Part shown: piece after piece, positions 1 to 64,000 of the stretch
How positions within the stretch are numbered: the first letter of the stretch is position 1
How the letters are laid out: the number at the start of each line of letters is the position of its first letter
Sequence record: NC_055709.1
From: Escherichia phage phiE142
DNA: 64,000 nt
Direction: 5' to 3' (one strand)
Made by a program: the position numbers and the translations under genes
Notes under the pieces: model-generated
Told to the model about the DNA's origin: nothing
Seen by the model: the letters and a program-made list of their open reading frames with translations, nothing else
The model's database searches: none

Positions 1-7
1 ATTATCG

Positions 8-559
8 ATGGCCGATTTAAAAGCCAACAAGCCAAAAGCGGCTGATAACGATTTCGTATCTAAAGCAAACGGCGGGACATATCTCAAAAAGGTAATCTTT
101 AACGAAGGTGTTGCAGTCAAAACAGCTGATGACCAAACGAATGGTATTTTTTCTGGTGGTGGTGACGCCGCGACATTCGACCAAACAAACATGGATATTG
201 TTTCGTGGTATGGTATTGGGTTTAAATCATCTCAAGGTACCGGTGAAAGAACTGTTGTAATTGATACTCGCACCGGTAATATAAGTTCTAAAGGCGTTAT
301 TGAAGCATCTCAATTCAGAGCCACAACGTTAGCACCTTTAAATAATTACGACCTTACTCGCAAAGATTATGTTGATAGTCAAATAAATACAGTTAATGCT
401 AATGCAAACAGTCGCGTACTCCGTTCAGGAGATACGATGACCGGCGCTCTAACAGCCCCAAACTTTTTCTCACAGAATCCTGCATCTCAACCATCGCATG
501 TTCCACGATTTGACCAAATTGTTATTAAGGATTCTGTTCAAGATTTCGGCTATTATTAA
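8..559 (+). CDS. 36: Long tail fibre distal connector subunit gp36
   Basis: 183-aa ORF; fibre motif SGDTMTGALTAP and C-terminus PRFDQIVIKDSVQDFGYY as in T4 gp36; directly upstream of gp37. Confidence 0.85.
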   Translation: MADLKANKPKAADNDFVSKANGGTYLKKVIFNEGVAVKTADDQTNGIFSGGGDAATFDQTNMDIVSWYGIGFKSSQGTGERTVVIDTRTGNISSKGVIEASQFRATTLAPLNNYDLTRKDYVDSQINTVNANANSRVLRSGDTMTGALTAPNFFSQNPASQPSHVPRFDQIVIKDSVQDFGYY

Positions 560-567
560 GAGGACTT

Positions 568-3500
568 ATGGCTACTTTAAAACAAATACAATTTAAAAGA
601 AGCAAAACTGCAGGAGCACGTCCTGCCGCTTCAGTATTAGCCGAAGGTGAATTGGCTATAAACTTAAAAGACCGCGTACTTTTTACTAAAGACGACCAAG
701 GAAATATCATTGATCTTGGTTTTGCTAAGGGTGGTAGTATTGACGGGAATGTTATTCATATAGGAAACTATAATCAAACTGGTGATTATACTTTAAATGG
801 CGTCTTCACTCAGACTGGTAATTTTAATTTAACTGGTATTGCTCGAATAACTCGCGATATTATTGCCGCTGGGCAGATTATGACTGAAGGCGGAGAACTT
901 ATTACAAAAAGTTCAGGTACATCACATGTTCGTTTTCATGATTCAGCTGACCGTGAACGTGGAATCATTTTTTCTCCTGCTAATGATGGATTAACTACAC
1001 AAGTAATTAATATTAGAGTTCAAGACTACGCAGCTGGTAGCGAAAGCACCTATGCATTTTCAGGCAGTGGACAATTTATTTCACCTGAAGTATCGGCATG
1101 GAAATCTATGTCAACTCCTCAGATTTTGACTGACAAAGTCATTACAGACGGGAAGAAGGCAGGTGATTATGACATCTATTCATTAGCAAATAATAATTCT
1201 AATACAGATAAAAATAATTTACGTGTTGTACGTACCGACCCAGCGGCCGCAATGCTCCATGAAATTTGTGAAAACAACGGCATCAGTTGGTATTCTGGTT
1301 CAACCCCTACTGATTATATGTTATCTTTTGCTTATTCCGGCGGTTTTCAAGCAGGCCATTCGATTGCAGTAGGTATGGAATCAGGGCCTATGACATATTC
1401 AACCTTAGGTAAAGGTTCTATTGTTCTTGGGGATAATGATACTGGATTTAAATGGCATCAAGACGGATATTATTTCAGCGTTAATAATGGAACAAAAACG
1501 TTTTTATTTAGTCCTAGCGAAACAACTAGCCTAAGAAAATTTGTAGCTGGATATTCTACTAATGGAACCGATTTAACTACTCCTCCAACTGAAAACTATG
1601 CTCTTGCTACTGTTGTGACATATCACGATAATAACGCGTTTGGAGATGGTCAGACTCTTTTGGGATATTATCAAGGCGGTAACTATCATCACTATTTCCG
1701 TGGTAAGGGTACCACAAACATTAATACTCATGGCGGTTTGTTGGTTACTCCTGGTAATATTGATGTTATTGGCGGTTCTGTTAATATAGATGGTAGAAAT
1801 AATTCTTCTACACTAATGTTTAGAGGCAACACAACAGGATACAGCTCGGTTGATAATATGGATATTAAAGTTTGGGGTAATACGTTTGTTGATCCAAGCG
1901 GAGGTATCCGTAAAAACATTATGGAAATTTCTGATGCAACTAGCTGGATGAGCTATATTCAAAGACTTACTACTGGCGAAGTAGAAATGAACGTTAATGG
2001 TTCATTTGAATCATCTGGTGTTACTGCTGGAGATAGAGGAGTTCACACAACAGGTGAAATTTCATCTGGAGCAGTGAATGCTCTTCGTATTTGGAACGCA
2101 GATTATGGAGCCATTTTTAGACGTTCAGAAGGAAGTCTTCATATTATTCCAACTGCTTATGGCGAAGGCAAAGATGGCGATATTGGTCCACTTCGCCCAT
2201 TTAGTATGGCTTTAGATACTGGTAAAGTTACTATTCCAGATTTACAATCAAGTTACAATACGTTCGCTGCTAACGGTTATATTAAATTTGTTGGTCATGG
2301 AGCGGGTGCCGGCGGTTATGACATTCAATATGCTCAAGCGGCTCCTATTTTCCAGGAAATCGATGATGATGCGGTAAGTAAATATTATCCTATTGTTAAG
2401 CAGAAGTTTTTAAACGGTAAATCTGTTTGGTCTTTAGGTACCGAAATTAATTCGGGTACATTCGTTATTCATCATCTGAAAGAAGATGGATCACAAGGCC
2501 ATACATCTCGTTTTAATCAAGACGGCACAGTTAATTTCCCTGATAACGTTCTGGTCGGCGGCGGCGAAGCTGCTATTGCTCGTAATGGTAATATTTTCTC
2601 GGATATCTGGAAAACGTTTACTTCAGCAGGCGACGTAACTAATATTCGCGATGCAATAGCTACTCGTGTTGCTAAAGAAGGTGATACGATGACAGGCCGC
2701 TTAACTCTTAATGCAAACTCTGATGCCATCGTTATTAATAGCACGGCAACCGAATCTGGCTATTTGAAAGGACAAAAAGCAGGCGTTGATAACTGGTATG
2801 TAGGTAATGGTGGTGCTGATAATGCCATATCGTTTTATAGTTTCCAAAATAGATCAGGCATATATGTTAATAATGGTGGTGATATTGCTTTAAACCCAGA
2901 AGGGACCGCCACTTTTAATTTTAATAGGGACCGACTTTATATAAATGGTTCGGTCTGGACCTCACACCAGGCTGGCGATTGGGGAAATCAATGGCGCCAG
3001 GAAGCCCCCGTATTTGTGGATTTTGGCTATGTCGGTAATGATAGTTATTATCCAATTATCAAAGGAAAATCTGTTATTACGAATGAAGGATACGTATCTG
3101 GTGTTGATTTTGGTATGCGCCGTACCACTAACCAATGGGCTCAGGCTATTATCCGTGTTGGTAACCAGGAAAATGCTAGCGATCCACAAGCTATCTATGA
3201 ATTCCACCACAATGGAGTTATGTATGCTCCTAACATGGTACAAACTGGAGCAAGATTATCGGCTGGCGGTGGTGACCCGGTGTGGACTGGACCATGTCTT
3301 GTTATTGGCGATAATGATACTGGATTAGTTCATGGTGGTGACGGCCGAATCAATATGGTTGCCAATGGTATACATATTGCAAACTGGGGAGCAGGCTATC
3401 AATCTCATCCTGGGCTTTGGGATTCAACCGGTGCTTTTTGGACAGAAGTTGGAAGAGCTATCGTTTCTCATGGGCATCTCGTTCAGGCAAATGATAGTTA

Positions 3501-3867
3501 TTCAACGTTTGTCCGTGATGTTTATGTCCGTTCTGATATTCGAGTTAAAAAAGACCTTGTTAAATTTGAAAATGCTTCTCAGAAGCTTTCTAAAATTAAC
3601 GGTTACACTTATATGCAGAAGCGAGGCCTAGATGAAGAAGGCAATCAGAAATGGGAACCTAACGCCGGTTTAATTGCTCAAGAAGTTCAAGCTATTTTGC
3701 CAGAATTAGTTGAAGGTGACCCGGATGGTGAAGCTTTACTTCGTTTGAACTATAACGGTGTAATTGGTTTAAATACAGCTGCAATCAATGAGCATACTGC
3801 AGAAATTGCAGAACTTAAGTCAGAGATTGAAGAGCTTAAAGCATTAGTTAAATCATTGTTAAAATAA
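568..3867 (+). CDS. 37: Long tail fibre large distal subunit gp37 with C-terminal intramolecular-chaperone-like domain
   Basis: 1099-aa ORF; [10 protein letters not shown] fibre motif; C-terminal ~110 aa (NGYTY...[15 protein letters not shown]...coiled coil) resemble self-cleaving chaperone domains of tail fibres; followed by gp38. Confidence 0.9.
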
Positions 3868-3898
3868 TAAGAGGGGCTTCGGCCCCTTGGAGGTTTAT

Positions 3899-4675
3899 AT
3901 GGCAGTAACAGGACCGTGGGTAGGATCGTCTGCAGTAGTTAATACAGGACAAAATTGGATGGGCGGCGCGGCCCAACGATTAAGAATGGGCATTCCGTTC
4001 TGGATGAGTAATATGATAGGTCGATCTGTTGAAATAATTCACACGCTTGGAGCAGACCATAACTTCAATGGTCAATGGTTCCGAGATAGATGTTTTGAGG
4101 CAGGTAGTGCACCTATAGTGTTTAATATCACTGGAGATTTAGTATCATATTCTAAAGATGTTCCTTTATTCTTCATGTATGGAGATACACCGAATGAATA
4201 TGTTCAGTTGAATATACACGGCGTAACGATGTATGGACGTGGCGGTAATGGCGGTAGCAATAGTCCTGGTTCAGCTGGAGGTCATTGTATTCAAAACGAT
4301 ATTGGTGGGAGACTAAGAATTAATAATGGTGGAGCTATTGCTGGAGGTGGCGGCGGTGGTGGCGGCGGATATTATTCTCCTTTTTCAAAAATGAGATTGA
4401 CTTTTGGAGGTGGCGGCGGGCGTCCGTTTGGCGCACCGGGCGGATCTATTGATATGCAATCAGGAGCAACTGCTGGTACTATTTCTGCGCCTGGCGCAGG
4501 GTCTGTGAACGGTATCTATAGCGGCGGTGGCGGTGGCGAAGTTGGCTCCGCAGGAGGTAGATGTAATATTCGTGGTCAAGGATCTGAATACGATGGCGGA
4601 GCTGCTGGTTATGCCGTCATAGGGTCTGCTCCAACGTGGATAAATGTTGGAGCAATATATGGTCCAAGAGTATAA
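3899..4675 (+). CDS. 38: Receptor-recognising tail-fibre adhesin gp38 (T2-type, glycine-rich motifs)
   Basis: Several poly-Gly motifs ([38 protein letters not shown]) separated by variable segments; ATG at 3899 preceded by GGAGG (ORF track begins at a TTG at 3887). Confidence 0.8.
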
Positions 4676-4705
4676 TTTGAATAAATATCCTTAAAAGGAG
4701 GGTCT

Positions 4706-5362
4706 ATGGCAGCACCTAGAATATCATTTTCGCCCTCTGATATTCTGTTGGGTGTTCTAGATCGCTTGTTCAAAGATAATGCTACCGGGAAGGTTCTTGC
4801 TTCCCGGGTAGCTGTCGTAATTCTTTTGTTTATAATGGCGATTGTTTGGTATAGGGGAGATAGTTTCTTTGAGTACTATAAGCAATCAAAGTATGAAACA
4901 TACAGTGAAATTATTGAAAAGGAAAGAAATGCACGCTTTGAATCTGTCGCCCTGGAACAACTCCAGATAGTTCATATATCATCTGAGGCAGACTTTAGTG
5001 CGGTGTATTCTTTCCGCCCTAAAAACTTAAACTATTTTGTTGATATTATAGCATACGAAGGAAGATTACCTTCAACAATAACAGAAAAATCACTTGGAGG
5101 ATATCCTGTTGATAAAACTATGGATGAATATACAGTCCATTTAAATGGACGTCATTATTATTCCAATTCAAAATTTGCTTTTTTACCAACTAAAAAGCCT
5201 ACTCCCGAAATAAATTACATGTACAGTTGTCCATATTTTAATTTGGATAATATCTATGCTGGAACAATAACCATGTACTGGTATAGAAATGATCATATAA
5301 GTAATGACCGCCTTGAATCAATATGTTCTCAGGCGGCCAGAATATTAGGAAGGGCTAAATAA
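4706..5362 (+). CDS. t: Holin (T4 gene t type)
   Basis: 218 aa, N-terminus MAAPRISFSPSDIL, single TM segment, near-identical to T4 holin T as I recall it; position after gene 38. Confidence 0.85.
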   Translation: MAAPRISFSPSDILLGVLDRLFKDNATGKVLASRVAVVILLFIMAIVWYRGDSFFEYYKQSKYETYSEIIEKERNARFESVALEQLQIVHISSEADFSAVYSFRPKNLNYFVDIIAYEGRLPSTITEKSLGGYPVDKTMDEYTVHLNGRHYYSNSKFAFLPTKKPTPEINYMYSCPYFNLDNIYAGTITMYWYRNDHISNDRLESICSQAARILGRAK

Positions 5363-5635
5363 TTATTTGTTTGTATACATCTCTAGATATCGATATACAC
5401 CCTCAAAACCCTCGTTGAATTCGTCGATGAGGGTTTTCTTATCTTCTTGGGTTAATTCAGAAACAATTTTACGGAATGAATTCTGATTTAATTTTCTACC
5501 TTCATGCGTTACTCCAATCTCATTCAGAAATGCAATAAAATTAGCACGATTCTCAACAATATCTTCTCTGGAAAATTTAATCAAAATAGACGCAACAGTA
5601 ATAATTTCACGAACTGTATCAATGTTTTTATTCAT
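5363..5635 (-). CDS. asiA: Anti-sigma70 factor AsiA
   Basis: 90 aa MNKNIDTVREIITVASILIKFSREDIVENRANF... matches T4 AsiA from memory. Confidence 0.9.
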   Translation of the reverse strand: MNKNIDTVREIITVASILIKFSREDIVENRANFIAFLNEIGVTHEGRKLNQNSFRKIVSELTQEDKKTLIDEFNEGFEGVYRYLEMYTNK

Positions 5636-5647
5636 TAACTATACCAC

Positions 5648-5800
5648 TCAATTAGTTGACTTTATTATAATATCATCAGACACTTGATTTGTAAACTGGT
5701 CTGTGTTATTTTCTTCAAAAATTTTTTCTACGAATTCCTTGAACGACTCACGTTCTTGAGCTACATTGTGCTCGATTACCTTTTCAAGATTATGACTCAT
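5648..5800 (-). CDS. Hypothetical small protein (50 aa)
   Basis: ATG-initiated ORF filling the asiA-arn gap, start overlaps arn stop (ATGA); not in ORF track because under 60 aa. Confidence 0.35.
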   Translation of the reverse strand: MSHNLEKVIEHNVAQERESFKEFVEKIFEENNTDQFTNQVSDDIIIKSTN

Positions 5801-6075
5801 TCGAAATAATCTTCAATTTCATAATCATGGACATAAATCATTATAGTTTTTAATACATCATCAATACTTTTTCCTGGAGCTGGAATTACGTAAAAATATC
5901 CTGCTTTTGAGAGGTCTTTATAAGTTCCAATCAAGAAATCATTATTCTCGAGATGTAGTTCTTCAACTAATTCATTAACAATTGAGTGGTATAAATTTGG
6001 TAGAAACTTATATAGCTTTTCTAGAATATCAATTTTGATTGTGTATTGAACCACAGACTGAGAATCAATAATCAT
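5797..6075 (-). CDS. arn: Arn-like anti-restriction protein (McrBC inhibitor)
   Basis: 92-aa acidic protein at the T4 arn position between asiA and motA. Confidence 0.65.
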   Translation of the reverse strand: MIIDSQSVVQYTIKIDILEKLYKFLPNLYHSIVNELVEELHLENNDFLIGTYKDLSKAGYFYVIPAPGKSIDDVLKTIMIYVHDYEIEDYFE

Positions 6076-6158
6076 AGACCTTCCCCTTATGTTTCTGTTT
6101 GCGATTAGATTCTTTAAACGCTTTCTTCTTATCCTTATGAACAGAAGCTTTATTAAAA

Positions 6159-6377
6159 TTATGCTTTGCGACTAAATTGTTCATAGTGCTGAATTACCTC
6201 TCTCAAACATTTGCATGTGAATGAAAACTTTTTAGCTACACCACATTCAAATATGTGTTCTCTTAAATCACGTGTATCGGTATATCCCATCTCAACAATA
6301 AAATGCCGTATTAGATTTTTATCTTTATCATTGAGAGAATTAAAATAATCAGATTTTGAATTAATTTCCCTGGCCAA
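6159..6377 (-). CDS. Hypothetical early protein (72 aa, Cys-containing)
   Basis: ORF in arn-motA interval; no recognisable motif. Confidence 0.45.
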   Translation of the reverse strand: MAREINSKSDYFNSLNDKDKNLIRHFIVEMGYTDTRDLREHIFECGVAKKFSFTCKCLREVIQHYEQFSRKA

Positions 6378-6630
6378 ATTGAATCACCTTCAGTTGACGT
6401 TTTAGCTCTTTTATCATTTCTTCGTTCATCGCAATATAAAGATCGCGTAAAGCAGGTTTTAGCATTCCATTTACTGGAGAACTAAATGGACATACATAAT
6501 CTTTTCCTACAAGCTTTTTGGCAAATTCCATATCACAAAATTTAAATGCCGGCTCATTCGCATAAATTCCCCAATTAGTTGACATCATTTTATTGGCATA
6601 TTCCAGTGCCTGGATTTGATTCAATAGCAT
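6361..6630 (-). CDS. Hypothetical early protein (89 aa)
   Basis: ORF in arn-motA interval, translationally coupled to neighbours. Confidence 0.45.
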   Translation of the reverse strand: MLLNQIQALEYANKMMSTNWGIYANEPAFKFCDMEFAKKLVGKDYVCPFSSPVNGMLKPALRDLYIAMNEEMIKELKRQLKVIQFGQGN

Positions 6631-6654
6631 CTTTCTGGAGTTGTTTAATATTCA

Positions 6655-7116
6655 TTAATAAAGGTCCTCTGAATAAAGTTCTTTCTCACTTCCGCCACGT
6701 TCAATACGTACCTGTCCAGCATACGTTGCAATAATCATTGCTTCTTCACGCGTCCAGTAATTAGAATATTGGTCAATAAAGCCTTGGTCGTCACCACAAA
6801 CTTGTTGCGAGACTAATTGAGGACCAACTATATCAAGTACTTCAGCCATATCTTTGGAGTAATGACGAACTCCAGGAATAACCAGAGTTCTACCACTCTT
6901 CAATTTAAACCTATTAGCTGCACATACTATAACACGTTGAACTTTTTGGTCATTATTCCAATAGCACGTTTGCCAACAGATTTCAGGAACTTCATTCATT
7001 ATATCATCAGCAGAATAATTATAACCGTAGGACTGGAATTTTTCTGCTAGACTTTCAGGAGTCTCACGAGACAAGGCCAAATCTAATAGCTCTAAACGTT
7101 CTTTAAATGATTTCAT
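6655..7116 (-). CDS. Hypothetical early protein (153 aa)
   Basis: ORF in arn-motA interval. Confidence 0.5.
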
Positions 7117-7457
7117 TTAAACCATTCCTTAATACGTTGCCAAATAGATTTTTGTGCTTGTTTATTTACACCAATCGAACGAATAACCGGTTGTGACTGC
7201 TGATATTCTTTATAATCTTCTTTATAGATTTCGTAAGCTGCATCAACAAATGAACTGATCGCTGCCATGTAGTTTTTACGTACACCGCCTGGAGCTACTC
7301 CATTAGGAAATTCAGAATTTTCGCGAATAATTAAATATAACCCAGCTCTAACTTTAACGATAGTTCCAAGATAAGCTCCATGGTACCAAATATCCCATCC
7401 TTCCTGAGTAGGTTCTGCACATTTACGAAGTTCGTTAATAATATTCAGCTTATTCAT
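7113..7457 (-). CDS. Hypothetical early protein (114 aa)
   Basis: ORF immediately downstream of motA, stop/start overlap with next gene. Confidence 0.5.
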
Positions 7458-7467
7458 TATGTATTCC

Positions 7468-8100
7468 TCACAGTACGTTAGTTACAAGGGTAATGATTTC
7501 TTTGGACACATTAGGGAAGTCAATGTAAGTATATTTACCACCGATCTTAATCTTAACATCATTTTCAAGAGAAGTAAACAGCTTTGATTCAGTTTCTGAC
7601 ATGTTGTATGCAAAGATTCTAAGAGCGCCATCTCGTCGAATTTCAATTTGGCGAATGCCTAGAACTCGTTTAGCGAATCGAACTTCTAAGTTACTACGGT
7701 TTTCACCAATTTCTTTAACTTCAACTTTATCTTTAATATTTTCAAAAACAAAGTTTGCTAATTCATGCATTTCAGGAGTAACTCCACGTGCTTTTCTAGT
7801 GTTACGTTTCTGAAGAAGTTCTGGAGCATTTTCTTGAGCAAATAGGTCTGCAGCTTTTTGGATAATATCCATTGCTTCGCCGGTTGCCACAAGTCCATCA
7901 CCAGATTTTTCGACTAAACCTTTCTTAATCAATACACCAATGTTAGAGTTAACAACTGATGCATTGTATTCTGCTTCCAGAGCTTCACGGACATTGGCAG
8001 CAGTGGTGAAGTTGTTCTTAATGATATAAACCATTATTGCCGCAGTTTTTTCATTCAGAGCGTTTTCAGAAGCTTTGATGATGTAAGTAACTTTAGACAT
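7468..8100 (-). CDS. motA: Middle-transcription activator MotA
   Basis: 210 aa, MSKVTYIIKAS...NSNIGVLIKKGLVEKSGDGL matches T4 MotA. Confidence 0.85.
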   Translation of the reverse strand: MSKVTYIIKASENALNEKTAAIMVYIIKNNFTTAANVREALEAEYNASVVNSNIGVLIKKGLVEKSGDGLVATGEAMDIIQKAADLFAQENAPELLQKRNTRKARGVTPEMHELANFVFENIKDKVEVKEIGENRSNLEVRFAKRVLGIRQIEIRRDGALRIFAYNMSETESKLFTSLENDVKIKIGGKYTYIDFPNVSKEIITLVTNVL

Positions 8101-8139
8101 TTTATTTCTCCAATTTGGTTGTTTTGTTTTGATAGGTCT

Positions 8140-8168
8140 ATAATATCACGTTTGAAGCACATGTAAAC
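8140..8168 (-). promoter_or_regulatory. Sigma70-type early promoter-like element upstream of motA
   Basis: Minus strand reads GTTTAC, 17-nt spacer, TATTAT about 40 nt before the motA ATG. Confidence 0.5.
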
Positions 8169-8179
8169 TGTTTTGTGAG

Positions 8180-8212
8180 AAAAAAAAATGCACAAAGGGA
8201 GCCGAAGCTCCC
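8180..8212 (-). terminator. Rho-independent terminator-like hairpin
   Basis: Minus strand GGGAGCTTCGGCTCCC followed by TTTGTGCATTTTTTTTT, downstream of gene 52. Confidence 0.6.
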
Positions 8213-8288
8213 TAATCGTGATTGTCCAACCAATACAGCCAAATCACTAGTGCGGCTATTGCACCGAGAAATCCTAAGGCTAGGGCAC

Positions 8289-9614
8289 TCAAAGTGCCTC
8301 CAAGTCTTTAGTGTACTCTGTCACAACATCAGTAGACTTCCAATACTCATTTTCTTCTTTCTTAGCTTTAGCTTCTTCTGCTAGTTTACGTGCTTCATCG
8401 GAAGTGATATGGAAGATGTTAAGACCTACCAGTTTATCGACATGTTCTTTATACATTTCGATTTGTGCTAGCTCTTCAGTCAAAGCTTTACGAGTCTTGC
8501 CCTGAATCACAATTTCACCACTGATAACTTTTTTGATGAAGTGTGCCTTAGCAAAAGCCAGTTTAAATGCTTTTTCAGATTCAAGGATTTTGTTGTCAAT
8601 ACGTTTCTGAACGTAAGTCTTACGGACTTCAACAAAATCTTTGATTAAGTCTACTACATTATCGTAGACCGCTAATTTACCTTTTTCATTAATCACTGTG
8701 ATGTTTTGTGAACGACGTTCGATGAGACTAAAATCTTTCATGATTTTTTCATGACGTAGCTCTTCATTATCAGGAAGCGAGTACTCTTTACGGAACTTCA
8801 CCTTAAACCCAAAGCCGTGTTCACCACAATCATCTTCCCATGAGATTAGACCTTTGTCTTCCAACGGGTCAAGAACCTTACTCACATACGTTTCACGGTC
8901 GAATTTATATGGGATTTCAGTTATCTGCATTTGAGTACGAGATGTGAACTTATATGTTCCATGAATCTCATATCGCCCATCAACTTCATGCACTTCACCA
9001 CGGAATTCCGGGAATTCAACTTTTGGCTTAGTGACATTTTTACCTTGAAGAGCTTGTAATACAGCCTTTTTGACTGATTTAAAACTATGAGGCAGAATAT
9101 TTGTTGCGTAACCGGTTGCAATACCAGAGACACCATTCAAAAGAACTGTCGGAATAATAGGAAGATAGAATTTTGGTGGAACGTGTTCTTTATCTTCATG
9201 AGCTGGAGCATATTCAGTATCTTTATAGACATTATAGAAATTTTTACTTACACGAGCAAAAATATAACGAGATGCTGCAGCTTTTTGGACTGTTCTAGAA
9301 CCAAAGTTGCCTTGGCCATCTAACAGTGGATAGTTGTTGTTCCATGTGTTAGCCATCAATGCACCTGCATCTTGTGCAGAAGATTCACCATGGTGATAAC
9401 CTAAATCTGCAACACCACCCGCAATTGACGCAAGTTTATGAAATTTTTCTTTATTACCACGAGCCAAATCTAATGCACGATGAACCACAAAACGTTGAAC
9501 CGGCTTAAATCCATCAATCATATTTGGGATTGCACGGTTTTCAACGGTGTACATCGCGTATGCTAAGGCTTCGTTATCAATAATACTTTTTAGATTACGA
9601 GAATTCAATTGCAT
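8289..9614 (-). CDS. 52: DNA topoisomerase II medium subunit gp52
   Basis: 441 aa GyrA-like N-terminus (PNMIDGFKPVQRFVVHRALDL); T4 gp52 size and position. Confidence 0.9.
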   Translation of the reverse strand: MQLNSRNLKSIIDNEALAYAMYTVENRAIPNMIDGFKPVQRFVVHRALDLARGNKEKFHKLASIAGGVADLGYHHGESSAQDAGALMANTWNNNYPLLDGQGNFGSRTVQKAAASRYIFARVSKNFYNVYKDTEYAPAHEDKEHVPPKFYLPIIPTVLLNGVSGIATGYATNILPHSFKSVKKAVLQALQGKNVTKPKVEFPEFRGEVHEVDGRYEIHGTYKFTSRTQMQITEIPYKFDRETYVSKVLDPLEDKGLISWEDDCGEHGFGFKVKFRKEYSLPDNEELRHEKIMKDFSLIERRSQNITVINEKGKLAVYDNVVDLIKDFVEVRKTYVQKRIDNKILESEKAFKLAFAKAHFIKKVISGEIVIQGKTRKALTEELAQIEMYKEHVDKLVGLNIFHITSDEARKLAEEAKAKKEENEYWKSTDVVTEYTKDLEAL

Positions 9615-9618
9615 ATTT

Positions 9619-9759
9619 TCACCATATTAATGAACGAATAATCATTATAACATCTGAAATGAAAAGCACTACTTGGATTAGTCCAAACATCACACCGTAG
9701 TACAGAACCGTAAGCAACAACAAGAGCCCGAAGGCTCCTGCTAAGATGTTCTTAATCAT
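9619..9759 (-). CDS. Hypothetical small membrane protein (46 aa)
   Basis: Hydrophobic ORF with AAGGCGAG ribosome-binding site; at the T4 ac/stp position between 52 and ndd. Confidence 0.35.
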   Translation of the reverse strand: MIKNILAGAFGLLLLLTVLYYGVMFGLIQVVLFISDVIMIIRSLIW

Positions 9760-9905
9760 TACTCGCCTTTTAACACGTTAATAAGAGCTAAGACCGCTAA
9801 GGTACCTTGTGATACGGCCTGTTGAAATACTGTTGTTTCGCCCGTAACTAAAGTGTTAACGAATAAAAACGACCAACACAGCAATGCAATAATCCATGCT
9901 ACCAT
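9759..9905 (-). CDS. Hypothetical small membrane protein (48 aa)
   Basis: Hydrophobic ORF with GAGGT ribosome-binding site; stop overlaps next start (TAATG). Confidence 0.35.
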   Translation of the reverse strand: MVAWIIALLCWSFLFVNTLVTGETTVFQQAVSQGTLAVLALINVLKGE

Positions 9906-9957
9906 TTTAATTACCTCAAAAATAAATTAAAGGCCTAACTTAATAGGTCCGTATAAA

Positions 9958-10404
9958 TTAGTAACTCTGCAGAATGAATTTGAAATTATCAGCCAGAAGA
10001 CGGTTCATTTCAGTGAGTGTTTGATATTCTGACGTATGGTTGCGAGTGAATGCCAGAGCCAATTGACCTTTACCATAACCAGTAGTCAGTGGTTTCATGT
10101 TCTTAGCTGCAACAAAGATTACATCATATTCAATATTGTTAGTGGCCATGGTACGAGCTAGTTGTGAACGGCCTTGACGAATGTGAGAAAGAATTGCATC
10201 TAACCCTTGTTTAGAACGTTGACGTCCTACAAAGAATCGTGCTGCTACTTGACGCCAGTCAGATGAACCTTTAACGAAGAAGTAAAAACCTTCACGAGAA
10301 CGAAACTCTTTAGAAACTTCAGAACCGTATTCGCCATTACGAACTACTGCAACAACTTCACCACCGACTGCCAGAAGGTCTTTACGAGTTAAATATTTGG
10401 ACAT
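9958..10404 (-). CDS. ndd: Nucleoid disruption protein Ndd
   Basis: 148 aa; C-terminus ...[36 protein letters not shown] matches T4 Ndd. Confidence 0.8.
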
Positions 10405-10448
10405 GCTAATTTCCTCAATTGATTAATGTTTTTGTAATCCATGAGAGC

Positions 10449-10478
10449 ATTATACTCTGCTCTCAAGAGTTTGTACAA
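10449..10478 (-). promoter_or_regulatory. Sigma70-type early promoter-like element upstream of ndd
   Basis: Minus strand TTGTAC, 18 nt, TATAAT; spacer contains inverted repeat TGAGAGC/GCTCTCA. Confidence 0.45.
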
Positions 10479-10480
10479 TT

Positions 10481-10696
10481 TTATTCGGCCATATCAGAAC
10501 GTTCAAAAAGCTCTTCAACAGTTAAACATTCAGTGTCATCCTCGATAAAGAATCGGGTCCAACACGTTGGGGCGATGCAGTTATGAGTTTGTCCAGCTAT
10601 AGAAGCTACACGAATAAGCTGCTGTCCATTATTCAGGACAAATTTTTCACCAATTTCAACATCTTTAAAAAGCTTAGCCATTTTTGTATTCCTCAT
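10481..10696 (-). CDS. Hypothetical early protein (71 aa, Cys-containing)
   Basis: ORF with GAGGAA ribosome-binding site, own promoter upstream. Confidence 0.45.
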   Translation of the reverse strand: MRNTKMAKLFKDVEIGEKFVLNNGQQLIRVASIAGQTHNCIAPTCWTRFFIEDDTECLTVEELFERSDMAE

Positions 10697-10710
10697 GTTT
10701 AAGTAGGACT

Positions 10711-10740
10711 ACTATACCATAATCCTACTGTGTTGTAAAC
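10711..10740 (-). promoter_or_regulatory. Sigma70-type early promoter-like element
   Basis: Minus strand GTTTAC, 18 nt, TATAGT. Confidence 0.5.
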
Positions 10741-10932
10741 AATTAAATTACATTAAGATATGTTAAAGCCAACCATGTTCCAGTGAACGAGCATGCAATG
10801 TAAAAAACCGTATCACAAAATGTTCTTAGTACAATAAGAAGTGCATTTTTCATAAGTACCTCAACACAATTGAAAATATTATACAAATCATTGGGATACT
10901 AAGCAACCATATTCCTATCCACATTTTAGAGC

Positions 10933-11196
10933 TCATATCTCAACTTCCGTGAGTTCCATATATCCTTTGTTGATAACCTCTTTAAGGTCTTTAGAAAGAA
11001 TAACACCAAAATGGTCATTCATATGTCCATTAACTAAACGAGTTATTTCGGCTTCGGATGACATATAAGGCACGTCTGAGTCCCAATGAGATAGACCTAA
11101 ATGAGTATAAATCATCCCTTCGTCATCTGCAGTGTTGTACATTGAAACAAACTCACCAGTCACTTTATGTTTTGCGTAGAAAAATTTAAATTTCAT
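10933..11196 (-). CDS. Hypothetical early protein (87 aa)
   Basis: ORF with own promoter. Confidence 0.45.
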   Translation of the reverse strand: MKFKFFYAKHKVTGEFVSMYNTADDEGMIYTHLGLSHWDSDVPYMSSEAEITRLVNGHMNDHFGVILSKDLKEVINKGYMELTEVEI

Positions 11197-11222
11197 GATG
11201 TTATCCTCTTTTAGATAGGACT

Positions 11223-11252
11223 ACTATATCATAGTCCTACTTAGTTGTAAAC
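11223..11252 (-). promoter_or_regulatory. Sigma70-type early promoter-like element
   Basis: Minus strand GTTTAC, 18 nt, TATAGT; shares the TAGGACTACTATA block with the 10711 element. Confidence 0.5.
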
Positions 11253-11264
11253 ACTTTTGTGAAA

Positions 11265-11822
11265 TTAAAGATGAAGATACCACCCGTTGTAGTTGCTCTT
11301 GCGGACGATTTTCTTTAGGTCTTCATGGTCTCCCACGAACTTTATAGAATAAGAGAAGACGTCAGGTGAGGTTTCTTTGACATCTAATATAATAATGCAA
11401 TCTGCGACTCGATGATTCAAGAAGGGCCCTATATTGATTCCATTACCACCCGGATAATCACCACCGTATCCTGTGGTAACCGAAATCCATTTCGAATCTA
11501 TCTGGTGCGTCTTGACTTCGACACGCAACCCGCAGTATTTAGGATGAGCTAACACGTCCCATGCATACGTGTACGGGTCTTCTACGTCTTCATTACCTTT
11601 ATTAACGTATCCGTCTAGCCAATTTGCTACTACATACTCTGCAAAGACTGCAACCTTACAACGTCGAACAACGTCTTCTTTTATTTGACCGGGATCTTGT
11701 TTCAACGAGTACCGAGCAGTATCAGCGATCTTAACCTTCATTTCGCTAGTCAAAAACTCATTCGACAGGATAAATGTCGGAAGACTCTTCAGCCTCAACA
11801 GTCCCAAGTTCGTCTTTACCAT
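11265..11822 (-). CDS. DenB-like protein (endonuclease IV position)
   Basis: Positional call between ndd and rIIB; 185 aa from internal ATG (MVKTNLG), the size of T4 DenB; ORF track starts at 11885; no catalytic motif verified. Confidence 0.45.
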   Translation of the reverse strand: MVKTNLGLLRLKSLPTFILSNEFLTSEMKVKIADTARYSLKQDPGQIKEDVVRRCKVAVFAEYVVANWLDGYVNKGNEDVEDPYTYAWDVLAHPKYCGLRVEVKTHQIDSKWISVTTGYGGDYPGGNGINIGPFLNHRVADCIIILDVKETSPDVFSYSIKFVGDHEDLKKIVRKSNYNGWYLHL

Positions 11823-12045
11823 AGATACCTCTGATGTGTAGTTCGCCAAAATAAATGCGGTCACCTTCTTCAAGATATTCTGCATCTACAGGTGGAATTT
11901 CATTAACAACTTCGTCGCATTCTAACCAGCCGTAGTGTGCATCACCAGGATGTTTTACCAATTTAGCACAATAAACTGATTTACACTTATGATGACCACG
12001 AAGATTAGCAATTTTGGATTCTGATACGTCAAATGGATGAATCAT
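11758..12045 (-). CDS. Hypothetical Cys/His-containing protein (95 aa)
   Basis: ATG at 12045 preceded by AGGGG and located just after the rIIB terminator; HHKCKSVYC motif. Confidence 0.45.
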   Translation of the reverse strand: MIHPFDVSESKIANLRGHHKCKSVYCAKLVKHPGDAHYGWLECDEVVNEIPPVDAEYLEEGDRIYFGELHIRGIYGKDELGTVEAEESSDIYPVE

Positions 12046-12053
12046 AATTACCC

Positions 12054-12080
12054 CTAAAGAAAAAGGGGACCGAAGTCCCC
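12054..12080 (-). terminator. Rho-independent terminator after rIIB
   Basis: Minus strand GGGGACTTCGGTCCCC followed by TTTTTCTTT. Confidence 0.65.
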
Positions 12081-12085
12081 AATTA

Positions 12086-13012
12086 TTATTCTGCAAATAA
12101 TTCAGTAACGTCTGAAATTACTTCATAACGACAAGTACGCATCTTAGCATCACCATAGTCAACTGGGATGGATACAACATCACGTGGATGAACTTTAACC
12201 TTAACAACTTTATCTGAGCTAGAACCAAAGTAACGAATATATGATTTAGCGCAAACATGTAGACCACGGGAGCAAGTTTGTGTATCATCATCGTTAACAC
12301 GAGTCCGAGGCATTGAAACAACTTTACCTGGTGAGTTATCAAATGTACCACTATAACAGTCTAAATAGTCCTTACGAACTACTTTCCATGCATAAAAATG
12401 TCCATCTTCAGTGATTTCAATGTCATTTGCAACCAAGAAGTCGAATAAACGTTGTACAGCTTTTTCGCTTGGGTTTTCTAACAGGTTTTCAAGGAATGGC
12501 AGATAGAATTTAAAGTCTTCACCTTTTTCCATGGAATCAATAATACGGTTAACCAGCCCTGAACGAATCTCTATACCTTGATAAAATAAACTACCACCTT
12601 CAATAGTAACATTACCATCAACAAACTTAGTAATAGCTTTCTTGATGTTAATAAGTTCGACAGCTTTACTAAGGTTTCCTGCGACCAGATTAGCTTTAAT
12701 TTCTTCAAAATTTGCATGACTTGATGGGGTCGCATTGTATGCTACGCGTCCTTCAATGATTGAAATAAATTTAGATGACGCGTTCCATACGATTTCTGGA
12801 CGATGACCTGTAATAATAGGTTCATCATTTTTCGGAACTTCTTCAACTTTCGAAGTCTCATCTTCGGCTTTAAAGTTCTTAACAATCTTACGAAGAGTGT
12901 CAGTGGAAATATTGAAGTAATCAGCAATTTCCTGACGGGTCCATTGGCCTGATTTAACCAGTCCGTAAGCTTCTAACTGTTCTTCTTGGGACAAGCATTT
13001 AATATTGTACAT
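12086..13012 (-). CDS. rIIB: rIIB protein
   Basis: 308 aa; MYNIKCL... and long conserved blocks (FYAWKVVR, DDDTQTCSRGLHVC) match T4 rIIB. Confidence 0.9.
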   Translation of the reverse strand: MYNIKCLSQEEQLEAYGLVKSGQWTRQEIADYFNISTDTLRKIVKNFKAEDETSKVEEVPKNDEPIITGHRPEIVWNASSKFISIIEGRVAYNATPSSHANFEEIKANLVAGNLSKAVELINIKKAITKFVDGNVTIEGGSLFYQGIEIRSGLVNRIIDSMEKGEDFKFYLPFLENLLENPSEKAVQRLFDFLVANDIEITEDGHFYAWKVVRKDYLDCYSGTFDNSPGKVVSMPRTRVNDDDTQTCSRGLHVCAKSYIRYFGSSSDKVVKVKVHPRDVVSIPVDYGDAKMRTCRYEVISDVTELFAE

Positions 13013-13021
13013 AATGTTTCC

Positions 13022-15235
13022 TTATTTGGCCGCTTCCACGGCCTTCATGAATTTAACGATTTGAGCGACCTGTTCTTTAGAAAGAGTACCACGTCGTCCC
13101 ATGTATTCTGACACAATATGATAATTGGTTTCGAATTCAATAACCATTTTATCATCATTATCGTAAGCATTATCTTTAAGCTTATCGAAAATTTTAGCAC
13201 ATAGTTCTAACTTTTTATTCAGTTCTCTGTTAGTAGCACCTGAGAATCGATTCCATCCCCAACGATTATTTACTGTTGAGAGTTTTGCAAAATCTTTACT
13301 GATTTCTTTGTTTTTAGAGCTAAAATATTTACTAAGGAAGTTAAGCTCTTCATTACGAGTAATATGATTCAAATAAGGTTGAGCTCTACGACTTGGTGAT
13401 ACATACTCATCATAATCTACTTTATCGATTAGCGTAATATAGTCATTAATTGATTTTTCGAACAAGCATTCTACTTCACCAAGTTTACGAACTTTCTTAG
13501 CAATCTGTGGACGAACTACAGTGAACTCTTTAATACCTGACAAATCAGCAATACGGGTCAAGAAATTGGAGTCATAGTTCAACCAACCTTTATCGGCGTC
13601 AAGACATTCAGCATTAGAACGATTACGAACTATAGCATAACCTTGGATTTCATCTGCTTCACTTGCCGGAATAAAGAGGTCTTCTGATACCCAAACATCG
13701 TTTTCATTCTTAAAGAATCGATGAGCACTTGGCGATTTAGGACGAGGCTCATTAGTCCGTTTCCTGACTTCAATCCATGGCTTAACGATTTGTAAAAGCT
13801 CTGAAGTCTTGTACATGTTAATGTTGTCGCCATCAAAGATAACTTTAAGGCGTTCCAGAAGTTTCATTGCATCTTCGTCTGTAGGGTCAACGAATATTAC
13901 GCTTTTACCAAAACCGCGCGGAACTTTACCAGTTAATTTAACCTCGTCTTTAGACATTTCAATTGAATTAAGAGCTCGCATTAATGGAACGCGTCCCTTA
14001 ACGTCGTCAATAACAATTTCAACGTTTTTAATGTTAATGCCAATCAGACTGTTAATTGAAATGGTTGCCGTTGAGCTACCGCTTTCACGAATACGGCGAA
14101 GACGAGTGGATTCAACGATATCGTATACTACGCCAAGATTACACCACTCAGGCCCCATTTTAAAACGTTTGTACAACTCAGAATAAGTTAGTTGTTCTTT
14201 GGAGTATTTCAGTGATTCAATATTAGACCCAGCCTTTTCCATGTATTTACGAGCGGTATAGCCAAGAGAATCAATTTCACGGAACACATGACGTGGGTAT
14301 TTACAATCAATCCATTTCTTAGAATCTTCAGCGAACAATTTAGCATCTATTTCTGCAACGCGTTTATGGATATTTGCTACTGTACGTTTATCAAACGACA
14401 ATGCTTCACGAGACGGGGCTACATCTAGTTCACCCATAGGGAATTTAATATAAGCTGTAGTGCATCGCGTCATCATCCATGTTTGTTCTTTAATAACACT
14501 TCCGATTGGATATACAATACCGCCGTAAACAGCCATGATATTACCACGTTCACCCCATGGAGCTTCCTTGGCCAAATATACATCGTCAAATTCAGGGAAG
14601 TATTTAATATCTTTAACACCACGAACTTCTGCAATATCACCTAGAGGACGCATAACATATGCAATTTCGGATGCAAACTTTTCAAAATCTTCCGGGTTAA
14701 CCGGTACAACTACTTCTACACCCGTACGGTCGTCAGGACCCATCTTATCTACAAATGTCGGCTTAATTTGTGGACCTGTGTCATCTTGGTAGATTACGTA
14801 ACCACGAACTTCACCGTTGTGATAAGACGTAAGGTTAAACGTATCAGTATATGCTAATGGAGCTTTAGAACCGAGTCCGAATCCACCGATGAAATCGTTA
14901 CTCGATGTTTTAGTTGAAGCAAAATATGAGTTATAGATTCCTGGCTCTTCGTCATTACCTCGAATGGTGAAATCACTCATACCAGGACCAAAGTCTCGAA
15001 CTACAAAACGTGGGTCTAAACGACCTGGAGCCTGAACAATAAACTTATCAGTGCAACCATTAAGAATTTGTCCATCGATACAGTTTGTAATTAATTCACG
15101 TACACAAGCCAATTCTTTGTTTGTATAAAGGTCATTAGACAAAATCTTATAAACTTTGCTATTGCCTTGAATAGTGAATGCTGTGCTCTTACCGCCTGAA
15201 CCAATAATCGTTTCTTTAGCCGTTTCAATAATCAT
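13022..15235 (-). CDS. rIIA: rIIA protein
   Basis: 737 aa, N-terminal GHKL-type ATPase features, directly upstream of rIIB as in T4. Confidence 0.9.
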   Translation of the reverse strand: MIIETAKETIIGSGGKSTAFTIQGNSKVYKILSNDLYTNKELACVRELITNCIDGQILNGCTDKFIVQAPGRLDPRFVVRDFGPGMSDFTIRGNDEEPGIYNSYFASTKTSSNDFIGGFGLGSKAPLAYTDTFNLTSYHNGEVRGYVIYQDDTGPQIKPTFVDKMGPDDRTGVEVVVPVNPEDFEKFASEIAYVMRPLGDIAEVRGVKDIKYFPEFDDVYLAKEAPWGERGNIMAVYGGIVYPIGSVIKEQTWMMTRCTTAYIKFPMGELDVAPSREALSFDKRTVANIHKRVAEIDAKLFAEDSKKWIDCKYPRHVFREIDSLGYTARKYMEKAGSNIESLKYSKEQLTYSELYKRFKMGPEWCNLGVVYDIVESTRLRRIRESGSSTATISINSLIGINIKNVEIVIDDVKGRVPLMRALNSIEMSKDEVKLTGKVPRGFGKSVIFVDPTDEDAMKLLERLKVIFDGDNINMYKTSELLQIVKPWIEVRKRTNEPRPKSPSAHRFFKNENDVWVSEDLFIPASEADEIQGYAIVRNRSNAECLDADKGWLNYDSNFLTRIADLSGIKEFTVVRPQIAKKVRKLGEVECLFEKSINDYITLIDKVDYDEYVSPSRRAQPYLNHITRNEELNFLSKYFSSKNKEISKDFAKLSTVNNRWGWNRFSGATNRELNKKLELCAKIFDKLKDNAYDNDDKMVIEFETNYHIVSEYMGRRGTLSKEQVAQIVKFMKAVEAAK

Positions 15236-15247
15236 ATTTTTCTCTCA

Positions 15248-15448
15248 TCACAAGTTACGTTTAAAAATTTCCGCTACTTCAAGAAGTTCTTCTTTAGTAG
15301 CTGTATCGGTTTGTATTTTATATCGAATTTCTTTAAAGCGTTCTTTAAAGAACTCTGCTGACTCGATATCAAAAAATCTTTGGATAAGCCGGAATTCCCG
15401 GAGCACCGCTTTATCAAAAAGTTCCAAGTTCACGTTATATGTTCTCAT
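15248..15448 (-). CDS. rIIA.1-like small protein
   Basis: 66-aa ORF immediately upstream of rIIA. Confidence 0.5.
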   Translation of the reverse strand: MRTYNVNLELFDKAVLREFRLIQRFFDIESAEFFKERFKEIRYKIQTDTATKEELLEVAEIFKRNL

Positions 15449-15540
15449 AATATTCTCTTCAGTAGATTCCTAGGGCACTATTACTAAAGACCATATAATC
15501 TATCATCTTATGTGTAATAGTGCCTCAGGCGATTCAGGAT

Positions 15541-16641
15541 TTACGCTGTGAAGATTTTATCCCACATCGCAACAACTGCATCTCGGTTATACTTCTTCCA
15601 TACTGCTTCAGCACGTTTAACTCGAGCTTCGTACGTGTCAGTGAATTCTAATACAGCTTTTGTGTAAAGCGCAACTACTTCTTTCTTAGGAGTAGAGGAA
15701 TCAATTTCTACACGCACAGTATCTGGGTCATATTCGAATGTCGCATGCGGATAATCCTTAAAAACTAACTGAATTACAGGGACACCTTTAGAAATGGCTT
15801 CAATAGAACTATTCTCTACCGTACCTGTGTCAGGACACGTATTAATAAGTGCTTTAGCTGTTTTAAGACGTTCCATAATTTCACTGTGTGGAGCATCAAT
15901 AATAACAGGATACTTAGCCGGTGGTGCCCATTTGCTTGGACAATAACCAATACCATTTTCGCCTAGTGCTTTAATCGCTTCAAGAGCAACATCAGTACGA
16001 CGCATTTTAGTGTCATAACGTTGTGCACTAATAATCAGATCAGTCGCCGGAAGAACTTCAGGTTTCTCATTCAAACAAATAACCGGATAATCTTCGGCTT
16101 CAAACAACGGATTTGCTCGCCAATAATCATAATCAATTTTGTCAGTCAGACCTGAAGTCATATAACAATATTTGCGTTCAAATTCACGGAAGGCTTTAGT
16201 AGGAGCATAACTCTTACCACCGTTCTTATGAATTTGAATAGTCTGGTCCCAAATTTGAACAATGCCACGAGATACCGGTTCAAATGGTGTTGCCATAAAA
16301 TTCTTATGAACTTTAGAGAGGCCCGCGTCTTTAATTGCCTGAACAGTTAGTTTGGTCGGTTCCATTGTAACAACGAAATCGTACTCATTAATGCCGGCTA
16401 GTTCAACAATCTTACGAGCCATAGTATAACTCATACCTAGACTGAATTTAGTCAGATGACCAACAGGATGATGATTAACCTTCCAATCACCAAATGTGTC
16501 ATTATCAAAACCGATATAATCAATATCGGCACCGATAGAAACTAAATATTTCAACACATTTAAATGTACTGCTTCAAGACCACCTTGTACACGTTCAGGA
16601 TTAAATGGGACTGCACGAGATGGGATAAACATAACTTTCAT
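15541..16641 (-). CDS. GT-B fold glycosyltransferase (GT4-like), candidate DNA sugar transferase
   Basis: 366 aa; N-terminal MKVMFIPSR...GGLEAVHLNVLKYL and C-terminal ENSSIEAISKGVPVIQ resemble GT4 donor-binding motifs; located between rIIA.1 and gene 39. Confidence 0.7.
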   Translation of the reverse strand: MKVMFIPSRAVPFNPERVQGGLEAVHLNVLKYLVSIGADIDYIGFDNDTFGDWKVNHHPVGHLTKFSLGMSYTMARKIVELAGINEYDFVVTMEPTKLTVQAIKDAGLSKVHKNFMATPFEPVSRGIVQIWDQTIQIHKNGGKSYAPTKAFREFERKYCYMTSGLTDKIDYDYWRANPLFEAEDYPVICLNEKPEVLPATDLIISAQRYDTKMRRTDVALEAIKALGENGIGYCPSKWAPPAKYPVIIDAPHSEIMERLKTAKALINTCPDTGTVENSSIEAISKGVPVIQLVFKDYPHATFEYDPDTVRVEIDSSTPKKEVVALYTKAVLEFTDTYEARVKRAEAVWKKYNRDAVVAMWDKIFTA

Positions 16642-16650
16642 AATTAAGCC

Positions 16651-16685
16651 TTATTAAAATTAAAATGAAGCTCCCGAAGGAGCTT
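16651..16685 (-). terminator. Terminator-like hairpin
   Basis: Minus strand AAGCTCCTTCGGGAGCTT followed by CATTTTAATTTTAAT, overlapping the HNH gene stop. Confidence 0.5.
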
Positions 16686-17496
16686 AGGACATCCAACACA
16701 TTTTATAACCTTTGCAGGTTCTGTTAGGATTATTTAATGCTTTCAATATATTAGAAGACCCTATACCTAAATACTCCCTTAATTCATAAAGATAGTTAAA
16801 ATCAATAGTTTCACCTGTTTTTACACTTGTGATTCTTATAGGCCTTCTTTCATATTTAGATTTATACAACTCTCTAGTCTTAGCTTTAGTTTCTTCTGAC
16901 CTAGGAGTGTATGGTTTAAATCCTTTTGTTTTAAATGTTTCCATTCTTGATTTAGTTATTTTATCCTGATGTTCTTTTGTTTTTACAGGTGCTTTTCGCC
17001 CATTCTCCCAAGATAACTTGTTGGCCTGTATTATTTTATCTATTGCTTCTTGCGTATGAGTTTTACCATAAAATGGATTTAATTCGCCTATACGTTGTGA
17101 AGCAATATGTGACATTAATTCTCTTGTTGCTTTAGTATGTTTTTTACCTTTAAATGGGTTGCCATTTTTAGCAATCCATTCTTTCATAAATCTAGAGTGC
17201 TCTTTAGAGAATTCTTGTTTAAGCCAATCATAATCTCTAGAATTTCTAGCTCCTATGTAAAAAGCTCTAATAGCCATAAGCATAGAACGGTTCTTATGAA
17301 TTTTATAAAGCAATAAATGGGCGATAAAATGCTCTCTAGGGGTCATTTTAACTAGATTTGATTTAGCATTACTCCCGCCCATAGATTTAGGCAAAATATG
17401 GTGAGTTTCAGTATAATTAGGAATAGTGCTGCGGTTTTTAGCCGCAGCGATAAGTTTATCATAAATTTTACGATAATTCATTATCCTAGCATCCAA
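16684..17496 (-). CDS. HNH homing endonuclease with NUMOD3 repeats
   Basis: ETHHILPKSMGGSNAKSNLVKMTPREHFIAH HNH motif plus two NPF.GK.HT....L repeats; overlaps the end of gene 39. Confidence 0.8.
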   Translation of the reverse strand: MDARIMNYRKIYDKLIAAAKNRSTIPNYTETHHILPKSMGGSNAKSNLVKMTPREHFIAHLLLYKIHKNRSMLMAIRAFYIGARNSRDYDWLKQEFSKEHSRFMKEWIAKNGNPFKGKKHTKATRELMSHIASQRIGELNPFYGKTHTQEAIDKIIQANKLSWENGRKAPVKTKEHQDKITKSRMETFKTKGFKPYTPRSEETKAKTRELYKSKYERRPIRITSVKTGETIDFNYLYELREYLGIGSSNILKALNNPNRTCKGYKMCWMS

Positions 17497-19301
17497 TCTT
17501 TACGGAGTTCAGGGTCGTTACCCATGAGCATTTCAAATAGTTCTTTCCAATTTTCAGGAAGTTTAACTACGTCGTACACAGGGTTTTGAATCATTTCTTT
17601 ATATTCATCTCGCTGAAGTGAGCCCAATCCCTTGATGTATCGAATACTATGCTTAGGAAGCGTATCTTTAGCTTCTTCATACTCAGCTACAGTATAAAAC
17701 CATTTTTGAGATTTGCCAATTTGTGCAATAATTACAGGTGTTTTAACAAAGCGAATACGTCCTTGTTCAAACAATTCAGGCCAATTACTAAAGAAAGCAA
17801 GCAAAGCCGGATAGATACTTCCAAGACCGTCATGATCGGCATCGGTCATAATTGCAATATTACGATAGTTCGTATTCTCTGCCTTTTCACCAAGAATAAG
17901 ACCTGTGATAGCACAGATATCGAATAACTCTTTGTTCTTCATCATATCAGCATATGACATACCCCAGCTATTCATCACCTTACCACGTAATGGGAATCCG
18001 CCGTGTAGTTCACGGTCACGAACATCAATGAGATATCCAATTGCCGAATCACCTTCTGTTAAGAACAATGTCGTATCTGCATCTTTACCGCATTGGTTAG
18101 CTTTAATATGCTTATGAACCTTAGCTTTAGTTGCCTTTTTAGCTGCTTTAGTTTCTGCAGCCTTTTCTGCTGCCAATTTACGAGCTAATGCTGCTTCAAC
18201 AATAGGCATAATCAAGGATTCGTTTTTAAGAAGTGCCTGAGCAATTTTCTTAGCATCTAATTGGATATGATTACGAATATCACCATACGTTGACGTTAAA
18301 CGTTCTTTAGTCTGAGAATCAAAACGCATGTTGCTCATGTCTCTAATAAACATCAACATTGTGAGGCATTCTTTAACACGAGCTTTAGTGACTTCAATAC
18401 CCTTATATTTCTTTTTAATACCCGGCAAAAGATGTTCGCAGATATCATCCATTACACATTCAACATGATGACCACCATTTTTAGTATGGATGTTATTCAC
18501 ATAAGTTAAATGACGGAAGCCATCTGGTGATGTTGTGAATGCTATAGAGACTTTATCATTTTCTTGAATGATGTTATCTTCACCAAATTGTTTAGCAAAT
18601 CGTTTAAAATTACCATCAACCTTTTTACCATTAAATGTGAACTTGATATCAGGATAAACGACTGCCAATGTTTGAAGTCGGTCTAAAGTAATATCTAAAT
18701 AAATTTGAGATAAATTATGCTCTTCAAATGAAGTGAAATCAGGAGTGAAGATTACTTTAGTGCCTTTACCTTTAGATTTCTTAGAAGACCATGATTTGTT
18801 TTCCATTCCGTTTGAACAGTTAACAGTGATTTCATTTTCGCCATCTGACGTGATGCCTGTAAACAACGTAGAGAAGATATTAGTTAAACTACTCCCGACG
18901 CCGTTCATACCACCAGTCTTGCGTTCAGAATCATCACCAAAGTTACCACCGGCCTTTGGAATAGTCCAGGCTGCTACAGGACCAGGAATTTGTTCACCTG
19001 TTTGGTCGGTAACTAAACCTTGAGGAATACCACGTCCGTTATCTTCCACCGAAACTTGATTATTTTTAATTTGCACATCAATTTTATTTGCAAACTTAAA
19101 TGATGTACGAATAGCTTCATCAACCGAGTTGTCAATAATCTCATCGATTAATTTAACCAGACCAGGAACATATTCAACTTGTTGATATTTACCAAACAAA
19201 AAACGCTCGTGGGCTTCTTTAGCAGAAGAACCAATATACATGCCACTACGTTTCTTAATATGTTCTACATCTGACAGTACCTTAATTTCATTTTTAATCA
19301 T
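17481..19301 (-). CDS. 39: DNA topoisomerase II large subunit gp39 (unsplit, T2-type)
   Basis: 606 aa GyrB-like ATPase and TOPRIM regions; single ORF rather than the T4 39/60 split. Confidence 0.9.
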   Translation of the reverse strand: MIKNEIKVLSDVEHIKKRSGMYIGSSAKEAHERFLFGKYQQVEYVPGLVKLIDEIIDNSVDEAIRTSFKFANKIDVQIKNNQVSVEDNGRGIPQGLVTDQTGEQIPGPVAAWTIPKAGGNFGDDSERKTGGMNGVGSSLTNIFSTLFTGITSDGENEITVNCSNGMENKSWSSKKSKGKGTKVIFTPDFTSFEEHNLSQIYLDITLDRLQTLAVVYPDIKFTFNGKKVDGNFKRFAKQFGEDNIIQENDKVSIAFTTSPDGFRHLTYVNNIHTKNGGHHVECVMDDICEHLLPGIKKKYKGIEVTKARVKECLTMLMFIRDMSNMRFDSQTKERLTSTYGDIRNHIQLDAKKIAQALLKNESLIMPIVEAALARKLAAEKAAETKAAKKATKAKVHKHIKANQCGKDADTTLFLTEGDSAIGYLIDVRDRELHGGFPLRGKVMNSWGMSYADMMKNKELFDICAITGLILGEKAENTNYRNIAIMTDADHDGLGSIYPALLAFFSNWPELFEQGRIRFVKTPVIIAQIGKSQKWFYTVAEYEEAKDTLPKHSIRYIKGLGSLQRDEYKEMIQNPVYDVVKLPENWKELFEMLMGNDPELRKDWMLG

Positions 19302-19342
19302 GTTGTCTCCTCGTTATGAAGGTATTCTATCATCCTAAATCT

Positions 19343-19365
19343 AAAGCAAAAAGGGCCGAAGCCCT
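19343..19365 (-). terminator. Rho-independent terminator
   Basis: Minus strand AGGGCTTCGGCCCT followed by TTTTTGCTTT. Confidence 0.6.
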
Positions 19366-19790
19366 TATTTAAATTTAATTTTCTGAAGTGCATCAATTGC
19401 AGCCAGGCGCCCTTGTTCACTTTTAACTGTAATGACCACATCGCCTGATACGATCACCGAACCATCAACAAATTCTATAGAGCCTTTTTTGAAATCAACA
19501 GATGTATCTGGTTCCGGAACTTCTTCAAAGAATTTAAATTCTGCACCATAAAGCAGAATATCACCTTGCATACTATGAATAGTTCGGCCATAATCGCCTA
19601 CGGCTTCTACAGCAATAACCGAAACACCGTAACCAATCATCTCTTCCACAATAAAATCTTTGGACAATAAAGTAGTATGCAGATTAGTATTAAGACGTTT
19701 ACCAGTCGTATTAAGAATTCTCAAGAAATTATCTTCCTGTCCTTTGATAATACGATATTTCTTACCAACTTCAAAACCTTTAAAAGCCAT
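19365..19790 (-). CDS. Hypothetical early protein (141 aa)
   Basis: ORF upstream of gene 39. Confidence 0.5.
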   Translation of the reverse strand: MAFKGFEVGKKYRIIKGQEDNFLRILNTTGKRLNTNLHTTLLSKDFIVEEMIGYGVSVIAVEAVGDYGRTIHSMQGDILLYGAEFKFFEEVPEPDTSVDFKKGSIEFVDGSVIVSGDVVITVKSEQGRLAAIDALQKIKFK

Positions 19791-19792
19791 AA

Positions 19793-19972
19793 TTAACCCT
19801 TCTTAAGTAAGTCGTAAAAACCACCGTTCACATGTTTAGGAGCAGAAACCCGACGAGTAGACAGACGATGACATTCAGGGCAAACATCGTTTTCTCGTTC
19901 AGAAATCCTTTTAATTTTTTCATATTCATGGCCACAATCTTCAGATTGACATTTATAGTCGTATAACGGCAT
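19793..19972 (-). CDS. Zinc-ribbon protein (59 aa, CxxC...CxxC)
   Basis: MPLYDYKCQSEDCGHEY...CPECH four-Cys zinc ribbon; ATG-initiated; under 60 aa so absent from track. Confidence 0.5.
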   Translation of the reverse strand: MPLYDYKCQSEDCGHEYEKIKRISERENDVCPECHRLSTRRVSAPKHVNGGFYDLLKKG

Positions 19973-19974
19973 TA

Positions 19975-20397
19975 TTATTCCTTAAAATGTGCTTTCAACA
20001 TTTGATACAAAGACCATGCCTGGTCGTTATTTTCGATAGTAACTTTCATTACTGGGAATTCTGTGAAATCTTCTATCTGTTCTTGCTCTTCAGAAGCTTG
20101 GTACGGATTTTCCACTTCATCAAAAAACTCTGCTTCACTAGTAGAGAGCCAGATAAAGTTTTCATCAAGGATATCACCGCCTGTTGCGTATCCAACCATG
20201 CCAGTAGATGTCACAATTTTAGTAGGACGACCAAGATGGTCAACATCTAATACTTTAAATGGTTCCATGCCAAGACGTCGTGCATAAATCCCATTATCAG
20301 TGTGGTTTTTAATAAACTCTTCTTGGGCACGTTTATCTTTAAATTGGTACCATGAGTTAACGCGGAATTTATTAGCCATTAGTAAGTTTCCTTCCAA
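19975..20397 (-). CDS. Hypothetical early protein (140 aa; T4 goF position)
   Basis: Positional only. Confidence 0.45.
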
Positions 20398-20651
20398 TAA
20401 GTTGTACCATTTTCAGTGATTTCACGGAAGATACCATAGATAGGCATTTCATCACCGAGTTTTTCGTAAACGTAAACCACTTCAGTGTAGCATAAAAATT
20501 CAGTCCAGTTTTTCTGTACAACAACTAAATCAGGATTAAACAGAACATCTTCAAACTCATCGATGTTTGAATCAGTAGTTACGTTTTTAATGATTTGACG
20601 TTTCATAATATTCTCCTCTTGTTTTGATAGGTCTATAGTATCATAGACCAT
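20379..20651 (-). CDS. Hypothetical early protein (90 aa)
   Basis: ORF with AGAGGAGAA ribosome-binding site. Confidence 0.45.
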
Positions 20652-20663
20652 AGTTGTTGTACA

Positions 20664-21188
20664 TCATTTTAGCAAAATAAAATCAACTTGTTCTGCCAAT
20701 GAACGTCTAAACATTAATTGACAACTTCCGAGGATGAAATCAGGTGCTTCATAGACCGCGATGTAGTATCCTTTAGCTTTCAAGAGTTCAACATCCACCT
20801 GGTCATCAAACCATGCATAAACCGCGTCAACGCTTTCAAATCCAAAATAGAACCCTTGAGCCCAATCTTCACTCAATTCAAATGTGTGCTCAATTCTATA
20901 GTATCTTAAGATATTTTGTTCAAGGAGTTTGTCTTCATTTACAGTAGGACGATTAGGGACATTATAGTTGTCGCCGTGATGGTAGAAGTTACCTGAGATT
21001 ATTCCATGTTTATCAAGGAACTCCCATGTTTCTTCAGAGTTGTCGGTGCCCGACCAACCGTATGGCGAACGAGGTTCTTTATTCCAAGAGGTTTCCCAAA
21101 TTCTGACGGCTTTACCGTCTTCAATAGCAATTCCTGGTAATGATTCACGTTGAGTACAAAAACTACGTTCTACGCGGTAAACTAACAT
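20664..21188 (-). CDS. Hypothetical early protein (174 aa; T4 motB position)
   Basis: Positional only. Confidence 0.5.
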   Translation of the reverse strand: MLVYRVERSFCTQRESLPGIAIEDGKAVRIWETSWNKEPRSPYGWSGTDNSEETWEFLDKHGIISGNFYHHGDNYNVPNRPTVNEDKLLEQNILRYYRIEHTFELSEDWAQGFYFGFESVDAVYAWFDDQVDVELLKAKGYYIAVYEAPDFILGSCQLMFRRSLAEQVDFILLK

Positions 21189-21214
21189 ATTATTCTCCTC
21201 TGGTTGATATGGTT

Positions 21215-21243
21215 ATAATATCAAAACCAGAGGAGAAGTAAAC
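21215..21243 (-). promoter_or_regulatory. Sigma70-type early promoter-like element inside an inverted repeat
   Basis: Minus strand GTTTAC, 17 nt, TATTAT; 11-bp inverted repeat CTCCTCTGGTT/AACCAGAGGAG (21195-21235) brackets the -10 and contains the downstream ribosome-binding site. Confidence 0.5.
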
Positions 21244-21247
21244 AACT

Positions 21248-21667
21248 TTATGCGAAAGCCGCCGGGCTATATTTTTTAATTTGGAATTCAGGAACTACCA
21301 TGAACTGACCAGCGAAAACGATGTTATAAAGCTTAACACCATCTTCTACCCAACGGTCGCTAATAAATCCGGCGATTTGCTTAGTTTTCCATGGCGTTCC
21401 ATCGGTTGCCGCAGCAATAGTGAATTCGTGGTCTTTTTCAACAGAAACTGATCTGCATAGTCCCCATTTGAACGCTTTTTCTTCTGGTTCAATGAATTGG
21501 CTTGAGACGTAGCCAATGTTGCCATCAGCATCACGAACTTTAACTTGATGTGGACTAAAGAGTCCACAACTTACAGAAAGAACTTCAACCAACTTCCCAG
21601 CAACTTTAGAGCGAGAAGCAACAGGTACATATACGTAATCACCTGTAGAGAGATTTGCAATATTCAT
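21248..21667 (-). CDS. Paralogue family protein (139 aa)
   Basis: Shares SRSKVAGKLVEV N-terminal block and C-terminal GFISD.WVEDG.KLYNIVF.G.F.VV block with the next ORF. Confidence 0.55.
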   Translation of the reverse strand: MNIANLSTGDYVYVPVASRSKVAGKLVEVLSVSCGLFSPHQVKVRDADGNIGYVSSQFIEPEEKAFKWGLCRSVSVEKDHEFTIAAATDGTPWKTKQIAGFISDRWVEDGVKLYNIVFAGQFMVVPEFQIKKYSPAAFA

Positions 21668-21676
21668 AATAATTCC

Positions 21677-22162
21677 TTAAGCTTTACGAGGAGACACATA
21701 GCGAGTGATTTCAGATTCTTCAACAACTCGGAAGTCACCTAAGAATACAATATTGTATAGCTTTTTACCATCTTCAACCCATTGGTCACTAATGAAGCCA
21801 CACATAGTATCAGTTTTGCTTGGATAACCGTATTCATCGATGAAGTCAAATTCTTTATCAGTCTGGAATTCAACACCTTTACACAGGGCCCATTTGAACT
21901 GTACATTATGCTCTGTGGATTCAACTTTTTCTCTTGAAGCAAAAGCACTACTCACAGGCATTTCCAAGAACTTTGCACGAACATAAGCAAATTTGGTTTC
22001 CTGTGTCCCAAAACTAGGAATAATACGAACTTTTACCTCAGAATCTTCATCTTTAACGCCTTCTTTAAGTTGAATACTTACAACTTCGACCAATTTTCCT
22101 GCGGCTTTAGAACGAGATTTGTTAGATACGCGAAAGATTTCACCAATAATACCAAGATTCAT
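21677..22162 (-). CDS. Paralogue family protein (about 161 aa from internal ATG)
   Basis: Same conserved blocks; start taken at MNLGIIG with AGAGAGAGAAA ribosome-binding site, as the track N-terminus runs over promoter sequence. Confidence 0.55.
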   Translation of the reverse strand: MNLGIIGEIFRVSNKSRSKAAGKLVEVVSIQLKEGVKDEDSEVKVRIIPSFGTQETKFAYVRAKFLEMPVSSAFASREKVESTEHNVQFKWALCKGVEFQTDKEFDFIDEYGYPSKTDTMCGFISDQWVEDGKKLYNIVFLGDFRVVEESEITRYVSPRKA

Positions 22163-22224
22163 AATTTCTCTCTCTTTGTTTAAATTGAATTCACTATACT
22201 CCATCCATCCTTGGATGTACAACA

Positions 22225-22719
22225 TTAATTAAGGATATTAACCACAGCACTACGTGGAACTACACTAAAATCACCTGCATGAACAACGTTCAGAAGTTCA
22301 ACACCGTCTTCAATCCACTGGTCAGTTACCCATCCATTTACTGGACCTGTGAACGGGCGTCGAATTGAAACATATTTACACAGCAAATCAGTAGGCTCAA
22401 TAGGCTTAATCAGAGTACCGTACATACAAGCGATATCCATATCAATACAGATGTCTTTAACGGGTTCTACTTCTTCAATCAACAGTTCAAAGTCTGTGCT
22501 TGGAAGGGCGGTAGTAGAAATTGTACCATATGAATTTTTAATTTCTAAGAATAACCAAGGGCCTTCAGCTTGTTTGATGAAGTTAACAATAGTGAAACTA
22601 TTGCCTTGAGTGGCACCTAAAATTTCACAAAACTTTTCGTAAGCTCGCACTGAAGCACTGTACCAGTTGATTTGTTTTTCGTCTTTCAGGATGTAAGTAG
22701 CCGTAGTATTGATATTCAT
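22225..22719 (-). CDS. Paralogue family protein (164 aa, divergent)
   Basis: C-terminal block W.TDQWIEDGVELLNVVHAGDFSVV related to the two ORFs above. Confidence 0.5.
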   Translation of the reverse strand: MNINTTATYILKDEKQINWYSASVRAYEKFCEILGATQGNSFTIVNFIKQAEGPWLFLEIKNSYGTISTTALPSTDFELLIEEVEPVKDICIDMDIACMYGTLIKPIEPTDLLCKYVSIRRPFTGPVNGWVTDQWIEDGVELLNVVHAGDFSVVPRSAVVNILN

Positions 22720-22750
22720 AATGTTTTTCCTGTTTGGTTAAGATAGAAAG

Positions 22751-22781
22751 ATTATACTCCAACCATCCTTGGTTGTAAACT
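22751..22781 (-). repeat. 31-nt promoter cassette, copy 1 (identical to 63501-63531)
   Basis: ATTATACTCCAACCATCCTTGGTTGTAAACT on plus text; minus strand GTTTAC, 18 nt, TATAAT; spacer has internal palindrome CAACCA..TGGTTG. Confidence 0.6.
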
Positions 22782-22785
22782 GATT

Positions 22786-23463
22786 TTATCGCTGTTTTAC
22801 ACTTAACGGGTCAGGATTCTCAGGGACATCTTCAAGGCCAAGCGCATAACGCTGAGCATATTTTAACATCAAAATATCTTTAGCACAATCATGAATACTA
22901 TCATGGGCAACGAATCCTTTTAGCGTACCCATCGGTAATGGACACATACTTAATCCTCGTGTCAACGAGTAAGCTTCGATTGCCGTACGAATATCGCGTT
23001 GAGCCCAGAATTTAACCGGTTCTAATTTATCAGTATCAATCTCTGGTTCAAGAACACCTTCATCACGATAGAGATCACGAATCAAATCGACCAAGATCGG
23101 GAAGTCAAAGCTCATACCACGGCACCACATTTGCGATTTCCATTGGTCAACTTTATTAGCTCGACAATAATCTAAAAAGATTTTAATGCCTTCAAGCGTA
23201 GTGACATCGTCTTCAGACGGAGCCAGGTTTTTACGTGCTTCTGCTGATTGTTCTTTCCACCATTTCATAGTGGATTTAGCGAAAACTCGCTTCCCTTTTT
23301 GAGAAGCTAAATTAAATTTAATTCGCTTACCTCGTTGAACAAGTTCTTCAAATGATTCAACAACTTCAGGGTCGGAATTATATGCAATAACCGCCAGGTC
23401 AATAACAGCCGCTTTTGATGTATTGCCGAATGTTTCAAAATCTATAATAACATCAGTGCTCAT
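22786..23463 (-). CDS. dexA: Exonuclease A (DexA), DEDDh family
   Basis: 225 aa; IIDFETFG exo motif, FVAHDSIHDCAKDILM block as in T4 DexA. Confidence 0.8.
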   Translation of the reverse strand: MSTDVIIDFETFGNTSKAAVIDLAVIAYNSDPEVVESFEELVQRGKRIKFNLASQKGKRVFAKSTMKWWKEQSAEARKNLAPSEDDVTTLEGIKIFLDYCRANKVDQWKSQMWCRGMSFDFPILVDLIRDLYRDEGVLEPEIDTDKLEPVKFWAQRDIRTAIEAYSLTRGLSMCPLPMGTLKGFVAHDSIHDCAKDILMLKYAQRYALGLEDVPENPDPLSVKQR

Positions 23464-23472
23464 AATTTTCTC

Positions 23473-24786
23473 TCAAATAAAATGGACGTCAAAACGACCA
23501 CGAGTTGTGCCGACATACAATAGTTGTTTAGCTAATTCTGAATCGGCATAATGGATACACGGTGTATAAACAAAGGCCGTGTCAACAGACATACCCTGAG
23601 CCTTATGGAAGGTTGATACTGGTAGTGCCTTCACCTTAGTGAACATGCGTTTAGCATCCCAGAATTCGCTCCATGGGGCTTTACCACCTTTATTCCAGAA
23701 TTTATATGTTTCTGCTGTCTTAGCCAAAAACAAATTGAATTTATAAAGCTCTTCTTCAGAAGAAATAACCTTTATATCTTCGCGGATGTATTCTTCATCA
23801 TCCCCATATGTTTCTACTGTAAGATTCCAGTATCGTATCATATATTCGCCTGAAACACCACGTGCTTTAACGAATGTAGACGTTTCTACAGCATCTCGAA
23901 TACGAACGAATTGTCCGTTATTGAAAAGCATTTCGGTCATATTTTTGCCATCTAGCTTGTATGTCTTAGTAAATGGCTCTTGTAGAACAATGACTTCGTC
24001 TTTAATAAATGGCTTTTCTGTTTCAAGAAGTTTTCGGCGAATAATTGAATTTAACTTGTCCACCGACTTATTTGTGAATGCCATCATTCGATTTTCGAAA
24101 AGGTCTTCAGGAGTTTTAACGACATTAAAATAGTTCATCATATACGATTTAAGGTCTGTATATCCATGAACACCATGTCCGTCAACTACTTTATCATAAA
24201 TCCATTTGCCATTACGAATATCGGTCGCAACATCAATAATTGGTGCATTGCTACGTTTAACTTCTGTAAGGTTGCATTGCACGAAGTCTTTGTGAGTGAA
24301 GAAAGGACTTAGATATGCAGTGGATTCGCCGGGGTCGACCGGACGAATCTGACATCGGTCACCGATTCCAATTACTGTACACCATTTAGGGATACTAGCT
24401 AACATTATTTTAAACAGAGAACGGTCGCACATTGACGCTTCATCAAATAACAGTACACGACACAAGGCTAAGTCTGGAACCTTTTTCTGTTCAAATAATA
24501 CGTTTTCTTCGTATGTAGTTGGGTTGATTTTAAGAATGCTATGAATAGTCGATGCTTCTTGTCCAGCAAGTTTGCTTAGAACCTTTTTAGCAGCATGTGT
24601 AGGGGCTGCTAAAATAATACCTGATTCTCCAGAAGAAATAAGGGCTTCAACGATGAATCTAGTAAGAGTTGTTTTACCTGTACCAGCAGGTCCATTAATA
24701 GTTACGTGATGTTTCTTTTCTTTAATAGCTTTCATAACAACATTGAAGGCGTTTTTCTGGCCTTCAGTCAAATCATCAAATGTCAT
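23473..24786 (-). CDS. dda: Dda DNA helicase (SF1B)
   Basis: 437 aa MTFDDLTEGQKNAFN...GPAGTGKTT; matches T4 Dda throughout. Confidence 0.92.
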   Translation of the reverse strand: MTFDDLTEGQKNAFNVVMKAIKEKKHHVTINGPAGTGKTTLTRFIVEALISSGESGIILAAPTHAAKKVLSKLAGQEASTIHSILKINPTTYEENVLFEQKKVPDLALCRVLLFDEASMCDRSLFKIMLASIPKWCTVIGIGDRCQIRPVDPGESTAYLSPFFTHKDFVQCNLTEVKRSNAPIIDVATDIRNGKWIYDKVVDGHGVHGYTDLKSYMMNYFNVVKTPEDLFENRMMAFTNKSVDKLNSIIRRKLLETEKPFIKDEVIVLQEPFTKTYKLDGKNMTEMLFNNGQFVRIRDAVETSTFVKARGVSGEYMIRYWNLTVETYGDDEEYIREDIKVISSEEELYKFNLFLAKTAETYKFWNKGGKAPWSEFWDAKRMFTKVKALPVSTFHKAQGMSVDTAFVYTPCIHYADSELAKQLLYVGTTRGRFDVHFI

Positions 24787-25094
24787 CGTAAAGTCCCTGC
24801 AATTGGAATACTAACAATACGACCCGTGTCCAGGATTCGTTGATATAATCTTTGCGTCTCCGCATCTAGTTTAACGTGTTTCATTTCAAGCTTATTAAAC
24901 CAGAACTTACGCGGAGTTTCGACCATTCTTAGAACTCCCATTTTTAAATCTGTTTTATACTGTGTTTTCAAAGTATCGAAAACTTTATCTGCAATATCCT
25001 TTCTAAAAAATACTGCAGGACGGTATTCATCAAGAGGAACCGGGACAGTAAATCCTTCCATATCTCGATAAACTATTGCATATACATAAACCAT
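24783..25094 (-). CDS. Hypothetical protein (103 aa; dda.1 position)
   Basis: ORF overlapping dda start. Confidence 0.5.
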   Translation of the reverse strand: MVYVYAIVYRDMEGFTVPVPLDEYRPAVFFRKDIADKVFDTLKTQYKTDLKMGVLRMVETPRKFWFNKLEMKHVKLDAETQRLYQRILDTGRIVSIPIAGTLR

Positions 25095-25096
25095 AA

Positions 25097-25843
25097 TTAA
25101 CCTTTAATCAGTTGGAATAATGATGCGCTAAGTGGTAAGCCACGTTTCAATTTTAATTTACCAATGAAACCAATCTTTTCAAAACGTTGCAAACCTTGGA
25201 TAACTTTATCATATGTATCGAAAAGCGATTCAGCGTCAGTTAATTTAGTTTTAGTTTTCCAGTCAGAGCCTTTAAGAAGAACGTTGAGTTTAGTAAGTTC
25301 ATGTCCTTCTGCTTGATGTGAACCATTAATGCGTGCTTTCAAAGCAACAATTCTAAGTTTAGACTCGTTAGATAAAGGTTGATTTTTCATCATGTTCGCC
25401 ATATGCTTAACACGATTTTCACGTTTTGCTCGGATTTTTAAAATAGTACCATAAACCTTTTTGATTTGGGCCCATTTCTTCTCGTCGAGATTAAGTTTCT
25501 CTACTTTACGGGCAGAAGGATTAGCGATACGTCTTGCAATGGCATCACGTTTCTCAATAAGTTCTTCTAATGTTAAATCAGAACGAGCCGTGTTATATTT
25601 TTTCTTAACTGGGATAACATTACCTTTTATGTAGCCGATATCGTTATTAAAACGTTCTAAGGATAATTTCTCACCTTCAACAGAGTTATTGAAAGATTCA
25701 CCTGAGTAAGCGCAGACCTTTTGATCAAGAATGTTTTTAAGATAATTAAAGTCTAAGTTAAAATCCTTAGAGCGTCTCTTCGCAGAAGCTCTGGTGTGGT
25801 CAAGACGACGATTGATTTTGTTAATTTTATTATTTGATAACAT
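25097..25843 (-). CDS. srd: Srd-like protein
   Basis: 248-aa basic protein at the T4 srd position downstream of dda. Confidence 0.55.
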   Translation of the reverse strand: MLSNNKINKINRRLDHTRASAKRRSKDFNLDFNYLKNILDQKVCAYSGESFNNSVEGEKLSLERFNNDIGYIKGNVIPVKKKYNTARSDLTLEELIEKRDAIARRIANPSARKVEKLNLDEKKWAQIKKVYGTILKIRAKRENRVKHMANMMKNQPLSNESKLRIVALKARINGSHQAEGHELTKLNVLLKGSDWKTKTKLTDAESLFDTYDKVIQGLQRFEKIGFIGKLKLKRGLPLSASLFQLIKG

Positions 25844-25995
25844 AATATTTTCCTCTGTCTTACGGACGTTAGGTCATTTAGCTGATAAGCTTATAATATC
25901 ATGCCCTCAGGTAGTGTACACTCTTTTTTCGTAAAATGCTTTAATTTTTTATGTGTTATAATGGTTCTGAGTTCCATCCGGTTATTCCAATCCAG

Positions 25996-26604
25996 TCAGT
26001 AACTGACAATAGTCAGATTCCAGATTGTATAATTTCCGTCTTGAATAATAGAATCTACACGCAGTGTAGTCCCTATAGGGAGCATAAATTCACATTCGTC
26101 AGATATAAGTCTAGCATTAGACCGTCTTGTCGCTTCAGGGAAAGCTCCATTGAACTCACAAGATGGCGCAGCCAGAATCATGTTAAGCATATGTTCACGG
26201 AAGTTGAAAGCAAATGGTGCATCTTTGATGCAGAACATATTAAATGTTCCATAAAAATTATATGAAGCGAAGTTACGTGCTACACTGAACACCGGGCTGA
26301 AGCTCATTACTCTGTCAAATTTAATAATACTACCAACATCTTTATCATCAAGTGTGGCCATAGTTTTCTTAGAGATTCCACGATACATTGTCTCAGGAAC
26401 AGAAGACGACCAATTTCTACGAACAATTGCACTTAAATCTTGTTGGATGCTATCAGGCTTGTTTTCCATACACTGCCATAGTACACTTTGTTCAATGTCG
26501 CTGAATTGCTCATCGATTTTGTACTGAAGCATATCTTGATAATCTGGACATTGAGCACGTCGAACCATTTCCTCAATTTCACATTCATTATACGGCATAA
26601 ACAT
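25996..26604 (-). CDS. ADP-ribosyltransferase ModA/ModB-like
   Basis: 202 aa at the T4 modA/modB position; only one copy present. Confidence 0.55.
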   Translation of the reverse strand: MFMPYNECEIEEMVRRAQCPDYQDMLQYKIDEQFSDIEQSVLWQCMENKPDSIQQDLSAIVRRNWSSSVPETMYRGISKKTMATLDDKDVGSIIKFDRVMSFSPVFSVARNFASYNFYGTFNMFCIKDAPFAFNFREHMLNMILAAPSCEFNGAFPEATRRSNARLISDECEFMLPIGTTLRVDSIIQDGNYTIWNLTIVSY

Positions 26605-27012
26605 TTAGGTTTCTCCTGTGGTTGATAAAGGTATAGTATCATCATCGGAAGAGTTTGTACACTAAAAATTCAACATTTTCAAATGAATGATTTTGTATAA
26701 TCGAGATAAAGGGATATATTCCAAGTCTTCAATTTCCACAATCTCAAATCTAGAGATACCTGAGACCATGTACTCTTGTTCAGATTGACATGTCATGATA
26801 GACCTCCGTTTAAAGATAAGTCTATCATAACATAAGAGGAGGGGTTGTAAACTACTTTTTAAGCTTTCCGACTAAAGGTCCATCAGGCCCAGGTTGTTCT
26901 AACATGAATGGTGATGCTTTAAGAAGCAATGTCAACCCTTTCACCATTCGATACCATATCTCAAAGTCCTTTTTCTTGGTTTCCACTAAGAATTGCTCTT
27001 TCAAATGCTCTT

Positions 27013-27201
27013 TCATTTCCAAGGACTCCACGGTGGTGGGTCGTCATAATAAGAGGCAAGGTCTTTCAGGACTTCTAATGGTAAACTAAAACCATGGCGT
27101 TGTATAATACTATCAATTTCATTGACAAGATCACCACGTTGTTCTTTAGGAGCCTTGACTTCAGGCTCATCAAACATACTCATCAAGTCCATATTATTCA
27201 C
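27013..27201 (-). CDS. Hypothetical protein (62 aa)
   Basis: ORF only. Confidence 0.4.
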   Translation of the reverse strand: MNNMDLMSMFDEPEVKAPKEQRGDLVNEIDSIIQRHGFSLPLEVLKDLASYYDDPPPWSPWK

Positions 27202-27658
27202 CGAGATAAAAACTAGCCGGTTCAGAGAATGTTTCTAGTGCTACACCTTTTGTCTTAAAAAATTTCCAAATAGCTCGTTGCAAATGGGTTAAATCTGCTA
27301 ATGATGTAATAAAGTATTTTTTGGCAAAATACTTATGGTCTCGCTTTTCAAACAAGTCTAAACGCTTTTCAGGATTCACATAAACAGCATTTTCTGTAGA
27401 TTCGTACCCTAAGTCCTTTATGCCTTCTTCAAGACTAAACGGAGAATTTTTAGAATGAGTAATAGCTCCAACTCGCTCTACACGAATTTTGTAACCTTTA
27501 GGAATCTGCAATTTGCAGAATTCTTCTACGATATATTGCGGATTATTTAGACTTTTGTTAATGAGAATAGCTATTTCTAGCGGAGTCTTATCTTCTACTG
27601 GTATATGTTTAAACGACTTGGCTTCAAGCAAATACATTTTAAATAGCATAGCATCCAT
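27194..27658 (-). CDS. Hypothetical protein (154 aa)
   Basis: ORF only. Confidence 0.5.
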   Translation of the reverse strand: MDAMLFKMYLLEAKSFKHIPVEDKTPLEIAILINKSLNNPQYIVEEFCKLQIPKGYKIRVERVGAITHSKNSPFSLEEGIKDLGYESTENAVYVNPEKRLDLFEKRDHKYFAKKYFITSLADLTHLQRAIWKFFKTKGVALETFSEPASFYLGE

Positions 27659-27833
27659 TATAATTTCCTCAATGGTTCACCCATATAAAGTTTTACAATA
27701 CGTTCGCCTTCATCTTCGACGAGCTTTTCTTCATGTTTCTGGAATTCTTTAGCCATATTCTCTTCAAGAACATCCAGCCAATCTTCTGGACCGACACCAT
27801 CATTCAAGCTTTTAAACCATTTTACTATTCTGT

Positions 27834-28082
27834 TCATTCACAGCTCCCTGAGCTTGAACTACAATCAGAATCACTTGTCCCAGAATCACCAGGCCAAGAC
27901 GATACGTATGAATGATTATAACTTGAAGAGCTTGAAGCATTAACCTGTTTTGTTTTTGGACGAATAACTTCTTCCATCATTCCGTCACCGATATATTCCC
28001 AACTTTTTTCATGTGTATCAGGAATAGGCATCATCCCTTCGCCTGGTTTAGCAGCAAAAAACTTCTTCAGCATCGTAAGCAT
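27834..28082 (-). CDS. Hypothetical protein with Ser-rich C-terminus
   Basis: Start taken at internal ATG (MLTMLKK) to limit overlap with upstream ORF. Confidence 0.4.
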   Translation of the reverse strand: MLTMLKKFFAAKPGEGMMPIPDTHEKSWEYIGDGMMEEVIRPKTKQVNASSSSSYNHSYVSSWPGDSGTSDSDCSSSSGSCE

Positions 28083-28275
28083 TAATTGTTCCTCGAACAA
28101 AACGAACACCACCATCATCCCAACGGATTTCGGCATTAAATTTGACGTCTTCACCATCCATCATGAATGAGTGTACGACTACATCATCGTAGTATCCAAG
28201 ACCATATTTCAACGAAACTTCTTGTGCAATCAAAGCACCTAATGTGTTATTAGGTTTAATCCAACGATTTAACAT
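28048..28275 (-). CDS. Hypothetical protein (75 aa)
   Basis: ORF with AGAGGAGAA ribosome-binding site, promoter-like element upstream. Confidence 0.45.
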   Translation of the reverse strand: MLNRWIKPNNTLGALIAQEVSLKYGLGYYDDVVVHSFMMDGEDVKFNAEIRWDDGGVRFVRGTINAYDAEEVFCC

Positions 28276-28303
28276 ATTGTTCTCCTCTTGAGTAAGTAAG
28301 AAT

Positions 28304-28332
28304 ATCTTAACATAGTTTTTAGTGGATGTAAA
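28304..28332 (-). promoter_or_regulatory. Early promoter-like element
   Basis: Minus strand GTTTAC, 17 nt, TAAGAT (weak -10). Confidence 0.35.
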
Positions 28333-28336
28333 CTCT

Positions 28337-28368
28337 AAAAACGAAAAAAGGAATCCCGAAGGATTCCT
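28337..28368 (-). terminator. Rho-independent terminator after soc
   Basis: Minus strand AGGAATCCTTCGGGATTCCT followed by TTTTTTCGTTTTT. Confidence 0.65.
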
Positions 28369-28376
28369 TAAATTAT

Positions 28377-28613
28377 TTAACCACTTACTGGTGTAGGGGT
28401 AAACATTGCGGCGTTCTTAGTACGCCAATCTGCTGCGTCAGTCACCACAGTAGTGTAAGCAGCTTTTTCAGATGGGAAAGTCTGATAATGAGCATCAGCA
28501 ATCCGATGTTCGTTTGAATAAATCTCAAACGGTACAGAAACTTCCATACCTTTAACTTCTTTACCTTCACCCGCAGGATGCGTAAAGGTTTTGATGTTTA
28601 CATAACCACCCAT
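28377..28613 (-). CDS. soc: Small outer capsid protein Soc
   Basis: 78 aa; GYVNIKTF...AHYQTFPSEKAAY matches T4 Soc. Confidence 0.8.
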   Translation of the reverse strand: MGGYVNIKTFTHPAGEGKEVKGMEVSVPFEIYSNEHRIADAHYQTFPSEKAAYTTVVTDAADWRTKNAAMFTPTPVSG

Positions 28614-28654
28614 AATTAACTCCTTTGTTGTTTAATTACAGGTGTATTTATAAC

Positions 28655-29176
28655 TTAATATCCGTTGTCCTGGCGTTCAAAGTTGTGTTGGTTTTTCAAG
28701 TAGTAAAGTTTAAAGATTTCTTCAGCAGAAAGACCCAGACCTTGGAACATATTCAGAACAAAGTGCAGAATATCAATCATTTCGAATTTAATTTCGAGCT
28801 GGTCTTCAGGAGACAGTTCATCGATACGACGATTTCGATATTCAGCATGTTGTGCTTTCCATGGCTTCCATACACTGCTGGCGGCTTTTTCACCATTGCT
28901 CATACCACCAAGTGAAGTCAGCAGTTCACGGAATTCATCATCAATATAATCTTTCTGATTACGCAGCCAATCAACAACATCGCCGGCAGTAGCCAATTCA
29001 TCAGGATGTTTGTTATGTTCAGGCTTGTCATTTGCCAGACGAACCTGTAAAGATTTCTGCATATCAAGCATTACCTGCAGTGGGTCTTTATCTTCGTGAA
29101 TCAGAGCATTAAAATAAGCTTCTTCTGCTTTATCAACACCAGAAATAAGTTGTGAACATTCGTTAAAGTGTGCCAT
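28655..29176 (-). CDS. 56: dCTP pyrophosphatase gp56 (MazG-like)
   Basis: Start at MAHFNEC as in T4 gp56; DELATAGDVVDW, EIKFE.IDI.HFVLNMF blocks. Confidence 0.8.
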   Translation of the reverse strand: MAHFNECSQLISGVDKAEEAYFNALIHEDKDPLQVMLDMQKSLQVRLANDKPEHNKHPDELATAGDVVDWLRNQKDYIDDEFRELLTSLGGMSNGEKAASSVWKPWKAQHAEYRNRRIDELSPEDQLEIKFEMIDILHFVLNMFQGLGLSAEEIFKLYYLKNQHNFERQDNGY

Positions 29177-29265
29177 TATTTTTCCTTTCAATTCAGTATA
29201 AGAGAGTTTAATTCTAACATTAATTTTATAAAGCGTAATAAATAATAGGTAACTAAGGAGATATT

Positions 29266-29463
29266 ATGTTTAAACTTCCATCGTTAATCAACGCTATTAA
29301 AGGCAATAAAAAGAAAACTGCTATCGCTGCAATAGTTGTAGGTGGCATTATTTCATGGAACTTCGGTATCGCACCGGTGTTAGTTGCTAATGGTATTATA
29401 GTTCCTTCTGTTCCGTTGGATACTGTAGTTGACCTAGCTTTTGCTGTTATAGGGTTAGTCTAA
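29266..29463 (+). CDS. Small hydrophobic protein (65 aa) on the plus strand
   Basis: Strong AAGGAG ribosome-binding site 7 nt before ATG; Lys-rich N-terminus then hydrophobic stretch; lies between genes 56 and 61, overlapping the gene 61 stop. Confidence 0.4.
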   Translation: MFKLPSLINAIKGNKKKTAIAAIVVGGIISWNFGIAPVLVANGIIVPSVPLDTVVDLAFAVIGLV

Positions 29464-30482
29464 ATTTTAGAATACCGAGATAATCTCATTTTAGCATGCA
29501 ACCCACTTGAAATATTCTGTTTCATATATTCTAAAATTTCTTGTGGTGTTGCATTTTCTTTCATTACCATATCATTCACATCCTTTGAACTCCATGGAGC
29601 TCTATCCCAGAACATAACACGTTCACCTGCATCTACTAATCGCTTCATACGAGCTATAGTATCCGGATGCCTAGGTTCATTATCCATTACCCATACCCGA
29701 CGTTCTTTAAATGGTACCACATCTAAATCTATTGAGCCGCCTGTAATAGCGATTGCATTGGGTATGAATAAACTATCAATAGGGCCTTCCATTACCCAGA
29801 CGTCTCCTTCCTTAACACGTTCAACACCATAAATTTTTGTTGCAGATTCAAAAGCTTTAATAGTGATATATTTTTGAGGAGCATCTTTGCGAAGTGCACG
29901 TCCTTGAAATGACTCGGCCTTCCCGTCTTTATTAAAAATAGGAATCACTAAACGCGGTTCAGGAATCTCTTTCTTATACGTACCAGGTTGAATCTTGTTG
30001 ACCAATTTAGGCCATTCTAATGTGAACCATAATCTGTTCCACGATTCTTTAGGAATACACCGAGACTTAACATATTTCACAATAGGATGCTCTTCAGGCA
30101 GCTTGTCCAGACGAGAACAAGACGGCAAAGAATTTATAGTCTTTTTCTCCGGTTCTGGTTTATGTTCAGGAACCTTTTCAATCTTTGGTTCCATTCTAGC
30201 TTTTTCTTTACGAACTTCCATTAGATATTCACGATAAAGCTCTTCGTCATACTCTTTTAAGTATCCGGAAATTGTATTATGATATTGGCAGTTATAGCAA
30301 TGCACATTACCTGGAGTACCACCGTAATACCATCCGCGGGCTTTCATTGCATCTGTCTGAGAGTCGCCGCAAACTGGACAACGAAACGTTAATTTAAATG
30401 TGCTTGAATTATTGATTTGTCTAAAACGAGGTAGGTGAGAAAACGCACGATAAGCAAATTCATTATCTATCCATTCAGCCAT
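29460..30482 (-). CDS. 61: DNA primase gp61
   Basis: 340 aa; N-terminal zinc ribbon CPVCGDS...CYNCQYH and TOPRIM-like C-terminal region; T4 gp61 size/position. Confidence 0.85.
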   Translation of the reverse strand: MAEWIDNEFAYRAFSHLPRFRQINNSSTFKLTFRCPVCGDSQTDAMKARGWYYGGTPGNVHCYNCQYHNTISGYLKEYDEELYREYLMEVRKEKARMEPKIEKVPEHKPEPEKKTINSLPSCSRLDKLPEEHPIVKYVKSRCIPKESWNRLWFTLEWPKLVNKIQPGTYKKEIPEPRLVIPIFNKDGKAESFQGRALRKDAPQKYITIKAFESATKIYGVERVKEGDVWVMEGPIDSLFIPNAIAITGGSIDLDVVPFKERRVWVMDNEPRHPDTIARMKRLVDAGERVMFWDRAPWSSKDVNDMVMKENATPQEILEYMKQNISSGLHAKMRLSRYSKI

Positions 30483-30521
30483 AGTATTCTCCAGAGGCCT
30501 TAAATTAATAAGGCCATCATA

Positions 30522-31016
30522 TCACAACTTATTAATATTTACTTTAATTCGCTTTCTTTTCTTGGAAGGAATTTGTTCTGGACCTTTATTTACGACTGCA
30601 CCTGTAGTTGTTCCTGATGCAATAGCTTGAGGGCTGCCACCTGAATCACCAGCCACCATATCCTCAAATAAAGGGAGTTCTTTAAATATTTCTTTCTGCT
30701 GTTCTTCTGTAATGTTATAGCGGGATGCTACGGCACTCCAGGCAGACATCATTGAGGCCATTCCATTAAGACCTGGAACAGTACTCATCATTCGCTTCAT
30801 TGAACGAACTGAAGCATGAAAAGGTGTATAAGCCGCTTTCTCTTCGGGAGTAGAAGGACGTTTAAGAACACTTCCACGTTCATCGATGATTTTGGCTTCG
30901 TACGCTTTCCATTCTGTAAAAGGTTTTTGCATTAGTCGAATAAACTTATATGCATAAACTGAATCTATTGCAGTGTTAATAATACCCATAGGTACCTCCT
31001 GAGTATATTTAATCAA
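30522..31016 (-). CDS. Hypothetical protein (164 aa)
   Basis: ORF only. Confidence 0.5.
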   Translation of the reverse strand: MIKYTQEVPMGIINTAIDSVYAYKFIRLMQKPFTEWKAYEAKIIDERGSVLKRPSTPEEKAAYTPFHASVRSMKRMMSTVPGLNGMASMMSAWSAVASRYNITEEQQKEIFKELPLFEDMVAGDSGGSPQAIASGTTTGAVVNKGPEQIPSKKRKRIKVNINKL

Positions 31017-31206
31017 TCACAAAGATCGCTTTATCACCGTTCGCATCTGTGACTTCATATGTAGTGTCTTCATAGTGTGGAATATTCCAAATTACACCAT
31101 CATTAGCTTTTACACTAATATGACATTGGTGTTTTGAAACAACTTCATAATCTTCAAAACTTGTAAAAACACTAATTTTAGAACCAGTGCAAATTGCAGT
31201 AGTCAT
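31009..31206 (-). CDS. Hypothetical protein (65 aa)
   Basis: ORF only. Confidence 0.4.
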   Translation of the reverse strand: MTTAICTGSKISVFTSFEDYEVVSKHQCHISVKANDGVIWNIPHYEDTTYEVTDANGDKAIFVID

Positions 31207-31207
31207 T

Positions 31208-31867
31208 TTAACCTCGATTCATAAATGCATTAAATATTTGGTCATCAACAGAAATTTCTAATTCGACTTCAATTGTTTCAGCCTTTTCTTCAGGTGGTAA
31301 TTCGTATCCACACACTACAATTTTTTCATCGATATCAAAATATACAGAAGCAATACGATTAATGTTACTTTCAGTTAAGTCTAAATCAACATCAACATCT
31401 TTTTGACCTACACTTAAAGGATAACTAATACGGGTTATTTTATTATCTTTAACAAAGAGTCCACCAACATACTCTGTACTACGTTTGAAGTTTACACGTT
31501 TCCGAATTGAAAGATATGATACATCTTTACCGTGAGCTCGGCTCATAGGACATAATGAATAGCTAGAATAAGAGATGTCAAATCCTACACCTTCAATATG
31601 AGCCAACGTGTCATGATTAAACCAATTATAATCATATGCCAAATCCATTATATTGTAATATGTGAAAGGCACAGGATTAACATCATATGTTGTACCTTTA
31701 AAATCTGCCCAGGCAACGATTTCGTTATCTTTAACAATTACAAAAATTACACCAATATGGTATCCGTTATTATTTTCATTCGGCGTTATATTATAACATT
31801 GTGCATTAGGAAATTTACCATATTTAAATGGCGCATTTTTGTGCATATAATAAATCATATTATTCAC
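31208..31867 (-). CDS. Hypothetical protein (219 aa)
   Basis: ORF only. Confidence 0.5.
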   Translation of the reverse strand: MNNMIYYMHKNAPFKYGKFPNAQCYNITPNENNNGYHIGVIFVIVKDNEIVAWADFKGTTYDVNPVPFTYYNIMDLAYDYNWFNHDTLAHIEGVGFDISYSSYSLCPMSRAHGKDVSYLSIRKRVNFKRSTEYVGGLFVKDNKITRISYPLSVGQKDVDVDLDLTESNINRIASVYFDIDEKIVVCGYELPPEEKAETIEVELEISVDDQIFNAFMNRG

Positions 31868-32153
31868 CTGTGATTTCGGTTACGATATCTTTGTTATCGA
31901 AATTAGGGTCACAATACAAAACATAGTTGTACTGCATGATACCACCAGACTTAAGTTGTTCAACAACTTTATTAACCATATTAGGACGATCTCGTTTAGT
32001 GATGTTCATGATATCAGAGAAGATTTGTTGTTCAACATCTTCTTGATTTGCAGTCATTGACCACTCACAGAGGTCTTTATCATAACCTGCTGTAACTGGA
32101 GCTGGTGCACATGATACTGCGAGTAAGATTGCTGCCAATGATAACTTTTTCAT
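31860..32153 (-). CDS. Secreted 97-aa protein, candidate Spackle (Sp)-like
   Basis: N-terminal signal peptide MKKLSLAAILLAVSCAPA; size and location match T4 sp (positional inference). Confidence 0.45.
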   Translation of the reverse strand: MKKLSLAAILLAVSCAPAPVTAGYDKDLCEWSMTANQEDVEQQIFSDIMNITKRDRPNMVNKVVEQLKSGGIMQYNYVLYCDPNFDNKDIVTEITGE

Positions 32154-32216
32154 TTTAACTCCTTAGTTGATTTAATAGGACTACTATACTATAGTCCATC
32201 TATAATGTAAATAAGT

Positions 32217-32465
32217 TTATTCTTTTTCGCGAATAATAATTACTTGTTGGGGCTGCTGAGCAGATTTCTTTTCGGCAACGATAGACCAAATTAAAGTTCC
32301 AATCCAACCAACCATCGTCCAGTTAAAGAGTAAAGATACAAAGAAGATTGCTGTTGTGCTTTTTGTGCCACGAATAAGTGCGATTACCCAAGGCAACATG
32401 TAAATGATGATTGAACCAATACCTGCGATTAAAACTGCTACTGAACTAGCTACGAATAATTCCAT
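32217..32465 (-). CDS. Small membrane protein of the superinfection-immunity (Imm) family
   Basis: 82 aa, two TM segments; YMLPWVIALIRGTK and GWIGTLIWSI resemble the Imm superinfection-immunity domain. Confidence 0.5.
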   Translation of the reverse strand: MELFVASSVAVLIAGIGSIIIYMLPWVIALIRGTKSTTAIFFVSLLFNWTMVGWIGTLIWSIVAEKKSAQQPQQVIIIREKE

Positions 32466-32526
32466 GTTAATTTCCTCTTGATTTGTTATGTTTATAATAT
32501 CTTGTTTTAACTTTGGCGTAAACCAA

Positions 32527-32895
32527 TTAATTAAATTTGTTTAAACGTTCAATACACTGGACATAGTTATTCGCGATTTGTTTCTGGGAAGGCTCTTTAC
32601 CAGTTGTTTCAACATAGCGAATGAATGCGATTTCAGTAGCCTGTAAGCAATGTTCTTTAACGCGTTGTTCTTTTGACAATGCTACAGTATCAGAATCACG
32701 ATAACGTTGAGCATGGGCATCAGCTTGAATCATTCGATTACCTACAGTAACCGGGTCTTCCACTTCAACTTTAGGTTGGTCATACTGTTTAACATTCGGA
32801 TTGTAAATCAATTGGCCAACGTTATTAGGGATAAAGCCATGGGCACCACATCCGGTTAATCCAAATACCATTGCTAAAGCGATTAATTTTTTCAT
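32527..32895 (-). CDS. Lipoprotein (122 aa)
   Basis: Signal peptide with lipobox LTGC. Confidence 0.55.
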   Translation of the reverse strand: MKKLIALAMVFGLTGCGAHGFIPNNVGQLIYNPNVKQYDQPKVEVEDPVTVGNRMIQADAHAQRYRDSDTVALSKEQRVKEHCLQATEIAFIRYVETTGKEPSQKQIANNYVQCIERLNKFN

Positions 32896-32967
32896 TTCAA
32901 TTTCCTCTGTAGTTGATAGAAAGATAGTAACACAGTATGTAGTGCTTGTAAACAGCTATTTTTAAAA

Positions 32968-33156
32968 TTATCGAAAATCAGCTTCAAAAACTTTCTCGTC
33001 ATTAACAAATGCTTTAACTAATGCTTTGTTCACTTCAGCAAGTTGTACCGTAACCCACTCGATTTCTTCACGGTCACCTGATAACATGATATCTTTAGTG
33101 AACATCTCACCGCTTTTAAACCAACCGATAAAAGTAACTTTAGTTAATTTGCTCAT
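32968..33156 (-). CDS. Dmd-like antitoxin candidate
   Basis: 62-aa protein in the 61-41 interval, size and position of T4 dmd; identity not verified. Confidence 0.45.
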   Translation of the reverse strand: MSKLTKVTFIGWFKSGEMFTKDIMLSGDREEIEWVTVQLAEVNKALVKAFVNDEKVFEADFR

Positions 33157-33470
33157 ATTTCCTCACAGAACGCCCATTCAGCATGATAAACTGTAGCACC
33201 TTTAGTATTATTCATTTGAACTACGTCTACCGGAGAAATTACTCGATAGAGACGTGGTTCACCTCCATAAGAGCGTGCTGCTCGTCCTGCATAAATCTTT
33301 GCTAAACCGATATCTTCAGTAAAGAATACACGATTCAAGTTTTTCTTACGTCCGGTTTCAGACAGAACTCCTGTTTCTTCAGGAGGACAAAGCATGTTTT
33401 CGATGTTAGCTGAACTACTTGAACCGTGATAAAAAATCTTAAATTCTGCTTTACAATCGATGGTTTTCAT
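33153..33470 (-). CDS. Hypothetical protein (105 aa)
   Basis: ORF only. Confidence 0.5.
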   Translation of the reverse strand: MKTIDCKAEFKIFYHGSSSSANIENMLCPPEETGVLSETGRKKNLNRVFFTEDIGLAKIYAGRAARSYGGEPRLYRVISPVDVVQMNNTKGATVYHAEWAFCEEI

Positions 33471-33525
33471 TTTGTTCTCCAGTAGTTGATAGGTCTATAA
33501 TAACACAACTACTGGAGAAGTAAAC

Positions 33526-33900
33526 TTAAAAACGTAATTTAGATATATCTGCGTTGATTTCGTTTTGGTTTGCGTCGTATGCAATTAAACGAACCGCTTT
33601 AGATGGGTCATTCAATGCATAGAAATGATGGAACATTGCTCGAACGATATCACCATTTACGAGTTCTACCTGGATAGGAGAACCTTTTTCGAGTTGGAAA
33701 TGTTCATAAGCTTTAATGGTTCGCAGATAATCAAGTTTTTGATTTCCGGCTCCAACGATTTGTACGATACGTTTGCCCATGTTTTCCATACGAGATACAA
33801 TAGTTTTAGGAGCAAGAATAACGTAGGTTGCCAGCGGAGAAACTACTTCAACAGTTGTGTTTTCGGTGATTGCAGTAAAAATTGCTTGAGACATATTCAT
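33526..33900 (-). CDS. Hypothetical protein (124 aa)
   Basis: ORF with AAGAGGAAA ribosome-binding site and own promoter. Confidence 0.5.
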   Translation of the reverse strand: MNMSQAIFTAITENTTVEVVSPLATYVILAPKTIVSRMENMGKRIVQIVGAGNQKLDYLRTIKAYEHFQLEKGSPIQVELVNGDIVRAMFHHFYALNDPSKAVRLIAYDANQNEINADISKLRF

Positions 33901-33929
33901 AATGTTTTCCTCTTGGTTGGTGTAAGTAC

Positions 33930-33959
33930 ATCATATCATGACTAGAGGAAGATGTAAAC
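33930..33959 (-). promoter_or_regulatory. Sigma70-type early promoter-like element with spacer complementary to downstream ribosome-binding site
   Basis: Minus strand GTTTAC, 18 nt, TATGAT; spacer CTTCCTCT is complementary to AGAGGAA at 33908-33914. Confidence 0.5.
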
Positions 33960-33966
33960 CCCGAAA

Positions 33967-33990
33967 GGAGACCGAAGTCTCCTTTTTATT
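33967..33990. other. GC hairpin directly after the gene 41 stop
   Basis: GGAGACCGAAGTCTCC; T-tract follows on the plus strand, not on the minus strand. Confidence 0.5.
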
Positions 33991-35431
33991 AAAATTTTAA
34001 CTCATTGGCTAAGCTATCTAGGTCAGCACGTGTTGCTTTGGCTTTACCTACGCGTTCCGTACGATTCACCTCTGCCTGACGCATCTGAGCACCTGCGTTT
34101 TCATTTACCGTGTTAGGTGTGTTCATGCCTTCTTGCTCAATCTCAACCCATTTCTGATTGCCTTTACGTACACCCATCAGGAATTTATTCCACTTATTCT
34201 TATCACCATATCGTGATTTGATTTGTTTGATAAGTTGTTGTTCAGCTTGTGCAAGTTCTTCGGTTTCAATTACAGCCAACATGAAATCTGCCGTTGCTGG
34301 TAAACCTGCTGATTCTGCAATATCGCTCATGTTCATGTCTGAAGCATCCCATGCTGCACGTCCTACTTGAGCTGCAGTCCATAGAACTGTTTCAGATTCT
34401 ACTGCTAATGCACGAAGTTCTTCTGCGATAGCTTTAACTAATGTGTAACTATTTTCAGTGTAAACTCTGATACGACAAGACCCACAAATACCTAAGTAAT
34501 CGACTATGATTACAGACGGCACAAAGTTCTTCTTGAGTTTCAATTCATTAAGCAATGCACGGAATGTATTAGCATTAGCTCCACCAGTAGGATACTGTTT
34601 GACTACTAAACGTCCTAATGTTGATTTTGAACGCCATTTTTCCATCTTGGCTTTATATTCAGCATAAGATACGTTACCATCATCGATATCATCGAGTGAT
34701 ACGTCAAGCATGTTTGCATCTATACGCTTAGCACAAACTTCTTCAGCCATTTCCATGGAAATATAAAGAACATTATGTCCTGTTTGAAGATAATCTGCAG
34801 CAAGTGAACAAAGGCCTAAAGATTTACCAACGTTAACACCGGCCATTAAAACGTTCAGTGTACCTGTTTCAGCACCACCTTTGGTGATTTTATTCAGAAT
34901 GTTTAATTTGAACGGGACCTTACGTGCTTTATTTAGATAAGAAAGCCAGCGTGCTTCATAGTCTTCCATCCAGTCATGACCAACATAACTATCAAACGAA
35001 ATTGAAAGTGCTTGACGCATAATATCAGGAATAGCTCCTACGTCAGGCATTTTCTTGTTACGTTGTTCTGGAGGTAGTTCGGCATTAGTCTGAATCTCAA
35101 TGATTTTGGACGTGGCATTATACATCGCTTTTTGCTGGACATATTTCTCAGTTTCTTTAACCAACCATTCGTGGTCTTCAGGAGTATCAGCCAATTTTTC
35201 AATTAGGTCTGAAGTTCCTTTATACTCTACTTCGGTTAAAGAACTGTTATCTAAAGCCACCTTTAATGCATTAATGGATGGCATTGCGTTATATTCGTTA
35301 ACGTGGTTCTTTATAATTTTAAAGACATTTTTTGCCGGTCCACGCTCAAAATACTCAGAATCCATATAAGGCCAGACCTTAGAAAAATAAGCCTGGTCAT
35401 ATACGAGATGAGACAAAATAATTTCTACCAC
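33989..35431 (-). CDS. 41: Replicative DNA helicase gp41 (DnaB-like)
   Basis: 480 aa; Walker A GVNVGKS region, RecA-like core; T4 gp41 size and position. Confidence 0.9.
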   Translation of the reverse strand: MVEIILSHLVYDQAYFSKVWPYMDSEYFERGPAKNVFKIIKNHVNEYNAMPSINALKVALDNSSLTEVEYKGTSDLIEKLADTPEDHEWLVKETEKYVQQKAMYNATSKIIEIQTNAELPPEQRNKKMPDVGAIPDIMRQALSISFDSYVGHDWMEDYEARWLSYLNKARKVPFKLNILNKITKGGAETGTLNVLMAGVNVGKSLGLCSLAADYLQTGHNVLYISMEMAEEVCAKRIDANMLDVSLDDIDDGNVSYAEYKAKMEKWRSKSTLGRLVVKQYPTGGANANTFRALLNELKLKKNFVPSVIIVDYLGICGSCRIRVYTENSYTLVKAIAEELRALAVESETVLWTAAQVGRAAWDASDMNMSDIAESAGLPATADFMLAVIETEELAQAEQQLIKQIKSRYGDKNKWNKFLMGVRKGNQKWVEIEQEGMNTPNTVNENAGAQMRQAEVNRTERVGKAKATRADLDSLANELKF

Positions 35432-35440
35432 GATAACTCC

Positions 35441-35803
35441 TTAAAAGAATTTAAATTTTTTCTTGGTTCGTTCATTAAAAGCTTGTTGTACCTGCATTGT
35501 AACACATTTTTCAACATGTGGTGCAAGTTCTGCTTTTCTGTCCTGGTCAAGAACTGCAAAGTCCATTACGATTTTACCATCAACCCAGTCTAGTTTTGTA
35601 ATATAGACTATATGATGAGAACCGTCTTCAAGTGTAATCAGAATCTCTTGAATGACATTTTCCATTGCTGAACGGATAATTTTAAGAGATTCATTAAACA
35701 CTCGTTCTTTGCGAATGTCTTCCCCTTCCGAAGAAGGGGATTCATCAACGATTTCTAGATTTAAATCATCGAGATTATTCATCGAAATCTTCCATTTCGT
35801 CAA
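35441..35803 (-). CDS. gp40-like protein (120 aa)
   Basis: Positional call between uvsX and 41. Confidence 0.45.
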   Translation of the reverse strand: MTKWKISMNNLDDLNLEIVDESPSSEGEDIRKERVFNESLKIIRSAMENVIQEILITLEDGSHHIVYITKLDWVDGKIVMDFAVLDQDRKAELAPHVEKCVTMQVQQAFNERTKKKFKFF

Positions 35804-36947
35804 GGTCGTTTTCTATATCTGCTGCAGATGGAGCATCAGAAGTTTTAACCGGAACTTTAGTTGTTGCTTTGCAATTAATAAGGTCATTAACAGCGTCATC
35901 AACTTCTTTAATAGAAGAGATAGCACCTAGTTTATATTTAGTTTCAATTGCGTCACGAAAAGGTTTGTGTTTAAACAACGGACCCCAGAATTCTACACAA
36001 TCAGTAGCTTTAGCACGCCACGATTTCTCTTCACGAATCATTTCACCTGTTTCTTCGTCAAGGAATTCACGAGCATACCAACCAGCTTTAGGCTTAACAA
36101 CAAATCCAATTTCAGTTGCCATTTCTAACAAGCCACTGAATGGATCAATACCACCATCAAAATTAACTGTGATTGGGAAAGTAGATTTCTCTTTAACTGT
36201 ACGAGATTTTTCTGCTTTCAACGTGAAGTCATAACCGGTCAATTCTGTACCTTCTTTAACCTGACGTTTAGAGATAAAGAATACAGTGTTAGCAGAGTAA
36301 AGAATACCTGTACCACCACCCATAATCTCTTTAGGATATAGTCCGCCGATTTCCATTGCTGTATGGTTGATTGCAACACATGGAATATCTTTAATAGTCA
36401 GATACGGGGTCACAATACGGAAAAGAGATTTAAGTGCCTTAGCACGAGACATATCACCTACGACTTTCTCGTTCAACGCATCTTCGGTTTCTTTCTTAGA
36501 TGCAGTATTACCGATTGAATCGATAAAGATAATAACTTTATCACCGCGTTCAATTGCATCAAGCTGATTAGTCATATCAACTTTAAGTTGTTCGACAGAT
36601 TGAATCGGAGTATGAACTACACGGTCTAAATCAACACCCATTGAACGAAAATAAGATTCTGAAGCACCAAATTCTGAGTCATAGAACAAACAGATTGCAT
36701 CTTTATATTTCTTCATATAAGCTGCAACCATAGTTAGTCCAAACAATGTTTTAAAATGTTTAGAAGGTGCAGCAAAAATAGTCAAGCCTGATTGCAATCC
36801 TGCATTCAGAGCACCACCTAGTGCAATATTCAACATCGGAATACGAGTAGGGACTTCATCACGATTATTAAACAGCTTAGACTTAGTCAAGTCTGCAGTC
36901 ATTTTAGAAGTAGAAGCTTTAATCAGACGAGATTTTAAATCAGACAT
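35775..36947 (-). CDS. uvsX: UvsX recombinase (RecA-like)
   Basis: 390 aa; MSDLKSRLIKASTSKMTADL... and RecA core match T4 UvsX. Confidence 0.92.
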   Translation of the reverse strand: MSDLKSRLIKASTSKMTADLTKSKLFNNRDEVPTRIPMLNIALGGALNAGLQSGLTIFAAPSKHFKTLFGLTMVAAYMKKYKDAICLFYDSEFGASESYFRSMGVDLDRVVHTPIQSVEQLKVDMTNQLDAIERGDKVIIFIDSIGNTASKKETEDALNEKVVGDMSRAKALKSLFRIVTPYLTIKDIPCVAINHTAMEIGGLYPKEIMGGGTGILYSANTVFFISKRQVKEGTELTGYDFTLKAEKSRTVKEKSTFPITVNFDGGIDPFSGLLEMATEIGFVVKPKAGWYAREFLDEETGEMIREEKSWRAKATDCVEFWGPLFKHKPFRDAIETKYKLGAISSIKEVDDAVNDLINCKATTKVPVKTSDAPSAADIENDLDEMEDFDE

Positions 36948-37046
36948 TGTATTTTTCCATAGGCATCATTATATTTTACTCATGTTTAAAAGATAAGATG
37001 ATTATATACTAATGATTATACAGCATTTAAAACTTTAAACAGGCTC

Positions 37047-37595
37047 TTAACGAGCCCATTTGATGATTTCTGTAATCAAATCATTACGTTCGCTTGCATT
37101 AAATCCTATAACTTTGTTAGCACCATCATGATTAAGTAATTGATACGTTTGGATTTTGTTATGAATTGCAAACTCTTCAAAATGTGAAATGACTGTATTA
37201 AAACCGAATGAAGACAAAGTAATAAGGTCGTCTTCAAAACTTTCAGTCATTTCGTTACGTGTTAAAATAATTGTGAACACGTCATGGTTTTGGCAAAGAC
37301 GAACATAATCCTGCTCATAAACATCAAGAACCGAGTCAGCATCTTGTCGAATACGTCCATAAACCCAGTTACTAATATATCCACGGTCTAACAGATAAAT
37401 CTTAGTAGGGTCTAAATAATTCAACATCGTTTCGAAACAGCCAACTTCATTTCGAGACTTAACATCGAAACGTCCATCAACTGTTCGTTTAGGGAAATCA
37501 ATCTTTACATATCTTTCACTAATTTCCATTATGTCATTAATGAAAGTTGTTTTACCAGCATTATCCGGGCCATCTACTAAAATAATTTTAGCCAT
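37047..37595 (-). CDS. P-loop kinase-fold protein (NMP/sugar kinase-like)
   Basis: Walker A ILVDGPDNAGKTT at N-terminus, 182 aa; occupies part of the T4 beta-gt slot. Confidence 0.55.
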   Translation of the reverse strand: MAKIILVDGPDNAGKTTFINDIMEISERYVKIDFPKRTVDGRFDVKSRNEVGCFETMLNYLDPTKIYLLDRGYISNWVYGRIRQDADSVLDVYEQDYVRLCQNHDVFTIILTRNEMTESFEDDLITLSSFGFNTVISHFEEFAIHNKIQTYQLLNHDGANKVIGFNASERNDLITEIIKWAR

Positions 37596-37596
37596 T

Positions 37597-38496
37597 TTAT
37601 TCCTCGATTACGACATCTTCGTATTTAGGTATATTATACGGCGAAGAAATTAAAGCATTAAAGTAGATGAACTCACCAAGACCTGGATGGAATACTTCTT
37701 CAGGATTTTCGAAATATTGAATCTTCGGACGTCCTTTAAGAATTTGGTAGTACTCAGTTTTAGTTGGTTTAAAAATTCTAATCAGCGCTTCTTCAGGATA
37801 CTTATTTCTGTCGAAGCTATTATTTGGATCGGTTATATAAAGCGGTTGACCTAATTGAATTGCACATTCAACCACTTGTTCAAAATGATAACACGGATCA
37901 CTAATTCGAAATGGATGAAAAATACCATCTACATGAATAGGAGCCAAATCACCTACAAGACGCTGCATGATGGAAGGACGTATAACTTTCTGCGTTACGA
38001 TAATCTTATTATCATCTGCGCCAGCGTTAACCAGCACTTCCTTTTGACGTTTATTCAACACAGTTGTTTGGATTGAACGATTAACCGACAACATGTCGGT
38101 TTTTAAGAATTCGTCAATATAAAAACGTGGTTTATTAGGGTCTGCAGTGATATTGAAATTGAATTCTACATCAAAAGCGCCGTCATATCCAGTGATATCT
38201 GTGATTAGAAAATCACAATCATAATAAGCAATTAATGAATCAACCACAAATTCATTTTCAGACCAGAAATATTTACGGGTGTTATACGCGTTATCTTTAT
38301 ACCATAATGGAACAAACTTAAATTCTGGAAAAAGACGTTCGCATTCTTTAATATCAGATGCATTACGTGGATATGTAATCACATCACCCGGATTAGCACG
38401 GTGCAAATGAAGTTGGAAGTTGCCATCCTTAAGGATAGCATACTGTCCAGTTTCATAAGACCGCATACTCAAGATAGGTACGCGGAAAATAGCCAT
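37597..38496 (-). CDS. Hypothetical protein (299 aa) in the beta-gt slot
   Basis: No recognisable motif; translationally coupled to flanking genes. Confidence 0.5.
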   Translation of the reverse strand: MAIFRVPILSMRSYETGQYAILKDGNFQLHLHRANPGDVITYPRNASDIKECERLFPEFKFVPLWYKDNAYNTRKYFWSENEFVVDSLIAYYDCDFLITDITGYDGAFDVEFNFNITADPNKPRFYIDEFLKTDMLSVNRSIQTTVLNKRQKEVLVNAGADDNKIIVTQKVIRPSIMQRLVGDLAPIHVDGIFHPFRISDPCYHFEQVVECAIQLGQPLYITDPNNSFDRNKYPEEALIRIFKPTKTEYYQILKGRPKIQYFENPEEVFHPGLGEFIYFNALISSPYNIPKYEDVVIEE

Positions 38497-39212
38497 TAGT
38501 CAAGGAATCCTTTAACATAATCAAAATCACGTTCAAACACATGGGCACTTACCATGGTATGAGTATAATCACCAACTTCTACACCGCATTCGTTAGCGAT
38601 ATAATGAAGTAATTTTCCTTGGAGATAAAAATCCAACTGCATAACAACAGCACAGTTCTGAGAACGCATATGACAGTGGGTATAAAGCTTACCATCACGA
38701 ATATAATAAGTCACTGAGTCAGTACATGGATATTCAAGCGTTTCATCCGAATCAAGCAAAGCCTGATCAGAACTTTCTAGAATTTGGAACACAACTCTTC
38801 GAGAGTTAGGCTTCTCTTTAAGTTCTTTTAGAAGAGCTGGTAATTGGGCCGCAATGCGAGGACCATAGAAAGTGTTGAAGTTCGCCGGCAAAACATCTGA
38901 TTTTGGTTTAGAAATAAATTTAGCGACATTAGGATATGCCTTAAACGCTTCTTCTGCGTTGGTACCACCAGAAATCATAAACTTCCAGAAGTCTTCGGCA
39001 TATTCATAAGAGATGCGGTTAATACGTGGGTCGGTCATTTTGAATGATGATGGAGTGTCAACAACTACTGTCATAGACCCAATTTCATTACAACGTCCAA
39101 TACGAGAATCAGTTACGAATTCCGGGTTTTCTAAAATTTCACGATTGACTGCTTTAAATGCGGTTTGAAAATCTGCGGCTTTGATATATTTCATTGTGTT
39201 ATGTTTTCCCAT
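38496..39212 (-). CDS. 42: dCMP hydroxymethylase gp42-like (thymidylate synthase fold)
   Basis: PCTDSVTYYIRDGKL...HMRSQN block parallels T4 gp42 CTNTVQYLIRDKK...NMRSND; 238 aa. Confidence 0.65.
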   Translation of the reverse strand: MGKHNTMKYIKAADFQTAFKAVNREILENPEFVTDSRIGRCNEIGSMTVVVDTPSSFKMTDPRINRISYEYAEDFWKFMISGGTNAEEAFKAYPNVAKFISKPKSDVLPANFNTFYGPRIAAQLPALLKELKEKPNSRRVVFQILESSDQALLDSDETLEYPCTDSVTYYIRDGKLYTHCHMRSQNCAVVMQLDFYLQGKLLHYIANECGVEVGDYTHTMVSAHVFERDFDYVKGFLD

Positions 39213-39254
39213 GTTTACCTCAATACAATTTATTATATACTCAATTCGTAAAGC

Positions 39255-39494
39255 TTATTTGAATTTCTTGACAATGTTGATATAACGTAAAGCTTCAGCA
39301 TCGATACTTCCAAGAACACTATGAAGAAATGCATCAGCGTAGTATTCCAATTGAACAGGTTCTTTAATCACTTTAGCCGCTTTAGTTTCAAAAAGGCCCA
39401 TCAGGGCCTTTTTAAGAATTTGTTCATTAGTGTTCAGTTTCATAGTCAAAATCTCTTCATTAAGTTGGTGGTTAAAAGTTTTTCTAGAAATCAT
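39255..39494 (-). CDS. Hypothetical protein (79 aa)
   Basis: ORF only. Confidence 0.45.
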   Translation of the reverse strand: MISRKTFNHQLNEEILTMKLNTNEQILKKALMGLFETKAAKVIKEPVQLEYYADAFLHSVLGSIDAEALRYINIVKKFK

Positions 39495-40666
39495 TCCGGG
39501 TATCTCAAAGCGTCATCAGAGTTAGTTATATCAATAATAGATATAGAGTTTTCTGCTAACCCGTTTTTAGATAATTGACGTTTATAATATCTTTCACAAT
39601 ATGTACACGTCGTCCCGCAGATTTCATTAGCACAATCGAAATCTGGATGTCTGAACCACCTTTTTTCTAAAAAGCCATCTAACAAAGAGGTTTCAATATT
39701 TACTGTATGTGAAAACTCAGTCTCATTTTCAAGAGTGAAAATAGTCTCTAAAGGCTTCCACAGTTCTAACAAATTACCTTCAAACTTTTCAGAAGCGTAT
39801 GCTTCAAGAACTTTCAAAATGTAGTCTGTGCTACCTGTACGTCCTGAAACTTTGAATTGAGTGATACCAATATCATTATAAAGTTTCAAATCTTGAGGAC
39901 GAACAAAACGAGTTCTCAACCAGTTAAATGGGTCTGTATCACGAGCTTTAATACAGTGCTGCATAGGATATCCGTTTAAGGATTTAGCATCATCAGCGGT
40001 AACATCAGTACTATGGAAAATATAGCAAGAGTCACGATAGCTACAATGTGTTGTATACCCTTTACCAGCATTAGAACAGAACTCATTTACAAGAACTTCA
40101 AATATTATATTGTTCTTATTGCAAAACTCTGCTGCACGCTTCAGGAAAGAAACTGAACGGTTCTTATGAATTCCACAGCAGACCTTTTTGATATTATACT
40201 GGTCATGCAAGTATTTGATTTGAGTTACAGCATCGACATGTAGAATTGTTGAAACTTCAATCTCAATGTCTTTATTGACTTCACGAACAATTTCCATAAC
40301 AACAGGGTTAGCGATAGTAATACGCCATACGCCTATTGACCAAAGATACTGAACATAATCCTGAATAGCTTTCTTCTTCCACTCAACTAGTTCTCTTTTT
40401 GAACCAGGATTTATCGTGTTGAGTGTATAGTTAAAGCAAATACCTAATTCGTTACAACGTTTAACGTAATCTTCTAACATCTTTTTGTCAACGTCAGGAA
40501 GCCTAAAATCAGGTCTGGCTGCTACAAAAGCCATTTCTCTTGTAGAGCCATATACTTCGTTTATCAAGCTATTAGGATAAGTTTTATTGAGCTCTACGAT
40601 TTTATCGAGAAGAGCTAAATCAAAATTCGTTCCGATTTTAAAAGTATTCATTTTTTTGCATCTCAC
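39491..40666 (-). CDS. Cys-cluster protein (391 aa), possible Fe-S/metal enzyme
   Basis: C-terminal CANEICGTTCTYC (Cx4Cx3Cx2C) plus further Cys; no confident family assignment. Confidence 0.5.
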   Translation of the reverse strand: MRCKKMNTFKIGTNFDLALLDKIVELNKTYPNSLINEVYGSTREMAFVAARPDFRLPDVDKKMLEDYVKRCNELGICFNYTLNTINPGSKRELVEWKKKAIQDYVQYLWSIGVWRITIANPVVMEIVREVNKDIEIEVSTILHVDAVTQIKYLHDQYNIKKVCCGIHKNRSVSFLKRAAEFCNKNNIIFEVLVNEFCSNAGKGYTTHCSYRDSCYIFHSTDVTADDAKSLNGYPMQHCIKARDTDPFNWLRTRFVRPQDLKLYNDIGITQFKVSGRTGSTDYILKVLEAYASEKFEGNLLELWKPLETIFTLENETEFSHTVNIETSLLDGFLEKRWFRHPDFDCANEICGTTCTYCERYYKRQLSKNGLAENSISIIDITNSDDALRYPE

Positions 40667-40708
40667 GTTAATTGATGCGATGGTTTTTTGCAGGTCTTAC
40701 TTAAATTA

Positions 40709-41110
40709 TTATAGATTCGGTTTATATGATTTAAATGTTTCGAATTCGCCTTTATTCATAAGAGCTTTGAATTCGTCAGGACGCATAGCTTTGTCGTCGA
40801 TAATCCAATCATATACTGGTTTATGTGTTAGCAAATTATGGTACTTCAAGCCAATGTTTGCCAAGTTCTGAATCAGACTTGGGAGAATGTCAATTGCTAT
40901 ACGACCAGGACCTACTGACTTCATACCGCGAGCAGTGTAAAGCGTTATGGTATGCCCTGCATCATACAGGGCATTAATGGCAGTCACCATTTCGACGTCC
41001 GGTTTGAAGTTCACGTAATCACGATTGTTATTCCACTCTGTTATACAATCATCGACGTCAAAACAAAGATTAAGCATGTTTTCTACACGGTGCATTAGAT
41101 TCGTTCCCAT
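40709..41110 (-). CDS. HAD-like phosphatase
   Basis: 133 aa; N-terminal FDVDDCIT (DxD-type motif I, non-canonical), TARG motif II-like, WIIDDKA motif IV-like. Confidence 0.5.
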   Translation of the reverse strand: MGTNLMHRVENMLNLCFDVDDCITEWNNNRDYVNFKPDVEMVTAINALYDAGHTITLYTARGMKSVGPGRIAIDILPSLIQNLANIGLKYHNLLTHKPVYDWIIDDKAMRPDEFKALMNKGEFETFKSYKPNL

Positions 41111-42780
41111 TGATGAGTGATATCGCCACCGATTGGACGATAGGAAACACCAGTTTCTTTATCAGTTAGTACCCATTTACCAGGATTTTTTGTAATCAGA
41201 GTAGCCGTTACAGGTTCTGCTACGTCATAACTAATAGAGCCATCTTGAAGTACACGGCCCATGTTACGTAATTGCTTAGTCAGAAGTTCCATACCTTTAT
41301 AATATGCGGCCACCGCTTTAAGTGGATTATTCTTGAAATAACCACCTAATGCAATCCAGATAATTGCCACTGCCAAATGATGATACTCGTTAAACGAACT
41401 CATCTTTCCATATTTGTAAACTAATGGATTGATGTTAATAGTCACATTACAAGTTGTTTCATCAATAGTAAACTGGCCCCAGGTCGGATTAGCGTTGAAT
41501 TCATCATAACCTGAAACAGCATAAAGCACTTTAGCTTCATCATACAATTTTGGCCCGTAAATCTTGGTTTCGCCAAAATATCCACGAGGGTCGATAAACT
41601 TGACTTCGCCGTTATCAGTAATCATAGTATTACTGAAGTTCGGGTCACCGTGAATAACAGAGTACTGTCCCTGAGAACGGTTATGATAACGAATAAGATG
41701 TTCTAAAGCTTGTTTCAACATTGGCTTCAGACGTCCAATCTTAGTGTAGTTCACGTGTGTGATTTTACCAAATGAATCAATCAATGGCTGAATGCTTTCA
41801 CAACGATCAATAACTTTCGTATAGAACTCTTTAGTGAAATCACGACGAACAGTTTCAGGACTTACAAAATAAGTGTCTGTGCTGAATTTCAGTGCATCTA
41901 AAATTGCATCAACAATTTGTGGACGAGCAAGACTTGATTTGGATTTAATATATTCAAATGCCGGCTTACCTTTAATACGTTCCATTTCAAAATTATTTTC
42001 ATTTACCGAAACTAACTGAGGAACCGAATCTGATTTCACTTTCAAATACCATGAAATCTCATCTTTTTGAAGAGCTCGACCTTGTTCGGTTAACGCGAAT
42101 TTAGTTACAGTTTCTTCGCCAATTTCAACTGCATTAAAACTACGATTAAGTTCACGAACTTCATGAGCTTTTTCAAGTTTAGGCATATCACCTAAATCAA
42201 TTAGATTCATAAGCTCTGATTTATTGAATGCGCTGCTGTAAAGGAATTCTACGAAATCACGTCCTTTGCAGTATTCATGAATTTCCTCATCAGTAGAACC
42301 CATATAGAATTCCCAGTCTTTGAACTGATAAATTCCTACAACATTACCGCCTGTTGCACCTACATTAGTGATATTTTCACCGTCGAAATTATATCGACAT
42401 TCGTCACCCTTAACATAGATTGCGTTAACATTCCAAGACCATGAACCAAAATCAGGAATAATATCGCACCAGTTAACAACTACGTTATGCCTGTCTAAAT
42501 CTTTGTGTAATTTAGCAAGAGCATAAGCAGAACCATACGCTTCATCAACTGTACGAATAGTCACATTGAACCCTTCTTGCTCACAATAAGCTCGAACGGT
42601 TTCAGCAAATTTTGAATGAACTACTACAATAATTTCATCTGCGCCAAGGTCAGAATAAATTGTATACAAATTGCTCAGAATAGTGTCTTGTTTATAGTTA
42701 ACAAGCACCTTAGGAATATGATGCGTTATTGGATACAAACGAGTTGCCAGTCCAGCACCAAGAATAACAGCTTTTTTCAT
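41095..42780 (-). CDS. Bifunctional sugar-1-phosphate nucleotidyltransferase / APH-type kinase
   Basis: N-terminus KAVILGAGLATRLYPIT (RmlA/GlmU-type); C-terminus VIHGDPNFSNTMI...FIDPRG (aminoglycoside/choline kinase catalytic loop). Confidence 0.7.
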   Translation of the reverse strand: MKKAVILGAGLATRLYPITHHIPKVLVNYKQDTILSNLYTIYSDLGADEIIVVVHSKFAETVRAYCEQEGFNVTIRTVDEAYGSAYALAKLHKDLDRHNVVVNWCDIIPDFGSWSWNVNAIYVKGDECRYNFDGENITNVGATGGNVVGIYQFKDWEFYMGSTDEEIHEYCKGRDFVEFLYSSAFNKSELMNLIDLGDMPKLEKAHEVRELNRSFNAVEIGEETVTKFALTEQGRALQKDEISWYLKVKSDSVPQLVSVNENNFEMERIKGKPAFEYIKSKSSLARPQIVDAILDALKFSTDTYFVSPETVRRDFTKEFYTKVIDRCESIQPLIDSFGKITHVNYTKIGRLKPMLKQALEHLIRYHNRSQGQYSVIHGDPNFSNTMITDNGEVKFIDPRGYFGETKIYGPKLYDEAKVLYAVSGYDEFNANPTWGQFTIDETTCNVTININPLVYKYGKMSSFNEYHHLAVAIIWIALGGYFKNNPLKAVAAYYKGMELLTKQLRNMGRVLQDGSISYDVAEPVTATLITKNPGKWVLTDKETGVSYRPIGGDITHQWERI

Positions 42781-42961
42781 GTTGTGGTCCTCATTGGTAA
42801 GTAGGAGTATTGTACACTATTCTAGTTAAAGCATTCATACTTTGCTTGTAGTCCAATCATAATCCATCCAATTACAAGTGTTGGAATCATTACCGGAGCC
42901 GTTAAGCTCCAGTAGATAGTCATGACAAGCATCAATAGTAAAAGTCCTATTGTTATTGCTT

Positions 42962-43597
42962 TCATTGTTCGCCTCGTAACATGGCACCTAGTGCACCGCC
43001 TGGATGGAACTTAAGGAAATCATTAGAGGTAAATCCACGTTCAGACGAAAGGTTGATAGCAAACGTATCGATAAGCGCTAACAACAATGTAGTGGACATT
43101 GTCGGAGCTAAAGAGTTCTCGTCAACTTCTACCGCGATACCAGTACAGAACGTATAATCAAAAAGAGCTTCGTATTCTTGTGGAATGTCAGGGTTACAAT
43201 GTAACAGAATCTGTTTAACCTGAGGACGAATCATACGAAGATGTTTAGCAACACCTATCATTTCTTCAGTCTTACCAGAACGACTAATATGAATCAACAC
43301 ATCATTAGGCGCAATGAATCCTGCATCACCGTGAGAATAATGCCCAGTGTTCAAGTACATACTCGGGATACCGAGTGAAGCAAATGTCTCAGAAGCTTTA
43401 GTTGCGATATTAGCGTTCTTACCAACACCTGTAATAATTACACGACTTTCATAATTACTCAGTCCTGGGCGTCGAAGAGTTTCTAGAATAGCATTATAAC
43501 GAGCAGGGTTTTGACTAATTACTTTGGCCATAGCGGCCAAAGAAGAAGCTTGTTTTATGATTGCGTCAATAGCGATAGTAATAGGAGTAGTTTTCAT
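42962..43597 (-). CDS. SIS-domain sugar-phosphate isomerase (KdsD/GutQ-like arabinose-5-phosphate isomerase)
   Basis: ITGVGKNANIATKASETFASLGIPS...HGD...LIHISRSGKTEE SIS motifs; 211 aa, no CBS domains. Confidence 0.7.
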   Translation of the reverse strand: MKTTPITIAIDAIIKQASSLAAMAKVISQNPARYNAILETLRRPGLSNYESRVIITGVGKNANIATKASETFASLGIPSMYLNTGHYSHGDAGFIAPNDVLIHISRSGKTEEMIGVAKHLRMIRPQVKQILLHCNPDIPQEYEALFDYTFCTGIAVEVDENSLAPTMSTTLLLALIDTFAINLSSERGFTSNDFLKFHPGGALGAMLRGEQ

Positions 43598-43637
43598 ATT
43601 TCTCTCATTTAATTAGTTTACCGTCCATGGCATTATA

Positions 43638-46349
43638 TCAAAAATCGAACATATCGAATAGAGATGCTTTCTTCTCGTAATCGAGTTTCGCTGCTGATGT
43701 GAATCCTTCAAGTGGTTTAATAAATGTCTTCTCAAGGAGAACAGTGTAGTCCATCCAATGAAGTACGTCGTCTTTAATTAAATCTGTGATTTCAGTACCA
43801 GAAGGCCATGCGATACATTTATCACCGAATGGGTTTCCTTCACGTAAAGGCAGAACATATACTTTTTCACCTTCTACAACTTGTGGAGCATCAATATTAC
43901 CTTTGATAGCCCGGTTATACGTCAGAATTCCACGAATATGGAACGGACATTTGGGACCAGGGAATCCACCTACATCATATTTAGCAATGTTATTCGCAGA
44001 AGATACCGACGCGATGCTAATATAATTCAATTGACGGAATTCTTTTTCAAACTCTTTAAAATATTCTTGTAATGATTCTTCACCTTCTTGAAGCATACGA
44101 CGAATACATTCTTTAAGAGCTTTCTGTACCGCTTTAGGAGTTGAAGATTTCTGTGTTTCGAGACCCATGATTTTGAGTTTAGGCTCAGCGTAACGAGTAC
44201 CTTCCATATCCCACACGTTTAATGCATAACGTTTCTTACCAGTCCAGAATCCGCCAATACCTTTAGAACCAAGCGGAGGACCAGCGATAGCTTCTCGGTC
44301 CATGAACATTAAGTGTTGTTTATTGTTCATGTATTCACACATTTCACGGAAACCTTTATCAATAGCTGGTTCCATACGTTCACGTGCGAACTTATCTAAG
44401 AAGTCTACCCAATGGTTGGTATCACGGAATTTAGATTCACCAACCTTATCGATAATTTTATCAGCAGATACGTAAATAGAGTCTGTATCACCATAAAGAA
44501 CGAAAGCTTCACCTTCTGTACCACAAACTTCATTCAGATATTCATTAACTTTACGTTCAATCCACTGTAAAGCCATTTGCCCGAATGTTGTGATTGCAGT
44601 AGCATTACGCAAATCGTAATAACGGAACCATACGTTACCAAGTGCACCATAAAGCGAGTTGATAAGCAATTTACGGTTAATTTGTGCAGTCATACCTGCA
44701 ACTTCAGTACGTTGAGCTCTAAACAACATTTCATTAAGAGATTTAGCAGACAACTTTTTAATCTTTTCTTTAATCTCATCGCTGAAGTCGAAACGATAAT
44801 CAACATCTAATGGTTCGTCAACAGAAAGATTAGGATTATGCAATGCCTCTTTAATTATTTCACCATTACGTTGAGCTGCAAGCATGTAACCTTTATGTTC
44901 TTTACGCTGATTAAAGACCTTAGTGATTTCAGTTGGAACTACACCGTCACGGTCTTTATAATACATCATGCCGTTAGGAGAGCAACTGTACACATCTGAA
45001 GGACGTTCAGCGATTGCGTTAATATAATCATGCAGTGGAGCTACTTTAAACGTTCCTGCTATTGTTTCCGGGCTAATATTCACTTGGCGAATAATACTTG
45101 GATACAGAGACGTAAGGTCGAAACTCATTACATATTTGTATCGATTTGGAATAGGTTCCTTAACAAAAGCGCCAGGATAAGGTTGAACCGGGTGAGAACG
45201 ACCTTGTGGAATCACCTTGTTTTGTTCTTTAAGGCTATTAAAAATAATAGCATCCCAAGTTTTAATTGGACTGAACACAGATTGAATCTGAATTTTAGCA
45301 TAATAACCCATGTCCAAGCTCAAGTTGATGAACTGACGCTTAGAATCAATTTGCAATACACGATACACGTCGATAATGTTATAAGAAATATATCGTTGGT
45401 GATTGCTTTCACGAAGCTTAGAAATAGGGCCGTCATATTTCAGTTTACCAATGTTCAATTCAAATTCTGAAATGTAATCCAGAGAATACGACGGTTGATT
45501 GGTAAAAGAGAATTTTTTGTAAAGGTCAATGTAATCAAGAACAGAGATACCGAACAATGTAATGATTTCACGAGAACCATACATGTTTTCGATAACTTTA
45601 ACACGAGTTTTACGATGTGGTGATAAACGTTTCGCAGTAGATTCGCCAAAAATATTCTTGATTCGGTTATACACATATGGAATATCAAATGACTCAACGT
45701 TCCATCCAGTCAAAATGACAGGAGTTTTCTGTTGCCAGAAGTTGAGATATTCCATCAACAATTCTTTTTCGTTATCGAACGGCATATAAATGATTTTATC
45801 GATAATTTCGGACGGAACTTCATCACCACCTTGTTCTTGAAGCTTAGCAGCGATTTCAATAGACCATTCTTCCACATTACCATATGGAGAATTCAATAGA
45901 TCAAATACGTAGAACCTGTCGTCAATTGAGTCATAATGGGTGATAGCATCAATCGGATGTTTTGCTTGTGACGGCTCAGGGAATCCATCCGGAGATGTTA
46001 CTTCGATGTCGAAGTTAGCCACACGAATTTTTGTATGGTCGTATTTGATTTCATAGTTATAAGTGTCAGACAAATACGCCAATTTGAAATCGTCCATGCC
46101 AAGTGCTTCAAGACCGATATCTTCCATGCGTTTAATCCATTGAGACGCATCACGCATATTAGCGAACAACTTACGAGTACACGGCTTACCGTAGATATCG
46201 AAATATTTCGTAGCCTGACTTTCTGGACAATGAGCAAACAGTGATGGTTTATATTCTACTTCACGAGTACGTTCACGGCCATTAGAATCGATGTAACGTT
46301 CAAAAATTGAATCACCAATCTGTTCAACCGTTAAGTAAAATTCTTTCAT
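43638..46349 (-). CDS. 43: DNA polymerase gp43 (family B), RB69-type
   Basis: 903 aa; sequence matches RB69 gp43 as I recall it from structural literature, including exo motifs FDIEV and YNIIDV and YGDTDS. Confidence 0.95.
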   Translation of the reverse strand: MKEFYLTVEQIGDSIFERYIDSNGRERTREVEYKPSLFAHCPESQATKYFDIYGKPCTRKLFANMRDASQWIKRMEDIGLEALGMDDFKLAYLSDTYNYEIKYDHTKIRVANFDIEVTSPDGFPEPSQAKHPIDAITHYDSIDDRFYVFDLLNSPYGNVEEWSIEIAAKLQEQGGDEVPSEIIDKIIYMPFDNEKELLMEYLNFWQQKTPVILTGWNVESFDIPYVYNRIKNIFGESTAKRLSPHRKTRVKVIENMYGSREIITLFGISVLDYIDLYKKFSFTNQPSYSLDYISEFELNIGKLKYDGPISKLRESNHQRYISYNIIDVYRVLQIDSKRQFINLSLDMGYYAKIQIQSVFSPIKTWDAIIFNSLKEQNKVIPQGRSHPVQPYPGAFVKEPIPNRYKYVMSFDLTSLYPSIIRQVNISPETIAGTFKVAPLHDYINAIAERPSDVYSCSPNGMMYYKDRDGVVPTEITKVFNQRKEHKGYMLAAQRNGEIIKEALHNPNLSVDEPLDVDYRFDFSDEIKEKIKKLSAKSLNEMLFRAQRTEVAGMTAQINRKLLINSLYGALGNVWFRYYDLRNATAITTFGQMALQWIERKVNEYLNEVCGTEGEAFVLYGDTDSIYVSADKIIDKVGESKFRDTNHWVDFLDKFARERMEPAIDKGFREMCEYMNNKQHLMFMDREAIAGPPLGSKGIGGFWTGKKRYALNVWDMEGTRYAEPKLKIMGLETQKSSTPKAVQKALKECIRRMLQEGEESLQEYFKEFEKEFRQLNYISIASVSSANNIAKYDVGGFPGPKCPFHIRGILTYNRAIKGNIDAPQVVEGEKVYVLPLREGNPFGDKCIAWPSGTEITDLIKDDVLHWMDYTVLLEKTFIKPLEGFTSAAKLDYEKKASLFDMFDF

Positions 46350-46378
46350 TTAATTTCCTTTAGACGAGTTATTGTCTT
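46350..46378 (-). promoter_or_regulatory. Gene 43 translational operator-like hairpin adjacent to the ribosome-binding site
   Basis: mRNA sense AAGACAAUAACUCGUCUAAAGGAAAUUAA AUG; stem AGAC/GUCU with AAUAACUC loop resembling the T4-family gp43 operator. Confidence 0.5.
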
Positions 46379-46408
46379 TTGTTTGTTGATGAACTTATTA
46401 TACTCCAA

Positions 46409-46426
46409 ATGGGACCGAAGTCCCAT
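46409..46426. other. GC hairpin between regA and gene 43
   Basis: ATGGGACCGAAGTCCCAT; on the minus strand followed by TTGGAGTATAAT (weak U-tract, -10-like hexamer). Confidence 0.45.
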
Positions 46427-46430
46427 TGCT

Positions 46431-46808
46431 TTAATTACCAATTGTATATTTTGCTTTCAAAGTCCAGTCATCTTTCTGTTTAAAAGAGATAACTCGGAAG
46501 TTATTAGTCAGGCTAAATAGATCTTCACGAGCAGAGTCTTCAATAACAATCAATCCCCAGTCTTCAAGCAACTGAGCAATCGAATCGCGTCGTTGATAGT
46601 CTTCACCATCAATATCAACCTGACGTCCGTCCATACGCAACATTTCTTTAAAGTGGACGATGTAATATTTACCTTGCTTTTGGAGGATATGACAGGACTG
46701 ATAAAGAACTTTATCTTTGTTATTAGCGATGCCCATACGGGTCAAAGTCTCTTTGACTTTCAGAAAATCTTCAGGGTTCTTCAATTTAATTTCAATCATT
46801 TTTACCAT
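46431..46808 (-). CDS. regA: Translational repressor RegA
   Basis: 125 aa; [34 protein letters not shown] matches T4 RegA. Confidence 0.9.
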
Positions 46809-47365
46809 TCCAATGCTAATTTTTTAAATTGTTTTTGTTCTTTTACGTTTTTAGTAACTTCTTTGAGAAATTCATCAGTGACCATGGCCTTCAGTTCTTT
46901 AAGGACTATTGGCAACTTGTTATTTTTTTCAAGGAGCCGCTTATACTCGGTAGCATCATTCATGTTGATTGTGTAATGTTTCATCAACAGTTTGATAACT
47001 AGTAACTCTGAAGTGTCTTCGACTAGTTTAGCCCATTTAGAGAATCGACGACCACGTGGAATTGCCGCCATCATATAGTTGAAGTGCGCTTCATCACTTA
47101 ATTCAGAACCGACCAAGTTCATCATGTAAACGGCTGGCATACATTCTGGAAACTGGGATAATGAGTTCTCAACCATAAATTTTGAGTAGTCTACCTGAGC
47201 AATTGACATAGATTTCTTTTCATTAATAGCATTAATGATTTTAAAGAATTCGTTCTCAGGTTTTTCTTTAAACATATCAGCACATTTTTGAATCGCATCA
47301 GCGTCATTAGACTTCCATGCAATTTGGTGCTCGTTAAGCTGGACGTCATCATCGAATAAGTTCAT
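46802..47365 (-). CDS. 62: Clamp loader small subunit gp62
   Basis: 187 aa; [30 protein letters not shown] match T4 gp62. Confidence 0.85.
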
Positions 47366-47366
47366 A

Positions 47367-48329
47367 TTATTTCCAAGTCAGTTCGCAGGTCAGTTGAAGA
47401 AGCATATACATAACATGTAATTCAATATTACTTGCTAGTCCATGAAACTTATTATTTTCGCCTGCAATTTCGTAAAGCGAAATAATACTTTTACCAGGTG
47501 CAACTTGGTCATAACATTCTGAAACTAATTTATCGATGAACCACGAATAATCTGCAGCATATTTTGGAGCTAATGCACGAAGCTGTTTGATATCTTTGTT
47601 CTTCATTGCTTCGATAACATCAGAGACTGTGCCACGGTCATTAATTACGATAGACAGAATACCTGCATCAAGAACACCTTTAGACGAGTACTGGTCTAAT
47701 TGACCAATTGTACGACGAAAGTCTGGGAAGTTCTTTTTAACCAGAGCTGCAACAACTTTCATATCAGCGATTTCGATATTTTCGTTCTTACAGATTTCAA
47801 CCATACGATGAATCATTTTCTTCATCATCGAGATTTTATCTTCTTCAGTCGGACGACCGAATTCGATAACTCGACAACGACTACGTAATGGTTCAATAAT
47901 TCCATCAATATTGTTAGCAGTGATAATAATAGAGCAGTTACTAGAGAATTCTTCCATAAACGTACGAAGGTGACGTTGTGATTCGGCGAGGCCACTACGG
48001 TCAAATTCATCAATAACAATAACTTTAGGCTTGCCTTCCATTGAGACTGAACGAGCGAATGCAGTTAACGGACCACGCACAAAATCAATCTTACAATCAG
48101 AACCGTTGACGAACATCATTTCGGCATTGATATCATTACATAATGCTTTTGCTACGGTTGTTTTACCGGTACCAGGAGATGGAGAGTGTAAAATAATATG
48201 AGGAAGTTTTCCTTTAGATACTAAAGACTTGAATGTTTCATGGTCATACGCAGGCAGAATACATTCGTCAATGGAAGAAGGACGATATTTCTGTTCTAGA
48301 ATGTGTTCTTTGGAATTGATAGTAATCAT
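47367..48329 (-). CDS. 44: Clamp loader large subunit gp44 (AAA+)
   Basis: 320 aa; Walker [12 protein letters not shown]; position. Confidence 0.9.
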
Positions 48330-48404
48330 GTAATTTTCCTCATTATCATTAAACTGGAGGATTTCTCCTCCATAATCGTATCACATTAAACGTAAATCTT
48401 TGAC

Positions 48405-49091
48405 TTAGAAGTCGTGAGTAGAATCGGCTTCCATTGCAATAACATAACTTACTTGAGAGCTTTCAAACTTAGCTGCAACTTTATCACCAGCTCCCCACAA
48501 CATTACTTTATAGTTACCTGGCTGGATTTTCATATTAGCCATATTGATTACGAAGTTAAAGTTGTTAGAACCATCATAATCGGTAAGAGTCAAAGAATAC
48601 TTAGGACGAGTTAGACCGGAATCTTCAACTTTATTATAGCCATTGATAACAATTTTACCATCTTTATTTGTAATAGCAATTGTATCAATCTGGAGACCAC
48701 GTGAAACTCGAAGCAATTGTTGAAGGTCTTCAGCTTTAATTTCAGTAATCACAGAAGCCACTGGGAATTGAATTGGCTTATTAGGAAAAACAATGGTGCT
48801 CTTGTCGGCAGCAGGCCAATAAACTGTGGAACGTGTATCTGCAATTTTAATATTGCCATCAGTGTGCATTGAAATTTCAGCATCATCAGACACTAGACTC
48901 AAAATGCTTAAGAAGCTATTCAAATCATAAAGTGCTACGTCAAAATCAATTTCATCAGAGATATTTGCTTCCGCATAAGTGGTGCCATTAACTGCACGAG
49001 TCATAATAAATTTACCTTGACTCAGCAGAATGCCTGAGTTAATAGAGGCAAAGTTTTTCAGAATAGCGATAGTATCTTTAGACAGTTTCAT
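48405..49091 (-). CDS. 45: Sliding clamp gp45
   Basis: Start at MKLSKDT as in T4 gp45; C-terminus ALEADSTHDF. Confidence 0.9.
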   Translation of the reverse strand: MKLSKDTIAILKNFASINSGILLSQGKFIMTRAVNGTTYAEANISDEIDFDVALYDLNSFLSILSLVSDDAEISMHTDGNIKIADTRSTVYWPAADKSTIVFPNKPIQFPVASVITEIKAEDLQQLLRVSRGLQIDTIAITNKDGKIVINGYNKVEDSGLTRPKYSLTLTDYDGSNNFNFVINMANMKIQPGNYKVMLWGAGDKVAAKFESSQVSYVIAMEADSTHDF

Positions 49092-49133
49092 TTTATTTCC
49101 TTTCAAGACAATTCAAAGTTTATAACAAATTTA

Positions 49134-49550
49134 TTATGCAGCAACCATCTGCTTTTTAATAGCTTCAGGCAGTGATTCAATATATTCTGGAATTTTAGAA
49201 GCAACAATTTCGCCGGCTGCAATTAGCTGTTCGTCGGCATCAACACAGTAGAAATCTTCCAGACGCTCAGAACCATCTTTATCAAGAACGATTTTTCCAC
49301 CAGCTTCAATAGAATCTTTATAGTGCTTACGCATCAGATGAATCCACATATCAGATACATCGTTATCAATAAAACCATAAATCATAAAACGAGTTTCTTG
49401 TGGCAAAGATTGAAGCTTTTTAGCACTTGCGTCATCACAATGCAGGACCCATGCTTTACGAACACGATTATGGTTATGCGGGTTAGCGTCAGTACGGATA
49501 GAAGTAACTTTCAGATCAGCAGCAGTAAAACCTTTAGCAGTGGTAAACAT
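49134..49550 (-). CDS. rpbA: RNA polymerase-binding protein RpbA-like
   Basis: 138 aa at the T4 rpbA position between 45 and 46. Confidence 0.55.
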   Translation of the reverse strand: MFTTAKGFTAADLKVTSIRTDANPHNHNRVRKAWVLHCDDASAKKLQSLPQETRFMIYGFIDNDVSDMWIHLMRKHYKDSIEAGGKIVLDKDGSERLEDFYCVDADEQLIAAGEIVASKIPEYIESLPEAIKKQMVAA

Positions 49551-49562
49551 ATTATTTCTCTC

Positions 49563-49763
49563 TTATTCGTAGAAGTCGGTAACTGTCCATGCGGAATTGC
49601 GATTAGACATTATTTTATTATACTCATCTTTAAAAGCAGATTTGAGCATTTGTTCAGTAACAATATGTTCTTCACCTGAAAACGTATTGGTCAAAACATA
49701 TTTTTTAATTTCAGGGACAACGAGAAGATGTTGTCCGGTTGAATACTCCATGTTGTTCTCCAT
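49563..49763 (-). CDS. Hypothetical protein (66 aa; 45.2 position)
   Basis: ORF only. Confidence 0.45.
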   Translation of the reverse strand: MENNMEYSTGQHLLVVPEIKKYVLTNTFSGEEHIVTEQMLKSAFKDEYNKIMSNRNSAWTVTDFYE

Positions 49764-49805
49764 TTAATTTGATGTGGTCATTATAACCACATCATGTTAA
49801 AGCGT

Positions 49806-51494
49806 TTATGAAACAGTCATCACAGTAAATCGTCCAACTTTGCTCATTTGAAGATGTTGTCCATAACGTTGAGGGTCATGGTCTCGATGAGAGATAATGA
49901 ACACATTAGTATTTTGTAAACTTCCAAGAATGGTATCTATAGCCTTAACAGCTTCAGAATCAACTGCCCCATCAAAAACCTCATCAAGAATCAACGTGTT
50001 GATTTTAACACCAGAAACTTTTTCAGCAATATCTCGCCATGTAAACAACAATGCGATATCGATACGTGCCTTTTCACCTTGACTAAATGAAGCATAACTA
50101 AAATCTTCACGGCCACGTGATTTTATAGATTCATTGAATTCTTCGTCAATAGAAAACACGTAATCAGCTTCCATGATTTTAAGATAATGGTTAATCTGCT
50201 TGTTGAACAGAGGCACATATTTTTTAATGATAGCACCTTTAATACCAGAATCTTTTAACATATCTGTGATAATACCACGATGGTATTTTTCAAGAACAAT
50301 ATCCGATTTTGTTTTAATGATTTTATCAAGTTCTTTTTGAAGCAAAGCTATCTCATCGGCATGGTCGATAAATTCTGCTGAGGCTTGCTCTATTGCAGCT
50401 TTAACTTTCTTAGCTTTATCAATAGTGGCAATCATTGCTTGTTTCTTGGTACGAATATCAGATGCAAGGTCCTGTTTAGTCTTAACATTAGCTCTATATT
50501 CGTCCACTAGGACACTCAGATTATCTCTGTGGCAGGTAAGTTGCTCGAATGAGTGATTACATTCATGAAGCTTATCGGTAATCTTAGAGACAATAGGATC
50601 ACCCTGGTGCAACTGTGATGCGCAAGTAGGACATGTACCGCCATCATGATACATCTTAATAACTTTGTTGTATGAGTCAATTTTAGATTTAATCAAGAAT
50701 GCTTCTTGTCCTATCTTGTTGAATGCCTCAGTAGGGTCTTCATCAAGAACGATATTAAGTAGTCGCTCATTAGCTTCTTCGATCTCTGCTTTTAATGAAC
50801 GAGCTTCTTTGGCTAGGTCGTCATACATATTCTGTAGACGCGCTACATTATCACCAGATAATTTCTTTTGACGTTCGATATTCTCGTTATAAATCTTAAT
50901 TTGTTGGATAATACCATCTTTCTTGGCATCGAGAACTTGTCCCTGGGAATTAAGTTCTCGAACTTGAGACTTATTGATTTTATCCATTTCAGCGAGTGTG
51001 CCGACTTCTAAAAGGTCTTCGACAAGTTTTCTACGAGCAGGGGTGCTAAGAGCCATGAAAGGGGTATACCCTGCCGTCCCAAGCACAACGATCTGTTTAA
51101 AAGACGCGTATGACATTCCGATGCTACGTTCAAATTCTTCTTGGAAGTCACGACTGCTGGCAGATTCATCAAGACGAACACCGTCAACGGAGATTTCGAA
51201 AATATTGGGCTTTTGGCCACGTTTAATGAAGTATTTTTTATCATCGAATTCCATCCAAAGCTCAACTAAGAGCTCTTTCTTGTTCGTGCTATTAATGATT
51301 TGTCCTTTCTTAACATCACGAAATGGTTTACCGAAAAGTCCGAAAGTAATGGCTTCTAACATCGTAGATTTACCACCGCCATTTTTACCGGTGATTAATG
51401 TCTTTTGGACTTTATCTAATTGGATATCAATAGGATTCCCACCTACCGACATGATGTTTTGATAACGAACACGATTTAATTTAAATGATTTCAT
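49806..51494 (-). CDS. 46: Recombination endonuclease subunit gp46 (Rad50/SbcC-like ATPase)
   Basis: 562 aa; Walker A GKNGGGKST, coiled-coil middle, CxxC zinc hook, signature and D-loop at C-terminus. Confidence 0.88.
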   Translation of the reverse strand: MKSFKLNRVRYQNIMSVGGNPIDIQLDKVQKTLITGKNGGGKSTMLEAITFGLFGKPFRDVKKGQIINSTNKKELLVELWMEFDDKKYFIKRGQKPNIFEISVDGVRLDESASSRDFQEEFERSIGMSYASFKQIVVLGTAGYTPFMALSTPARRKLVEDLLEVGTLAEMDKINKSQVRELNSQGQVLDAKKDGIIQQIKIYNENIERQKKLSGDNVARLQNMYDDLAKEARSLKAEIEEANERLLNIVLDEDPTEAFNKIGQEAFLIKSKIDSYNKVIKMYHDGGTCPTCASQLHQGDPIVSKITDKLHECNHSFEQLTCHRDNLSVLVDEYRANVKTKQDLASDIRTKKQAMIATIDKAKKVKAAIEQASAEFIDHADEIALLQKELDKIIKTKSDIVLEKYHRGIITDMLKDSGIKGAIIKKYVPLFNKQINHYLKIMEADYVFSIDEEFNESIKSRGREDFSYASFSQGEKARIDIALLFTWRDIAEKVSGVKINTLILDEVFDGAVDSEAVKAIDTILGSLQNTNVFIISHRDHDPQRYGQHLQMSKVGRFTVMTVS

Positions 51495-51745
51495 ATGTAT
51501 TCTCTTCGAATGAAGTCCTCTACATATTTTAACATGTCATCTCTATCAGCAAAATATTCATCTAGTTCTGCATACATAACAACACCTGGTGCGTACTCGC
51601 AGGTAACATACATTGTTCCAAAGAAACGAGGAGTTGATTCCTCGTAATTCTCAGTCCATTCAACGATGCCAATATAACCGTCACCAATACTAAATTCATG
51701 ACGATGGATTTCATAATCAGTCTTCGTCATTATACGCATCCTCAA
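51491..51745 (-). CDS. Hypothetical protein (84 aa)
   Basis: ORF coupled to gp46. Confidence 0.5.
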   Translation of the reverse strand: MRMRIMTKTDYEIHRHEFSIGDGYIGIVEWTENYEESTPRFFGTMYVTCEYAPGVVMYAELDEYFADRDDMLKYVEDFIRREYI

Positions 51746-51974
51746 TACACGCTTCAGCCATTTTAAGAATAGAGCCAGGAGTATCGTTGTCCATTACATT
51801 AAAGCTAAATTCAATAGCCCAGTCGGTGCAGACATGAACTGCTTTAACTTCATTGCCTTCAACGCGTAATGGCTCAATCCAATACTTGATAGTGTTCTCG
51901 AATCCATCATCATCTTTAACGTCTATTTCAACTTCAAGCCCGAGCCCAGCATTGTTAAATTCATCTAAAGTCAT
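51717..51974 (-). CDS. Hypothetical protein (85 aa)
   Basis: ORF coupled to gp47. Confidence 0.5.
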   Translation of the reverse strand: MTLDEFNNAGLGLEVEIDVKDDDGFENTIKYWIEPLRVEGNEVKAVHVCTDWAIEFSFNVMDNDTPGSILKMAEACIEDAYNDED

Positions 51975-52990
51975 TGTGTTGCCTCAATATAAAGTTCGTT
52001 GGAATATTTGACCAGCGCTTCTCTGTCTTCGTCTGAGATATCTGGAATCGCGTCAATATATTCTTTAATGATATCTTGAAGTGATTTAATCTCGATTTCC
52101 TGGTCGTCATCAGATTCAACACTGTTATCAACTTTAGAAACCATACGAAGAGAGTGAACTACTTTTTCAAGTTCAGATTCAAACTTAGTCAACTCTGAAT
52201 CAATTTCTGATACTATAACACGTAAGGCTAGATTAGTATAATCAGAATAATTGATTTTGCCTTTAAACGGATAAGTGATTCGTCGATGCCATGTTGTTTC
52301 ATTAGGAATAAATTCCATACGTTCAACGTCAGTGTCAAATACCCAGAATCCGCGAGGATCATTCTCATCACCTGCAGTAAGGGTCCATGGTGTCCCAATA
52401 TATTTGACGTTAGCAGCTTCAGAGATTGTGTGGAAGTGGCCGGACCAGACTTGTTTATAGGTCTTTAAGAAATCAGGTTCAAGCCCATGAGACTTCATTC
52501 CTTTATAGAAATAGAAGCCGTTCAGTTCCCAGTGTCCAACACAATACGCAGCAGAAGAAGTCTTGATGTGCTCTAAGATTTCACCTGTATTTTCTTCACA
52601 CATCCATGGAACGATATCAATCAGACATCCGTCAAAATCTACAGTAGTTGGATGTTCATAAATAGTAAAGTTTTCAAATTGAGTTAACAATTCAGAAACA
52701 GTGTTAGGTGTTATTGTATTCTTAAACGCCATGTCATGGTTTCCTATCGTGACATGAACGTGAATGCCTGCTTTAGAAATCATATCAACGATTTCACGAT
52801 TGAATTCCATTGTACGATGTGTTATTGCTTTACGGACGTCAAACCAATCACCGTACTGAATCCAAGTTTTAATCCCGTGTTTCTTAGAGTATTCAATTGC
52901 TTGTCGAATACCATCACGTTGAATATCTTGAACCCACGGGTCGTCTTGTTTGACTCCGATATGGAAGTCGCCTAAGTGCAAAATTTTCAT
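51971..52990 (-). CDS. 47: Recombination nuclease subunit gp47 (Mre11/SbcD-like)
   Basis: 339 aa; MKILHLGDFH phosphoesterase motif I, GNHD, GHWE/GHFH motifs. Confidence 0.88.
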   Translation of the reverse strand: MKILHLGDFHIGVKQDDPWVQDIQRDGIRQAIEYSKKHGIKTWIQYGDWFDVRKAITHRTMEFNREIVDMISKAGIHVHVTIGNHDMAFKNTITPNTVSELLTQFENFTIYEHPTTVDFDGCLIDIVPWMCEENTGEILEHIKTSSAAYCVGHWELNGFYFYKGMKSHGLEPDFLKTYKQVWSGHFHTISEAANVKYIGTPWTLTAGDENDPRGFWVFDTDVERMEFIPNETTWHRRITYPFKGKINYSDYTNLALRVIVSEIDSELTKFESELEKVVHSLRMVSKVDNSVESDDDQEIEIKSLQDIIKEYIDAIPDISDEDREALVKYSNELYIEATQ

Positions 52991-53030
52991 ATTATTTCCT
53001 CATTAGTTAATTCATTCTATCATCCGTTTA

Positions 53031-53060
53031 TAAAGCAAAAAAGGAACTCCGAAGAGTTCC
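53031..53060 (-). terminator. Rho-independent terminator
   Basis: Minus strand GGAACTCTTCGGAGTTCC followed by TTTTTTGCTTTAT. Confidence 0.6.
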
Positions 53061-53233
53061 TATCCACATAGTACACCATACAGAGGCTCATTTGAACTTT
53101 TAAATCGAATGGGCTTGTACGTAATAGTTCCTTCGGCTTTAGCTTTATCATAAGACTCTTTAAAACGTCTCATTCTTTCTGCTTTGCCTTTACGGATTTT
53201 ATCGAAATTTTCAGAAGTCGGGATGTTCGTCAT
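53060..53233 (-). CDS. Hypothetical small protein (57 aa)
   Basis: ATG with GAGAGGTG ribosome-binding site, terminator directly downstream; under 60 aa so absent from track. Confidence 0.4.
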   Translation of the reverse strand: MTNIPTSENFDKIRKGKAERMRRFKESYDKAKAEGTITYKPIRFKSSNEPLYGVLCG

Positions 53234-53272
53234 GCATAAGCACCTCTCAGAAAATGTCTAAATCAATTTCTC

Positions 53273-53494
53273 TCATCGTTTCCACCATTTCTTAACTTGA
53301 AATGAATCGACCCACACGAGTTGTTTTGGGTCTGCCTTTACAATAGGCGGACAAATTTCTGTAATAGAACCATCATGATATTCCTTTTCAGAAATTTTAA
53401 CACAAAGAGGACCTCCCAATTTAATGGTGAACCCCGCGTTCAGCTTCAGACGTTTAAACTTTGTTTGAACTAGCGCCATTAATAATGTCCTCAA
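53273..53494 (-). CDS. Hypothetical protein (73 aa)
   Basis: ORF only. Confidence 0.45.
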   Translation of the reverse strand: MRTLLMALVQTKFKRLKLNAGFTIKLGGPLCVKISEKEYHDGSITEICPPIVKADPKQLVWVDSFQVKKWWKR

Positions 53495-53777
53495 TAGCCT
53501 GACGAGTAGTAACCCATTGGATTTTAATTAACTTGTCATTATATGGTTGTCGTAGAATATCCCGAGATTTCTTAATAGCATATTCGTAAGCTTCGAAGTT
53601 GTTTTGAATTGCTGCTTCTTGAGCATGAGCATAAAGACGGTTTAGTTCAAAACGATTCTTTTTAAGAATCTTTTCGGATTTTTTACGTGCTTCAGCTTCA
53701 TTTTTCTTTTGGATTTCTTGTAGCATTTTAGCTACTGCATCTTCTGCTTCTTTATTTTCAATAATCTCAGTATTCAT
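53454..53777 (-). CDS. Hypothetical protein (107 aa, coiled-coil rich)
   Basis: ORF only. Confidence 0.5.
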   Translation of the reverse strand: MNTEIIENKEAEDAVAKMLQEIQKKNEAEARKKSEKILKKNRFELNRLYAHAQEAAIQNNFEAYEYAIKKSRDILRQPYNDKLIKIQWVTTRQAIEDIINGASSNKV

Positions 53778-53778
53778 A

Positions 53779-53988
53779 TTATCTCATTAAATTAAAATAA
53801 AAACGTCCATCCTCTTCAATACAGAACTCATACTCAACTGGAGTCCCATTTATCGAAAATGACACGTCATGTGGGTTCAAAGGGTCGATGTCAAAATTAA
53901 TTTTAAATTCACGACCCAACAGTTTTACCAAATAAGGGATTGCTTCGTCAAAAGGTTCTTCTAAGTAGTTAGAGATGTCAATTGTCAT
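53779..53988 (-). CDS. Hypothetical protein (about 70 aa; 55.1 position)
   Basis: Start taken at internal ATG just downstream of gp55 stop. Confidence 0.45.
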
Positions 53989-54535
53989 CCTCATATAAAA
54001 AATCCAAACTAGGCGAATCGCTAACAACTTCCTTCTTTTCAGCCCCAGGAGCTTTATAAGCGGATTCTTCATAATGCGTCATTTTATCGTAGATGTCTTG
54101 AATAAACGTTTCATCTACCAACGCTACCATATCATCGTCATGACTGTCGTAGACATTATGAACGAAGTAACTATATTTCTTTGCAACTTCCTTACGCTCT
54201 TTTTTGATACGTTGGACAAAAGCATTAAAACAAGCTCGAGTTATGTATGCATGTGGGTTATTGTACTTAGTTTCGTCGAAATTATGAAGTCCCTTAATAG
54301 AGGCTTCAATCCCATCTGCAATCATCTCCTGCTTCCAAGACTGGGTATATCCTGAAAAGTTGAAACGTTTGGACAGGCCTTCGGCGATAAGCATAATTGC
54401 TAAACCGATGGTATCATTCTGACGAATAATTTTGTTTGGGTCTTTATTATTTAAGAGCTCCTTTTTCCACTCGATTATAGCGGCGAGAAGCTCTTTATTA
54501 TTCACATAGTTATTTTTAGGTTTTTGTTCAGTCAT
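53978..54535 (-). CDS. 55: Late-transcription sigma factor gp55
   Basis: Matches T4 gp55 ([31 protein letters not shown]); start taken at 7th residue Met to give 185 aa. Confidence 0.88.
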
Positions 54536-54690
54536 AAGTACCTCTTGGCTCAATTCATAGGTCTATTATATCATAATATTTAGAGACCTATTTTAAAGCA
54601 CGAGATACTATCAAAGATACGTAACTTTCATAAAGTTGACGACTTAAAATTAACCAAACTTTTCTTCGGTTATAGCAATTCGAGATAGTT

Positions 54691-54918
54691 TCATTCTAAT
54701 TCCTTTGCTGCAAATAAGGCAGCATCCAATGAATCAAATTGATCGACGAAATCAATATTCAACGCATCGTCAACCGTAGCATATAACCACCATTGTTTGA
54801 ATTCGTATTCTAGAATAAATCCAGGACCTTCAATCTGAGGAAGACCTAGACTATTTGTACCAACTTCGTAACCAGCTAGACGCAGGTCATTAATCAAAGT
54901 TTCTGTTAATACGCTCAT
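54691..54918 (-). CDS. Hypothetical protein (75 aa)
   Basis: ORF only. Confidence 0.45.
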   Translation of the reverse strand: MSVLTETLINDLRLAGYEVGTNSLGLPQIEGPGFILEYEFKQWWLYATVDDALNIDFVDQFDSLDAALFAAKELE

Positions 54919-55295
54919 TTTGCCGCCTTAACAATTTTCAGGTCAACGAATTTTTTCTTACGTTGATTTTTCATACGACGGATAGTCTTTTCAGAGATTT
55001 CATGTTTCTGATAAGCTTTAGATTCAACACCAAATGCAGCAACGTCAAATTCAGAAAGAATATATTGTACTAGAATTTCACGAATAGAATTACGTCCAAT
55101 TTTCTGGTCGTGTTTTTGCATGATTTCATAAAGACGGAATTCCCACGCATCAAGAACTTGAGGAGTAACAATATTGCCAGATTCCAGAAGAGCAACAACT
55201 TTATCGAAAGCGAAAGAATTAACTACGTTTTTGATTTTAGTAGACATATTATTTTCCTCGGTTATTTTAATATCCAACGAGAGAATTATACTCAT
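54915..55295 (-). CDS. Hypothetical protein (126 aa)
   Basis: ORF only. Confidence 0.5.
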   Translation of the reverse strand: MSIILSLDIKITEENNMSTKIKNVVNSFAFDKVVALLESGNIVTPQVLDAWEFRLYEIMQKHDQKIGRNSIREILVQYILSEFDVAAFGVESKAYQKHEISEKTIRRMKNQRKKKFVDLKIVKAAK

Positions 55296-55554
55296 CTCTC
55301 AAGAGTTTGTATACTATTTTTTTAAGCATGAAAAGTAAGTAATTTGTATCACGTGGAGTAATATCAACACCCATATCAAAGATGCCTTTATGGATTGGGT
55401 ATTTGTTTTCGGTTGTATCGAAGCTGAAACTATTTCCATCACATCTAACAGTAATAGCATCTGTTAAAATGTCATACTCAATCCTAACAATTGAATCCCC
55501 AATTTTAACGTCGAGGTGTTTTTTGAATTTGATAAAATCTAATTCTTGGGCCAT
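55267..55554 (-). CDS. Hypothetical protein (95 aa)
   Basis: ORF only. Confidence 0.45.
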   Translation of the reverse strand: MAQELDFIKFKKHLDVKIGDSIVRIEYDILTDAITVRCDGNSFSFDTTENKYPIHKGIFDMGVDITPRDTNYLLFMLKKIVYKLLRDEYNSLVGY

Positions 55555-55617
55555 GATATTTTCCTCATTTTAAGACGATAGGAAGTCATGTTATTATCTT
55601 CCTATCGTTGTACATTA

Positions 55618-55830
55618 TTAACCGAACTTTTTAGCGCCTTTCCAGCCTTCGTACATAACTGCGCAAGTCAATAGCACAGCATGTTGACATTCTTTGTATT
55701 TGTAAATCCAGAACCAGCGTAAAAAGTCTTCATCCTCAACGCCGTTGAGTTTCATGTTGGCAAAGAATTCGGCACGTTCTTCACGAAGTTGCCATGACAC
55801 AATATTTTCAGGATTCATTTTGTGTTCCAC
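55618..55830 (-). CDS. Hypothetical protein (70 aa)
   Basis: ORF only. Confidence 0.4.
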   Translation of the reverse strand: MEHKMNPENIVSWQLREERAEFFANMKLNGVEDEDFLRWFWIYKYKECQHAVLLTCAVMYEGWKGAKKFG

Positions 55831-56042
55831 GCCCCGTTTTCATCGATGAACTTAATCCAGTCATTTACAGGCCATTTAGTTGTATCACCCTTTGGATTAA
55901 CATTTAAAGTATATAATCCCTGCTTAAAAAGCATTCGTTTGATATTCATAATTTCCTCAACTGTAACGGTAACATTCGTTAGCTTTACGTTTGGCTTCAG
56001 TATGAGAAGTATTATAATCATACTCTTCTTTACTGTAAACAT
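55815..56042 (-). CDS. Hypothetical protein (75 aa)
   Basis: ORF only. Confidence 0.4.
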   Translation of the reverse strand: MFTVKKSMIIILLILKPNVKLTNVTVTVEEIMNIKRMLFKQGLYTLNVNPKGDTTKWPVNDWIKFIDENGAWNTK

Positions 56043-56277
56043 CTTTTTTCAACTTACGAACTTCTTTGCGGAGTTGTCGATTCATTTCATTCTTGACTTC
56101 AGAATCAACGCCTTTCATACGTTTCCATTTATCTGAGCGGAAGATGTTTTCAACCATGTCTTTGTGGCTAACACCGTCAGGAGCTTTACGTTTACCAAAA
56201 TAGTCGTAATCACGAACTTTCAAATCTTTACGACGATACGTTTTACCCATAAGTACCTCAGAGGTTGATTGATACAA
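55957..56277 (-). CDS. Hypothetical basic protein (106 aa)
   Basis: Lys/Arg-rich ORF. Confidence 0.45.
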   Translation of the reverse strand: MYQSTSEVLMGKTYRRKDLKVRDYDYFGKRKAPDGVSHKDMVENIFRSDKWKRMKGVDSEVKNEMNRQLRKEVRKLKKDVYSKEEYDYNTSHTEAKRKANECYRYS

Positions 56278-56506
56278 TGCGTTTGATAAAATTCACTTCA
56301 CTTACTGAAAGGTCTTTAAGACCGATTGATTCTAAACGCTGAGTAAGCGTCAACATCGGGATATAATCCCAATGAGTTTTATTTGCTTGATAAGTACGAA
56401 CGCCATTAGCAATTTCAACATGCAAATCGGAAATGGTAACGAATACCAGACGCTCGTCATTAACTTTAAGGGTTAGAACAACTTTCTTTGAATCTAAACT
56501 AATCAT
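56258..56506 (-). CDS. Hypothetical protein (82 aa)
   Basis: ORF only. Confidence 0.45.
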   Translation of the reverse strand: MISLDSKKVVLTLKVNDERLVFVTISDLHVEIANGVRTYQANKTHWDYIPMLTLTQRLESIGLKDLSVSEVNFIKRIVSINL

Positions 56507-56724
56507 GTCTTAATTTCCTTCGCAATTGAACAGAAGATACCACGGTCACAAAGCATTTCACCAATTTCTGGATATTTGATTGAACGGTACCAAACATCCA
56601 GGCTTGAAACTTTGGTTATCTGTACTGCATTACCGTTGACCGAATAGTACTGGTCAACCTTAATTTCTTTATCTTCAATTGTCATTTTATTTTCCTCTAT
56701 AGTAGATGGTGTTAATCTTAACAT
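56503..56724 (-). CDS. Hypothetical protein (73 aa)
   Basis: ORF only. Confidence 0.45.
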   Translation of the reverse strand: MLRLTPSTIEENKMTIEDKEIKVDQYYSVNGNAVQITKVSSLDVWYRSIKYPEIGEMLCDRGIFCSIAKEIKT

Positions 56725-56852
56725 ATCTATCGAGGATGTAAACTGTTTTATGAAAATATTTTTTGATTTGAGAGGGGCACAAGGAGATAGTGAAGTGAAG
56801 ATTCCAATGGATTATATTAGAAATGAGATAAAGAAGACCAGGCGGCACCTGG

Positions 56853-57176
56853 TCAATCTTCTATGATATCAGAGTCATATCCTAATGAAATCAAGGACTT
56901 TTTAAACTCTGCAATATTCTTTTGTTTCTTATCATTTAAAAATATGACAGGATAACGAATATTAAGTGAAGTGAATCCTGCACGTTTAGCAAGAGATACG
57001 ATTAAAGGACGGTCATATTCAATCTTACCATTATTAGTGAGGACTTTATAAAATGTATAAGGAGCATTGAGCTCCTTTAAAAGTTTTGTAACAGTATAAC
57101 ATCCTGGACAACGTCCAACTTCTTCAGGGATGCCGTAGATTTCAATCTTATTCTTTAAGTTCGAGTTTTGTTCCAC
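56853..57176 (-). CDS. Glutaredoxin-like protein (NrdH-like)
   Basis: KIEIYGIPEEVGRCPGCY thioredoxin-fold active site; no in-frame ATG near the domain, start provisionally at GTG 57176. Confidence 0.5.
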   Translation of the reverse strand: MEQNSNLKNKIEIYGIPEEVGRCPGCYTVTKLLKELNAPYTFYKVLTNNGKIEYDRPLIVSLAKRAGFTSLNIRYPVIFLNDKKQKNIAEFKKSLISLGYDSDIIED

Positions 57177-57459
57177 GAGAAATAATTCCTTGGTAAGCCC
57201 AATAAGGAGGATTAACAGAATCCTCACCAGAGTTTTCTTCAGGAAAATAAACCTGGATAACGAAGCCGGATTCATCAAAGGTAAAATAAACCGTAGGCAG
57301 TTCACCTAACAAATCGGCACGAGCGTTGATTTCTTCGAGGTCTTGTTCACGTCCAGCCCAGAAGCTTGGGTTCAGACTACATTCATAGAAATAATAGTCA
57401 TTACCGAACATATCAAAACCATTCCAACTCTCTACCACATACCGCTCAAAACTAATCAT
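57148..57459 (-). CDS. Hypothetical protein (103 aa)
   Basis: ORF overlapping start of glutaredoxin-like gene. Confidence 0.5.
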   Translation of the reverse strand: MISFERYVVESWNGFDMFGNDYYFYECSLNPSFWAGREQDLEEINARADLLGELPTVYFTFDESGFVIQVYFPEENSGEDSVNPPYWAYQGIISRGTKLELKE

Positions 57460-57461
57460 AA

Positions 57462-57677
57462 TTAAGCCTTTTTATCAAGAACAGAATTCAGTTTATTAGT
57501 AATTTTGTCCAAACGTTCATTGAATTCGCTGGAGGATAAACCCTTTTCTGGAGAAATTAAACTAATCACGAAAAATACACCAGTAAAAGGAATAAGAAAA
57601 ATAGCTCCAACTGCCATAAACAAAAAGAACGTTACAGTTGTAAGAAAATCAGCTAAACCTTTACGAAATTTGTACAT
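57462..57677 (-). CDS. Hypothetical small membrane protein (71 aa)
   Basis: Hydrophobic N-terminal segment. Confidence 0.45.
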   Translation of the reverse strand: MYKFRKGLADFLTTVTFFLFMAVGAIFLIPFTGVFFVISLISPEKGLSSSEFNERLDKITNKLNSVLDKKA

Positions 57678-57787
57678 ATTTACCCTTAATTAACTAAGCA
57701 TTGATAATCATTAAACTATATTGCGAATAAAATTCTGGACCAAAACGAAAAATCATATCATTTATAGTATCCATAATGTAATTCAAT

Positions 57788-58258
57788 TTAATCATGTTTC
57801 CACACCCCATCGGTATTTGACCAAAGACGCTGATTATCTGATCCTCGCCACAGTTTTTTGGTCGGAAGATTTTTCTCATACTTCCCATCAATAATAACAT
57901 CAACATATTTAAGCATTTCTAGTTGTTTAATATCTTCAAACTTATATCCTGTCCACAACCAAATGCTTTTATTAGGATAAAGATTTTTTACTGTTTGAGC
58001 AATGCGATGAATAACATCTCGGTTATCAGGATAGAGAGGGTCTCCTCCGGTTATAGTTAATCCTTCTATATAATCATTATTCAAACATTCAATCAATTGT
58101 TCTAGTGTTTCACCAGTGAATGGAATACCATTTCTAGCATTCCATGTTGATTTATTATAACACCCTTCGCATTTATGCAAACAACCTGTAACGAAAAGAA
58201 CGACCCTGCATCCAGGGCCATTCACAAAATCGCAAGGATAAAATCTATCATAATTCAT
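57788..58258 (-). CDS. nrdG: Anaerobic ribonucleotide reductase activating protein NrdG (radical SAM)
   Basis: 156 aa; CDFVNGPGCRVVLFVTGCLHKCEGC cysteine motifs. Confidence 0.9.
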   Translation of the reverse strand: MNYDRFYPCDFVNGPGCRVVLFVTGCLHKCEGCYNKSTWNARNGIPFTGETLEQLIECLNNDYIEGLTITGGDPLYPDNRDVIHRIAQTVKNLYPNKSIWLWTGYKFEDIKQLEMLKYVDVIIDGKYEKNLPTKKLWRGSDNQRLWSNTDGVWKHD

Positions 58259-60072
58259 TGGTGTTTAACCCTATGCATGATTTCTTTATTTTTACCGAGA
58301 TTAAATCCGCGTTCGTTCGGATTTCCCAAATAACCGCATGTTCTTCTTATGGTGTTCATCTTTTTAGGATCAGTTTCTCCACAAACTGAACAAACAAATC
58401 CGTTTTCAGTAGGAGTCATTTCATGAGTACTTCCGCATGTAAAACATTTATCCACTGGCATATTAACACCAAAATAATCTAAATGTTGTGCAGCATAATC
58501 CCAGACGGCCTCAAGTCCTTTTAAGTTATTTTTCATATCAGGAAGTTCAACATAAGAAATGTGACCACCTGTCGCAATGAAATGATATGGCGCTTCACGA
58601 GAAATCTTTTCAAACGGAGTAATATTTTCTTCTACTGAAACGTGGAAACTATTAGTGTACCAGCCTTTATCGGTAACATCTTTTACGCTTCCATATTTTT
58701 CTGTATCAAGTTTACAGAAGCGATAACACAAGTTTTCAGCAGGAGTAGAATACAAGCTAAAAGCAAATCCAGTTCTTTCAGTCCACTGTTTAAGATGAGC
58801 ATTCATTTTAGTTAAAATTTCTTGCCCAATATCACGACCGACAAGAATATTCAATTCATGAATACCAATATATCCTAAAGACACTGAACTTCTACCGTTT
58901 TTAAATAACTCAATTATGTCGTCATCAGGTTTAAGACGAACACCGAATGCACCTTCTTGGTAAAGAATAGGAGCAACAGTCGCTTTAACTCCTTTTAAGG
59001 AACTAATTCTACACATCAAAGCTTCAAAACATAAATCCATTCGTTCATTGAATAATTCAACAAATTTCTGTTCGTTAAATTGCGTTCCAATATAAGAATC
59101 TAATGCGATACGAGGAAGATTCAGTGTTACAACACCGAGATTATTACGTCCATCAAGAATTTCATTACCAGTCGAATCTTTCCATACGCTCAAGAAACTA
59201 CGACAGCCCATTGGAGAAACAGGAATAGATGAGCCAGTGATAGCTTTATTATTCTTAACAGAAATAATGTCAGGATACATTCTTTTGCTTGCACACTCTA
59301 GAGCGAGTTGCTTAATATCATAGTTCGGATCGTCTTTATAAAGATTAACACCCTCTTCGACAAACATAACAAGTTTAGGGAAAATAGGAGTTATTCCATC
59401 ACGACCAAGTCCTTTAATCCGATTTTTCAGAATTGCTTTCTGAATCATTCGTTCAGTCCAATCAGTTCCAGTACCAAATGTAATTGTTACAAAAGGCGTT
59501 TGTCCGTTTGAACTAAAGAGAGTATTTACTTCATATTCATAAGCTTGAAATGCGTCATATACATCTTTTTCTGTTTTAGATTGAGCATAATTCAGAATGT
59601 CTGGTATTTGCCATTTTTCTGCATCTTCAACATGTTTAGCGTATGTACGTTTAACATAAGGAGAAAGAACTTTATCGACATTCGCAAATGTAGTTCCGCC
59701 GTACTGATGTGAAGCAACTTGTGCAGTAATTTGTGCCATAATTGCAGTAGCAACACCAATCGATTTAGGCGTTTCAATTTGAGCATTGCCTAATTTAAAT
59801 CCGTTCTCAAGCATCCCCTTTAAATCGACTAAACAGCAATTGGTAAACGGAAGAGCAGGAGAATAATCAATATCATGCATGTGAATGATTCCGCTTTCAT
59901 GCGCATGCATAATAAAAGACGGGACCATATTTTTAGCAATGTGCTTAGACACAATACCAGCCATAAGGTCCCGTTGAGTTGGAAAAACACGAGAATCTTT
60001 ATTAGCATTCTCGTTCAAAAGATCTTTATTAGTTTTATAAATTAATCCTTCAATTTCTTTTTCAATTTTCAT
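58255..60072 (-). CDS. nrdD: Anaerobic ribonucleoside-triphosphate reductase NrdD
   Basis: 605 aa; C-terminal Zn site CFTCGS...CSVCG and glycyl-radical motif RTCGYLG. Confidence 0.92.
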   Translation of the reverse strand: MKIEKEIEGLIYKTNKDLLNENANKDSRVFPTQRDLMAGIVSKHIAKNMVPSFIMHAHESGIIHMHDIDYSPALPFTNCCLVDLKGMLENGFKLGNAQIETPKSIGVATAIMAQITAQVASHQYGGTTFANVDKVLSPYVKRTYAKHVEDAEKWQIPDILNYAQSKTEKDVYDAFQAYEYEVNTLFSSNGQTPFVTITFGTGTDWTERMIQKAILKNRIKGLGRDGITPIFPKLVMFVEEGVNLYKDDPNYDIKQLALECASKRMYPDIISVKNNKAITGSSIPVSPMGCRSFLSVWKDSTGNEILDGRNNLGVVTLNLPRIALDSYIGTQFNEQKFVELFNERMDLCFEALMCRISSLKGVKATVAPILYQEGAFGVRLKPDDDIIELFKNGRSSVSLGYIGIHELNILVGRDIGQEILTKMNAHLKQWTERTGFAFSLYSTPAENLCYRFCKLDTEKYGSVKDVTDKGWYTNSFHVSVEENITPFEKISREAPYHFIATGGHISYVELPDMKNNLKGLEAVWDYAAQHLDYFGVNMPVDKCFTCGSTHEMTPTENGFVCSVCGETDPKKMNTIRRTCGYLGNPNERGFNLGKNKEIMHRVKHQ

Positions 60073-60542
60073 TTTAAACTCTTTCTAAGCTGCTTTTTGA
60101 ATGAAGCTATTAATTGTGTTTTAGTATCAGATTCATTATATTCAAATCCTCTTTGAAGCATCTCGGTCATCATTTCCTCTTTACCTAGTCTTGAGAACTC
60201 TTTAGTTTTGTCTGGAACAAAATTAGGATGGATATTATTATCAGAATAATCTTGTTTCAAATAAGCAAGAAGAGCTTCAAGCCATTCGAGGTAATCAACG
60301 TTTTGACCTTTAAGACCAGAACGGTTGAACTTATGCTTCATTTGACCTTCTGCTGCGTTGCACAGATTACAGAGTAATCCACGAACCTTACCAGCTTTTG
60401 GCCCGTTTAACTCGTGGTCGTGGTCAAGATGGTTACCTTGAACATCAGGGTCTAATTCACGGTGGCAAATAGGACACTTACCGTTCTGTGCATCATAAAA
60501 TTTTTGTTTTTCTTCTTTATATTTTGCGCCTGATAATAACAT
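60069..60542 (-). CDS. 49: Endonuclease VII gp49 (Holliday junction resolvase)
   Basis: 157 aa; matches T4 Endo VII (CPICHREL..., HLDHDHELNG, C-terminus SFKKQLRKSLK). Confidence 0.92.
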   Translation of the reverse strand: MLLSGAKYKEEKQKFYDAQNGKCPICHRELDPDVQGNHLDHDHELNGPKAGKVRGLLCNLCNAAEGQMKHKFNRSGLKGQNVDYLEWLEALLAYLKQDYSDNNIHPNFVPDKTKEFSRLGKEEMMTEMLQRGFEYNESDTKTQLIASFKKQLRKSLK

Positions 60543-60581
60543 GATAAACCCTTACCTTAAATAGATAAGGGTATTTATAAT

Positions 60582-60779
60582 TTAGTAAACGTTATAAAAG
60601 TTACGATGAGAACGTTTAGCTTTGCGAAGCTGACGTTTAGTAGGACGAACTGTAAATGGTTGTCCAGAGAAAAAATTCGGATCGGTTTTAATAAGCAAAT
60701 ACCAATCACGCTTGCCATTTTTTAATAAACGGTACAATAATTTAACTTGCATAATAATCTCTTCCCATTTCCATATCAA
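60582..60779 (-). CDS. Hypothetical protein (65 aa)
   Basis: ORF only. Confidence 0.4.
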   Translation of the reverse strand: MIWKWEEIIMQVKLLYRLLKNGKRDWYLLIKTDPNFFSGQPFTVRPTKRQLRKAKRSHRNFYNVY

Positions 60780-60880
60780 TTAATTCATTTATTGAAGGTT
60801 CATCATAACATGGTTCTTCGTCGTTGTAAACCGTTTCGACGTCTGGCTCGACAGTCTCCCATCGAGCAGAATACCACGGT

Positions 60881-61237
60881 TTAACCCCGGAGTTTATTGA
60901 GCTCTTCATAATCAATCCAGGATTCTAGCCCTGACGGCAGGTCACATTCAATGTTCCACAGAAGCTCTTCAATGGCTTGCAGGCGATTATATTCTTCAAC
61001 GGTAATGGTAACCATTGGTGCAACCGGTTCTGCCTTTTTAACCATCATGTCATTCATCAGGACATACAAGTCATCACGAACAACAGTATCATTCCATCCC
61101 CATGATTTGGCTTCATACGCTAATGATGAAGGGAGCACATTTAAAACTTCAATAATAGATGGAGATTCAGGACCAAGCTCTGATACACAAACTTCGTATG
61201 CATCTTGGAAATCTTTAAGATTTAATGAATATGTCAT
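60881..61237 (-). CDS. Hypothetical acidic protein (118 aa)
   Basis: ORF only. Confidence 0.5.
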   Translation of the reverse strand: MTYSLNLKDFQDAYEVCVSELGPESPSIIEVLNVLPSSLAYEAKSWGWNDTVVRDDLYVLMNDMMVKKAEPVAPMVTITVEEYNRLQAIEELLWNIECDLPSGLESWIDYEELNKLRG

Positions 61238-61255
61238 TTAAAATATTCTCGCAGT

Positions 61256-61552
61256 TTATTGTTCTACCCAGGCATAGGAAACTTCGAAATCAGGACCACC
61301 GTATTCCCAGTGATATTCACCAACAGGAATCCAGTCACCGTGCTCGTTTTCTTCATAGTCCTCAGCCTCAAGGCCAACGAATCGCCATTGGACACCGATG
61401 ATTCGATTACCCATCATTACTCTAAATTCACCCCATGGATTATCGATAGCATATTGGATATCGTTCTTAGCACGAGAACACATTTCTTGATATAACAAAG
61501 CTTCTAATTTACCCTGGTCATAAGAGCCCGGGAAAGTTAAATCAATACTCAT
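61256..61552 (-). CDS. Hypothetical protein (98 aa)
   Basis: ORF only. Confidence 0.5.
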   Translation of the reverse strand: MSIDLTFPGSYDQGKLEALLYQEMCSRAKNDIQYAIDNPWGEFRVMMGNRIIGVQWRFVGLEAEDYEENEHGDWIPVGEYHWEYGGPDFEVSYAWVEQ

Positions 61553-61812
61553 TTAAAATATTCTCGCAGTTGGTCAAATCCACCAATATGACTTCCATCA
61601 GGAGCAAATATCTGTGGCATAGTCAATCCGACTTGTGATTCACGTCCAAGCTTAACCAGAAGCTCAGCAATTTTCTCATCATCGAACACACCTTTTTCTG
61701 GCATAACATTAATGAATTCGAATGGTTGTTTTTTAACAGTCAGCAATCGTTTCGCATTATCACAATAAATGCATTTATGAATAGTAGAGTCATACCCGTA
61801 CACTTTAAACAT
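61549..61812 (-). CDS. nrdC: Glutaredoxin NrdC
   Basis: Start at MFKVYGYD; HKCIYCDNAKRLL active site; matches T4 NrdC (87 aa). Confidence 0.85.
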   Translation of the reverse strand: MFKVYGYDSTIHKCIYCDNAKRLLTVKKQPFEFINVMPEKGVFDDEKIAELLVKLGRESQVGLTMPQIFAPDGSHIGGFDQLREYFK

Positions 61813-62218
61813 TATTTTTCCTTTCATCGATTAAATATGCAATGCCAAATACAATACATGTAATAAAACCTGTGATACAGATAGAAACCAACAACACTGT
61901 ACCAAAGAACCAAATCAAGTTATCTTTAGTAGTTTGTTTGATATCCATCTCACGAATTTCTATAGCTATCGTATCACCTTTATTCAGAAGCGTATAAAAC
62001 GACGGTGATACACGCCTGTCAAAAACTCGTCCTTGCTCATCTTTATAGACTGCAATAAATTCTAATTTAGAATATTTTCCTGTAGATTGGCCTGAGATTA
62101 ATTCCACTACCTCCACAGGAATTACTTTAGTTTCCATGTAAGTATTCTGGCTGTTCCAAATGAATGGAATAATAGCAAAAACTAAAGCTGCGATAAAACA
62201 ACGAAGGCTATATCTCAT
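61805..62218 (-). CDS. Membrane protein (137 aa, N- and C-terminal TM segments)
   Basis: Hydrophobic segments at both ends. Confidence 0.5.
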   Translation of the reverse strand: MRYSLRCFIAALVFAIIPFIWNSQNTYMETKVIPVEVVELISGQSTGKYSKLEFIAVYKDEQGRVFDRRVSPSFYTLLNKGDTIAIEIREMDIKQTTKDNLIWFFGTVLLVSICITGFITCIVFGIAYLIDERKNNV

Positions 62219-62523
62219 TATAATGTTCTCTCAAATTTGTGGAAGCATTTACGGCATTTCAATTTCAAGTTATCAGTGGTCCAGTTAACCAGTTGGACTT
62301 GGATAGTTCCACATTCCGGACATGGATGTTTTGCTGCCGATTTGGCAGCATTTTCACGTCGTTCAACCATTTTCATGATTTCGTTCCATGCCGGAGGAAC
62401 GAACTCTTCTTCATCGTGGATATTATCTCGCTGAACAAATTCAATCTTTGAACTATCATCAATAAACTTAACCAAGCTGTTATTAGTGCTCATATCAATA
62501 TCCTCTAAAAGACGTAGGTTCAT
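62218..62523 (-). CDS. Zinc-ribbon protein (101 aa)
   Basis: CPECG...CRKC four-Cys motif at C-terminus. Confidence 0.5.
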   Translation of the reverse strand: MNLRLLEDIDMSTNNSLVKFIDDSSKIEFVQRDNIHDEEEFVPPAWNEIMKMVERRENAAKSAAKHPCPECGTIQVQLVNWTTDNLKLKCRKCFHKFERTL

Positions 62524-63473
62524 TATAACACCTCAATGGCATTTCGTAAACCATCCGCTTTCGCATTCAGAGCTTTTAACGATTTAGTTTGTTCTGCAAT
62601 CTGGGCTTCGACTTCTTTCAGACGAGATTTGAGATATTCGCGTTCTTCTCTTAAGTTATCAACTTTTTCTGCTTTAGGTTCTTTAATAGGCTTAGGCTTA
62701 TACTCGTTAGGGTTCTTCAACTTAATTTGAATGCGAGAACTGTATAACATTGAACCATTATCTTCGGTTTCATCATACATTTCTACCACGTCCATGATTC
62801 TTAACATCATGCGAAGTTTATAAGACAGCGAACGAATGGTTTTGTTGCGCTTATTAATTTCTTCGGCTTTCATAGTACCGAGATTACGTGAGTAATAATA
62901 AGGAACCTGGATATCAATTGATAACGACGCGGTGCCATTACCGGTTGGTTTGAATACTGCAGTAACCCAATCTTTAACATGAACTTTATTTGTACGATCA
63001 TCACCGCCTGTGAATAATTTACGTGAATGTTTAAAAAGCATATTCACTTGGTTATTGAATTCACAAGCAAATTTATCAGCAAATTTAGTTTCAGGAATGG
63101 TAGATAACCAATCAGCCAAATGAGTCTTTTTAACATCATTAACAATAGTGAATTCAACCAAATCTGTTTTAGATGTCACAGATTTAATAAAGCTCGGTTT
63201 CATAAAGTTTTTAATGTTATCGCGAGCTACAGTAGAAGATAATAAACGAGAACGTTTAAACCATTGAAGCAGCGTCCCTAATGAATGAGAATACGCATTT
63301 TGAGTATCTTTACAGATATGATTTTCTTGGCCTGTGTATGTACCAAAATCGCGAAGAATACCACTTACTACATCTCGGTGTGGAACATCAAATCCTAGTG
63401 CGCCAACAGCGCGCTGGGCGTGAACGTTAGCGATAAGTCCTGCAAAGTAATCAATGTAATGTGAACGTGTCAT
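62523..63473 (-). CDS. Hypothetical protein (316 aa) with C-terminal coiled coil
   Basis: ORF with GAGAGGAAAA ribosome-binding site downstream of promoter cassette copy 2. Confidence 0.55.
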   Translation of the reverse strand: MTRSHYIDYFAGLIANVHAQRAVGALGFDVPHRDVVSGILRDFGTYTGQENHICKDTQNAYSHSLGTLLQWFKRSRLLSSTVARDNIKNFMKPSFIKSVTSKTDLVEFTIVNDVKKTHLADWLSTIPETKFADKFACEFNNQVNMLFKHSRKLFTGGDDRTNKVHVKDWVTAVFKPTGNGTASLSIDIQVPYYYSRNLGTMKAEEINKRNKTIRSLSYKLRMMLRIMDVVEMYDETEDNGSMLYSSRIQIKLKNPNEYKPKPIKEPKAEKVDNLREEREYLKSRLKEVEAQIAEQTKSLKALNAKADGLRNAIEVL

Positions 63474-63500
63474 AATATTTTCCTCTCGTTAAGATAGATT

Positions 63501-63531
63501 CATTATACTCCAACCATCCTTGGTTGTAAAC
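63501..63531 (-). repeat. 31-nt promoter cassette, copy 2 (identical to 22751-22781)
   Basis: Same ATTATACTCCAACCATCCTTGGTTGTAAACT block; minus strand GTTTAC, 18 nt, TATAAT. Confidence 0.6.
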
Positions 63532-63535
63532 TATT

Positions 63536-64000
63536 TTATGATTTTAATGCATTCATTGCGTTAAAAAGTTTAGAATACTGCAACTGGAGATTCGTTACAA
63601 CACTTTGAGCATCACGAAGCTTAGCTTGTGCTTTGTCAAGTTCAACAGACAGTTGGTCTACAGTAGCCTTGATTTGATTGTAATGGTAATCTTCGGCCGG
63701 AATAAGGTCATTAGAAACATTTAGTTTTACTGCAGACAGTTTGCACACATTTGGCAAACCTTTAAACATTGATTTACCCGAAGTAGAATAAGCACTTAGG
63801 ACTTCGGCCTGTTCAATTGGGGTCCCAGTAAGCGATGCTTCAAACAATGCATTTTCTTTTTTAAGATTTTGATAGTATTCAGAGTCTTTGTGCCACCATG
63901 GCGCAGGAACCTTTTTACCAATAGATACACGAGCCTGGATAGCGATATGGCCCTTATTCTTGATAGGGTCGATAATATTAAGCTCACGAGAATAAATTGC
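63536..64000 (-). CDS. Hypothetical protein, 5' end beyond window (partial)
   Basis: Minus-strand reading frame is open from the window edge to the stop at 63536; the track start at 63847 is a TTG inside this frame. Confidence 0.45.
   Translation of the reverse strand, partial: AIYSRELNIIDPIKNKGHIAIQARVSIGKKVPAPWWHKDSEYYQNLKKENALFEASLTGTPIEQAEVLSAYSTSGKSMFKGLPNVCKLSAVKLNVSNDLIPAEDYHYNQIKATVDQLSVELDKAQAKLRDAQSVVTNLQLQYSKLFNAMNALKS

What the first reader, a model, noticed from the sequence alone, without database searches (positions are those of the whole stretch)
29266..29463. Plus-strand small hydrophobic ORF inside the minus-strand early block
This 65-aa ORF has a strong AAGGAG ribosome-binding site, a Lys-rich N-terminus and a long hydrophobic stretch. 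It sits between genes 56 and 61 on the opposite strand, overlaps the gene 61 stop, and is preceded by AATAAATA, one mismatch from the late-promoter core TATAAATA. It would be transcribed convergently to early mRNAs and may be a late membrane peptide or an antisense regulatory unit.
Basis: seen in the sequence. Interest (0 to 1): 0.5.

Follow-up and report, generated by a model that had tools for sequence, protein, structure and literature searches.

The report
Late small membrane protein gene
The 65-codon ORF is a real, conserved gene of T4-like phages that very probably makes a small inner-membrane protein late in infection; it is already listed as a hypothetical protein in related phages, its function is unknown, and the T4 reference annotation omits it.

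Summary
ORF 29266..29463 (+) has AAGGAG 5 nt before its ATG and AATAAATA at 29237-29244. It has five lysines in its first 17 residues, a hydrophobic remainder, and a stop overlapping the gene 61 stop.

The window is an RB69-like Mosigvirus and the ORF is RB69ORF029w. It belongs to phrog_2024 (unknown function) and is called dam.1 in phage T4T.

It codes for protein. dN/dS is 0.1-0.4, second codon positions are conserved, and only this frame is open in all eight gene copies examined. It sits in the same place, convergent on the primase gene, in six named Tevenvirinae genera plus one further Klebsiella phage.

Late transcription is inferred, not measured. ATAAATA occurs 6 times in 64 kb against about 30 expected. 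Three other copies lie directly before holin t (also AATAAATA), soc and gene 49. A late-promoter-like motif precedes the gene in every lineage that has its own promoter. T4 early and middle transcripts all run on the other strand.

AlphaFold predicts one membrane helix with invariant Trp-Asn and a conserved loop after it. Function is unknown. A holin label on one ortholog is unsupported. An antisense effect on primase mRNA is possible but secondary.

This is a known hypothetical gene. The T4 RefSeq omission is the main practical point.

The parts
29237..29244 (+). Late (gp55-type) promoter motif AATAAATA. With the motif spanning -13 to -6, the predicted transcription start is near 29250.
   Evidence: Sequence. 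ATAAATA is 5x depleted in the window. The same variant sits 18 nt before the ATG of holin gene t at 4680-4687. A(-13) is found at 9 of 50 T4 late promoters (PMC2988020), and -13 is A or T in RB69 (PMC1524935). A related motif precedes every ortholog that has its own promoter. GATAAATA is annotated as a promoter in phage Lutter, MT682714. The transcription start is inferred, not mapped.
29255..29260 (+). Shine-Dalgarno sequence AAGGAG, 5 nt before the ATG.
   Evidence: Sequence. AGGAG(G) is present at the same spacing before every ortholog that has its own promoter; the downstream b copy in VR25 and UPEC01 has only GGTGGA.
29266..29463 (+). Coding sequence of the 65-aa small membrane protein (RB69ORF029w, T4T dam.1, phrog_2024), stop codon included.
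   Evidence: ORF listing. phrog_2024 at E 2e-26. 691 phage records match. dN/dS 0.1-0.4 with codon-position bias. It is the only frame open in all eight gene copies. AlphaFold2 mean pLDDT 81: helices at 3-11, 15-41 and 51-62.
29460..29463 (.). Convergent 4-nt overlap of the ORF stop (TAA, plus strand) with the gene 61 stop (TAG, minus strand).
   Evidence: The same overlap is seen in RB69, T4, T6, S16, Merlin and pzk-kv8. It is absent in JD18, where a 17-nt gap separates the two genes.
29460..30482 (-). Gene 61 (DNA primase), the convergent early/middle gene. A late plus-strand transcript would run antisense into it, because no terminator follows the ORF.
   Evidence: Annotation of relatives. 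No terminator-like site on the plus strand after 29463.
28655..29176 (-). Gene 56 (dCTPase), the divergent neighbour. Its start lies 89 nt from the ORF start.
   Evidence: phrog_173. RB69 annotation.

Best explanation
This is a genuine late gene sitting in an early region of an RB69-like (Mosigvirus) T-even phage.

Expression model:
- Late in infection, host RNA polymerase carrying the phage sigma factor gp55 starts at AATAAATA (29237-29244), near 29250.
- The short leader carries AAGGAG.
- The 65-aa product is translated.

Protein model:
- The Lys-rich N-terminus stays in the cytoplasm.
- Residues ~15-41 form one inner-membrane helix that carries an invariant Trp-Asn pair.
- The conserved segment G-x3-P-x-(V/P)-x-L-(D/E), plus a short hydrophobic helix, lies at the periplasmic face.

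Shown here: the ORF and its signals; protein-level selection; conserved position and conserved upstream motif in six named genera plus one further Klebsiella phage; the specificity of the motif within this window.

Inferred: late timing, membrane insertion and topology.

Most likely mode of action (speculative): a small accessory membrane protein that binds a larger phage or host membrane protein through the Asn-containing helix, in the way small bacterial membrane proteins such as MgrB or AcrZ do. It would tune a late envelope event such as lysis timing or lysis inhibition. It appears dispensable for growth in the laboratory.

Because no terminator follows, the transcript probably also runs antisense into primase gene 61. 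I regard that as a side effect.
For: Coding:
- Nei-Gojobori dN/dS is 0.10 (window vs RB69), 0.26 (vs VR25) and 0.05-0.35 within genera.
- Differences by codon position are 31/12/40 for window vs T4, chi-square p = 6e-4, with the same pattern in five of six other between-genus pairs tested.
- Frame +0 is the only one free of stops in all eight gene copies.
- 684 of 691 matching phage records carry at least 80% of it in one piece.

Conserved position: the gene is convergent on gene 61 in Mosigvirus, Tequatrovirus, Gaprivervirus, Gelderlandvirus, Moonvirus and Jiaodavirus, and in Klebsiella phage pzk-kv8.

Late promoter:
- ATAAATA occurs 6 times against 30.3 +/- 4.8 expected.
- Three other copies lie 18-31 nt before the start codons of holin t (AATAAATA), soc and gene 49.
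- Orthologs carry GATAAATA (T4), AATAAATA (T6), CATAAATA (VR25), GATAAATA plus CATAAATA (JD18), ATTAAATA (S16, Merlin) and a perfect TATAAATA (pzk-kv8), while the flanks have diverged.
- A(-13) occurs at 9 of 50 T4 late promoters, and early and middle transcripts all have the other polarity (PMC2988020).
- The Lutter record annotates this motif as a promoter.

Membrane protein:
- Hydropathy maximum 1.95 over 19 residues.
- A membrane helix at 21-41 was predicted in 2006 (PMC1524935 supplement 2).
- AlphaFold2 mean pLDDT 81, with a 27-residue helix.
- Invariant W31, N32, P37, G43, P47.

Dispensable: natural frameshift in phage 4E10; the b copy is a pseudogene or deleted in UPEC07 and phage 212.
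Against: - No transcript, ribosome or peptide evidence was found. The T4 dRNA-seq start-site table is not held.
- An HMM search for late promoters in RB69 did not list a site here (PMC1524935 supplement 5).
- In S16, Merlin and the proximal JD18 site, the motif is only 12-15 nt from the ATG. The predicted start would then fall within or at the edge of the Shine-Dalgarno sequence.
- T4 has G and Gaprivervirus has C at -13. Neither variant was checked here against known active promoters.
- The functional proposal (partner binding, lysis control) has no direct support: no Pfam, NCBIfam or PDB match, and no lysis gene adjacent.
- The topology of the C-terminal third is uncertain. It is hydrophobic but too short to form a second membrane span in the model.
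Confidence: 0.8

Rival explanations
1. The unit works mainly as an antisense regulator. The late plus-strand transcript pairs with gene 61 / gene 56 early mRNA and helps shut it off, and the peptide is incidental.
For: - The ORF is convergent on gene 61 and overlaps it by 4 nt.
- No terminator-like site follows it on the plus strand.
- Minus-strand early transcripts that reach gene 56 must cross the ORF.
- T4 is known to transcribe both strands at several sites at different times (PMC2988020).
Against: - Protein-level selection (dN/dS 0.1-0.4, conserved second codon positions, invariant W-N-P-G-P) is not explained by a pairing function.
- The overlap with gene 61 is lost in JD18.
- In Gaprivervirus a second ORF lies between the a-type ORF and gene 61.
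- The RNA shows no unusual structure (z = -1.6) and no Rfam match.
Confidence: 0.1
2. It is a second holin or pinholin-like pore former, or a holin partner, that takes part directly in lysis.
For: - It is small, probably late, has one membrane helix and carries an Asn that could drive oligomerisation.
- Its promoter and leader have the same layout as holin gene t in this window.
- UniProt names the ortholog in phage OE5505 'Holin'.
- T4 has two in-frame Met codons separated by a Lys (MVQKLM), reminiscent of dual-start holins.
Against: - There is no charged hydrophilic C-terminal tail; the protein ends in hydrophobic residues.
- It matches no holin family in Pfam or PHROGs; phrog_2024 is 'unknown function'.
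- The phage already has the canonical holin T.
- The two-Met motif is absent from Mosigvirus and Gaprivervirus and broken in T6.
- The 'Holin' label has no stated basis, and other records give unrelated labels.
- The gene is lost in some isolates.
Confidence: 0.1
3. It is a chance ORF in a long intergenic spacer that is conserved for another reason, such as a promoter or leader of gene 56 or an element of the nearby replication origin.
For: - A sigma70-like site on the minus strand (29291..29263) points toward gene 56.
- The T4 record X01416 places a potential early promoter in the same spacer.
- The antisense frame -1 is also open in Mosigvirus and T4.
Against: - The substitution pattern follows the plus-strand codon phase.
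- The -1 frame has stops in four other lineages.
- Amino-acid motifs are kept while synonymous sites are saturated (pS 0.69-0.76 between genera).
- The gene stays next to gene 61 even where dam or other genes separate it from gene 56.
Confidence: 0.02

Closest known systems
RB69ORF029w / T4T dam.1 / PHROG phrog_2024 (hypothetical small protein of T-even phages)
   Same: It is the same gene. It is 97% identical to RB69ORF029w, matches phrog_2024 over its full length (E 2e-26), and has the same position and orientation.
   Different: Nothing material. The window copy has V38 and N42 where RB69 has L38 and H42. No function is attached to the family.
soc of T4: a late gene located in an early region
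   Same: Both are small genes driven by a late promoter, embedded among early genes about 0.6 kb apart, on either side of gene 56.
   Different: soc lies on the early (minus) strand and encodes a soluble capsid decoration protein. This gene lies on the opposite strand and encodes a membrane protein.
Phage holins (for example T4 T, lambda S, phage 21 S21)
   Same: Small size or single membrane helix, late expression, likely oligomerisation in the inner membrane. The promoter variant and spacing match those of gene t here.
   Different: There is no charged C-terminal domain, no family match, no conserved dual start, and the phage has T already.
Small bacterial membrane-protein regulators (MgrB, AcrZ and similar)
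   Same: Size of 50-70 aa, a single membrane helix, and conserved polar residues within the helix that could dock onto a larger membrane protein. This is an analogy from general knowledge only.
   Different: There is no sequence or structural match and no partner has been identified. This is a lead, not a test.

Membership tests
phrog_2024 / RB69ORF029w / dam.1 family | Full-length significant match to the family profile | tested here: met
   E 2.2e-26 over residues 1-65 of 65. The T4, VR25b, S16 and JD18 forms also match, at E 1e-24 to 5e-31.
phrog_2024 / RB69ORF029w / dam.1 family | Conserved position: plus-strand ORF convergent on primase gene 61, downstream of the gene 56 (or dam) region | tested here: met
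T4-type late gene | TATAAATA-type motif at -13 to -6, followed by a short leader, with no -35 element needed | tested here: met
   AATAAATA at 29237-29244, 21 nt before the ATG. It is the same variant as before gene t. The motif is 5x depleted elsewhere in the window. The A(-13) variant is documented (PMC2988020, PMC1524935).
T4-type late gene | gp55/gp33/gp45- and replication-dependent transcript that appears late | not testable with these tools
   No expression data are held for this locus.
Holin | At least one membrane helix in a small protein | tested here: met
   A membrane helix at 21-41 is given in PMC1524935 supplement 2.
Holin | Highly charged, hydrophilic C-terminal domain | tested here: not met
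   The C-terminus is ...DLAFAVIGLV. Only two acidic residues and no basic residue follow residue 17.
Holin | Match to a known holin family | tested here: not met
   No Pfam hit at E <= 10. The PHROG family is 'unknown function'. No NCBIfam hit.
Holin | Lethal hole formation that releases endolysin | not testable with these tools
   This needs expression and complementation experiments.
Type I toxin / cis-antisense pair (Hok/Sok-like) | Small hydrophobic toxin ORF controlled by a dedicated overlapping antisense RNA | tested here: inconclusive
   The opposite-strand RNA here is ordinary early mRNA for genes 61 and 56, not a dedicated small RNA. There is no Rfam match. Toxicity is untested.

The most novel reading that the evidence does not exclude
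dam.1 / RB69ORF029w could be an overlooked late membrane component of the T-even lysis or lysis-inhibition apparatus, or of another envelope process. It would act by helix-helix association through its invariant Trp-Asn. It has escaped study because the T4 reference annotation lacks it, and genome-wide screens built on that annotation never targeted it.
Probability: 0.12. Interest if true: 0.55.

Novelty: already known. Interest (0 to 1): 0.27.

Why it matters
The gene is a catalogued hypothetical protein, so the finding does not reveal a new kind of system.

It has practical value in two ways.

First, comparative evidence now makes a firm case that this is a real protein-coding gene, very probably expressed late and inserted in the membrane. 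The gene is conserved in six named Tevenvirinae genera and one further Klebsiella phage.

Second, the T4 reference records (NC_000866, AF158101) leave its ortholog at 17738..17938 unannotated. Work built on that gene list has skipped it, including the genome-wide CRISPRi-ART knock-down screen of T4 (PMC11879866, supplements 8 and 15). T4 lysis control and envelope biology are intensively studied, so a conserved late membrane protein of unknown role is a cheap and well-defined target for a deletion and expression experiment.

Tried and rejected
- Pfam, NCBIfam and PDB sequence searches gave nothing significant, with both the single protein and the family profile.
- Foldseek against viral models returned only the T4-type ortholog, labelled 'Holin' without basis, and two weak small-helix matches.
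- An exhaustive phmmer search of 1.8 billion cluster representatives found two clusters at E <= 0.001.
- The later profile search gave 119 hits. Every named one is from a T4-like phage or a phage-contaminated bacterial assembly.
- No paralog exists elsewhere in the window.
- Rfam and RNA folding gave no support for an RNA element.
- Literature searches for the ORF names (RB69ORF029w, RB32ORF030w, dam.1) and for T4 ribosome profiling or proteogenomics found nothing on this gene.
- The T4 dRNA-seq start-site table that could confirm the promoter is not among the held supplements.
- The T4 genome review (PMC150520) is not held.
- I considered and rejected a spurious ORF (codon-phase test).
- I considered and rejected an early gene (wrong strand).
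- I considered and rejected a conserved dual-start motif (T4 only).
- I considered and rejected the product names 'head morphogenesis protein' and 'DNA packaging ATPase' found on orthologs, which look like transferred mislabels.

Full report
**What is there**

- A plus-strand ORF runs from ATG 29266 to TAA 29461-29463 and encodes 65 aa.
- AAGGAG lies at 29255-29260, 5 nt before the ATG.
- AATAAATA lies at 29237-29244.
- The product has five lysines in its first 17 residues. The rest is hydrophobic (GRAVY 1.24).
- It lies between two minus-strand genes: gene 56 (dCTPase, 28655..29176; phrog_173) and gene 61 (primase, 29460..30482).
- The two reading frames share 29460-29463, so the stop codons overlap.

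**Identity of the phage and the gene**

- A 2-kb query (28600-30600) around the ORF is 99.3% identical to Escherichia phage phiC120 and about 97% to other RB69-like phages of genus Mosigvirus.
- In RB69 the same ORF is annotated as RB69ORF029w, a hypothetical protein.
- A 2006 comparative paper listed a predicted membrane helix at residues 21-41 for it (PMC1524935 supplement 2).
- The protein matches PHROG family phrog_2024, 'unknown function', over its full length (E 2e-26).
- It matches nothing in Pfam, NCBIfam or the PDB.
- tblastn finds it in 691 phage records, and 684 carry at least 80% of it in one piece.
- A second tblastn with the S16 form, plus a profile search, extend the family further.
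- All named members come from T4-like phages. An exhaustive single-sequence search of 1.8 billion cluster representatives found only two clusters.

**Protein-coding or not**

I built codon alignments from the fetched loci. All three tests point to a protein-coding gene.
- Nei-Gojobori dN/dS is 0.10 for window vs RB69, 0.26 vs VR25 and 0.43 for T4 vs VR25. Within genera it is 0.05-0.35. Synonymous sites are saturated between genera (pS 0.69-0.76).
- Differences fall mostly on codon positions 1 and 3. For window vs T4 the counts are 31/12/40 (chi-square p = 6e-4). Five of the six other between-genus pairs tested show the same bias. The exception is window vs S16, the most distant pair.
- Of the six reading frames across the ORF interval, only this one is free of stops in all eight gene copies.
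- The region has no Rfam match. Its RNA fold is unremarkable (z = -1.6).

The chance-ORF and RNA-element readings can be set aside.

**Conserved position**

The gene sits on the strand opposite the early genes and converges on the primase gene in all of these:
- Mosigvirus
- Tequatrovirus (T4, T6)
- Gaprivervirus (VR25, UPEC01)
- Gelderlandvirus (S16 gp16.1, CF-SP2)
- Moonvirus (Merlin gp33)
- Jiaodavirus (JD18_010)
- Klebsiella phage pzk-kv8

It is missing from this locus in one representative each of Karamvirus, Winklervirus, Slopekvirus and Krischvirus.

Two sequence types exist.
- Gaprivervirus carries both in tandem.
- The second copy is a pseudogene in UPEC07 and deleted in phage 212.
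- pzk-kv8 has only the second type.

Residues W31, N32, P37, G43 and P47 are invariant across all forms. Position 52 is acidic in all but the b-type sequences.

**When it is expressed**

No expression data were available, so late timing is an inference. The case is strong, for five reasons.
- **Strand.** All T4 early and middle transcripts have one polarity, which is the minus strand here. Only late transcripts use either strand (PMC2988020).
- **Rarity of the motif.** The heptamer ATAAATA is rare in this AT-rich window: 6 copies against 30.3 +/- 4.8 in shuffles. Avoidance of this kind is expected for a promoter core.
- **Where the other five copies lie**.
  - Three lie 18-31 nt before the start codons of holin t (4680, AATAAATA), soc (28652, minus strand) and endonuclease VII gene 49 (60579, minus strand).
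  - One lies inside tail-fibre gene 36, upstream of gene 37.
  - One lies antisense inside gene 47.
- **The variant.** The AATAAATA variant therefore drives an undoubted late gene in this same phage. The literature reports A at -13 in 9 of 50 T4 late promoters (PMC2988020) and A or T at -13 in RB69 (PMC1524935).
- **Conservation across lineages.** Every ortholog that has its own promoter carries a related motif followed by AGGAG(G), while the flanks have diverged.
  - T4: GATAAATA
  - T6: AATAAATA
  - Gaprivervirus: CATAAATA
  - JD18: GATAAATA and CATAAATA
  - S16 and Merlin: ATTAAATA
  - pzk-kv8: a perfect TATAAATA

The GenBank record of phage Lutter already annotates this GATAAATA as a promoter.

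Points against:
- The 2006 HMM scan of RB69 did not list a late promoter here.
- In S16, Merlin and the proximal JD18 site the motif is so close to the ATG that the predicted start falls at or within the Shine-Dalgarno sequence.

**The protein**

AlphaFold2 was run on a shallow alignment of eight sequences. It gives mean pLDDT 81, with these elements:
- a short amphipathic helix at 3-11;
- a 27-residue helix at 15-41;
- a loop at 42-50;
- a 12-residue helix at 51-62.

With all basic residues at the N-terminus, the positive-inside rule puts the N-terminus in the cytoplasm. The conserved G-x3-P-x-(V/P)-x-L-(D/E) segment would then lie at the periplasmic face. The last helix is hydrophobic but too short to span the membrane, so its placement is uncertain. 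An Asn conserved inside a membrane helix usually means helix-helix association. That points to self-association or to binding a partner.

**Function**

Function is unknown, and nothing I could run resolves it.

My best guess is a small accessory membrane protein that docks onto a larger membrane protein and tunes a late envelope event such as lysis timing or lysis inhibition.

The holin reading fails two defining tests and has other points against it.
- There is no charged C-terminal tail.
- There is no match to any holin family.
- The phage already has holin T.
- The 'Holin' name on one UniProt entry has no visible basis.
- Other orthologs carry unrelated names such as 'head morphogenesis protein' or 'DNA packaging ATPase'.

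The gene seems dispensable in the laboratory. Phage 4E10 has a frameshift that leaves a 41-aa remnant, and second copies decay.

**The antisense idea**

No terminator-like site follows the ORF on the plus strand. The late transcript would therefore enter gene 61 in antisense. Early minus-strand transcripts bound for gene 56 are complementary to the ORF.

Pairing is therefore plausible, but it cannot explain the protein-level conservation. The overlap with gene 61 is not universal either: JD18 has a 17-nt gap, and in Gaprivervirus a second ORF separates the a-type ORF from gene 61. I treat it as a possible side effect.

**What is new, and what is not**

The ORF, its predicted membrane helix and, in one record, its promoter are already in public annotation. 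The honest label is 'already known, function unknown'.

One point is worth passing on. The T4 reference records NC_000866 and AF158101 leave the ortholog unannotated.
- It lies at 17738..17938 on the plus strand, encodes 66 aa, and sits in a 309-bp gap between dam and gene 61.
- The T4T record calls it dam.1.
- The genome-wide CRISPRi-ART screen of T4 used the reference gene list and has no guides for it.
- I found no paper that mentions the gene under any of its names.

Noticed in passing
window 1-64000, both strands: The late-promoter core ATAAATA is about five-fold depleted: 6 copies against 30.3 +/- 4.8 in dinucleotide-preserving shuffles. This suggests selection against stray late promoters.
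   Followed up: partly
window 52657-52664 (+), inside gene 47 (51971..52990, minus): CATAAATA lies antisense within the gene 47 coding region. It could be an antisense late promoter or the one chance copy. The next plus-strand ATG ORF (52736..52975, 79 aa) has no obvious ribosome-binding site.
   Followed up: no
window 382-389 (+), inside gene 36 (8..559): AATAAATA lies within the tail-fibre gene 36, about 180 nt upstream of the gene 37 start (568). It may be an internal late promoter.
   Followed up: no
window 4680-4687 (+): Holin gene t (4706..5362) is preceded by the AATAAATA variant rather than the consensus TATAAATA, 18 nt before its ATG.
   Followed up: yes
window 28348-28369: A 9-bp-stem hairpin scores as terminator-like on both strands. 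On the minus strand a T-rich tract follows, and it lies just downstream of soc (28377..28613, minus).
   Followed up: no
window 29263-29291 (-): A sigma70-like site (TTGATT, 17-nt spacer, CATAAT) on the minus strand overlaps the 5' end of the ORF and points toward gene 56. The old T4 record X01416 places a potential early promoter in the equivalent spacer.
   Followed up: no
L004 (T4 NC_000866) 2739-2939 = record 17738..17938 (+): The T4 reference annotation has no gene here, although a 66-aa ortholog with AAGGAGG and GATAAATA is present. T4T names it dam.1. The CRISPRi-ART T4 screen has no guides for it.
   Followed up: yes
L005 / L006 1501-1907; L021 2323-2442; L007; L029 2501-2701: Two sequence types of the gene exist. 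Gaprivervirus carries both in tandem. The second is a pseudogene in UPEC07 and deleted in phage 212. Klebsiella phage pzk-kv8 has only the second type, behind a perfect TATAAATA.
   Followed up: partly
L002 (T6) 2492-2494; L009 (4E10) about 1440-1483; L008 (a20): T6 has ATT where T4 has the first ATG. Phage 4E10 has a frameshift that leaves a 41-aa remnant. Phage a20 and protein P0005 have an in-frame 3-residue deletion inside the membrane helix.
   Followed up: partly
public records of orthologs (T6 NC_054907, UPEC01 MW233709, SAKp28, OE5505): Orthologs carry unrelated product names ('putative head morphogenesis protein', 'DNA packaging ATPase', 'Holin'). These look like mislabels transferred automatically.
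   Followed up: partly

Follow-up and report, generated by a model that had tools for sequence, protein, structure and literature searches.

Sp (Spackle) and Imm are textbook functions of phage T4, whose genes lie about 6 kb apart, sp between genes 41 and 61 and imm between 42 and 43, as the T4 gene order bears out. In the 64,000-nt stretch of Escherichia phage phiE142 analysed here (the window), the initial annotation described a cluster of three small envelope-targeted genes at 31860-32895 and proposed that a sugar module had taken the usual site of imm, that imm had been relocated beside sp, and that the three genes form a consolidated superinfection-exclusion module. The locus raises the question of what the three genes are, what has moved relative to T4, and whether their adjacency reflects a joint function. 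We are largely confident of the following answer: this is the Mosigvirus (RB69-type) layout of three envelope-targeted T4 early genes, which would have T4-like activities, and it arose through the relocation of a cassette.

Identity of the three genes

The three minus-strand open-reading frames were verified at their positions in the window (Table 1), with spacers of 63 nt (imm-sp) and 61 nt (imm.1-imm) between them, and on their Pfam and PHROG scores they are genuine genes rather than chance open-reading frames. Transcription of the trio runs leftward from imm.1 through imm to sp, within the order 41, ORF124, ORF105, dmd, imm.1, imm, sp, 61.2 (AdfA), ORF65, 61.1, 61. Each of the three genes occurs in single copy, with no second copy of any of them found in the window by tblastn and no remnants in the 43-42 interval. 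A 3-kb query covering the cluster places the window in Mosigvirus (98.8% identity to phiC120, 97.9% to RB69) and matches approximately 154 phage records at 95% identity or more, whilst in 151 phage records a single match spans at least 80% of the query. The arrangement is already known, as RB69 has sp, imm and imm.1 annotated between 41 and 61 in its GenBank record (AY303349), with identical genes, order and strand, and around 150 sequenced phages have the locus. The finding of the locus itself thus adds little, since its annotation dates from the deposition of the RB69 genome. The RB69 and window proteins are 98-100% identical, with 97.9% DNA identity over 3 kb, although in the 61.1 region the window has a single 164-aa open-reading frame where RB69 has two annotated ones.

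Table 1 Positions of the sp-imm-imm.1 genes, their spacers and the flanking replication genes in the window.
Feature	Position	Strand	Support or remark
sp (gene 61.3), Spackle, secreted periplasmic gp5 inhibitor by orthology	31860-32153	minus	97 aa; PF25676, phrog_1586, PDB 6x6o
imm-sp spacer	32154-32216	minus	early-promoter-like motif and Shine-Dalgarno AAGGAG
imm, inner-membrane superinfection-immunity orthologue	32217-32465	minus	82 aa; PF14373, phrog_1039, hydropathy
imm.1-imm spacer	32466-32526	minus	early-promoter-like motif and Shine-Dalgarno GAGGAAA
imm.1, predicted lipoprotein	32527-32895	minus	122 aa; PF17578 (DUF5481), phrog_1754
dmd-imm.1 spacer	32896-32967	minus	early-promoter-like motif
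gene 41, helicase	33989-35431		flanks cluster
gene 61, primase	29460-30482		flanks cluster

HMM searches upheld the proposed Sp and Imm assignments, with both scores above the curated cut-offs. The 97-aa protein with a signal peptide, described as Sp-like, scored 145 bits against PF25676 (T4_Spackle; cut-off 27, E = 1.1e-42), its residues 1-96 covering positions 1-96 of the 96-position profile, and it also matches phrog_1586. It shares 66% identity with T4 Sp in an ungapped alignment and matches the T4 Spackle structures PDB 6x6o (E = 1.4e-39) and 7cn6, the mature 75-aa protein, which aligns to residues 23-97 (E = 1e-33). Its N-terminus, MKKLSLAAILLAVSCAPAPVTA followed by GYDK, aligns with the 22-residue T4 Sp signal peptide, and A22 and G23 at the signal-peptide boundary are invariant between the two proteins. 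In T4, N-terminal sequencing of gp61.3 showed a cut after residue 22 and a soluble periplasmic protein (PMC7650644), and T4 Sp contacts gp5 through S32, M33, T34, A35, Q37 and N76 and has a disulfide between C29 and C81 (Shi et al., PMC7677548). All eight of these residues are invariant in the window Sp. The partner residues on gp5 (R181, R182, R187, K189, R312, K321, G322 and R326) are likewise all kept in gp5 of Mosigvirus AV109, whose sp-imm-imm.1 locus is 98.2% identical to that of the window. These matches establish true Spackle orthology for the 97-aa protein, and inhibition of gp5 lysozyme is predicted for it from the T4 work. An invariant S14-C15 forms a lipobox-like [LVA][ASV]SC in all 19 distinct Sp sequences; a lipoprotein reading of Sp was set aside, as T4 gp61.3 is cut after residue 22 and is soluble in the periplasm (PMC7650644).

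The 82-aa protein scored 56.9 bits against PF14373 (cut-off 27.9, E = 1.8e-15), in agreement with its proposed place in the Imm family, and matches phrog_1039 (E = 1.2e-30). It is 100% identical to RB69 Imm and shares 65% identity with T4 Imm across the full 82-83 aa, with QVIIIREKE at the C-terminus common to both. Two hydrophobic segments at about residues 3-31 and 37-64 (about 1-34 and 40-59 by Kyte-Doolittle windows) are separated by a short basic loop, RGTKST (R32-G-T-K35). By homology the protein is a true Imm orthologue, and would be expected to block DNA entry as described for T4.

The 122-aa protein does possess the lipobox LTGC recorded in the initial annotation, but it is not an additional element of the cluster: by family membership it is orthologous to T4 Imm.1, whose gene constantly accompanies imm. 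It scored 37.4 bits against PF17578 (DUF5481; cut-off 27, E = 3.6e-9), matches phrog_1754 (E = 7.5e-29), as did nine of nine family members tested, and shares 35% identity with T4 Imm.1. The lipobox, L13-T14-G15-C16, is preceded by MKKLIALAMVFG and reads LAGC in T4, and both C-terminal cysteines are common to the two proteins. C83 and C114 are invariant in an alignment of nine family members, although in a larger alignment the first of the two is missing from one sequence; one metagenomic variant of the family reads LAGF at the lipobox, with Phe instead of Cys. In E. coli, lipoproteins without Asp at the +2 position are sorted to the outer membrane. Of the nine aligned sequences, eight have a lipobox, and none of these has Asp at this position. 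This rule makes the outer membrane the probable anchor site of Imm.1, which would face the periplasm. An AF2 model of low overall confidence (mean pLDDT 62.7) shows residues 1-46 as disordered and a C-terminal helical hairpin at residues 75-121 (pLDDT about 90), which carries both C83 and C114; as modelled, the hairpin is probably stapled by a disulfide and held behind a flexible tether of ~30 residues. Foldseek of the model against the PDB returned nothing below E = 4, and a BFVD search returned members of the same family only, with no fold relatives outside it. An Imm.1 HMM run against 1.84 billion representative proteins hit 11 clusters only, the traceable members of which came from T4-like phages, with no distant or bacterial relatives amongst them.

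The imm.1-imm pair across T4-like phages

The T4 pair, with imm.1 immediately upstream and an 11-nt gap before imm, occupies one strand between genes 43 and 42, away from sp; in the window the two genes are again on one strand, but their 61-nt spacer holds a promoter-like motif and the pair adjoins sp. The sp gene itself has stayed put, in its canonical T4 place between 41 and 61 and adjoining 61.2 (adfA), as it does in T4. The same pairing recurs elsewhere in the T4-like phages. The immediate upstream neighbour of imm, towards gene 43, is a gene of 146-162 aa in Gelderlandvirus, Moonvirus, Jiaodavirus, Muldoonvirus PS2 and Serratia phage 4S, and a 167-aa gene lies just downstream of imm in Gaprivervirus VR25. 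All six gene products carry a lipobox together with the two conserved cysteines and match phrog_1754, and in PS2 the two genes overlap by 4 nt. Amongst IMG/VR loci, a lipoprotein gene of the phrog_1754 family adjoins imm in 21 of 21 that are T4-like, whilst the same pairing was found in 3 of 59 non-T4 loci with an Imm domain. As an imm.1-family gene stands beside imm in every T4-like genome sampled, this implies that imm.1 and imm moved as a unit. The initial annotation was right that imm occupies a different place from that in T4, but the difference lies in the place of the imm.1-imm pair and not of imm alone. Proximity to sp is a feature of one genus: among the loci compared, sp comes within 5 kb of imm in the Mosigvirus locus alone, and outside Mosigvirus it remains in the 41-61 interval.

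The initial annotation was also right that the 43-42 interval of the window contains a sugar-type module, encoding a SIS-domain protein, a nucleotidyl-transferase and a U32-like protein, together with small open-reading frames, and no imm. In Serratia phage 4S, however, imm.1-imm lies between gene 43 and a pair of arabinose-5-phosphate isomerase and GlmU-type genes, and since this phage holds the pair beside a similar sugar module, displacement by the module is not required and its presence is an insufficient cause of the move.

Promoter-like motifs and a route for the relocation

A consensus scan detected promoter-like motifs in all three spacers: TTTACA-17-TATAGT at 32211-32183 (imm-sp), TTTACG-17-TATTAT at 32522-32494 (imm.1-imm) and GTTTACA-17-TACTAT at 32952-32924 (dmd-imm.1). 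All three are correctly oriented, followed by a Shine-Dalgarno sequence before each gene, and are near the T4-type early consensus TTTACW-N17-TAYWAT (Comeau et al., PMC4122927). The region holds 22 promoter-like sites against 12.8 ± 3.8 expected, a mild enrichment, and the three motifs are treated here as promoter predictions. The -35 box, -10 box and leader of the dmd-imm.1 motif (CTGTTTACAAG...TACTAT...CTATCAACTAC) recur upstream of T4 imm.1, and the imm.1 promoter probably moved along with the genes. In RB69 the identical predicted imm.1 promoter comes after gene 61.4, which lies between imm.1 and dmd and is absent from the window, a clean 205-bp difference that leaves this promoter intact. 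The imm leader in turn shares 71% identity over 41 nt with the imm.1 leader (repeat D1), and the leader repeats D1 and D3 flank genes of the region.

We propose that a promoter-imm.1-imm cassette was shifted from the 43-42 interval to a place between sp and 61.4 in the 41-61 interval, probably by recombination between the repeated early-promoter/leader sequences of T4-like plastic regions. Shuffling by recombination between such short repeats has been described for these regions (PMC2839356), and the locus has in common with the PeSL (promoter/stem-loop) cassettes of T4-like phages (Arbiol 2010, Comeau 2014) its short early-promoter/leader repeats, which separate small non-essential genes of a plastic region. 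It is plausible that the repeats at this locus were the substrate for both the move of imm.1-imm and the 61.4 difference. PeSL cassettes, however, carry stem-loops, whereas the three spacers of the window showed no significant stem-loop or terminator (z = -0.40 for imm-sp, -0.55 and +0.96 for the others), and for this reason recombination is a route that we infer. An Rfam scan of 30500-34000 returned nothing credible, with one miRNA-family match at E = 0.13.

Joint and separate functions at the envelope

By analogy with T4, the 22-residue Sec signal peptide would export Sp to the periplasm, where it would bind the lysozyme domain of the tail-spike protein gp5 and inhibit it allosterically, limiting wall damage by free gp5 and by secondary phages (lysis from without, one component of exclusion). 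Imm, in the inner membrane, would stop the DNA of secondary T-even-type phages from reaching the cytoplasm, and Imm.1, through its outer-membrane anchor, tether and helical hairpin, would assist or modulate Imm, a role suggested by the constant linkage of the two genes. The three proteins would thus work as in T4, independently yet simultaneously; in T4, exclusion is the combined work of Imm and Sp and takes effect after adsorption (PMC6832632).

We found no evidence that the trio is an integrated functional module; what was observed is adjacency, and only this part of the proposed consolidated exclusion module stands. On the modular reading the three proteins would be co-regulated and in physical cooperation across the envelope, with selection for this having brought and kept the genes together. 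Their products are indeed predicted for the outer membrane (the lipoprotein), the periplasm (Sp) and the inner membrane (Imm), and the tight linkage of imm.1 and imm in every T4-like genus sampled, from 11 nt in T4 to overlap in PS2, fits such a view. The adjacency is also kept in about 150 Mosigvirus genomes, but as these are about 98% identical its conservation counts as one event, and sp stands beside imm in no other genus among those compared. T4, moreover, functions with sp and imm about 6 kb apart, each gene of the window has a separate promoter-like motif, and T4 Sp and gp5 lysozyme bind 1:1 without partners, the inhibition being allosteric (PMC7677548, PMC7650644). We consider an integrated module improbable. 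Less probable still is an Imm-independent action of Imm.1 on an outer-membrane component, whereby the lipoprotein would block a receptor or entry as do T5 Llp and Cor from T1/phi80-like phages, which are also small phage lipoproteins discussed for superinfection exclusion. Imm.1 resembles these in being small, with an early-promoter-like motif upstream and probable sorting to the outer membrane, yet Pfam, PHROG, Foldseek PDB and BFVD searches revealed no likeness to them in sequence or fold. One family member has a weak match to a Cor PHROG (E = 8e-4), but this was one of nine members and the level is explicable by the lipoprotein signal peptide, whilst the window protein matches phrog_1754 and DUF5481 only. 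Adsorption is not blocked in T4-type exclusion (PMC6832632), and linkage as strict as that of imm.1 to imm (21/21) suggests that its product has a role connected with Imm.

A further possibility, which we regard as rather unlikely but to be taken seriously, is that the cluster serves chiefly to protect the envelope, through resistance to lysis from without, stability of lysis inhibition and neutralisation of free gp5, with genome exclusion secondary. The exclusion role of Sp is contested, because gp61.3 overexpression left the T4 titre unchanged and Kanamaru et al. propose neutralisation of free gp5, whose leakage into the periplasm lyses cells, as its main role (PMC7650644). These data weaken the simple expectation that plasmid expression of Sp gives exclusion. 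Lysis inhibition collapses prematurely in sp mutants and imm mutants alike (PMC6832632), which also favours protection. In classical T4 genetics, however, genetic exclusion is attributed to imm and sp, and RB69, reportedly without lysis inhibition, nevertheless retains all three genes.

Within the layout that we favour, of T4-like genes joined by cassette relocation, a role together with Imm is the most economical guess for Imm.1. A more specific suggestion, offered tentatively and on balance doubtful, is that Imm.1 is an unrecognised partner of Imm and that its lipid-anchored periplasmic hairpin and inner-membrane Imm jointly form the actual block to the passage of DNA out of the tail tube. 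Against a requirement for Imm.1, Lu and Henning are said to have obtained immunity in 1989 from plasmid-borne imm alone. If true, the partnership would explain why a lipoprotein gene stands beside imm in all the T4-like genera sampled, irrespective of locus, and the Mosigvirus layout would gather all the envelope-acting exclusion factors at one place. The relocation of promoter, imm.1 and imm would provide a clean case of a cassette shuffled from one plastic region of T4-like phages to another, and the invariable pairing of imm with a lipoprotein gene points to a candidate partner of Imm.

A putative Arr-like protein and the adjoining hairpin

The small protein encoded by ORF105 (RB69ORF040c), between ORF124 and dmd, looks like a miniature ADP-ribosyltransferase of the Arr type, a reading that draws on sequence comparison and on a predicted structure. 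The Pfam match to Arr-ms was below threshold (E = 0.077). Compared with PDB folds, the AF2 model (pLDDT 85) came closest to Arr (9iaf; E = 0.032, prob 1.0, TMq 0.63), with ParT, the A subunits of cholera- and pertussis-like toxins, and tankyrase as the next matches. We collected 117 homologues sharing 44–97% identity, those bearing names coming from T4-like phages, and H15-G16, E38, R41, K43-N44, Y60 and G62-R63 were invariant across the family. One GenBank record, that of Pantoea phage Phynn, already labels the protein an ADP-ribosyl transferase. The inverted repeat next to ORF105 overlaps a promoter-like site and a repeated leader, CAACTACTGGAGAA, and is the sole PeSL-like (early-promoter/stem-loop) combination of promoter and hairpin in the stretch examined.

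Features of the 41–61 and 43–42 intervals in the window
Feature	Coordinates	Strand	Remarks
61.1 region	30522-31016	-	one 164-aa ORF, TTG start
Gene 61.2 (AdfA, anti-DarT factor)	31208-31867	-	Pfam 5e-119
sp	31860-32153	-	
ORF105	33153-33470	-	phrog_2110 'unknown'
Inverted repeat	33470-33524		ORF124–ORF105 spacer; 19 nt, 89% complementary, 17-nt loop
Module between genes 43 and 42	37047-43597	-	SIS-domain protein, nucleotidyl-transferase, U32-like protein, small ORFs

The imm.1–imm–sp neighbourhood

In RB69 and T4 gene 61.4 adjoins dmd, whereas the window lacks it, a form shared with the close relative phiC120. The absence is a clean 205-bp difference (window 32896-32967 vs positions 4897-5170 of the RB69 locus used for comparison), which leaves the promoter-like motif of imm.1 intact and changes the final codons of Dmd. 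The name of Imm.1 itself varies between databases: RefSeq calls the T4 gene (positions 9637-10014 of the locus taken from NC_000866) an 'iduronate sulfatase', a name also met in Yersinia phage fPS-2. Pfam and PHROG scans lent this name no support, the family matching DUF5481 and phrog_1754 only. Many GenBank records instead use 'immunity protein', a label apparently carried over from the neighbouring gene.

The genes between 43 and 42, the interval where T4 keeps imm.1–imm, are presumably a module tied to the arabinosyl-hmC DNA modification of RB69; in Serratia phage 4S, similar isomerase/GlmU-type genes lie immediately after imm.1–imm. Within the Sp signal peptide, residues 12–15 form a lipobox-like [LVA][ASV]SC motif in which Ser14-Cys15 are invariant in all 19 distinct Sp sequences collected, with varying flanking residues. 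Published N-terminal sequencing placed the cleavage of T4 gp61.3 after residue 22 (PMC7650644).

Genes 61.1 and 61.2

The single ORF of the 61.1 region corresponds to two annotated ORFs in RB69 (61.1 and ORF032c), a discrepancy that stems either from a frameshift or from how the annotation was divided, and it is annotated at 155 aa, rather than 164 aa, in phiC120. Downstream of sp, the AdfA of the window carries Arg at the equivalent of RB69 R164, where T4 AdfA has His, and the Arg allele has been reported as failing to neutralise DarT1 (PMC11825919). Dmd is encoded upstream, and the 41–61 interval is a mix of counter-defence and exclusion genes.

Follow-up and report, generated by a model that had tools for sequence, protein, structure and literature searches.

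The short gap between gene 41 and RB69ORF041c raises the question of whether an early promoter can carry, in its own spacer, a switch on the translation of the gene that it drives. An earlier note on this DNA had proposed as much, on the grounds that the spacer is complementary to the downstream ribosome-binding site and that the same architecture recurs at an unrelated gene. We followed this up in the window, a 64,000-nt stretch of the Escherichia phage phiE142 genome (NC_055709.1). The window belongs to an RB69-like Mosigvirus; over the 1 kb surrounding the site, it shares 98.8% identity with RB69 and up to 99.5% with other Mosigvirus phages. Its early genes lie on the minus strand, and the promoter sits in the 88-nt gap from gene 41 to RB69ORF041c (hereafter ORF041c), in the same orientation as the downstream gene. 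The elements of the locus are these:

33989..35431, minus strand: gene 41, a DnaB-like replicative helicase (ORF; annotated gp41 in RB69), source of putative read-through transcripts
33964..33985, minus strand: terminator-like stem-loop AAAGGAGAC-UUCG-GUCUCCUUU, then CGGGGUUU; 9 bp, present in every fold
33959-33954, minus strand: -35 element GTTTAC, of the T4 early-promoter type (sequence check; GGGTTTACA invariant in 16 cassettes from three genera)
33953-33936, minus strand: spacer of 18 nt, ATCTTCCTCTAGTCATGA, ending in an extended -10 TG at 33938-33937
33935-33930, minus strand: -10 hexamer TATGAT, preceded by TGn; the TG.TA..AT columns are invariant
33913-33907, minus strand: Shine-Dalgarno (SD) sequence AGAGGAA, the 3' arm of helix A
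33900-33898, minus strand: start codon ATG of ORF041c; a second, in-frame AUG lies at 33894
33526..33900, minus strand: RB69ORF041c, 124 aa (ORF; PHROG 10668, function unknown)

A predicted early-promoter cassette at a variable locus

ORF041c is nearly restricted to Mosigvirus: 131 records match it at 95% identity or above, and two others at about 36%. In RB69 it is followed in the 3' direction by RB69ORF040c (105 aa; hereafter ORF040c), dmd, 61.4, imm.1, imm and sp. Neither ORF041c nor ORF040c has a Pfam match, and both fall into PHROGs families of unknown function. A search of IMG/VR with the ORF041c protein returned just two truncated, identical loci that added no diversity, and an Rfam search gave chance-level matches only. 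In T4, dmd comes directly after gene 41, and the site is therefore a variable, hyperplastic spot.

The promoter described earlier, GTTTAC, 18 nt, TATGAT before the 124-aa gene downstream of gene 41, is confirmed on the minus strand. A consensus scan reads it as TTTACA-17-TATGAT, with 10/12 matches and an extended -10. In an alignment of 16 orthologous cassettes (Mosigvirus, Kanagawavirus and one unclassified coliphage), the columns of GGGTTTACA and TG.TA..AT never vary, in contrast to most other intergenic positions. To judge by its sequence, then, this is a real and conserved T4-type sigma-70 early promoter. An A/T-rich UP element, a usual though not essential feature of T4 early promoters, is absent upstream of the -35; positions -40 to -60 consist of the G+C-rich terminator hairpin and CGGGG. 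From the position of the -10, transcription would start at about 33924-33922.

A gap of 4 nt separates the UUCG hairpin from the -35, and the annotation of several relatives lists this hairpin as a terminator (-13 kcal/mol, ARNOLD). Its stem covaries across genera, with A-U, G.U and G-C pairs in GGAGAC/GUCUCC, GGAGGC/GUCUCC and GGAGGC/GCCUCC, and its loop is invariant across the genera compared. The U tract that follows, CGGGGUUU, is poor, and the terminator is probably leaky; some read-through is plausible for this reason. A further supplier of read-through RNA could be a MotA-box middle-promoter motif upstream of uvsX (TGCTTTAATTTCTTCGCCGTATAAT, 37657-37633, minus strand), a motif with 19 occurrences in the window, where chance would give 5.95 ± 2.2.

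The layout is that of a PeSL early-promoter cassette as described for the T4/PST group, with the consensus TTTACW-N17-TAYWAT, a stem-loop just upstream, and an SD and ATG at the 3' end (PMC4122927). At ORF041c, a stable stem-loop stands beside an early promoter, an SD and ATG close the 3' end, and the surroundings are a hyperplastic region in which ORFans are inserted, deleted or replaced between close relatives. Three relatives illustrate this. In 348Ecol098PP and TH58, both Mosigvirus (601-721 of the compared loci), ORF041c is missing and the promoter is fused to ORF040c, with the deletion junction inside the SD (..CCAAGAGGA|GAACAAAATG). LF82-2 (601-721 of the compared locus) is identical to the window through the -35 (GTTTACA) and then has an unrelated spacer before ORF040c, whose 3' hairpin arm is left without a partner. 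PeSLs are known as recombination sites, with crossovers between -10, SD and ATG (PMC2839356, PMC4122927).

The spacer/Shine-Dalgarno complementarity

The complementarity between spacer and ribosome-binding site exists, and it is shorter than had been proposed: 7 nt (TTCCTCT/AGAGGAA) rather than 8, because the leading C faces an A. The earlier coordinates were off by one, with CTTCCTCT lying at 33951-33944 rather than 33943-33950 and AGAGGAA at 33913-33907 rather than 33908-33914. We call the resulting pairing helix A; its 5' arm is

33950-33944, minus strand: pyrimidine tract TTCCTCT

and is upstream of the start predicted at about 33923. With a loop of 28 nt, the 7-bp helix is worth -5.4 kcal/mol, or -9.9 kcal/mol with an inner helix, and it forms part of the minimum-free-energy fold of the window's sequence.

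None of the comparisons with randomized sequence sets this pairing apart. The folding energy of the 70-nt cassette is -9.9 kcal/mol, compared with -10.6 ± 2.8 kcal/mol for dinucleotide shuffles (z = +0.26), and 115 of the 200 shuffles are as stable or more so. As a measure of occlusion we took the free energy of opening the translation initiation region (TIR, -14 to +3). Opening costs 5.4 kcal/mol in read-through RNA and 2.5 kcal/mol in promoter-proximal RNA, and shuffling the promoter segment gives 4.95 ± 1.9 kcal/mol (p = 0.37); with the terminator included, the costs are 4.1 and 2.75 kcal/mol, and the shuffles give 4.6 ± 1.9 kcal/mol (p = 0.47). Shuffles of the spacer only showed no excess occlusion for the window cassette (p = 0.69), and opening the SD alone takes 2.17 kcal/mol in read-through RNA versus 1.81 kcal/mol in proximal RNA (p = 0.15). 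Read-through TIR opening thus stays within 1 SD (standard deviation) of the shuffled controls (p = 0.15-0.69 in four null comparisons). By the same measure, the T4 hairpins of soc and gene 49, which are established by experiment, require 9.0 and 15.8 kcal/mol.

A swap control, in which promoters and TIRs were exchanged among the 17 early-promoter/gene pairs of the window, leads to the same result. A 7-nt run appears in 22% of the non-cognate pairs that involve the ORF041c promoter or TIR and in about 11% of all non-cognate pairs, so that about two cognate 7-nt matches are expected by chance among 17. The 7-nt match at ORF041c is not beyond chance.

Three further candidates at the site were considered and set aside. 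The inner helix AGUCAU/AUG-ACU is not a conserved element, as it needs the window's T at 33941, where RB69 has A and most relatives have G. Nearly full pairing of the SD, seen in a read-through RNA of 33975-33880, is an artefact in which the orphan 3' arm of the terminator (UCCUUU) pairs with the SD, since the effect disappears once the whole hairpin is included. A link to RegB cleavage, which acts on GGAG/GGAU (PMC3014915), was rejected: the SD AGAGGAA contains neither GGAG nor GGAU, and the TIR is thus not a canonical RegB target.

Helix A among relatives

Position 33941 is T, A or G among relatives. RB69 differs from the window by this one base (T to A), and helix A pairing is gone from its predicted fold. 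We examined ten Mosigvirus copies picked for divergence, and counted pairs over 8 distinct Mosigvirus sequences. In DCP548 and PNJ-9 the tract reads TCCCTCT, which breaks a U-A pair without compensation. Helix A pair counting found no compensatory changes; 3/9 pairs depart, only by unpaired cells. Pair-breaking cells among the 8 distinct sequences number 4 in helix A and 3 in an alternative helix, helix B, described below.

Further away, the picture is mixed. The one distant homologue examined, in Dhakavirus ABTNLsp5, keeps its SD (AAGAGGAAA), and the spacer of its proximal promoter (ACTACCACATGGACGTGG) holds no complement to that SD; the RB69-like promoter is left only as a decayed upstream copy. 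ATC(T)TCCTC-like tracts are found in orthologous promoters of Kanagawavirus and Dhakavirus. In the Kanagawavirus promoters, which precede ORF040c-like genes, the pyrimidine tract is kept right after the -35 and pairs over 5-7 bp with the phages' own SDs in shifted registers (TCTCC/GGAGA, ATCTCC/GGAGAT and UCCUCUA/UGGAGGA). Occlusion there is modest, at 4.3-6.5 versus 2.2-2.7 kcal/mol (nominal p = 0.03-0.056), and is stronger in the two Mosigvirus genomes without ORF041c (8-11 kcal/mol).

Taken together, the pairing at ORF041c is thermodynamically negligible in the window, and it is too weak, too chance-like and too poorly conserved for a regulatory switch. As a regulatory feature, the spacer/SD complementarity at this site is probably not real.

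An alternative helix over the start codons

In most other Mosigvirus copies, a second pairing competes for attention. Its two arms are

33943-33928, minus strand: 5' arm of helix B, AGUCAUG.UAUGAUGU, comprising the end of the spacer and the -10 plus 2 nt, upstream of the predicted start
33905-33889, minus strand: 3' arm of helix B, ACAUUAUG..UAUGUCU, spanning the start codon at 33900 and a second, in-frame AUG at 33894

Helix B consists of 15 bp, including four G.U pairs, and its 5' arm has the consensus AGRCAUG.UAUGAUGU. It is the minimum-free-energy structure in RB69, F31, AV117, KAW3E185, DCP548 and PNJ-9. In most Mosigvirus copies, those with G or A at 33941, TIR opening costs 5.4-7.1 kcal/mol in read-through RNA versus 1.8-3.6 kcal/mol in proximal RNA. 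Spacer shuffles for these copies give p = 0.03-0.13, values that come from nearly identical sequences and are not independent, and whole-promoter shuffles gave no significant excess for four relatives (p = 0.11-0.16). No compensatory change was found in helix B, which is broken in the window, F2, ST0 and PTK. Its sequence is ATG/CAT-rich and of low complexity, and the -10 and the two AUGs already place it under constraint. Any natural variant that breaks one of the helices, A or B, retains the other.

Strong hairpins at other early promoters

We surveyed the GTTTAC-type promoters of the window and scored early promoters of T4 (NC_000866) on the same scale. Three cassettes of the window behave quite differently from that of ORF041c:

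33468-33525, minus strand: ORF040c promoter, GTTTAC at 33525-33520 and TATTAT at 33502-33497
21186-21243, minus strand: early promoter of motB.2 (174 aa); TTCTCCTCTGGTT (21237-21225) is complementary to AACCAGAGGAGAA (21205-21193)
26791-26852, minus strand: promoter at 26852, before a 44-aa ORF upstream of modA; its -10 region pairs with GGUCUAUCAUG

At ORF040c, all 14 nt of the spacer arm TTCTCCAGTAGTTG (33519-33506) are complementary to the SD-containing CAACTACTGGAGAA (33488-33475), and TIR opening costs 19.9 kcal/mol in read-through RNA against 2.1 kcal/mol in proximal RNA (z = -5.05; p ≤ 0.003). The hairpin is kept, with an indel, in Dhakavirus ABTNLsp5. The corresponding values for motB.2 are 20.8 and 2.0 kcal/mol (z = -5.27; p ≤ 0.003). 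At 26852 it is the -10 region, UGUUAUGAUAGACU (26832-26819), that pairs with GGUCUAUCAUGACA (26804-26791) and covers the AUG, and the spacer also places CCCCUCC opposite GGAGG; opening costs 15.9 versus 3.8 kcal/mol (z = -3.56; p ≤ 0.003). T4 provides two more cases. In modB (start 13130), which has a -10/AUG pairing like that of 26852, opening costs 18.0 versus 2.4 kcal/mol (p = 0.007), and in mrh.2 (start 15232) it costs 10.4 versus 1.9 kcal/mol (p = 0.03).

Aligned with one another, the ORF040c and motB.2 stems differ by three compensatory double changes (A-U to U-A, G-C to C-G and A-U to G-C), which argues for selection in the strong cassettes. We considered whether these hairpins are intrinsic terminators and rejected this, as no U tract follows them. 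By analogy, the strong cassettes would be an early-promoter variant of the mechanism known from T4 e, soc, 49 and I-TevI.

These cases bear on the argument that recurrence of the architecture at unrelated genes implies selection. The ORF040c promoter is probably the first of the two cases that the earlier note had in mind. For the promoters at 33525, 21243 and 26852 the argument holds; for the ORF041c site, with z = +0.26 and no covariation, it fails, and recurrence elsewhere is no evidence for this site because the site does not share that support. The ORF041c cassette can be aligned with the strong cassettes, and its pyrimidine tract falls at the exact position of their 5' arms. At best, it may be a decayed relative or copy of them.

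Other early promoters of the window carry repeats of different kinds. Those with -35 positions 32212, 11252 and 10740 (minus strand) have a common inverted repeat, TAGGACTAT..TATAGTAGTCCTA, which straddles the -10 and leaves the SD untouched, and at 55314 the -10 of the promoter is flanked by GAGAGA/TCTCTC; all four are reminiscent of the subclass of PeSLs whose stem-loop overlaps the -10. The promoters with -35 positions 63531 and 22780 (minus strand), 40 kb apart, have identical 18-nt spacers, AACCAAGGATGGTTGGAG, within which lies the inverted repeat AACCA/TGGTT; the two may be duplicated or mobile promoter cassettes.

Weighing the explanations

We consider it probable that the site is an ordinary immediate-early PeSL promoter before the ORFan ORF041c and that the 7-nt match is incidental. 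The promoter would fire from about 33923 and yield a short, largely unstructured leader, and the upstream UUCG hairpin would end or stabilise most gene-41 transcripts. The spacer/SD match would be a by-product of low-complexity sequence, CU-rich on one side and GA-rich on the other, and of the ancestry of the cassette, because any CU-rich tract pairs with any GAGGA-type SD. On read-through RNA, the pairing would shift ribosome access by at most about 1 kcal/mol beyond the effect of any upstream sequence, so that no meaningful switch is to be expected at ORF041c, and we infer that the match has no effect in vivo. A weak but genuine promoter-embedded translational gate is somewhat unlikely by comparison. 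It would work through helix A or B in read-through RNA from gene 41 or the uvsX middle promoter, for which the MotA-box motif could be the source, and would cut ORF041c translation several-fold; ORF041c protein would be made mainly from its own immediate-early promoter, and the T at 33941 would be a slightly weakened allele. The geometry is suitable, with both 5' arms upstream of the predicted start, and for the majority of Mosigvirus copies opening the TIR takes 3.5-4 kcal/mol more in read-through RNA than in proximal RNA. A or G at 33941 keeps helix B pairing (as A-U or G.U), and the gate stays alive as a reading because no natural variant loses both helices. The orthologous cassettes of Kanagawavirus and of the ORF041c-less Mosigvirus genomes, at p = 0.003-0.056, and the strong versions next door also speak for it. 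Against this, whole-promoter shuffles give p = 0.11-0.47 for five variants, the cassette as a whole folds no better than its shuffles, and the energies are below that of the weakest established T4 example, soc. Every departure from the pairing breaks pairs and none is compensated, helix B is made of sequence that the -10 and the start codons already constrain, and the pairing is absent in the Dhakavirus homologue.

The remaining alternative moves the role to the DNA. The tract could tune RNA polymerase, or the ends of the cassette could serve as homology patches for PeSL-type recombination of ORFans, and the SD match would then be incidental to cassette homology. The junction inside the SD in 348Ecol098PP and TH58 and the switch after GTTTACA in LF82-2 suit this reading, as do the crossovers documented for PeSLs between -10, SD and ATG. 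Recombination, however, needs homology rather than spacer/SD complementarity, the compensatory changes of the strong sister cassettes indicate that selection acts on pairing, and the G.U pairs in PEi26 and in 348Ecol098PP/TH58 fit RNA rather than DNA. We regard a DNA-level role for the tract as quite improbable, and return to the ordinary promoter with an incidental match as the preferred explanation.

Wider reading

The ORF041c site itself is of minor importance, being a standard early promoter in a genome sequenced long ago, and the proposed switch is unsupported. The same tests that reject it, however, pick out three strong hairpins in the window and two in T4 (modB and mrh.2). A broader, doubtful reading, which we offer tentatively, is that T4-type phages have a family of immediate-early cassettes in which the spacer or the -10 is the 5' arm of a helix masking the SD or AUG. 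Small early genes would then be translated only from their own promoter and be silent on read-through (middle-mode) RNA, and ORF041c would be a weak two-helix member in which an occlusion of 3-4 kcal/mol is still functional. Such a family, if true, would be the mirror image of the late-gene gate of e, soc and 49. Should the strong cassettes be confirmed, the late-gene gate would also exist in reverse, limiting immediate-early proteins to the first minutes of infection, and the proteins concerned would include the products of ADP-ribosyltransferase-like and transcription-modifier genes. Confirmation would also add an RNA-level function to PeSL cassettes, so far seen as terminators and recombination sites.

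Comparison with known systems

The site has much in common with the PeSL cassettes of Arbiol et al. 2010 (PMC2839356) and Comeau et al. 2014 (PMC4122927), namely a stem-loop, a strong sigma-70-type early promoter, an SD and an ATG. Like PeSLs, it adjoins ORFans in a hyperplastic region, and the junctions of indels and swaps in relatives fall inside the cassette. The PeSL papers assign the stem-loops roles in termination or attenuation and in recombination, and do not discuss pairing between spacer and SD; RB69 was not among the phages analysed (PMC2839356, PMC4122927).

Hairpins that sequester the ribosome-binding site, with a 5' arm upstream of the start of the proximal promoter, are known from T4 e, soc, 49, I-TevI/II/III and segB and from Aeh1 mobE, and in the T4 promoter-in-hairpin gates only long transcripts are silenced (PMC3014915, PMC2988022). 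All documented gate genes are late genes with late promoters (TATAAATA) (PMC2988022). The logic of the T4 late-gene gate is that of the switch proposed for ORF041c, a helix masking the SD or AUG with its 5' arm upstream of the start. Its hairpins are far stronger, at 9.0 (soc) and 15.8 kcal/mol (gene 49) versus 4.1-5.4 kcal/mol at ORF041c, and ORF041c differs further in having an early promoter and an occlusion indistinguishable from chance. Early-promoter cases such as modB may already have been noted in the older T4 literature.

The closest comparison is with the strong cassettes of the window and of T4 (modB, mrh.2). These have the same type of promoter as ORF041c, a 5' arm right after GTTTAC and a purine-rich SD, and ORF041c and the strong cassettes align at 74% mean column identity. 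They differ in the pairing itself: the strong cassettes form perfect helices of 13-14 bp or a 14-bp -10/AUG helix, whereas ORF041c has 7 bp, and their TIRs open at 10-21 kcal/mol in read-through RNA versus about 2-4 kcal/mol in proximal RNA (p ≤ 0.03), in contrast to the z of +0.26 for the cassette of ORF041c.

Follow-up and report, generated by a model that had tools for sequence, protein, structure and literature searches.

Two described systems lie closest to the locus analyzed here. Phage T4 glucosylates hmC with gp42, alpha-gt, beta-gt and host UDP-glucose, and phages HY126 and RB69 carry the Afh arabinosylation cassette (He et al. 2026; Lee et al. 2026; Mahler et al. 2025; Thomas et al. 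2018) in the same genomic slot, which in T4 reads uvsX, segA, beta-gt, 42, imm, imm.1, 43. In both, dCMP is modified before replication by a ThyA-family enzyme, the new hydroxyl is glycosylated by GT-B enzymes, and a dCTPase clears the canonical nucleotide. They differ in that the cassette places the hydroxyl straight on C5 (flavin/O2), whereas T4 works via methylene-tetrahydrofolate, and in that the cassette sugar is arabinofuranose from a phage-made donor, while the T4 donor comes from the host. The arabinosylation pathway was predicted in 2018, when the candidates were proposed (Thomas et al. 2018), and in 2025-2026 it was biochemically characterized, with parts reconstituted.

The window, a stretch of 64,000 nucleotides from Escherichia phage phiE142 (NC_055709.1), is that of a Mosigvirus. 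Between uvsX (35775-36947) and the DNA polymerase gene gp43 (43638-46349), it contains eight minus-strand ORFs and a ninth small one. For every ORF that the first-pass annotation had named in this interval, the minus strand and the coordinates given were confirmed exactly, and its comparison with the T4 interval was correct. In a database search, 150 phage records had a coverage of 80% or more, and 153 records were 95-99% identical to the region; the cluster is a genuine, conserved gene set rather than a run of chance ORFs. The cluster DNA is 96.4% identical to that of HY126 and the cassette proteins 96-99.7%, while the three proteins compared with RB69 (U32, hydroxylase and nucleotidyltransferase-kinase) are 98.9-99.2% identical. 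Gene content and order from uvsX to gp43 match the HY126/RB69 cassette, with no material difference. The interval is thus very probably a Mosigvirus cassette that replaces virion cytosine with mono- and di-arabinosylated 5-hydroxycytosine through base, sugar, and transfer arms that are established or well predicted, to which we infer the addition of a U32 arm. The arabinosylation cassette picked out by the first-pass annotation is already known, and its remark that the steps were not biochemically established has been overtaken; what goes beyond the published cassette is the role proposed below for its conserved U32 Fe-S gene.

The base arm begins with a ThyA-family protein (38496..39212, minus strand, 238 aa; RB69 gp48) that matches Pfam Thymidylat_synt at 56.9 bits and is about 98% identical to PDB entries 9iqc, 9ir2, and 9iqu (E 1e-157 to 1e-161). 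It carries D169N (E. coli ThyA numbering; RSQN versus RSND in T4) as well as N177D, and Asn at this position is the signature of 5hodCMP synthases (Lee et al. 2026). Judged by these sequence features, the protein is a flavin/O2-dependent dCMP 5-hydroxylase (5hodCMP synthase). RB69 gp48 makes 5hodC in vivo (243 Da) rather than 5hmdC, incorporates 18O2 into it, and binds FMN. The first step would accordingly be C5 hydroxylation of dCMP by the flavin/O2-dependent ThyA homolog, as shown for RB69 gp48 and the HY126 homolog.

Conversion of 5-hydroxy-dCMP to the triphosphate would then fall to a gp1-type dNMP kinase, as shown for RB69, and presumably to the P-loop kinase of the cassette (37047..37595, minus strand, 182 aa; RB69 gp45), before incorporation by the phage polymerase. 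This protein matches PHROG 761, “thymidylate kinase” (1.6e-45), with a weak match to TIGR00041 and a Walker A motif, GPDNAGKT, at residue 9, and gp45 is listed as a “nucleotide kinase” on the basis of structural matches (Lee et al. 2026, Table 1). Its gene occurs in every T4-like cassette, in varying positions, and its substrate is probably a modified dNMP. A weak candidate for a gp56-type dCTP pyrophosphatase, proposed by analogy to RB69p028 (listed as dCTPase by Lee et al. 2026, Table 1), lies at 28655..29191 on the minus strand, with a Pfam dUTPase_2 match of 29.4 bits and a weak PRA-PH match. Such a dCTPase would strip canonical dCTP, so that cytosine is replaced by the modified base.

The sugar arm would start from ribulose-5-phosphate with a SIS isomerase (42962..43597, minus strand, 211 aa), the homolog of RB69 gp55, which Lee et al. 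2026 assign as arabinose-5-phosphate isomerase. The protein matches Pfam SIS (39.8 bits; cut-off 25) and the PDB entries 3etn (6.8e-25), 5uqi (1.3e-22), and E. coli KdsD 2xhz (1.4e-18). Its NCBIfam scores for KpsF/GutQ (111 bits) and KdsD (106 bits) fall under the equivalog cut-offs because the CBS domain pair is absent. It shares a homologous catalytic domain and the same predicted reaction with E. coli KdsD and GutQ, but it lacks their CBS pair, like the single-domain proteins 3etn and 5uqi, and its product would go to UDP-Ara and not to KDO.

Two further proteins would complete donor synthesis. The 561-aa fusion (41095..42780, minus strand; AfhE type, RB69 ORF53_52c) matches NTP_transferase over residues 3-100 (39.9 bits; cut-off 21.2), with GAGLATRL at residue 8, and carries the kinase motifs HGDPNFSN (residue 377) and IDPRG (residue 396). 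The HAD-type phosphatase (40709..41110, minus strand, 133 aa; AfhF type, RB69 gp51) has no Pfam match; it matches PDB 9iqw (2e-87, near identical) and 1xpj (6.7e-10), scores 49 bits, under the cut-off, against the capsule biosynthesis phosphatase family TIGR01689, and has DVDDC at residue 18. Profile and structure searches bore out most of the family calls of the first-pass annotation; its APH call for the fusion, at 14.4 bits, stayed below the Pfam cut-off of 23.2. As relayed by Lee et al. 2026, the kinase domain of HY126 AfhE converts Ara5P to Ara-1,5-bisphosphate, and the HAD protein AfhF removes the 5-phosphate to yield Ara1P. The published route, from Ara5P through Ara-1,5-bisphosphate and Ara1P, ends in UDP-Araf and does not pass through free arabinose. 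At 96.3% (fusion) and 99.2% (HAD) identity to the HY126 proteins, we infer the same steps for the window: the C-terminal kinase domain of the fusion would phosphorylate arabinose-5-phosphate to the 1,5-bisphosphate, the phosphatase would take off the 5-phosphate, and the N-terminal domain would join Ara1P and UTP into UDP-arabinofuranose. Isomerase, phosphatase, and fusion are fitting enzymes for an arabinose donor, and a phage-encoded nucleotide-arabinose replacing host UDP-glucose in DNA glycosylation, as originally suggested, is supported by these families and by Lee et al. 2026. The U32 protein and the P-loop kinase, which had been grouped with them, take no part in the sugar steps that were proposed.

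Nor does the 299-aa protein (37597..38496, minus strand; RB69 gp46:47), listed earlier as an unknown, belong to donor synthesis. It has no Pfam match and no PDB sequence match; its AlphaFold model (pLDDT 93.8) resembles MshA 3c4q (Foldseek TMq 0.61), sucrose-phosphate synthase 6kih (TMq 0.64), and other UDP-sugar GT-B enzymes. By this model the protein is a GT-B glycosyltransferase. It is the predicted first, base-proximal arabinosyltransferase, as Lee et al. 2026 predict for gp46:47, and would place the first arabinose on the 5-OH. A homolog of RB69 ORF003c (15541..16641, minus strand; 98.9% identity over 366 aa), outside the coordinates annotated first and located near rIIA as in HY126 and RB69, would add the second. 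ORF003c has been proposed as an arabinosyltransferase (Thomas et al. 2018; Lee et al. 2026), and PDB 9ir0, “phage HY126 glycosyltransferase with UDP” (367 aa), is a candidate counterpart by its length and title. In favor of the transfer arm, the glycosyltransferases of phage DLP3 accept UDP-Araf on RB69 DNA in vitro; against it, singly they were inactive in vitro on 5hoC DNA (Lee et al. 2026).

The remaining large gene (39491..40666, minus strand, 391 aa; RB69 gp50), described at first as encoding a Cys-cluster protein, matches Pfam Peptidase_U32 (42.2 bits; cut-off 22.4), and its model (pLDDT 89) finds a U32 protein, 5d88, as best PDB match. It is the most conserved protein of the cassette, at 79-89% identity across T4-like phages versus 65-79% for gp43. 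The characterized U32 members RlhA (ho5C2501 in 23S rRNA), TrhP (ho5U34 in tRNA), and UbiU/UbiV (anaerobic ubiquinone) are prephenate-dependent, O2-independent Fe-S proteins, although direct hydroxylase activity in vitro has been shown for no U32 protein in the literature. The phage protein shares with them the U32 domain and the essential Glu and two Cys, its E190, C208, and C214 aligning with the Glu and two Cys that TrhP and RlhA require; ten of its Cys are invariant, and among them is a C-terminal cluster like the extra one of RlhA. Identity to the E. coli paralogs is only 16-19%.

The U32 stop codon overlaps by 4 nt a 79-aa ORF (39255..39494, minus strand; RB69 ORF049c homolog; PHROG 8601, 6e-52), intact in the window and interrupted by two 1-nt indels in the HY126 record. 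We predict that the U32 protein hydroxylates a pyrimidine at C5 in a prephenate-dependent, O2-independent reaction, and that it would act with this translationally coupled partner on a deoxycytidine nucleotide or DNA, unlike RlhA, TrhP, and UbiU/UbiV. It would provide 5-hydroxycytosine without oxygen, parallel to the O2-dependent ThyA-type enzyme, a pairing also seen in TrhO/TrhP and in UbiI/H/F with UbiU/V.

Genomic context points the same way, since relatives of the phage U32 gene are linked to prephenate supply. Chorismate mutase (CM) adjoins or closely follows U32 in 14 of 15 T4-like IMG/VR loci and likewise in LC53, Thanatos-2, and distant jumbo-phage contigs. The window contains no chorismate mutase, so prephenate would have to come from host PheA or TyrA. 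The 79-aa ORF was considered as a chorismate mutase and rejected (no CM_2 match at E up to 1); in loci L009, L014, L017, and L022 its homolog has U32 on one side and a distinct CM gene on the other. Among 29 distinct non-T4-like U32 lineages, the 8 kb around U32 hold a glycosyltransferase of the 299-aa family in 16, a nucleotidyltransferase-kinase in 9, CM or DAHP synthase in 9, and a ThyA-type hydroxylase in none, the ThyA-family gene in a single lineage being a canonical thymidylate synthase. The genes that neighbor U32 serve nucleotide metabolism and DNA glycosylation; they are neither structural genes nor genes for protease substrates.

U32 is absent from the cassettes of E. coli Dhakaviruses, and must therefore be dispensable for modification as such, and from that of phage Maestro, whose host, Acinetobacter, is an aerobe. 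The ten most frequent names of 220 U32 matches do not include Acinetobacter, while the hydroxylase occurs in 65 Acinetobacter records. U32 matches in cellular genomes come mostly from anaerobic lineages. The aerobe/anaerobe pattern of U32 presence is confounded by phylogeny.

Three other readings bear on these assignments. The scheme of the first-pass annotation, in which a gp42-type enzyme makes hmC, free arabinose is activated, and the sugar is attached to the hydroxymethyl group to give ara-hmC, had published precedent: ara-hmC was reported from HPAEC and MALDI (Thomas et al. 2018), the older scheme survives in the labels of Table 1 of Lee et al. 2026, and the enzyme families could in principle run the free-arabinose order. 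We consider it highly improbable nonetheless. The ThyA homolog is not gp42-like, because it is 25% identical to T4 gp42 and carries D169N, and its RB69 counterpart yields 5hodC; the HY126 kinase and phosphatase are reported to use Ara5P and Ara-1,5-bisphosphate, respectively; and the published nucleoside structures contradict ara-hmC, the base of RB69 DNA being arabosyl-5-hydroxycytosine with a C5-O-arabinose ether link by NMR and MS.

The other two readings concern U32. Database names (“peptidase U32,” “collagenase-like protease”), the collagenolytic activity reported for some U32 proteins, and the label “sugar or heterocycle reductase” given to gp50 (Lee et al. 2026, Table 1) suggest protein processing or sugar tailoring instead of base hydroxylation. 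The cassettes of the Dhakaviruses and Maestro fit such a role, as does DLP3, which arabinosylates 5hoC although no U32 protein is listed in its cluster (gp76-83). This is unlikely, given the ten invariant Cys, the retained Glu and Cys residues that TrhP and RlhA need to hydroxylate, the neighboring genes, and the recurrent pairing with CM or DAHP synthase, which is sensible solely for a prephenate-using enzyme. Such an enzyme could instead hydroxylate RNA (host or phage tRNA, rRNA) or another small molecule and not the DNA cytosine precursor. Every characterized U32 enzyme of nucleic acids acts on RNA, T4-like phages carry tRNA genes, and several phage genera make ara-5hoC without U32. We regard an RNA or small-molecule substrate as quite unlikely, however: Pfam shows the U32 domain only, without the DUF3656 and C-terminal, RNA-binding extensions of RlhA and TrhP, the gene sits in a DNA-modification cassette beside the dCMP hydroxylase, and in the 16 distant lineages where it abuts the glycosyltransferase family, often with UDP-Ara genes, no ThyA-type hydroxylase lies within 8 kb. 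Hydroxylation of a cytosine precursor or DNA is thus our preferred prediction for U32.

Two smaller points concern annotation. The 299-aa and 561-aa genes, intact in the window, are split in the old RB69 GenBank record because of sequencing errors. The ninth ORF (42835..42987, minus strand, 50 aa), which lies between the SIS gene and the nucleotidyltransferase fusion, has no Pfam match; counterparts of about 47-50 aa are annotated in HY126 (L003, 2690-2833) and LC53 (L002, 2130-2273, “transmembrane segment”).

The eight genes that the first-pass annotation placed between uvsX and gene 43 are all present on the minus strand at 37047-43597, flanked by uvsX (35775-36947) and by the gene for DNA polymerase gp43 (43638-46349). 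A ninth small ORF (42835-42987) lies there in addition, and HY126 and Serratia phage LC53 have small annotated genes at the same position. The comparison with the T4 slot also stands, as the T4 interval reads uvsX, segA, beta-gt, 42, imm, imm.1, 43. GC content is even across the region (0.34-0.40), and the gene set and order between uvsX and gp43 match the Mosigvirus cassette (Afh) for arabinosylated 5-hydroxycytosine (ara-5hoC), which contains a SIS isomerase, a nucleotidyltransferase-kinase (NT-kinase) fusion, a HAD phosphatase, a U32 protein, a ThyA-type hydroxylase, a glycosyltransferase, and a P-loop kinase. The cassette gives a 6.5-kb collinear alignment with phage HY126 at 96.4% DNA identity (96-99.7% for individual proteins) and is 98.8% identical to the same region of phage phiC120, with 150 phage records covering 80% or more of it. 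For the U32, hydroxylase, and NT-kinase proteins the identity with RB69 is 98.9-99.2%, and by sequence similarity the window is assigned to Mosigvirus.

Arabinose was detected on RB69 DNA by Thomas et al. 2018, and Lee et al. 2026 identified the modification, by MS and NMR, as mono- and di-arabinosylated 5-hydroxycytosine (5hoC) with an ether bond. Its presence in virion DNA has been demonstrated by LC-MS and NMR for RB69, and likewise for Mosigvirus NP. The published chemistry of these two phages is thus ara-5hoC instead of the arabinosyl-hydroxymethylcytosine initially proposed, and ara-5hoC is the modification predicted for the window phage. The thymidylate synthase family protein identified by profile search at 38496-39212 (minus strand) is near-identical to a ThyA homolog in the PDB (9iqc, 9ir2, 9iqu). 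It has Asn at the position of E. coli ThyA D169 and Asp at the position of N177, the latter associated with dCMP preference (RSQN...QLD in the window, RSND...RND in T4, and RSCD...PFN in E. coli). Lee et al. 2026 give D169N/N177D as the signature of a 5hodCMP synthase and report that the RB69 ThyA homolog gp48 binds flavin and produces 5hodCMP with oxygen derived from 18O2. T4 gp42, the dCMP hydroxymethylase, keeps Asp at the position of ThyA D169, whereas the window protein has Asn. The earlier gp42-like assignment is ruled against by this signature together with an identity to T4 gp42 of 25%.

The sugar arm begins with a SIS isomerase of KpsF/GutQ/KdsD type that has a single domain (42962-43597, minus strand; Pfam SIS 39.8 bits against a cut-off of 25), which matches PDB entries 3etn, 5uqi, and 2xhz. 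It shares the SIS catalytic domain of the KdsD/GutQ arabinose-5-phosphate isomerase (API) but, at 211 amino acids, lacks the C-terminal CBS pair of the full-length enzyme, and it scores under the equivalog cut-offs for KdsD (106 bits against 505) and KpsF/GutQ (111 against 203). These features predict a protein that acts like API, in a single-domain variant. The NT-kinase fusion (41095-42780, minus strand) has an N-terminal NTP_transferase domain (Pfam 39.9 bits, cut-off 21.2) with the GxGxxxR signature of sugar-1-phosphate nucleotidyltransferases (GAGLATRL at residue 8). None of the RmlA, GalU, or MurU equivalog cut-offs is reached, which limits the assignment to the family level (RmlA/GlmU/MurU-like). 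Its C-terminal domain matches APH at 14.4 bits, below the cut-off of 23.2, and several kinase families at E values of 0.002-0.03; it contains the HxDxxxxN and DxxG kinase motifs (HGDPNFSN and IDPRG), and Lee et al. 2026 report structural matches of the kinase domain to 3ham and 6hwl. The small HAD-like phosphatase (40709-41110, minus strand) carries its DxD nucleophile at residue 18 (DVDDC). It has zero Pfam matches and a TIGR01689 score of 49 bits, below cut-off; it is near-identical to PDB 9iqw (2e-87) and related to 1xpj (6.7e-10).

According to Lee et al. 2026, He et al. 2026 found in HY126 that AfhE is bifunctional, acting both as Ara5P kinase and as UDP-arabinose pyrophosphorylase, and that AfhF is a Mg-dependent phosphatase converting Ara-1,5-bisphosphate to Ara1P. 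The sugar route reported there bypasses the free arabinose that had been written into the pathway, and as proposed it requires neither the U32 nor the P-loop protein, both of which had been listed alongside the sugar enzymes. The 299-aa protein (37597-38496, minus strand), formerly an unknown in donor synthesis, is instead a predicted transferase. It has no sequence-level family, and an AlphaFold model built from 28 homologs (pLDDT 93.8, pTM 0.89) adopts a GT-B fold. Its Foldseek matches are all GT-B enzymes or UDP-sugar 2-epimerases (MshA 3c4q, TMq 0.61; sucrose-phosphate synthase 6kih, 0.64; 7fg9, 0.60), the best being UDP-sugar glycosyltransferases and UDP-GlcNAc 2-epimerases of the same fold. 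Lee et al. 2026 list gp46:47 and gp3 as predicted arabinosyltransferases, and PDB 9ir0 is titled "phage HY126 glycosyltransferase with UDP". Beyond the interval first described, the window encodes a homolog of ORF003c, the second predicted arabinosyltransferase (15541-16641, 98.9% identical to that of RB69), and a candidate gp56-like dCTPase (28655-29191).

Profile search identifies the protein at 37047-37595 (minus strand) as a thymidylate-kinase-like P-loop protein, which is found in every T4-like cassette at varying positions. Its equivalents in DLP3 and RL38J1 also adjoin the hydroxylase (Lee et al. 2026), a placement that suggests a nucleotide rather than a sugar as its substrate. PDB sequence searches with the U32, 299-aa, and P-loop proteins gave no useful match.

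The pathway as first described is already known, given the published steps and the near-identical PDB entries (9iqc, 9ir2, 9iqu, 9iqw). The statement that it was not biochemically established has been superseded, with RB69-type arabinosylation, the gene cluster, and most enzyme steps in print; the earlier interpretation is partly supported and has been overtaken by the literature. KdsD-like and "capsule biosynthesis phosphatase" matches could suggest that the cluster feeds KDO or capsule synthesis. This alternative was rejected, as KdsA and KdsB are both missing and the genes are accounted for by the DNA chemistry already in print. The practical value of the original finding is corrective, since many records misannotate the cassette genes. 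Public annotations are inconsistent and mostly misleading: the NT-kinase appears as "GlmU", the HAD protein as "phosphoheptose isomerase" or "capsule biosynthesis protein", the hydroxylase as "dCMP hydroxymethylase" or "thymidylate synthase", and the U32 protein as "peptidase" or "collagenase-like protease". "Thymidylate kinase" is also among these labels, and in LC53 and Shewanella phage Thanatos-2 the glycosyltransferase is labeled "RNA polymerase binding protein". The 299-aa (37597-38496) and 561-aa (41095-42780) genes are single intact ORFs in the window. The 2003 RB69 record AY303349 splits both (ORF046c/047c and ORF052c/053c) through what the literature gives as single-base sequencing errors, and Thomas et al. 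2018 corrected the ORF053c/052c frameshift to obtain one 561-aa protein.

The U32 protein (39491-40666, minus strand), which corresponds to RB69 gp50 and to the HY126 gene at PP658200.1 108517-109677, could have a part in the same pathway as the ThyA-type enzyme. We tentatively read it as a prephenate-dependent, O2-independent C5 hydroxylase of deoxycytidine nucleotides or DNA, a proposal on which we are close to evenly divided, with doubt slightly the stronger. It matches Pfam Peptidase_U32 at 42.2 bits against a cut-off of 22.4. The top PDB fold match of its model in Foldseek is 5d88, a U32 protein, and the rest are generic TIM barrels, with UbiU/V, TrhP, and RlhA structures absent among the matches listed. 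The characterized relatives RlhA (ho5C in 23S rRNA), TrhP (ho5U in tRNA), and UbiU/V are Fe-S proteins that are prephenate-dependent and O2-independent, and in UbiU/V prephenate is the oxygen donor; no in vitro reconstitution of any U32 enzyme has been reported. A Glu and two Cys of TrhP and RlhA are essential for pyrimidine C5 hydroxylation, and E190, C208, and C214 of the window protein align with E162, C170, and C177 of TrhP and with E161, C169, and C176 of RlhA, its E. coli paralogs. RlhA needs further C-terminal cysteines; an alignment of 24 members of the phage subfamily has ten invariant Cys, including a C-terminal CX4CX3CX2C cluster. Across T4-like genera the U32 protein is 79-89% identical, compared with 65-79% for gp43, 65-74% for gp41, 42-72% for the NT-kinase, 47-72% for the 299-aa glycosyltransferase, and 38-73% for the P-loop protein. 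We found gp50 discussed nowhere beyond a table in Lee et al. 2026, which labels it "sugar or heterocycle reductase".

Linkage to prephenate supply is consistent with a prephenate-dependent U32 hydroxylase. A chorismate mutase (CM) above the Pfam cut-off is encoded in LC53 and Thanatos-2 by the gene that overlaps the stop codon of U32, and an HMM built from these two genes placed CM downstream of U32, directly or after a small ORF, in 14 of 15 T4-like IMG/VR loci. The pair also occurs in jumbo-phage contigs in which U32 is just 46-50% identical, and in further relatives DAHP synthase (DAHPS) or a DAHPS-CM fusion adjoins U32. No CM was found anywhere in the window (the best match, at E = 5.5e-4, is spurious), so this phage would rely on host enzymes for prephenate. 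The Thanatos-2 pair (L004 6001-7391) follows the P-loop kinase and directly precedes uvsX, whereas in the window U32 is located between the genes for the HAD protein and the hydroxylase, a difference in position which argues that U32 and CM move as a two-gene unit. The HAD phosphatase and U32 genes of LC53 are separated by an inserted gene labeled "putative endonuclease" (L002 4352-4990). Its product may be a homing endonuclease, and this could be part of the reason why the U32 module is mobile and highly conserved.

In the window, a 79-aa ORF (PHROG 8601; 39255-39494, minus strand) has a 4-nt overlap with the U32 stop codon and is probably co-translated with U32. As CM genes hold that position in LC53 and Thanatos-2, it could be taken for a decayed CM, a possibility rejected because a homologous small ORF and a separate CM both follow U32 in four relative loci (L009, L014, L017, L022). 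The ORF is whole in the window, and the HY126 GenBank record (L003 6161-6402) has two 1-nt insertions in it, with 40 aa annotated; this reflects either sequencing error or a dispensable gene. The 114-aa CM of the LC53 type (L002 6158-6502; also L016 and L018) has an N-terminal extension, MRRINHTMNEL..., resembling the start of the window-type 79-aa ORF (MISRKTFNHQLNEE..., MNRINHKLNEEL...), which hints at a fusion of the small ORF with the CM gene in the LC53 lineage.

Outside the T4-like phages, U32 is linked to glycosylation genes. Examples of these non-T4-like viruses are the contigs IMGVR_UViG_3300045988_147269, _074298, and _170924. U32 loci from IMG/VR, metagenomes, and GTDB genomes were grouped into 29 lineages at 95% identity, and neighbors were recorded within 8 kb on each side. 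A glycosyltransferase of the 299-aa family is nearby in 16 of the 29, an AfhE-like NT-kinase in 9, a SIS isomerase in 5, and CM or DAHPS in 9. A ThyA-family gene lies within this distance of U32 in a single lineage, and since it retains D169 and N177 it is taken to be an ordinary thymidylate synthase. Some loci form compact operons, with glycosyltransferase, SIS, NT-kinase, U32, and DAHPS genes in that order in L007 and HAD, glycosyltransferase, SIS, NT-kinase, and U32 genes in that order in L037. Other settings differ in content. On a 466-kb JGI contig (L005, 5447-7086) U32 overlaps a dCMP deaminase gene and adjoins DNA pol III alpha and UDG. Downstream of U32 in L006 (6001-12360) come NT5C, an NMN transporter, and a deoxynucleoside kinase; a radical SAM gene, another U32-like gene, and a nucleoside deoxyribosyltransferase are in the vicinity. 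These two contexts may point to 5-hydroxyuracil or other base chemistry. The gene that follows U32 in L029 (9101-9994) weakly matches the TET-associated DNA glycosyltransferase family TAGT (E 1e-4, below cut-off).

A tblastn search locates U32 in 220 records of phages infecting Enterobacterales and Shewanella, with identities of 80% or more throughout. Acinetobacter is outside the ten commonest names among the U32 matches; the hydroxylase occurs in 65 Acinetobacter records and the NT-kinase in 57, and Acinetobacter phage Maestro has the cassette without U32. A simple rule, that U32 belongs to phages of facultative anaerobes and is absent from those of aerobes, is partly supported: Maestro fits it, but the E. 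coli Dhakaviruses (WG01), which are missing U32, do not. GTDB genomes gave 12 U32 matches, most of them in MAGs from anaerobic lineages (Erysipelotrichales, Oscillospiraceae, Romboutsia, Tannerella, Phocaeicola, Clostridium, and Gastranaerophilaceae); a locus with a glycosyltransferase-U32 pair is on scaffold17 of Phocaeicola faecalis FXJYN30E22. Viral contigs are not reliably binned into MAGs, and the aerobe/anaerobe pattern as a whole is confounded by phylogeny.

A U32 hydroxylase is the most economical reading of these observations. T4-like phages would then have two routes to 5hoC, the flavin- and O2-dependent ThyA-type enzyme acting in air and the U32 enzyme in the gut under anoxia, a doubling also seen in the bacterial pairs TrhO/TrhP and UbiI/H/F-UbiU/V. 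In many uncultivated viruses, apparently of anaerobes, U32 would be the only hydroxylase, combined with the same glycosyltransferase family and UDP-arabinose genes and with no ThyA-type hydroxylase within 8 kb. A literature search that did not extend to the text of He et al. 2026 or Mahler et al. 2025 found no publications tying U32 or prephenate to phage 5hoC. If correct, the proposal would give the prephenate-dependent hydroxylase family its first DNA-directed member, and glycosylated 5-hydroxypyrimidine DNA would extend far beyond the T4-like phages where it was discovered, with U32 as its marker gene in phages of anaerobes. It would also explain how gut phages keep up an O2-requiring DNA modification under anoxia, which bears on phage therapy and on evasion of defenses in the gut. 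The hypothesis is a specific lead that can be tested cheaply.

Elsewhere on the minus strand of the window, a 219-aa ORF (31208-31867) matches Pfam AdfA (Anti-DarT factor A; 5e-119), an anti-defense family acting against the DarTG toxin-antitoxin system, and a 154-aa ORF (27194-27658) matches the Pfam T4_MRH-like protein family (4e-38).
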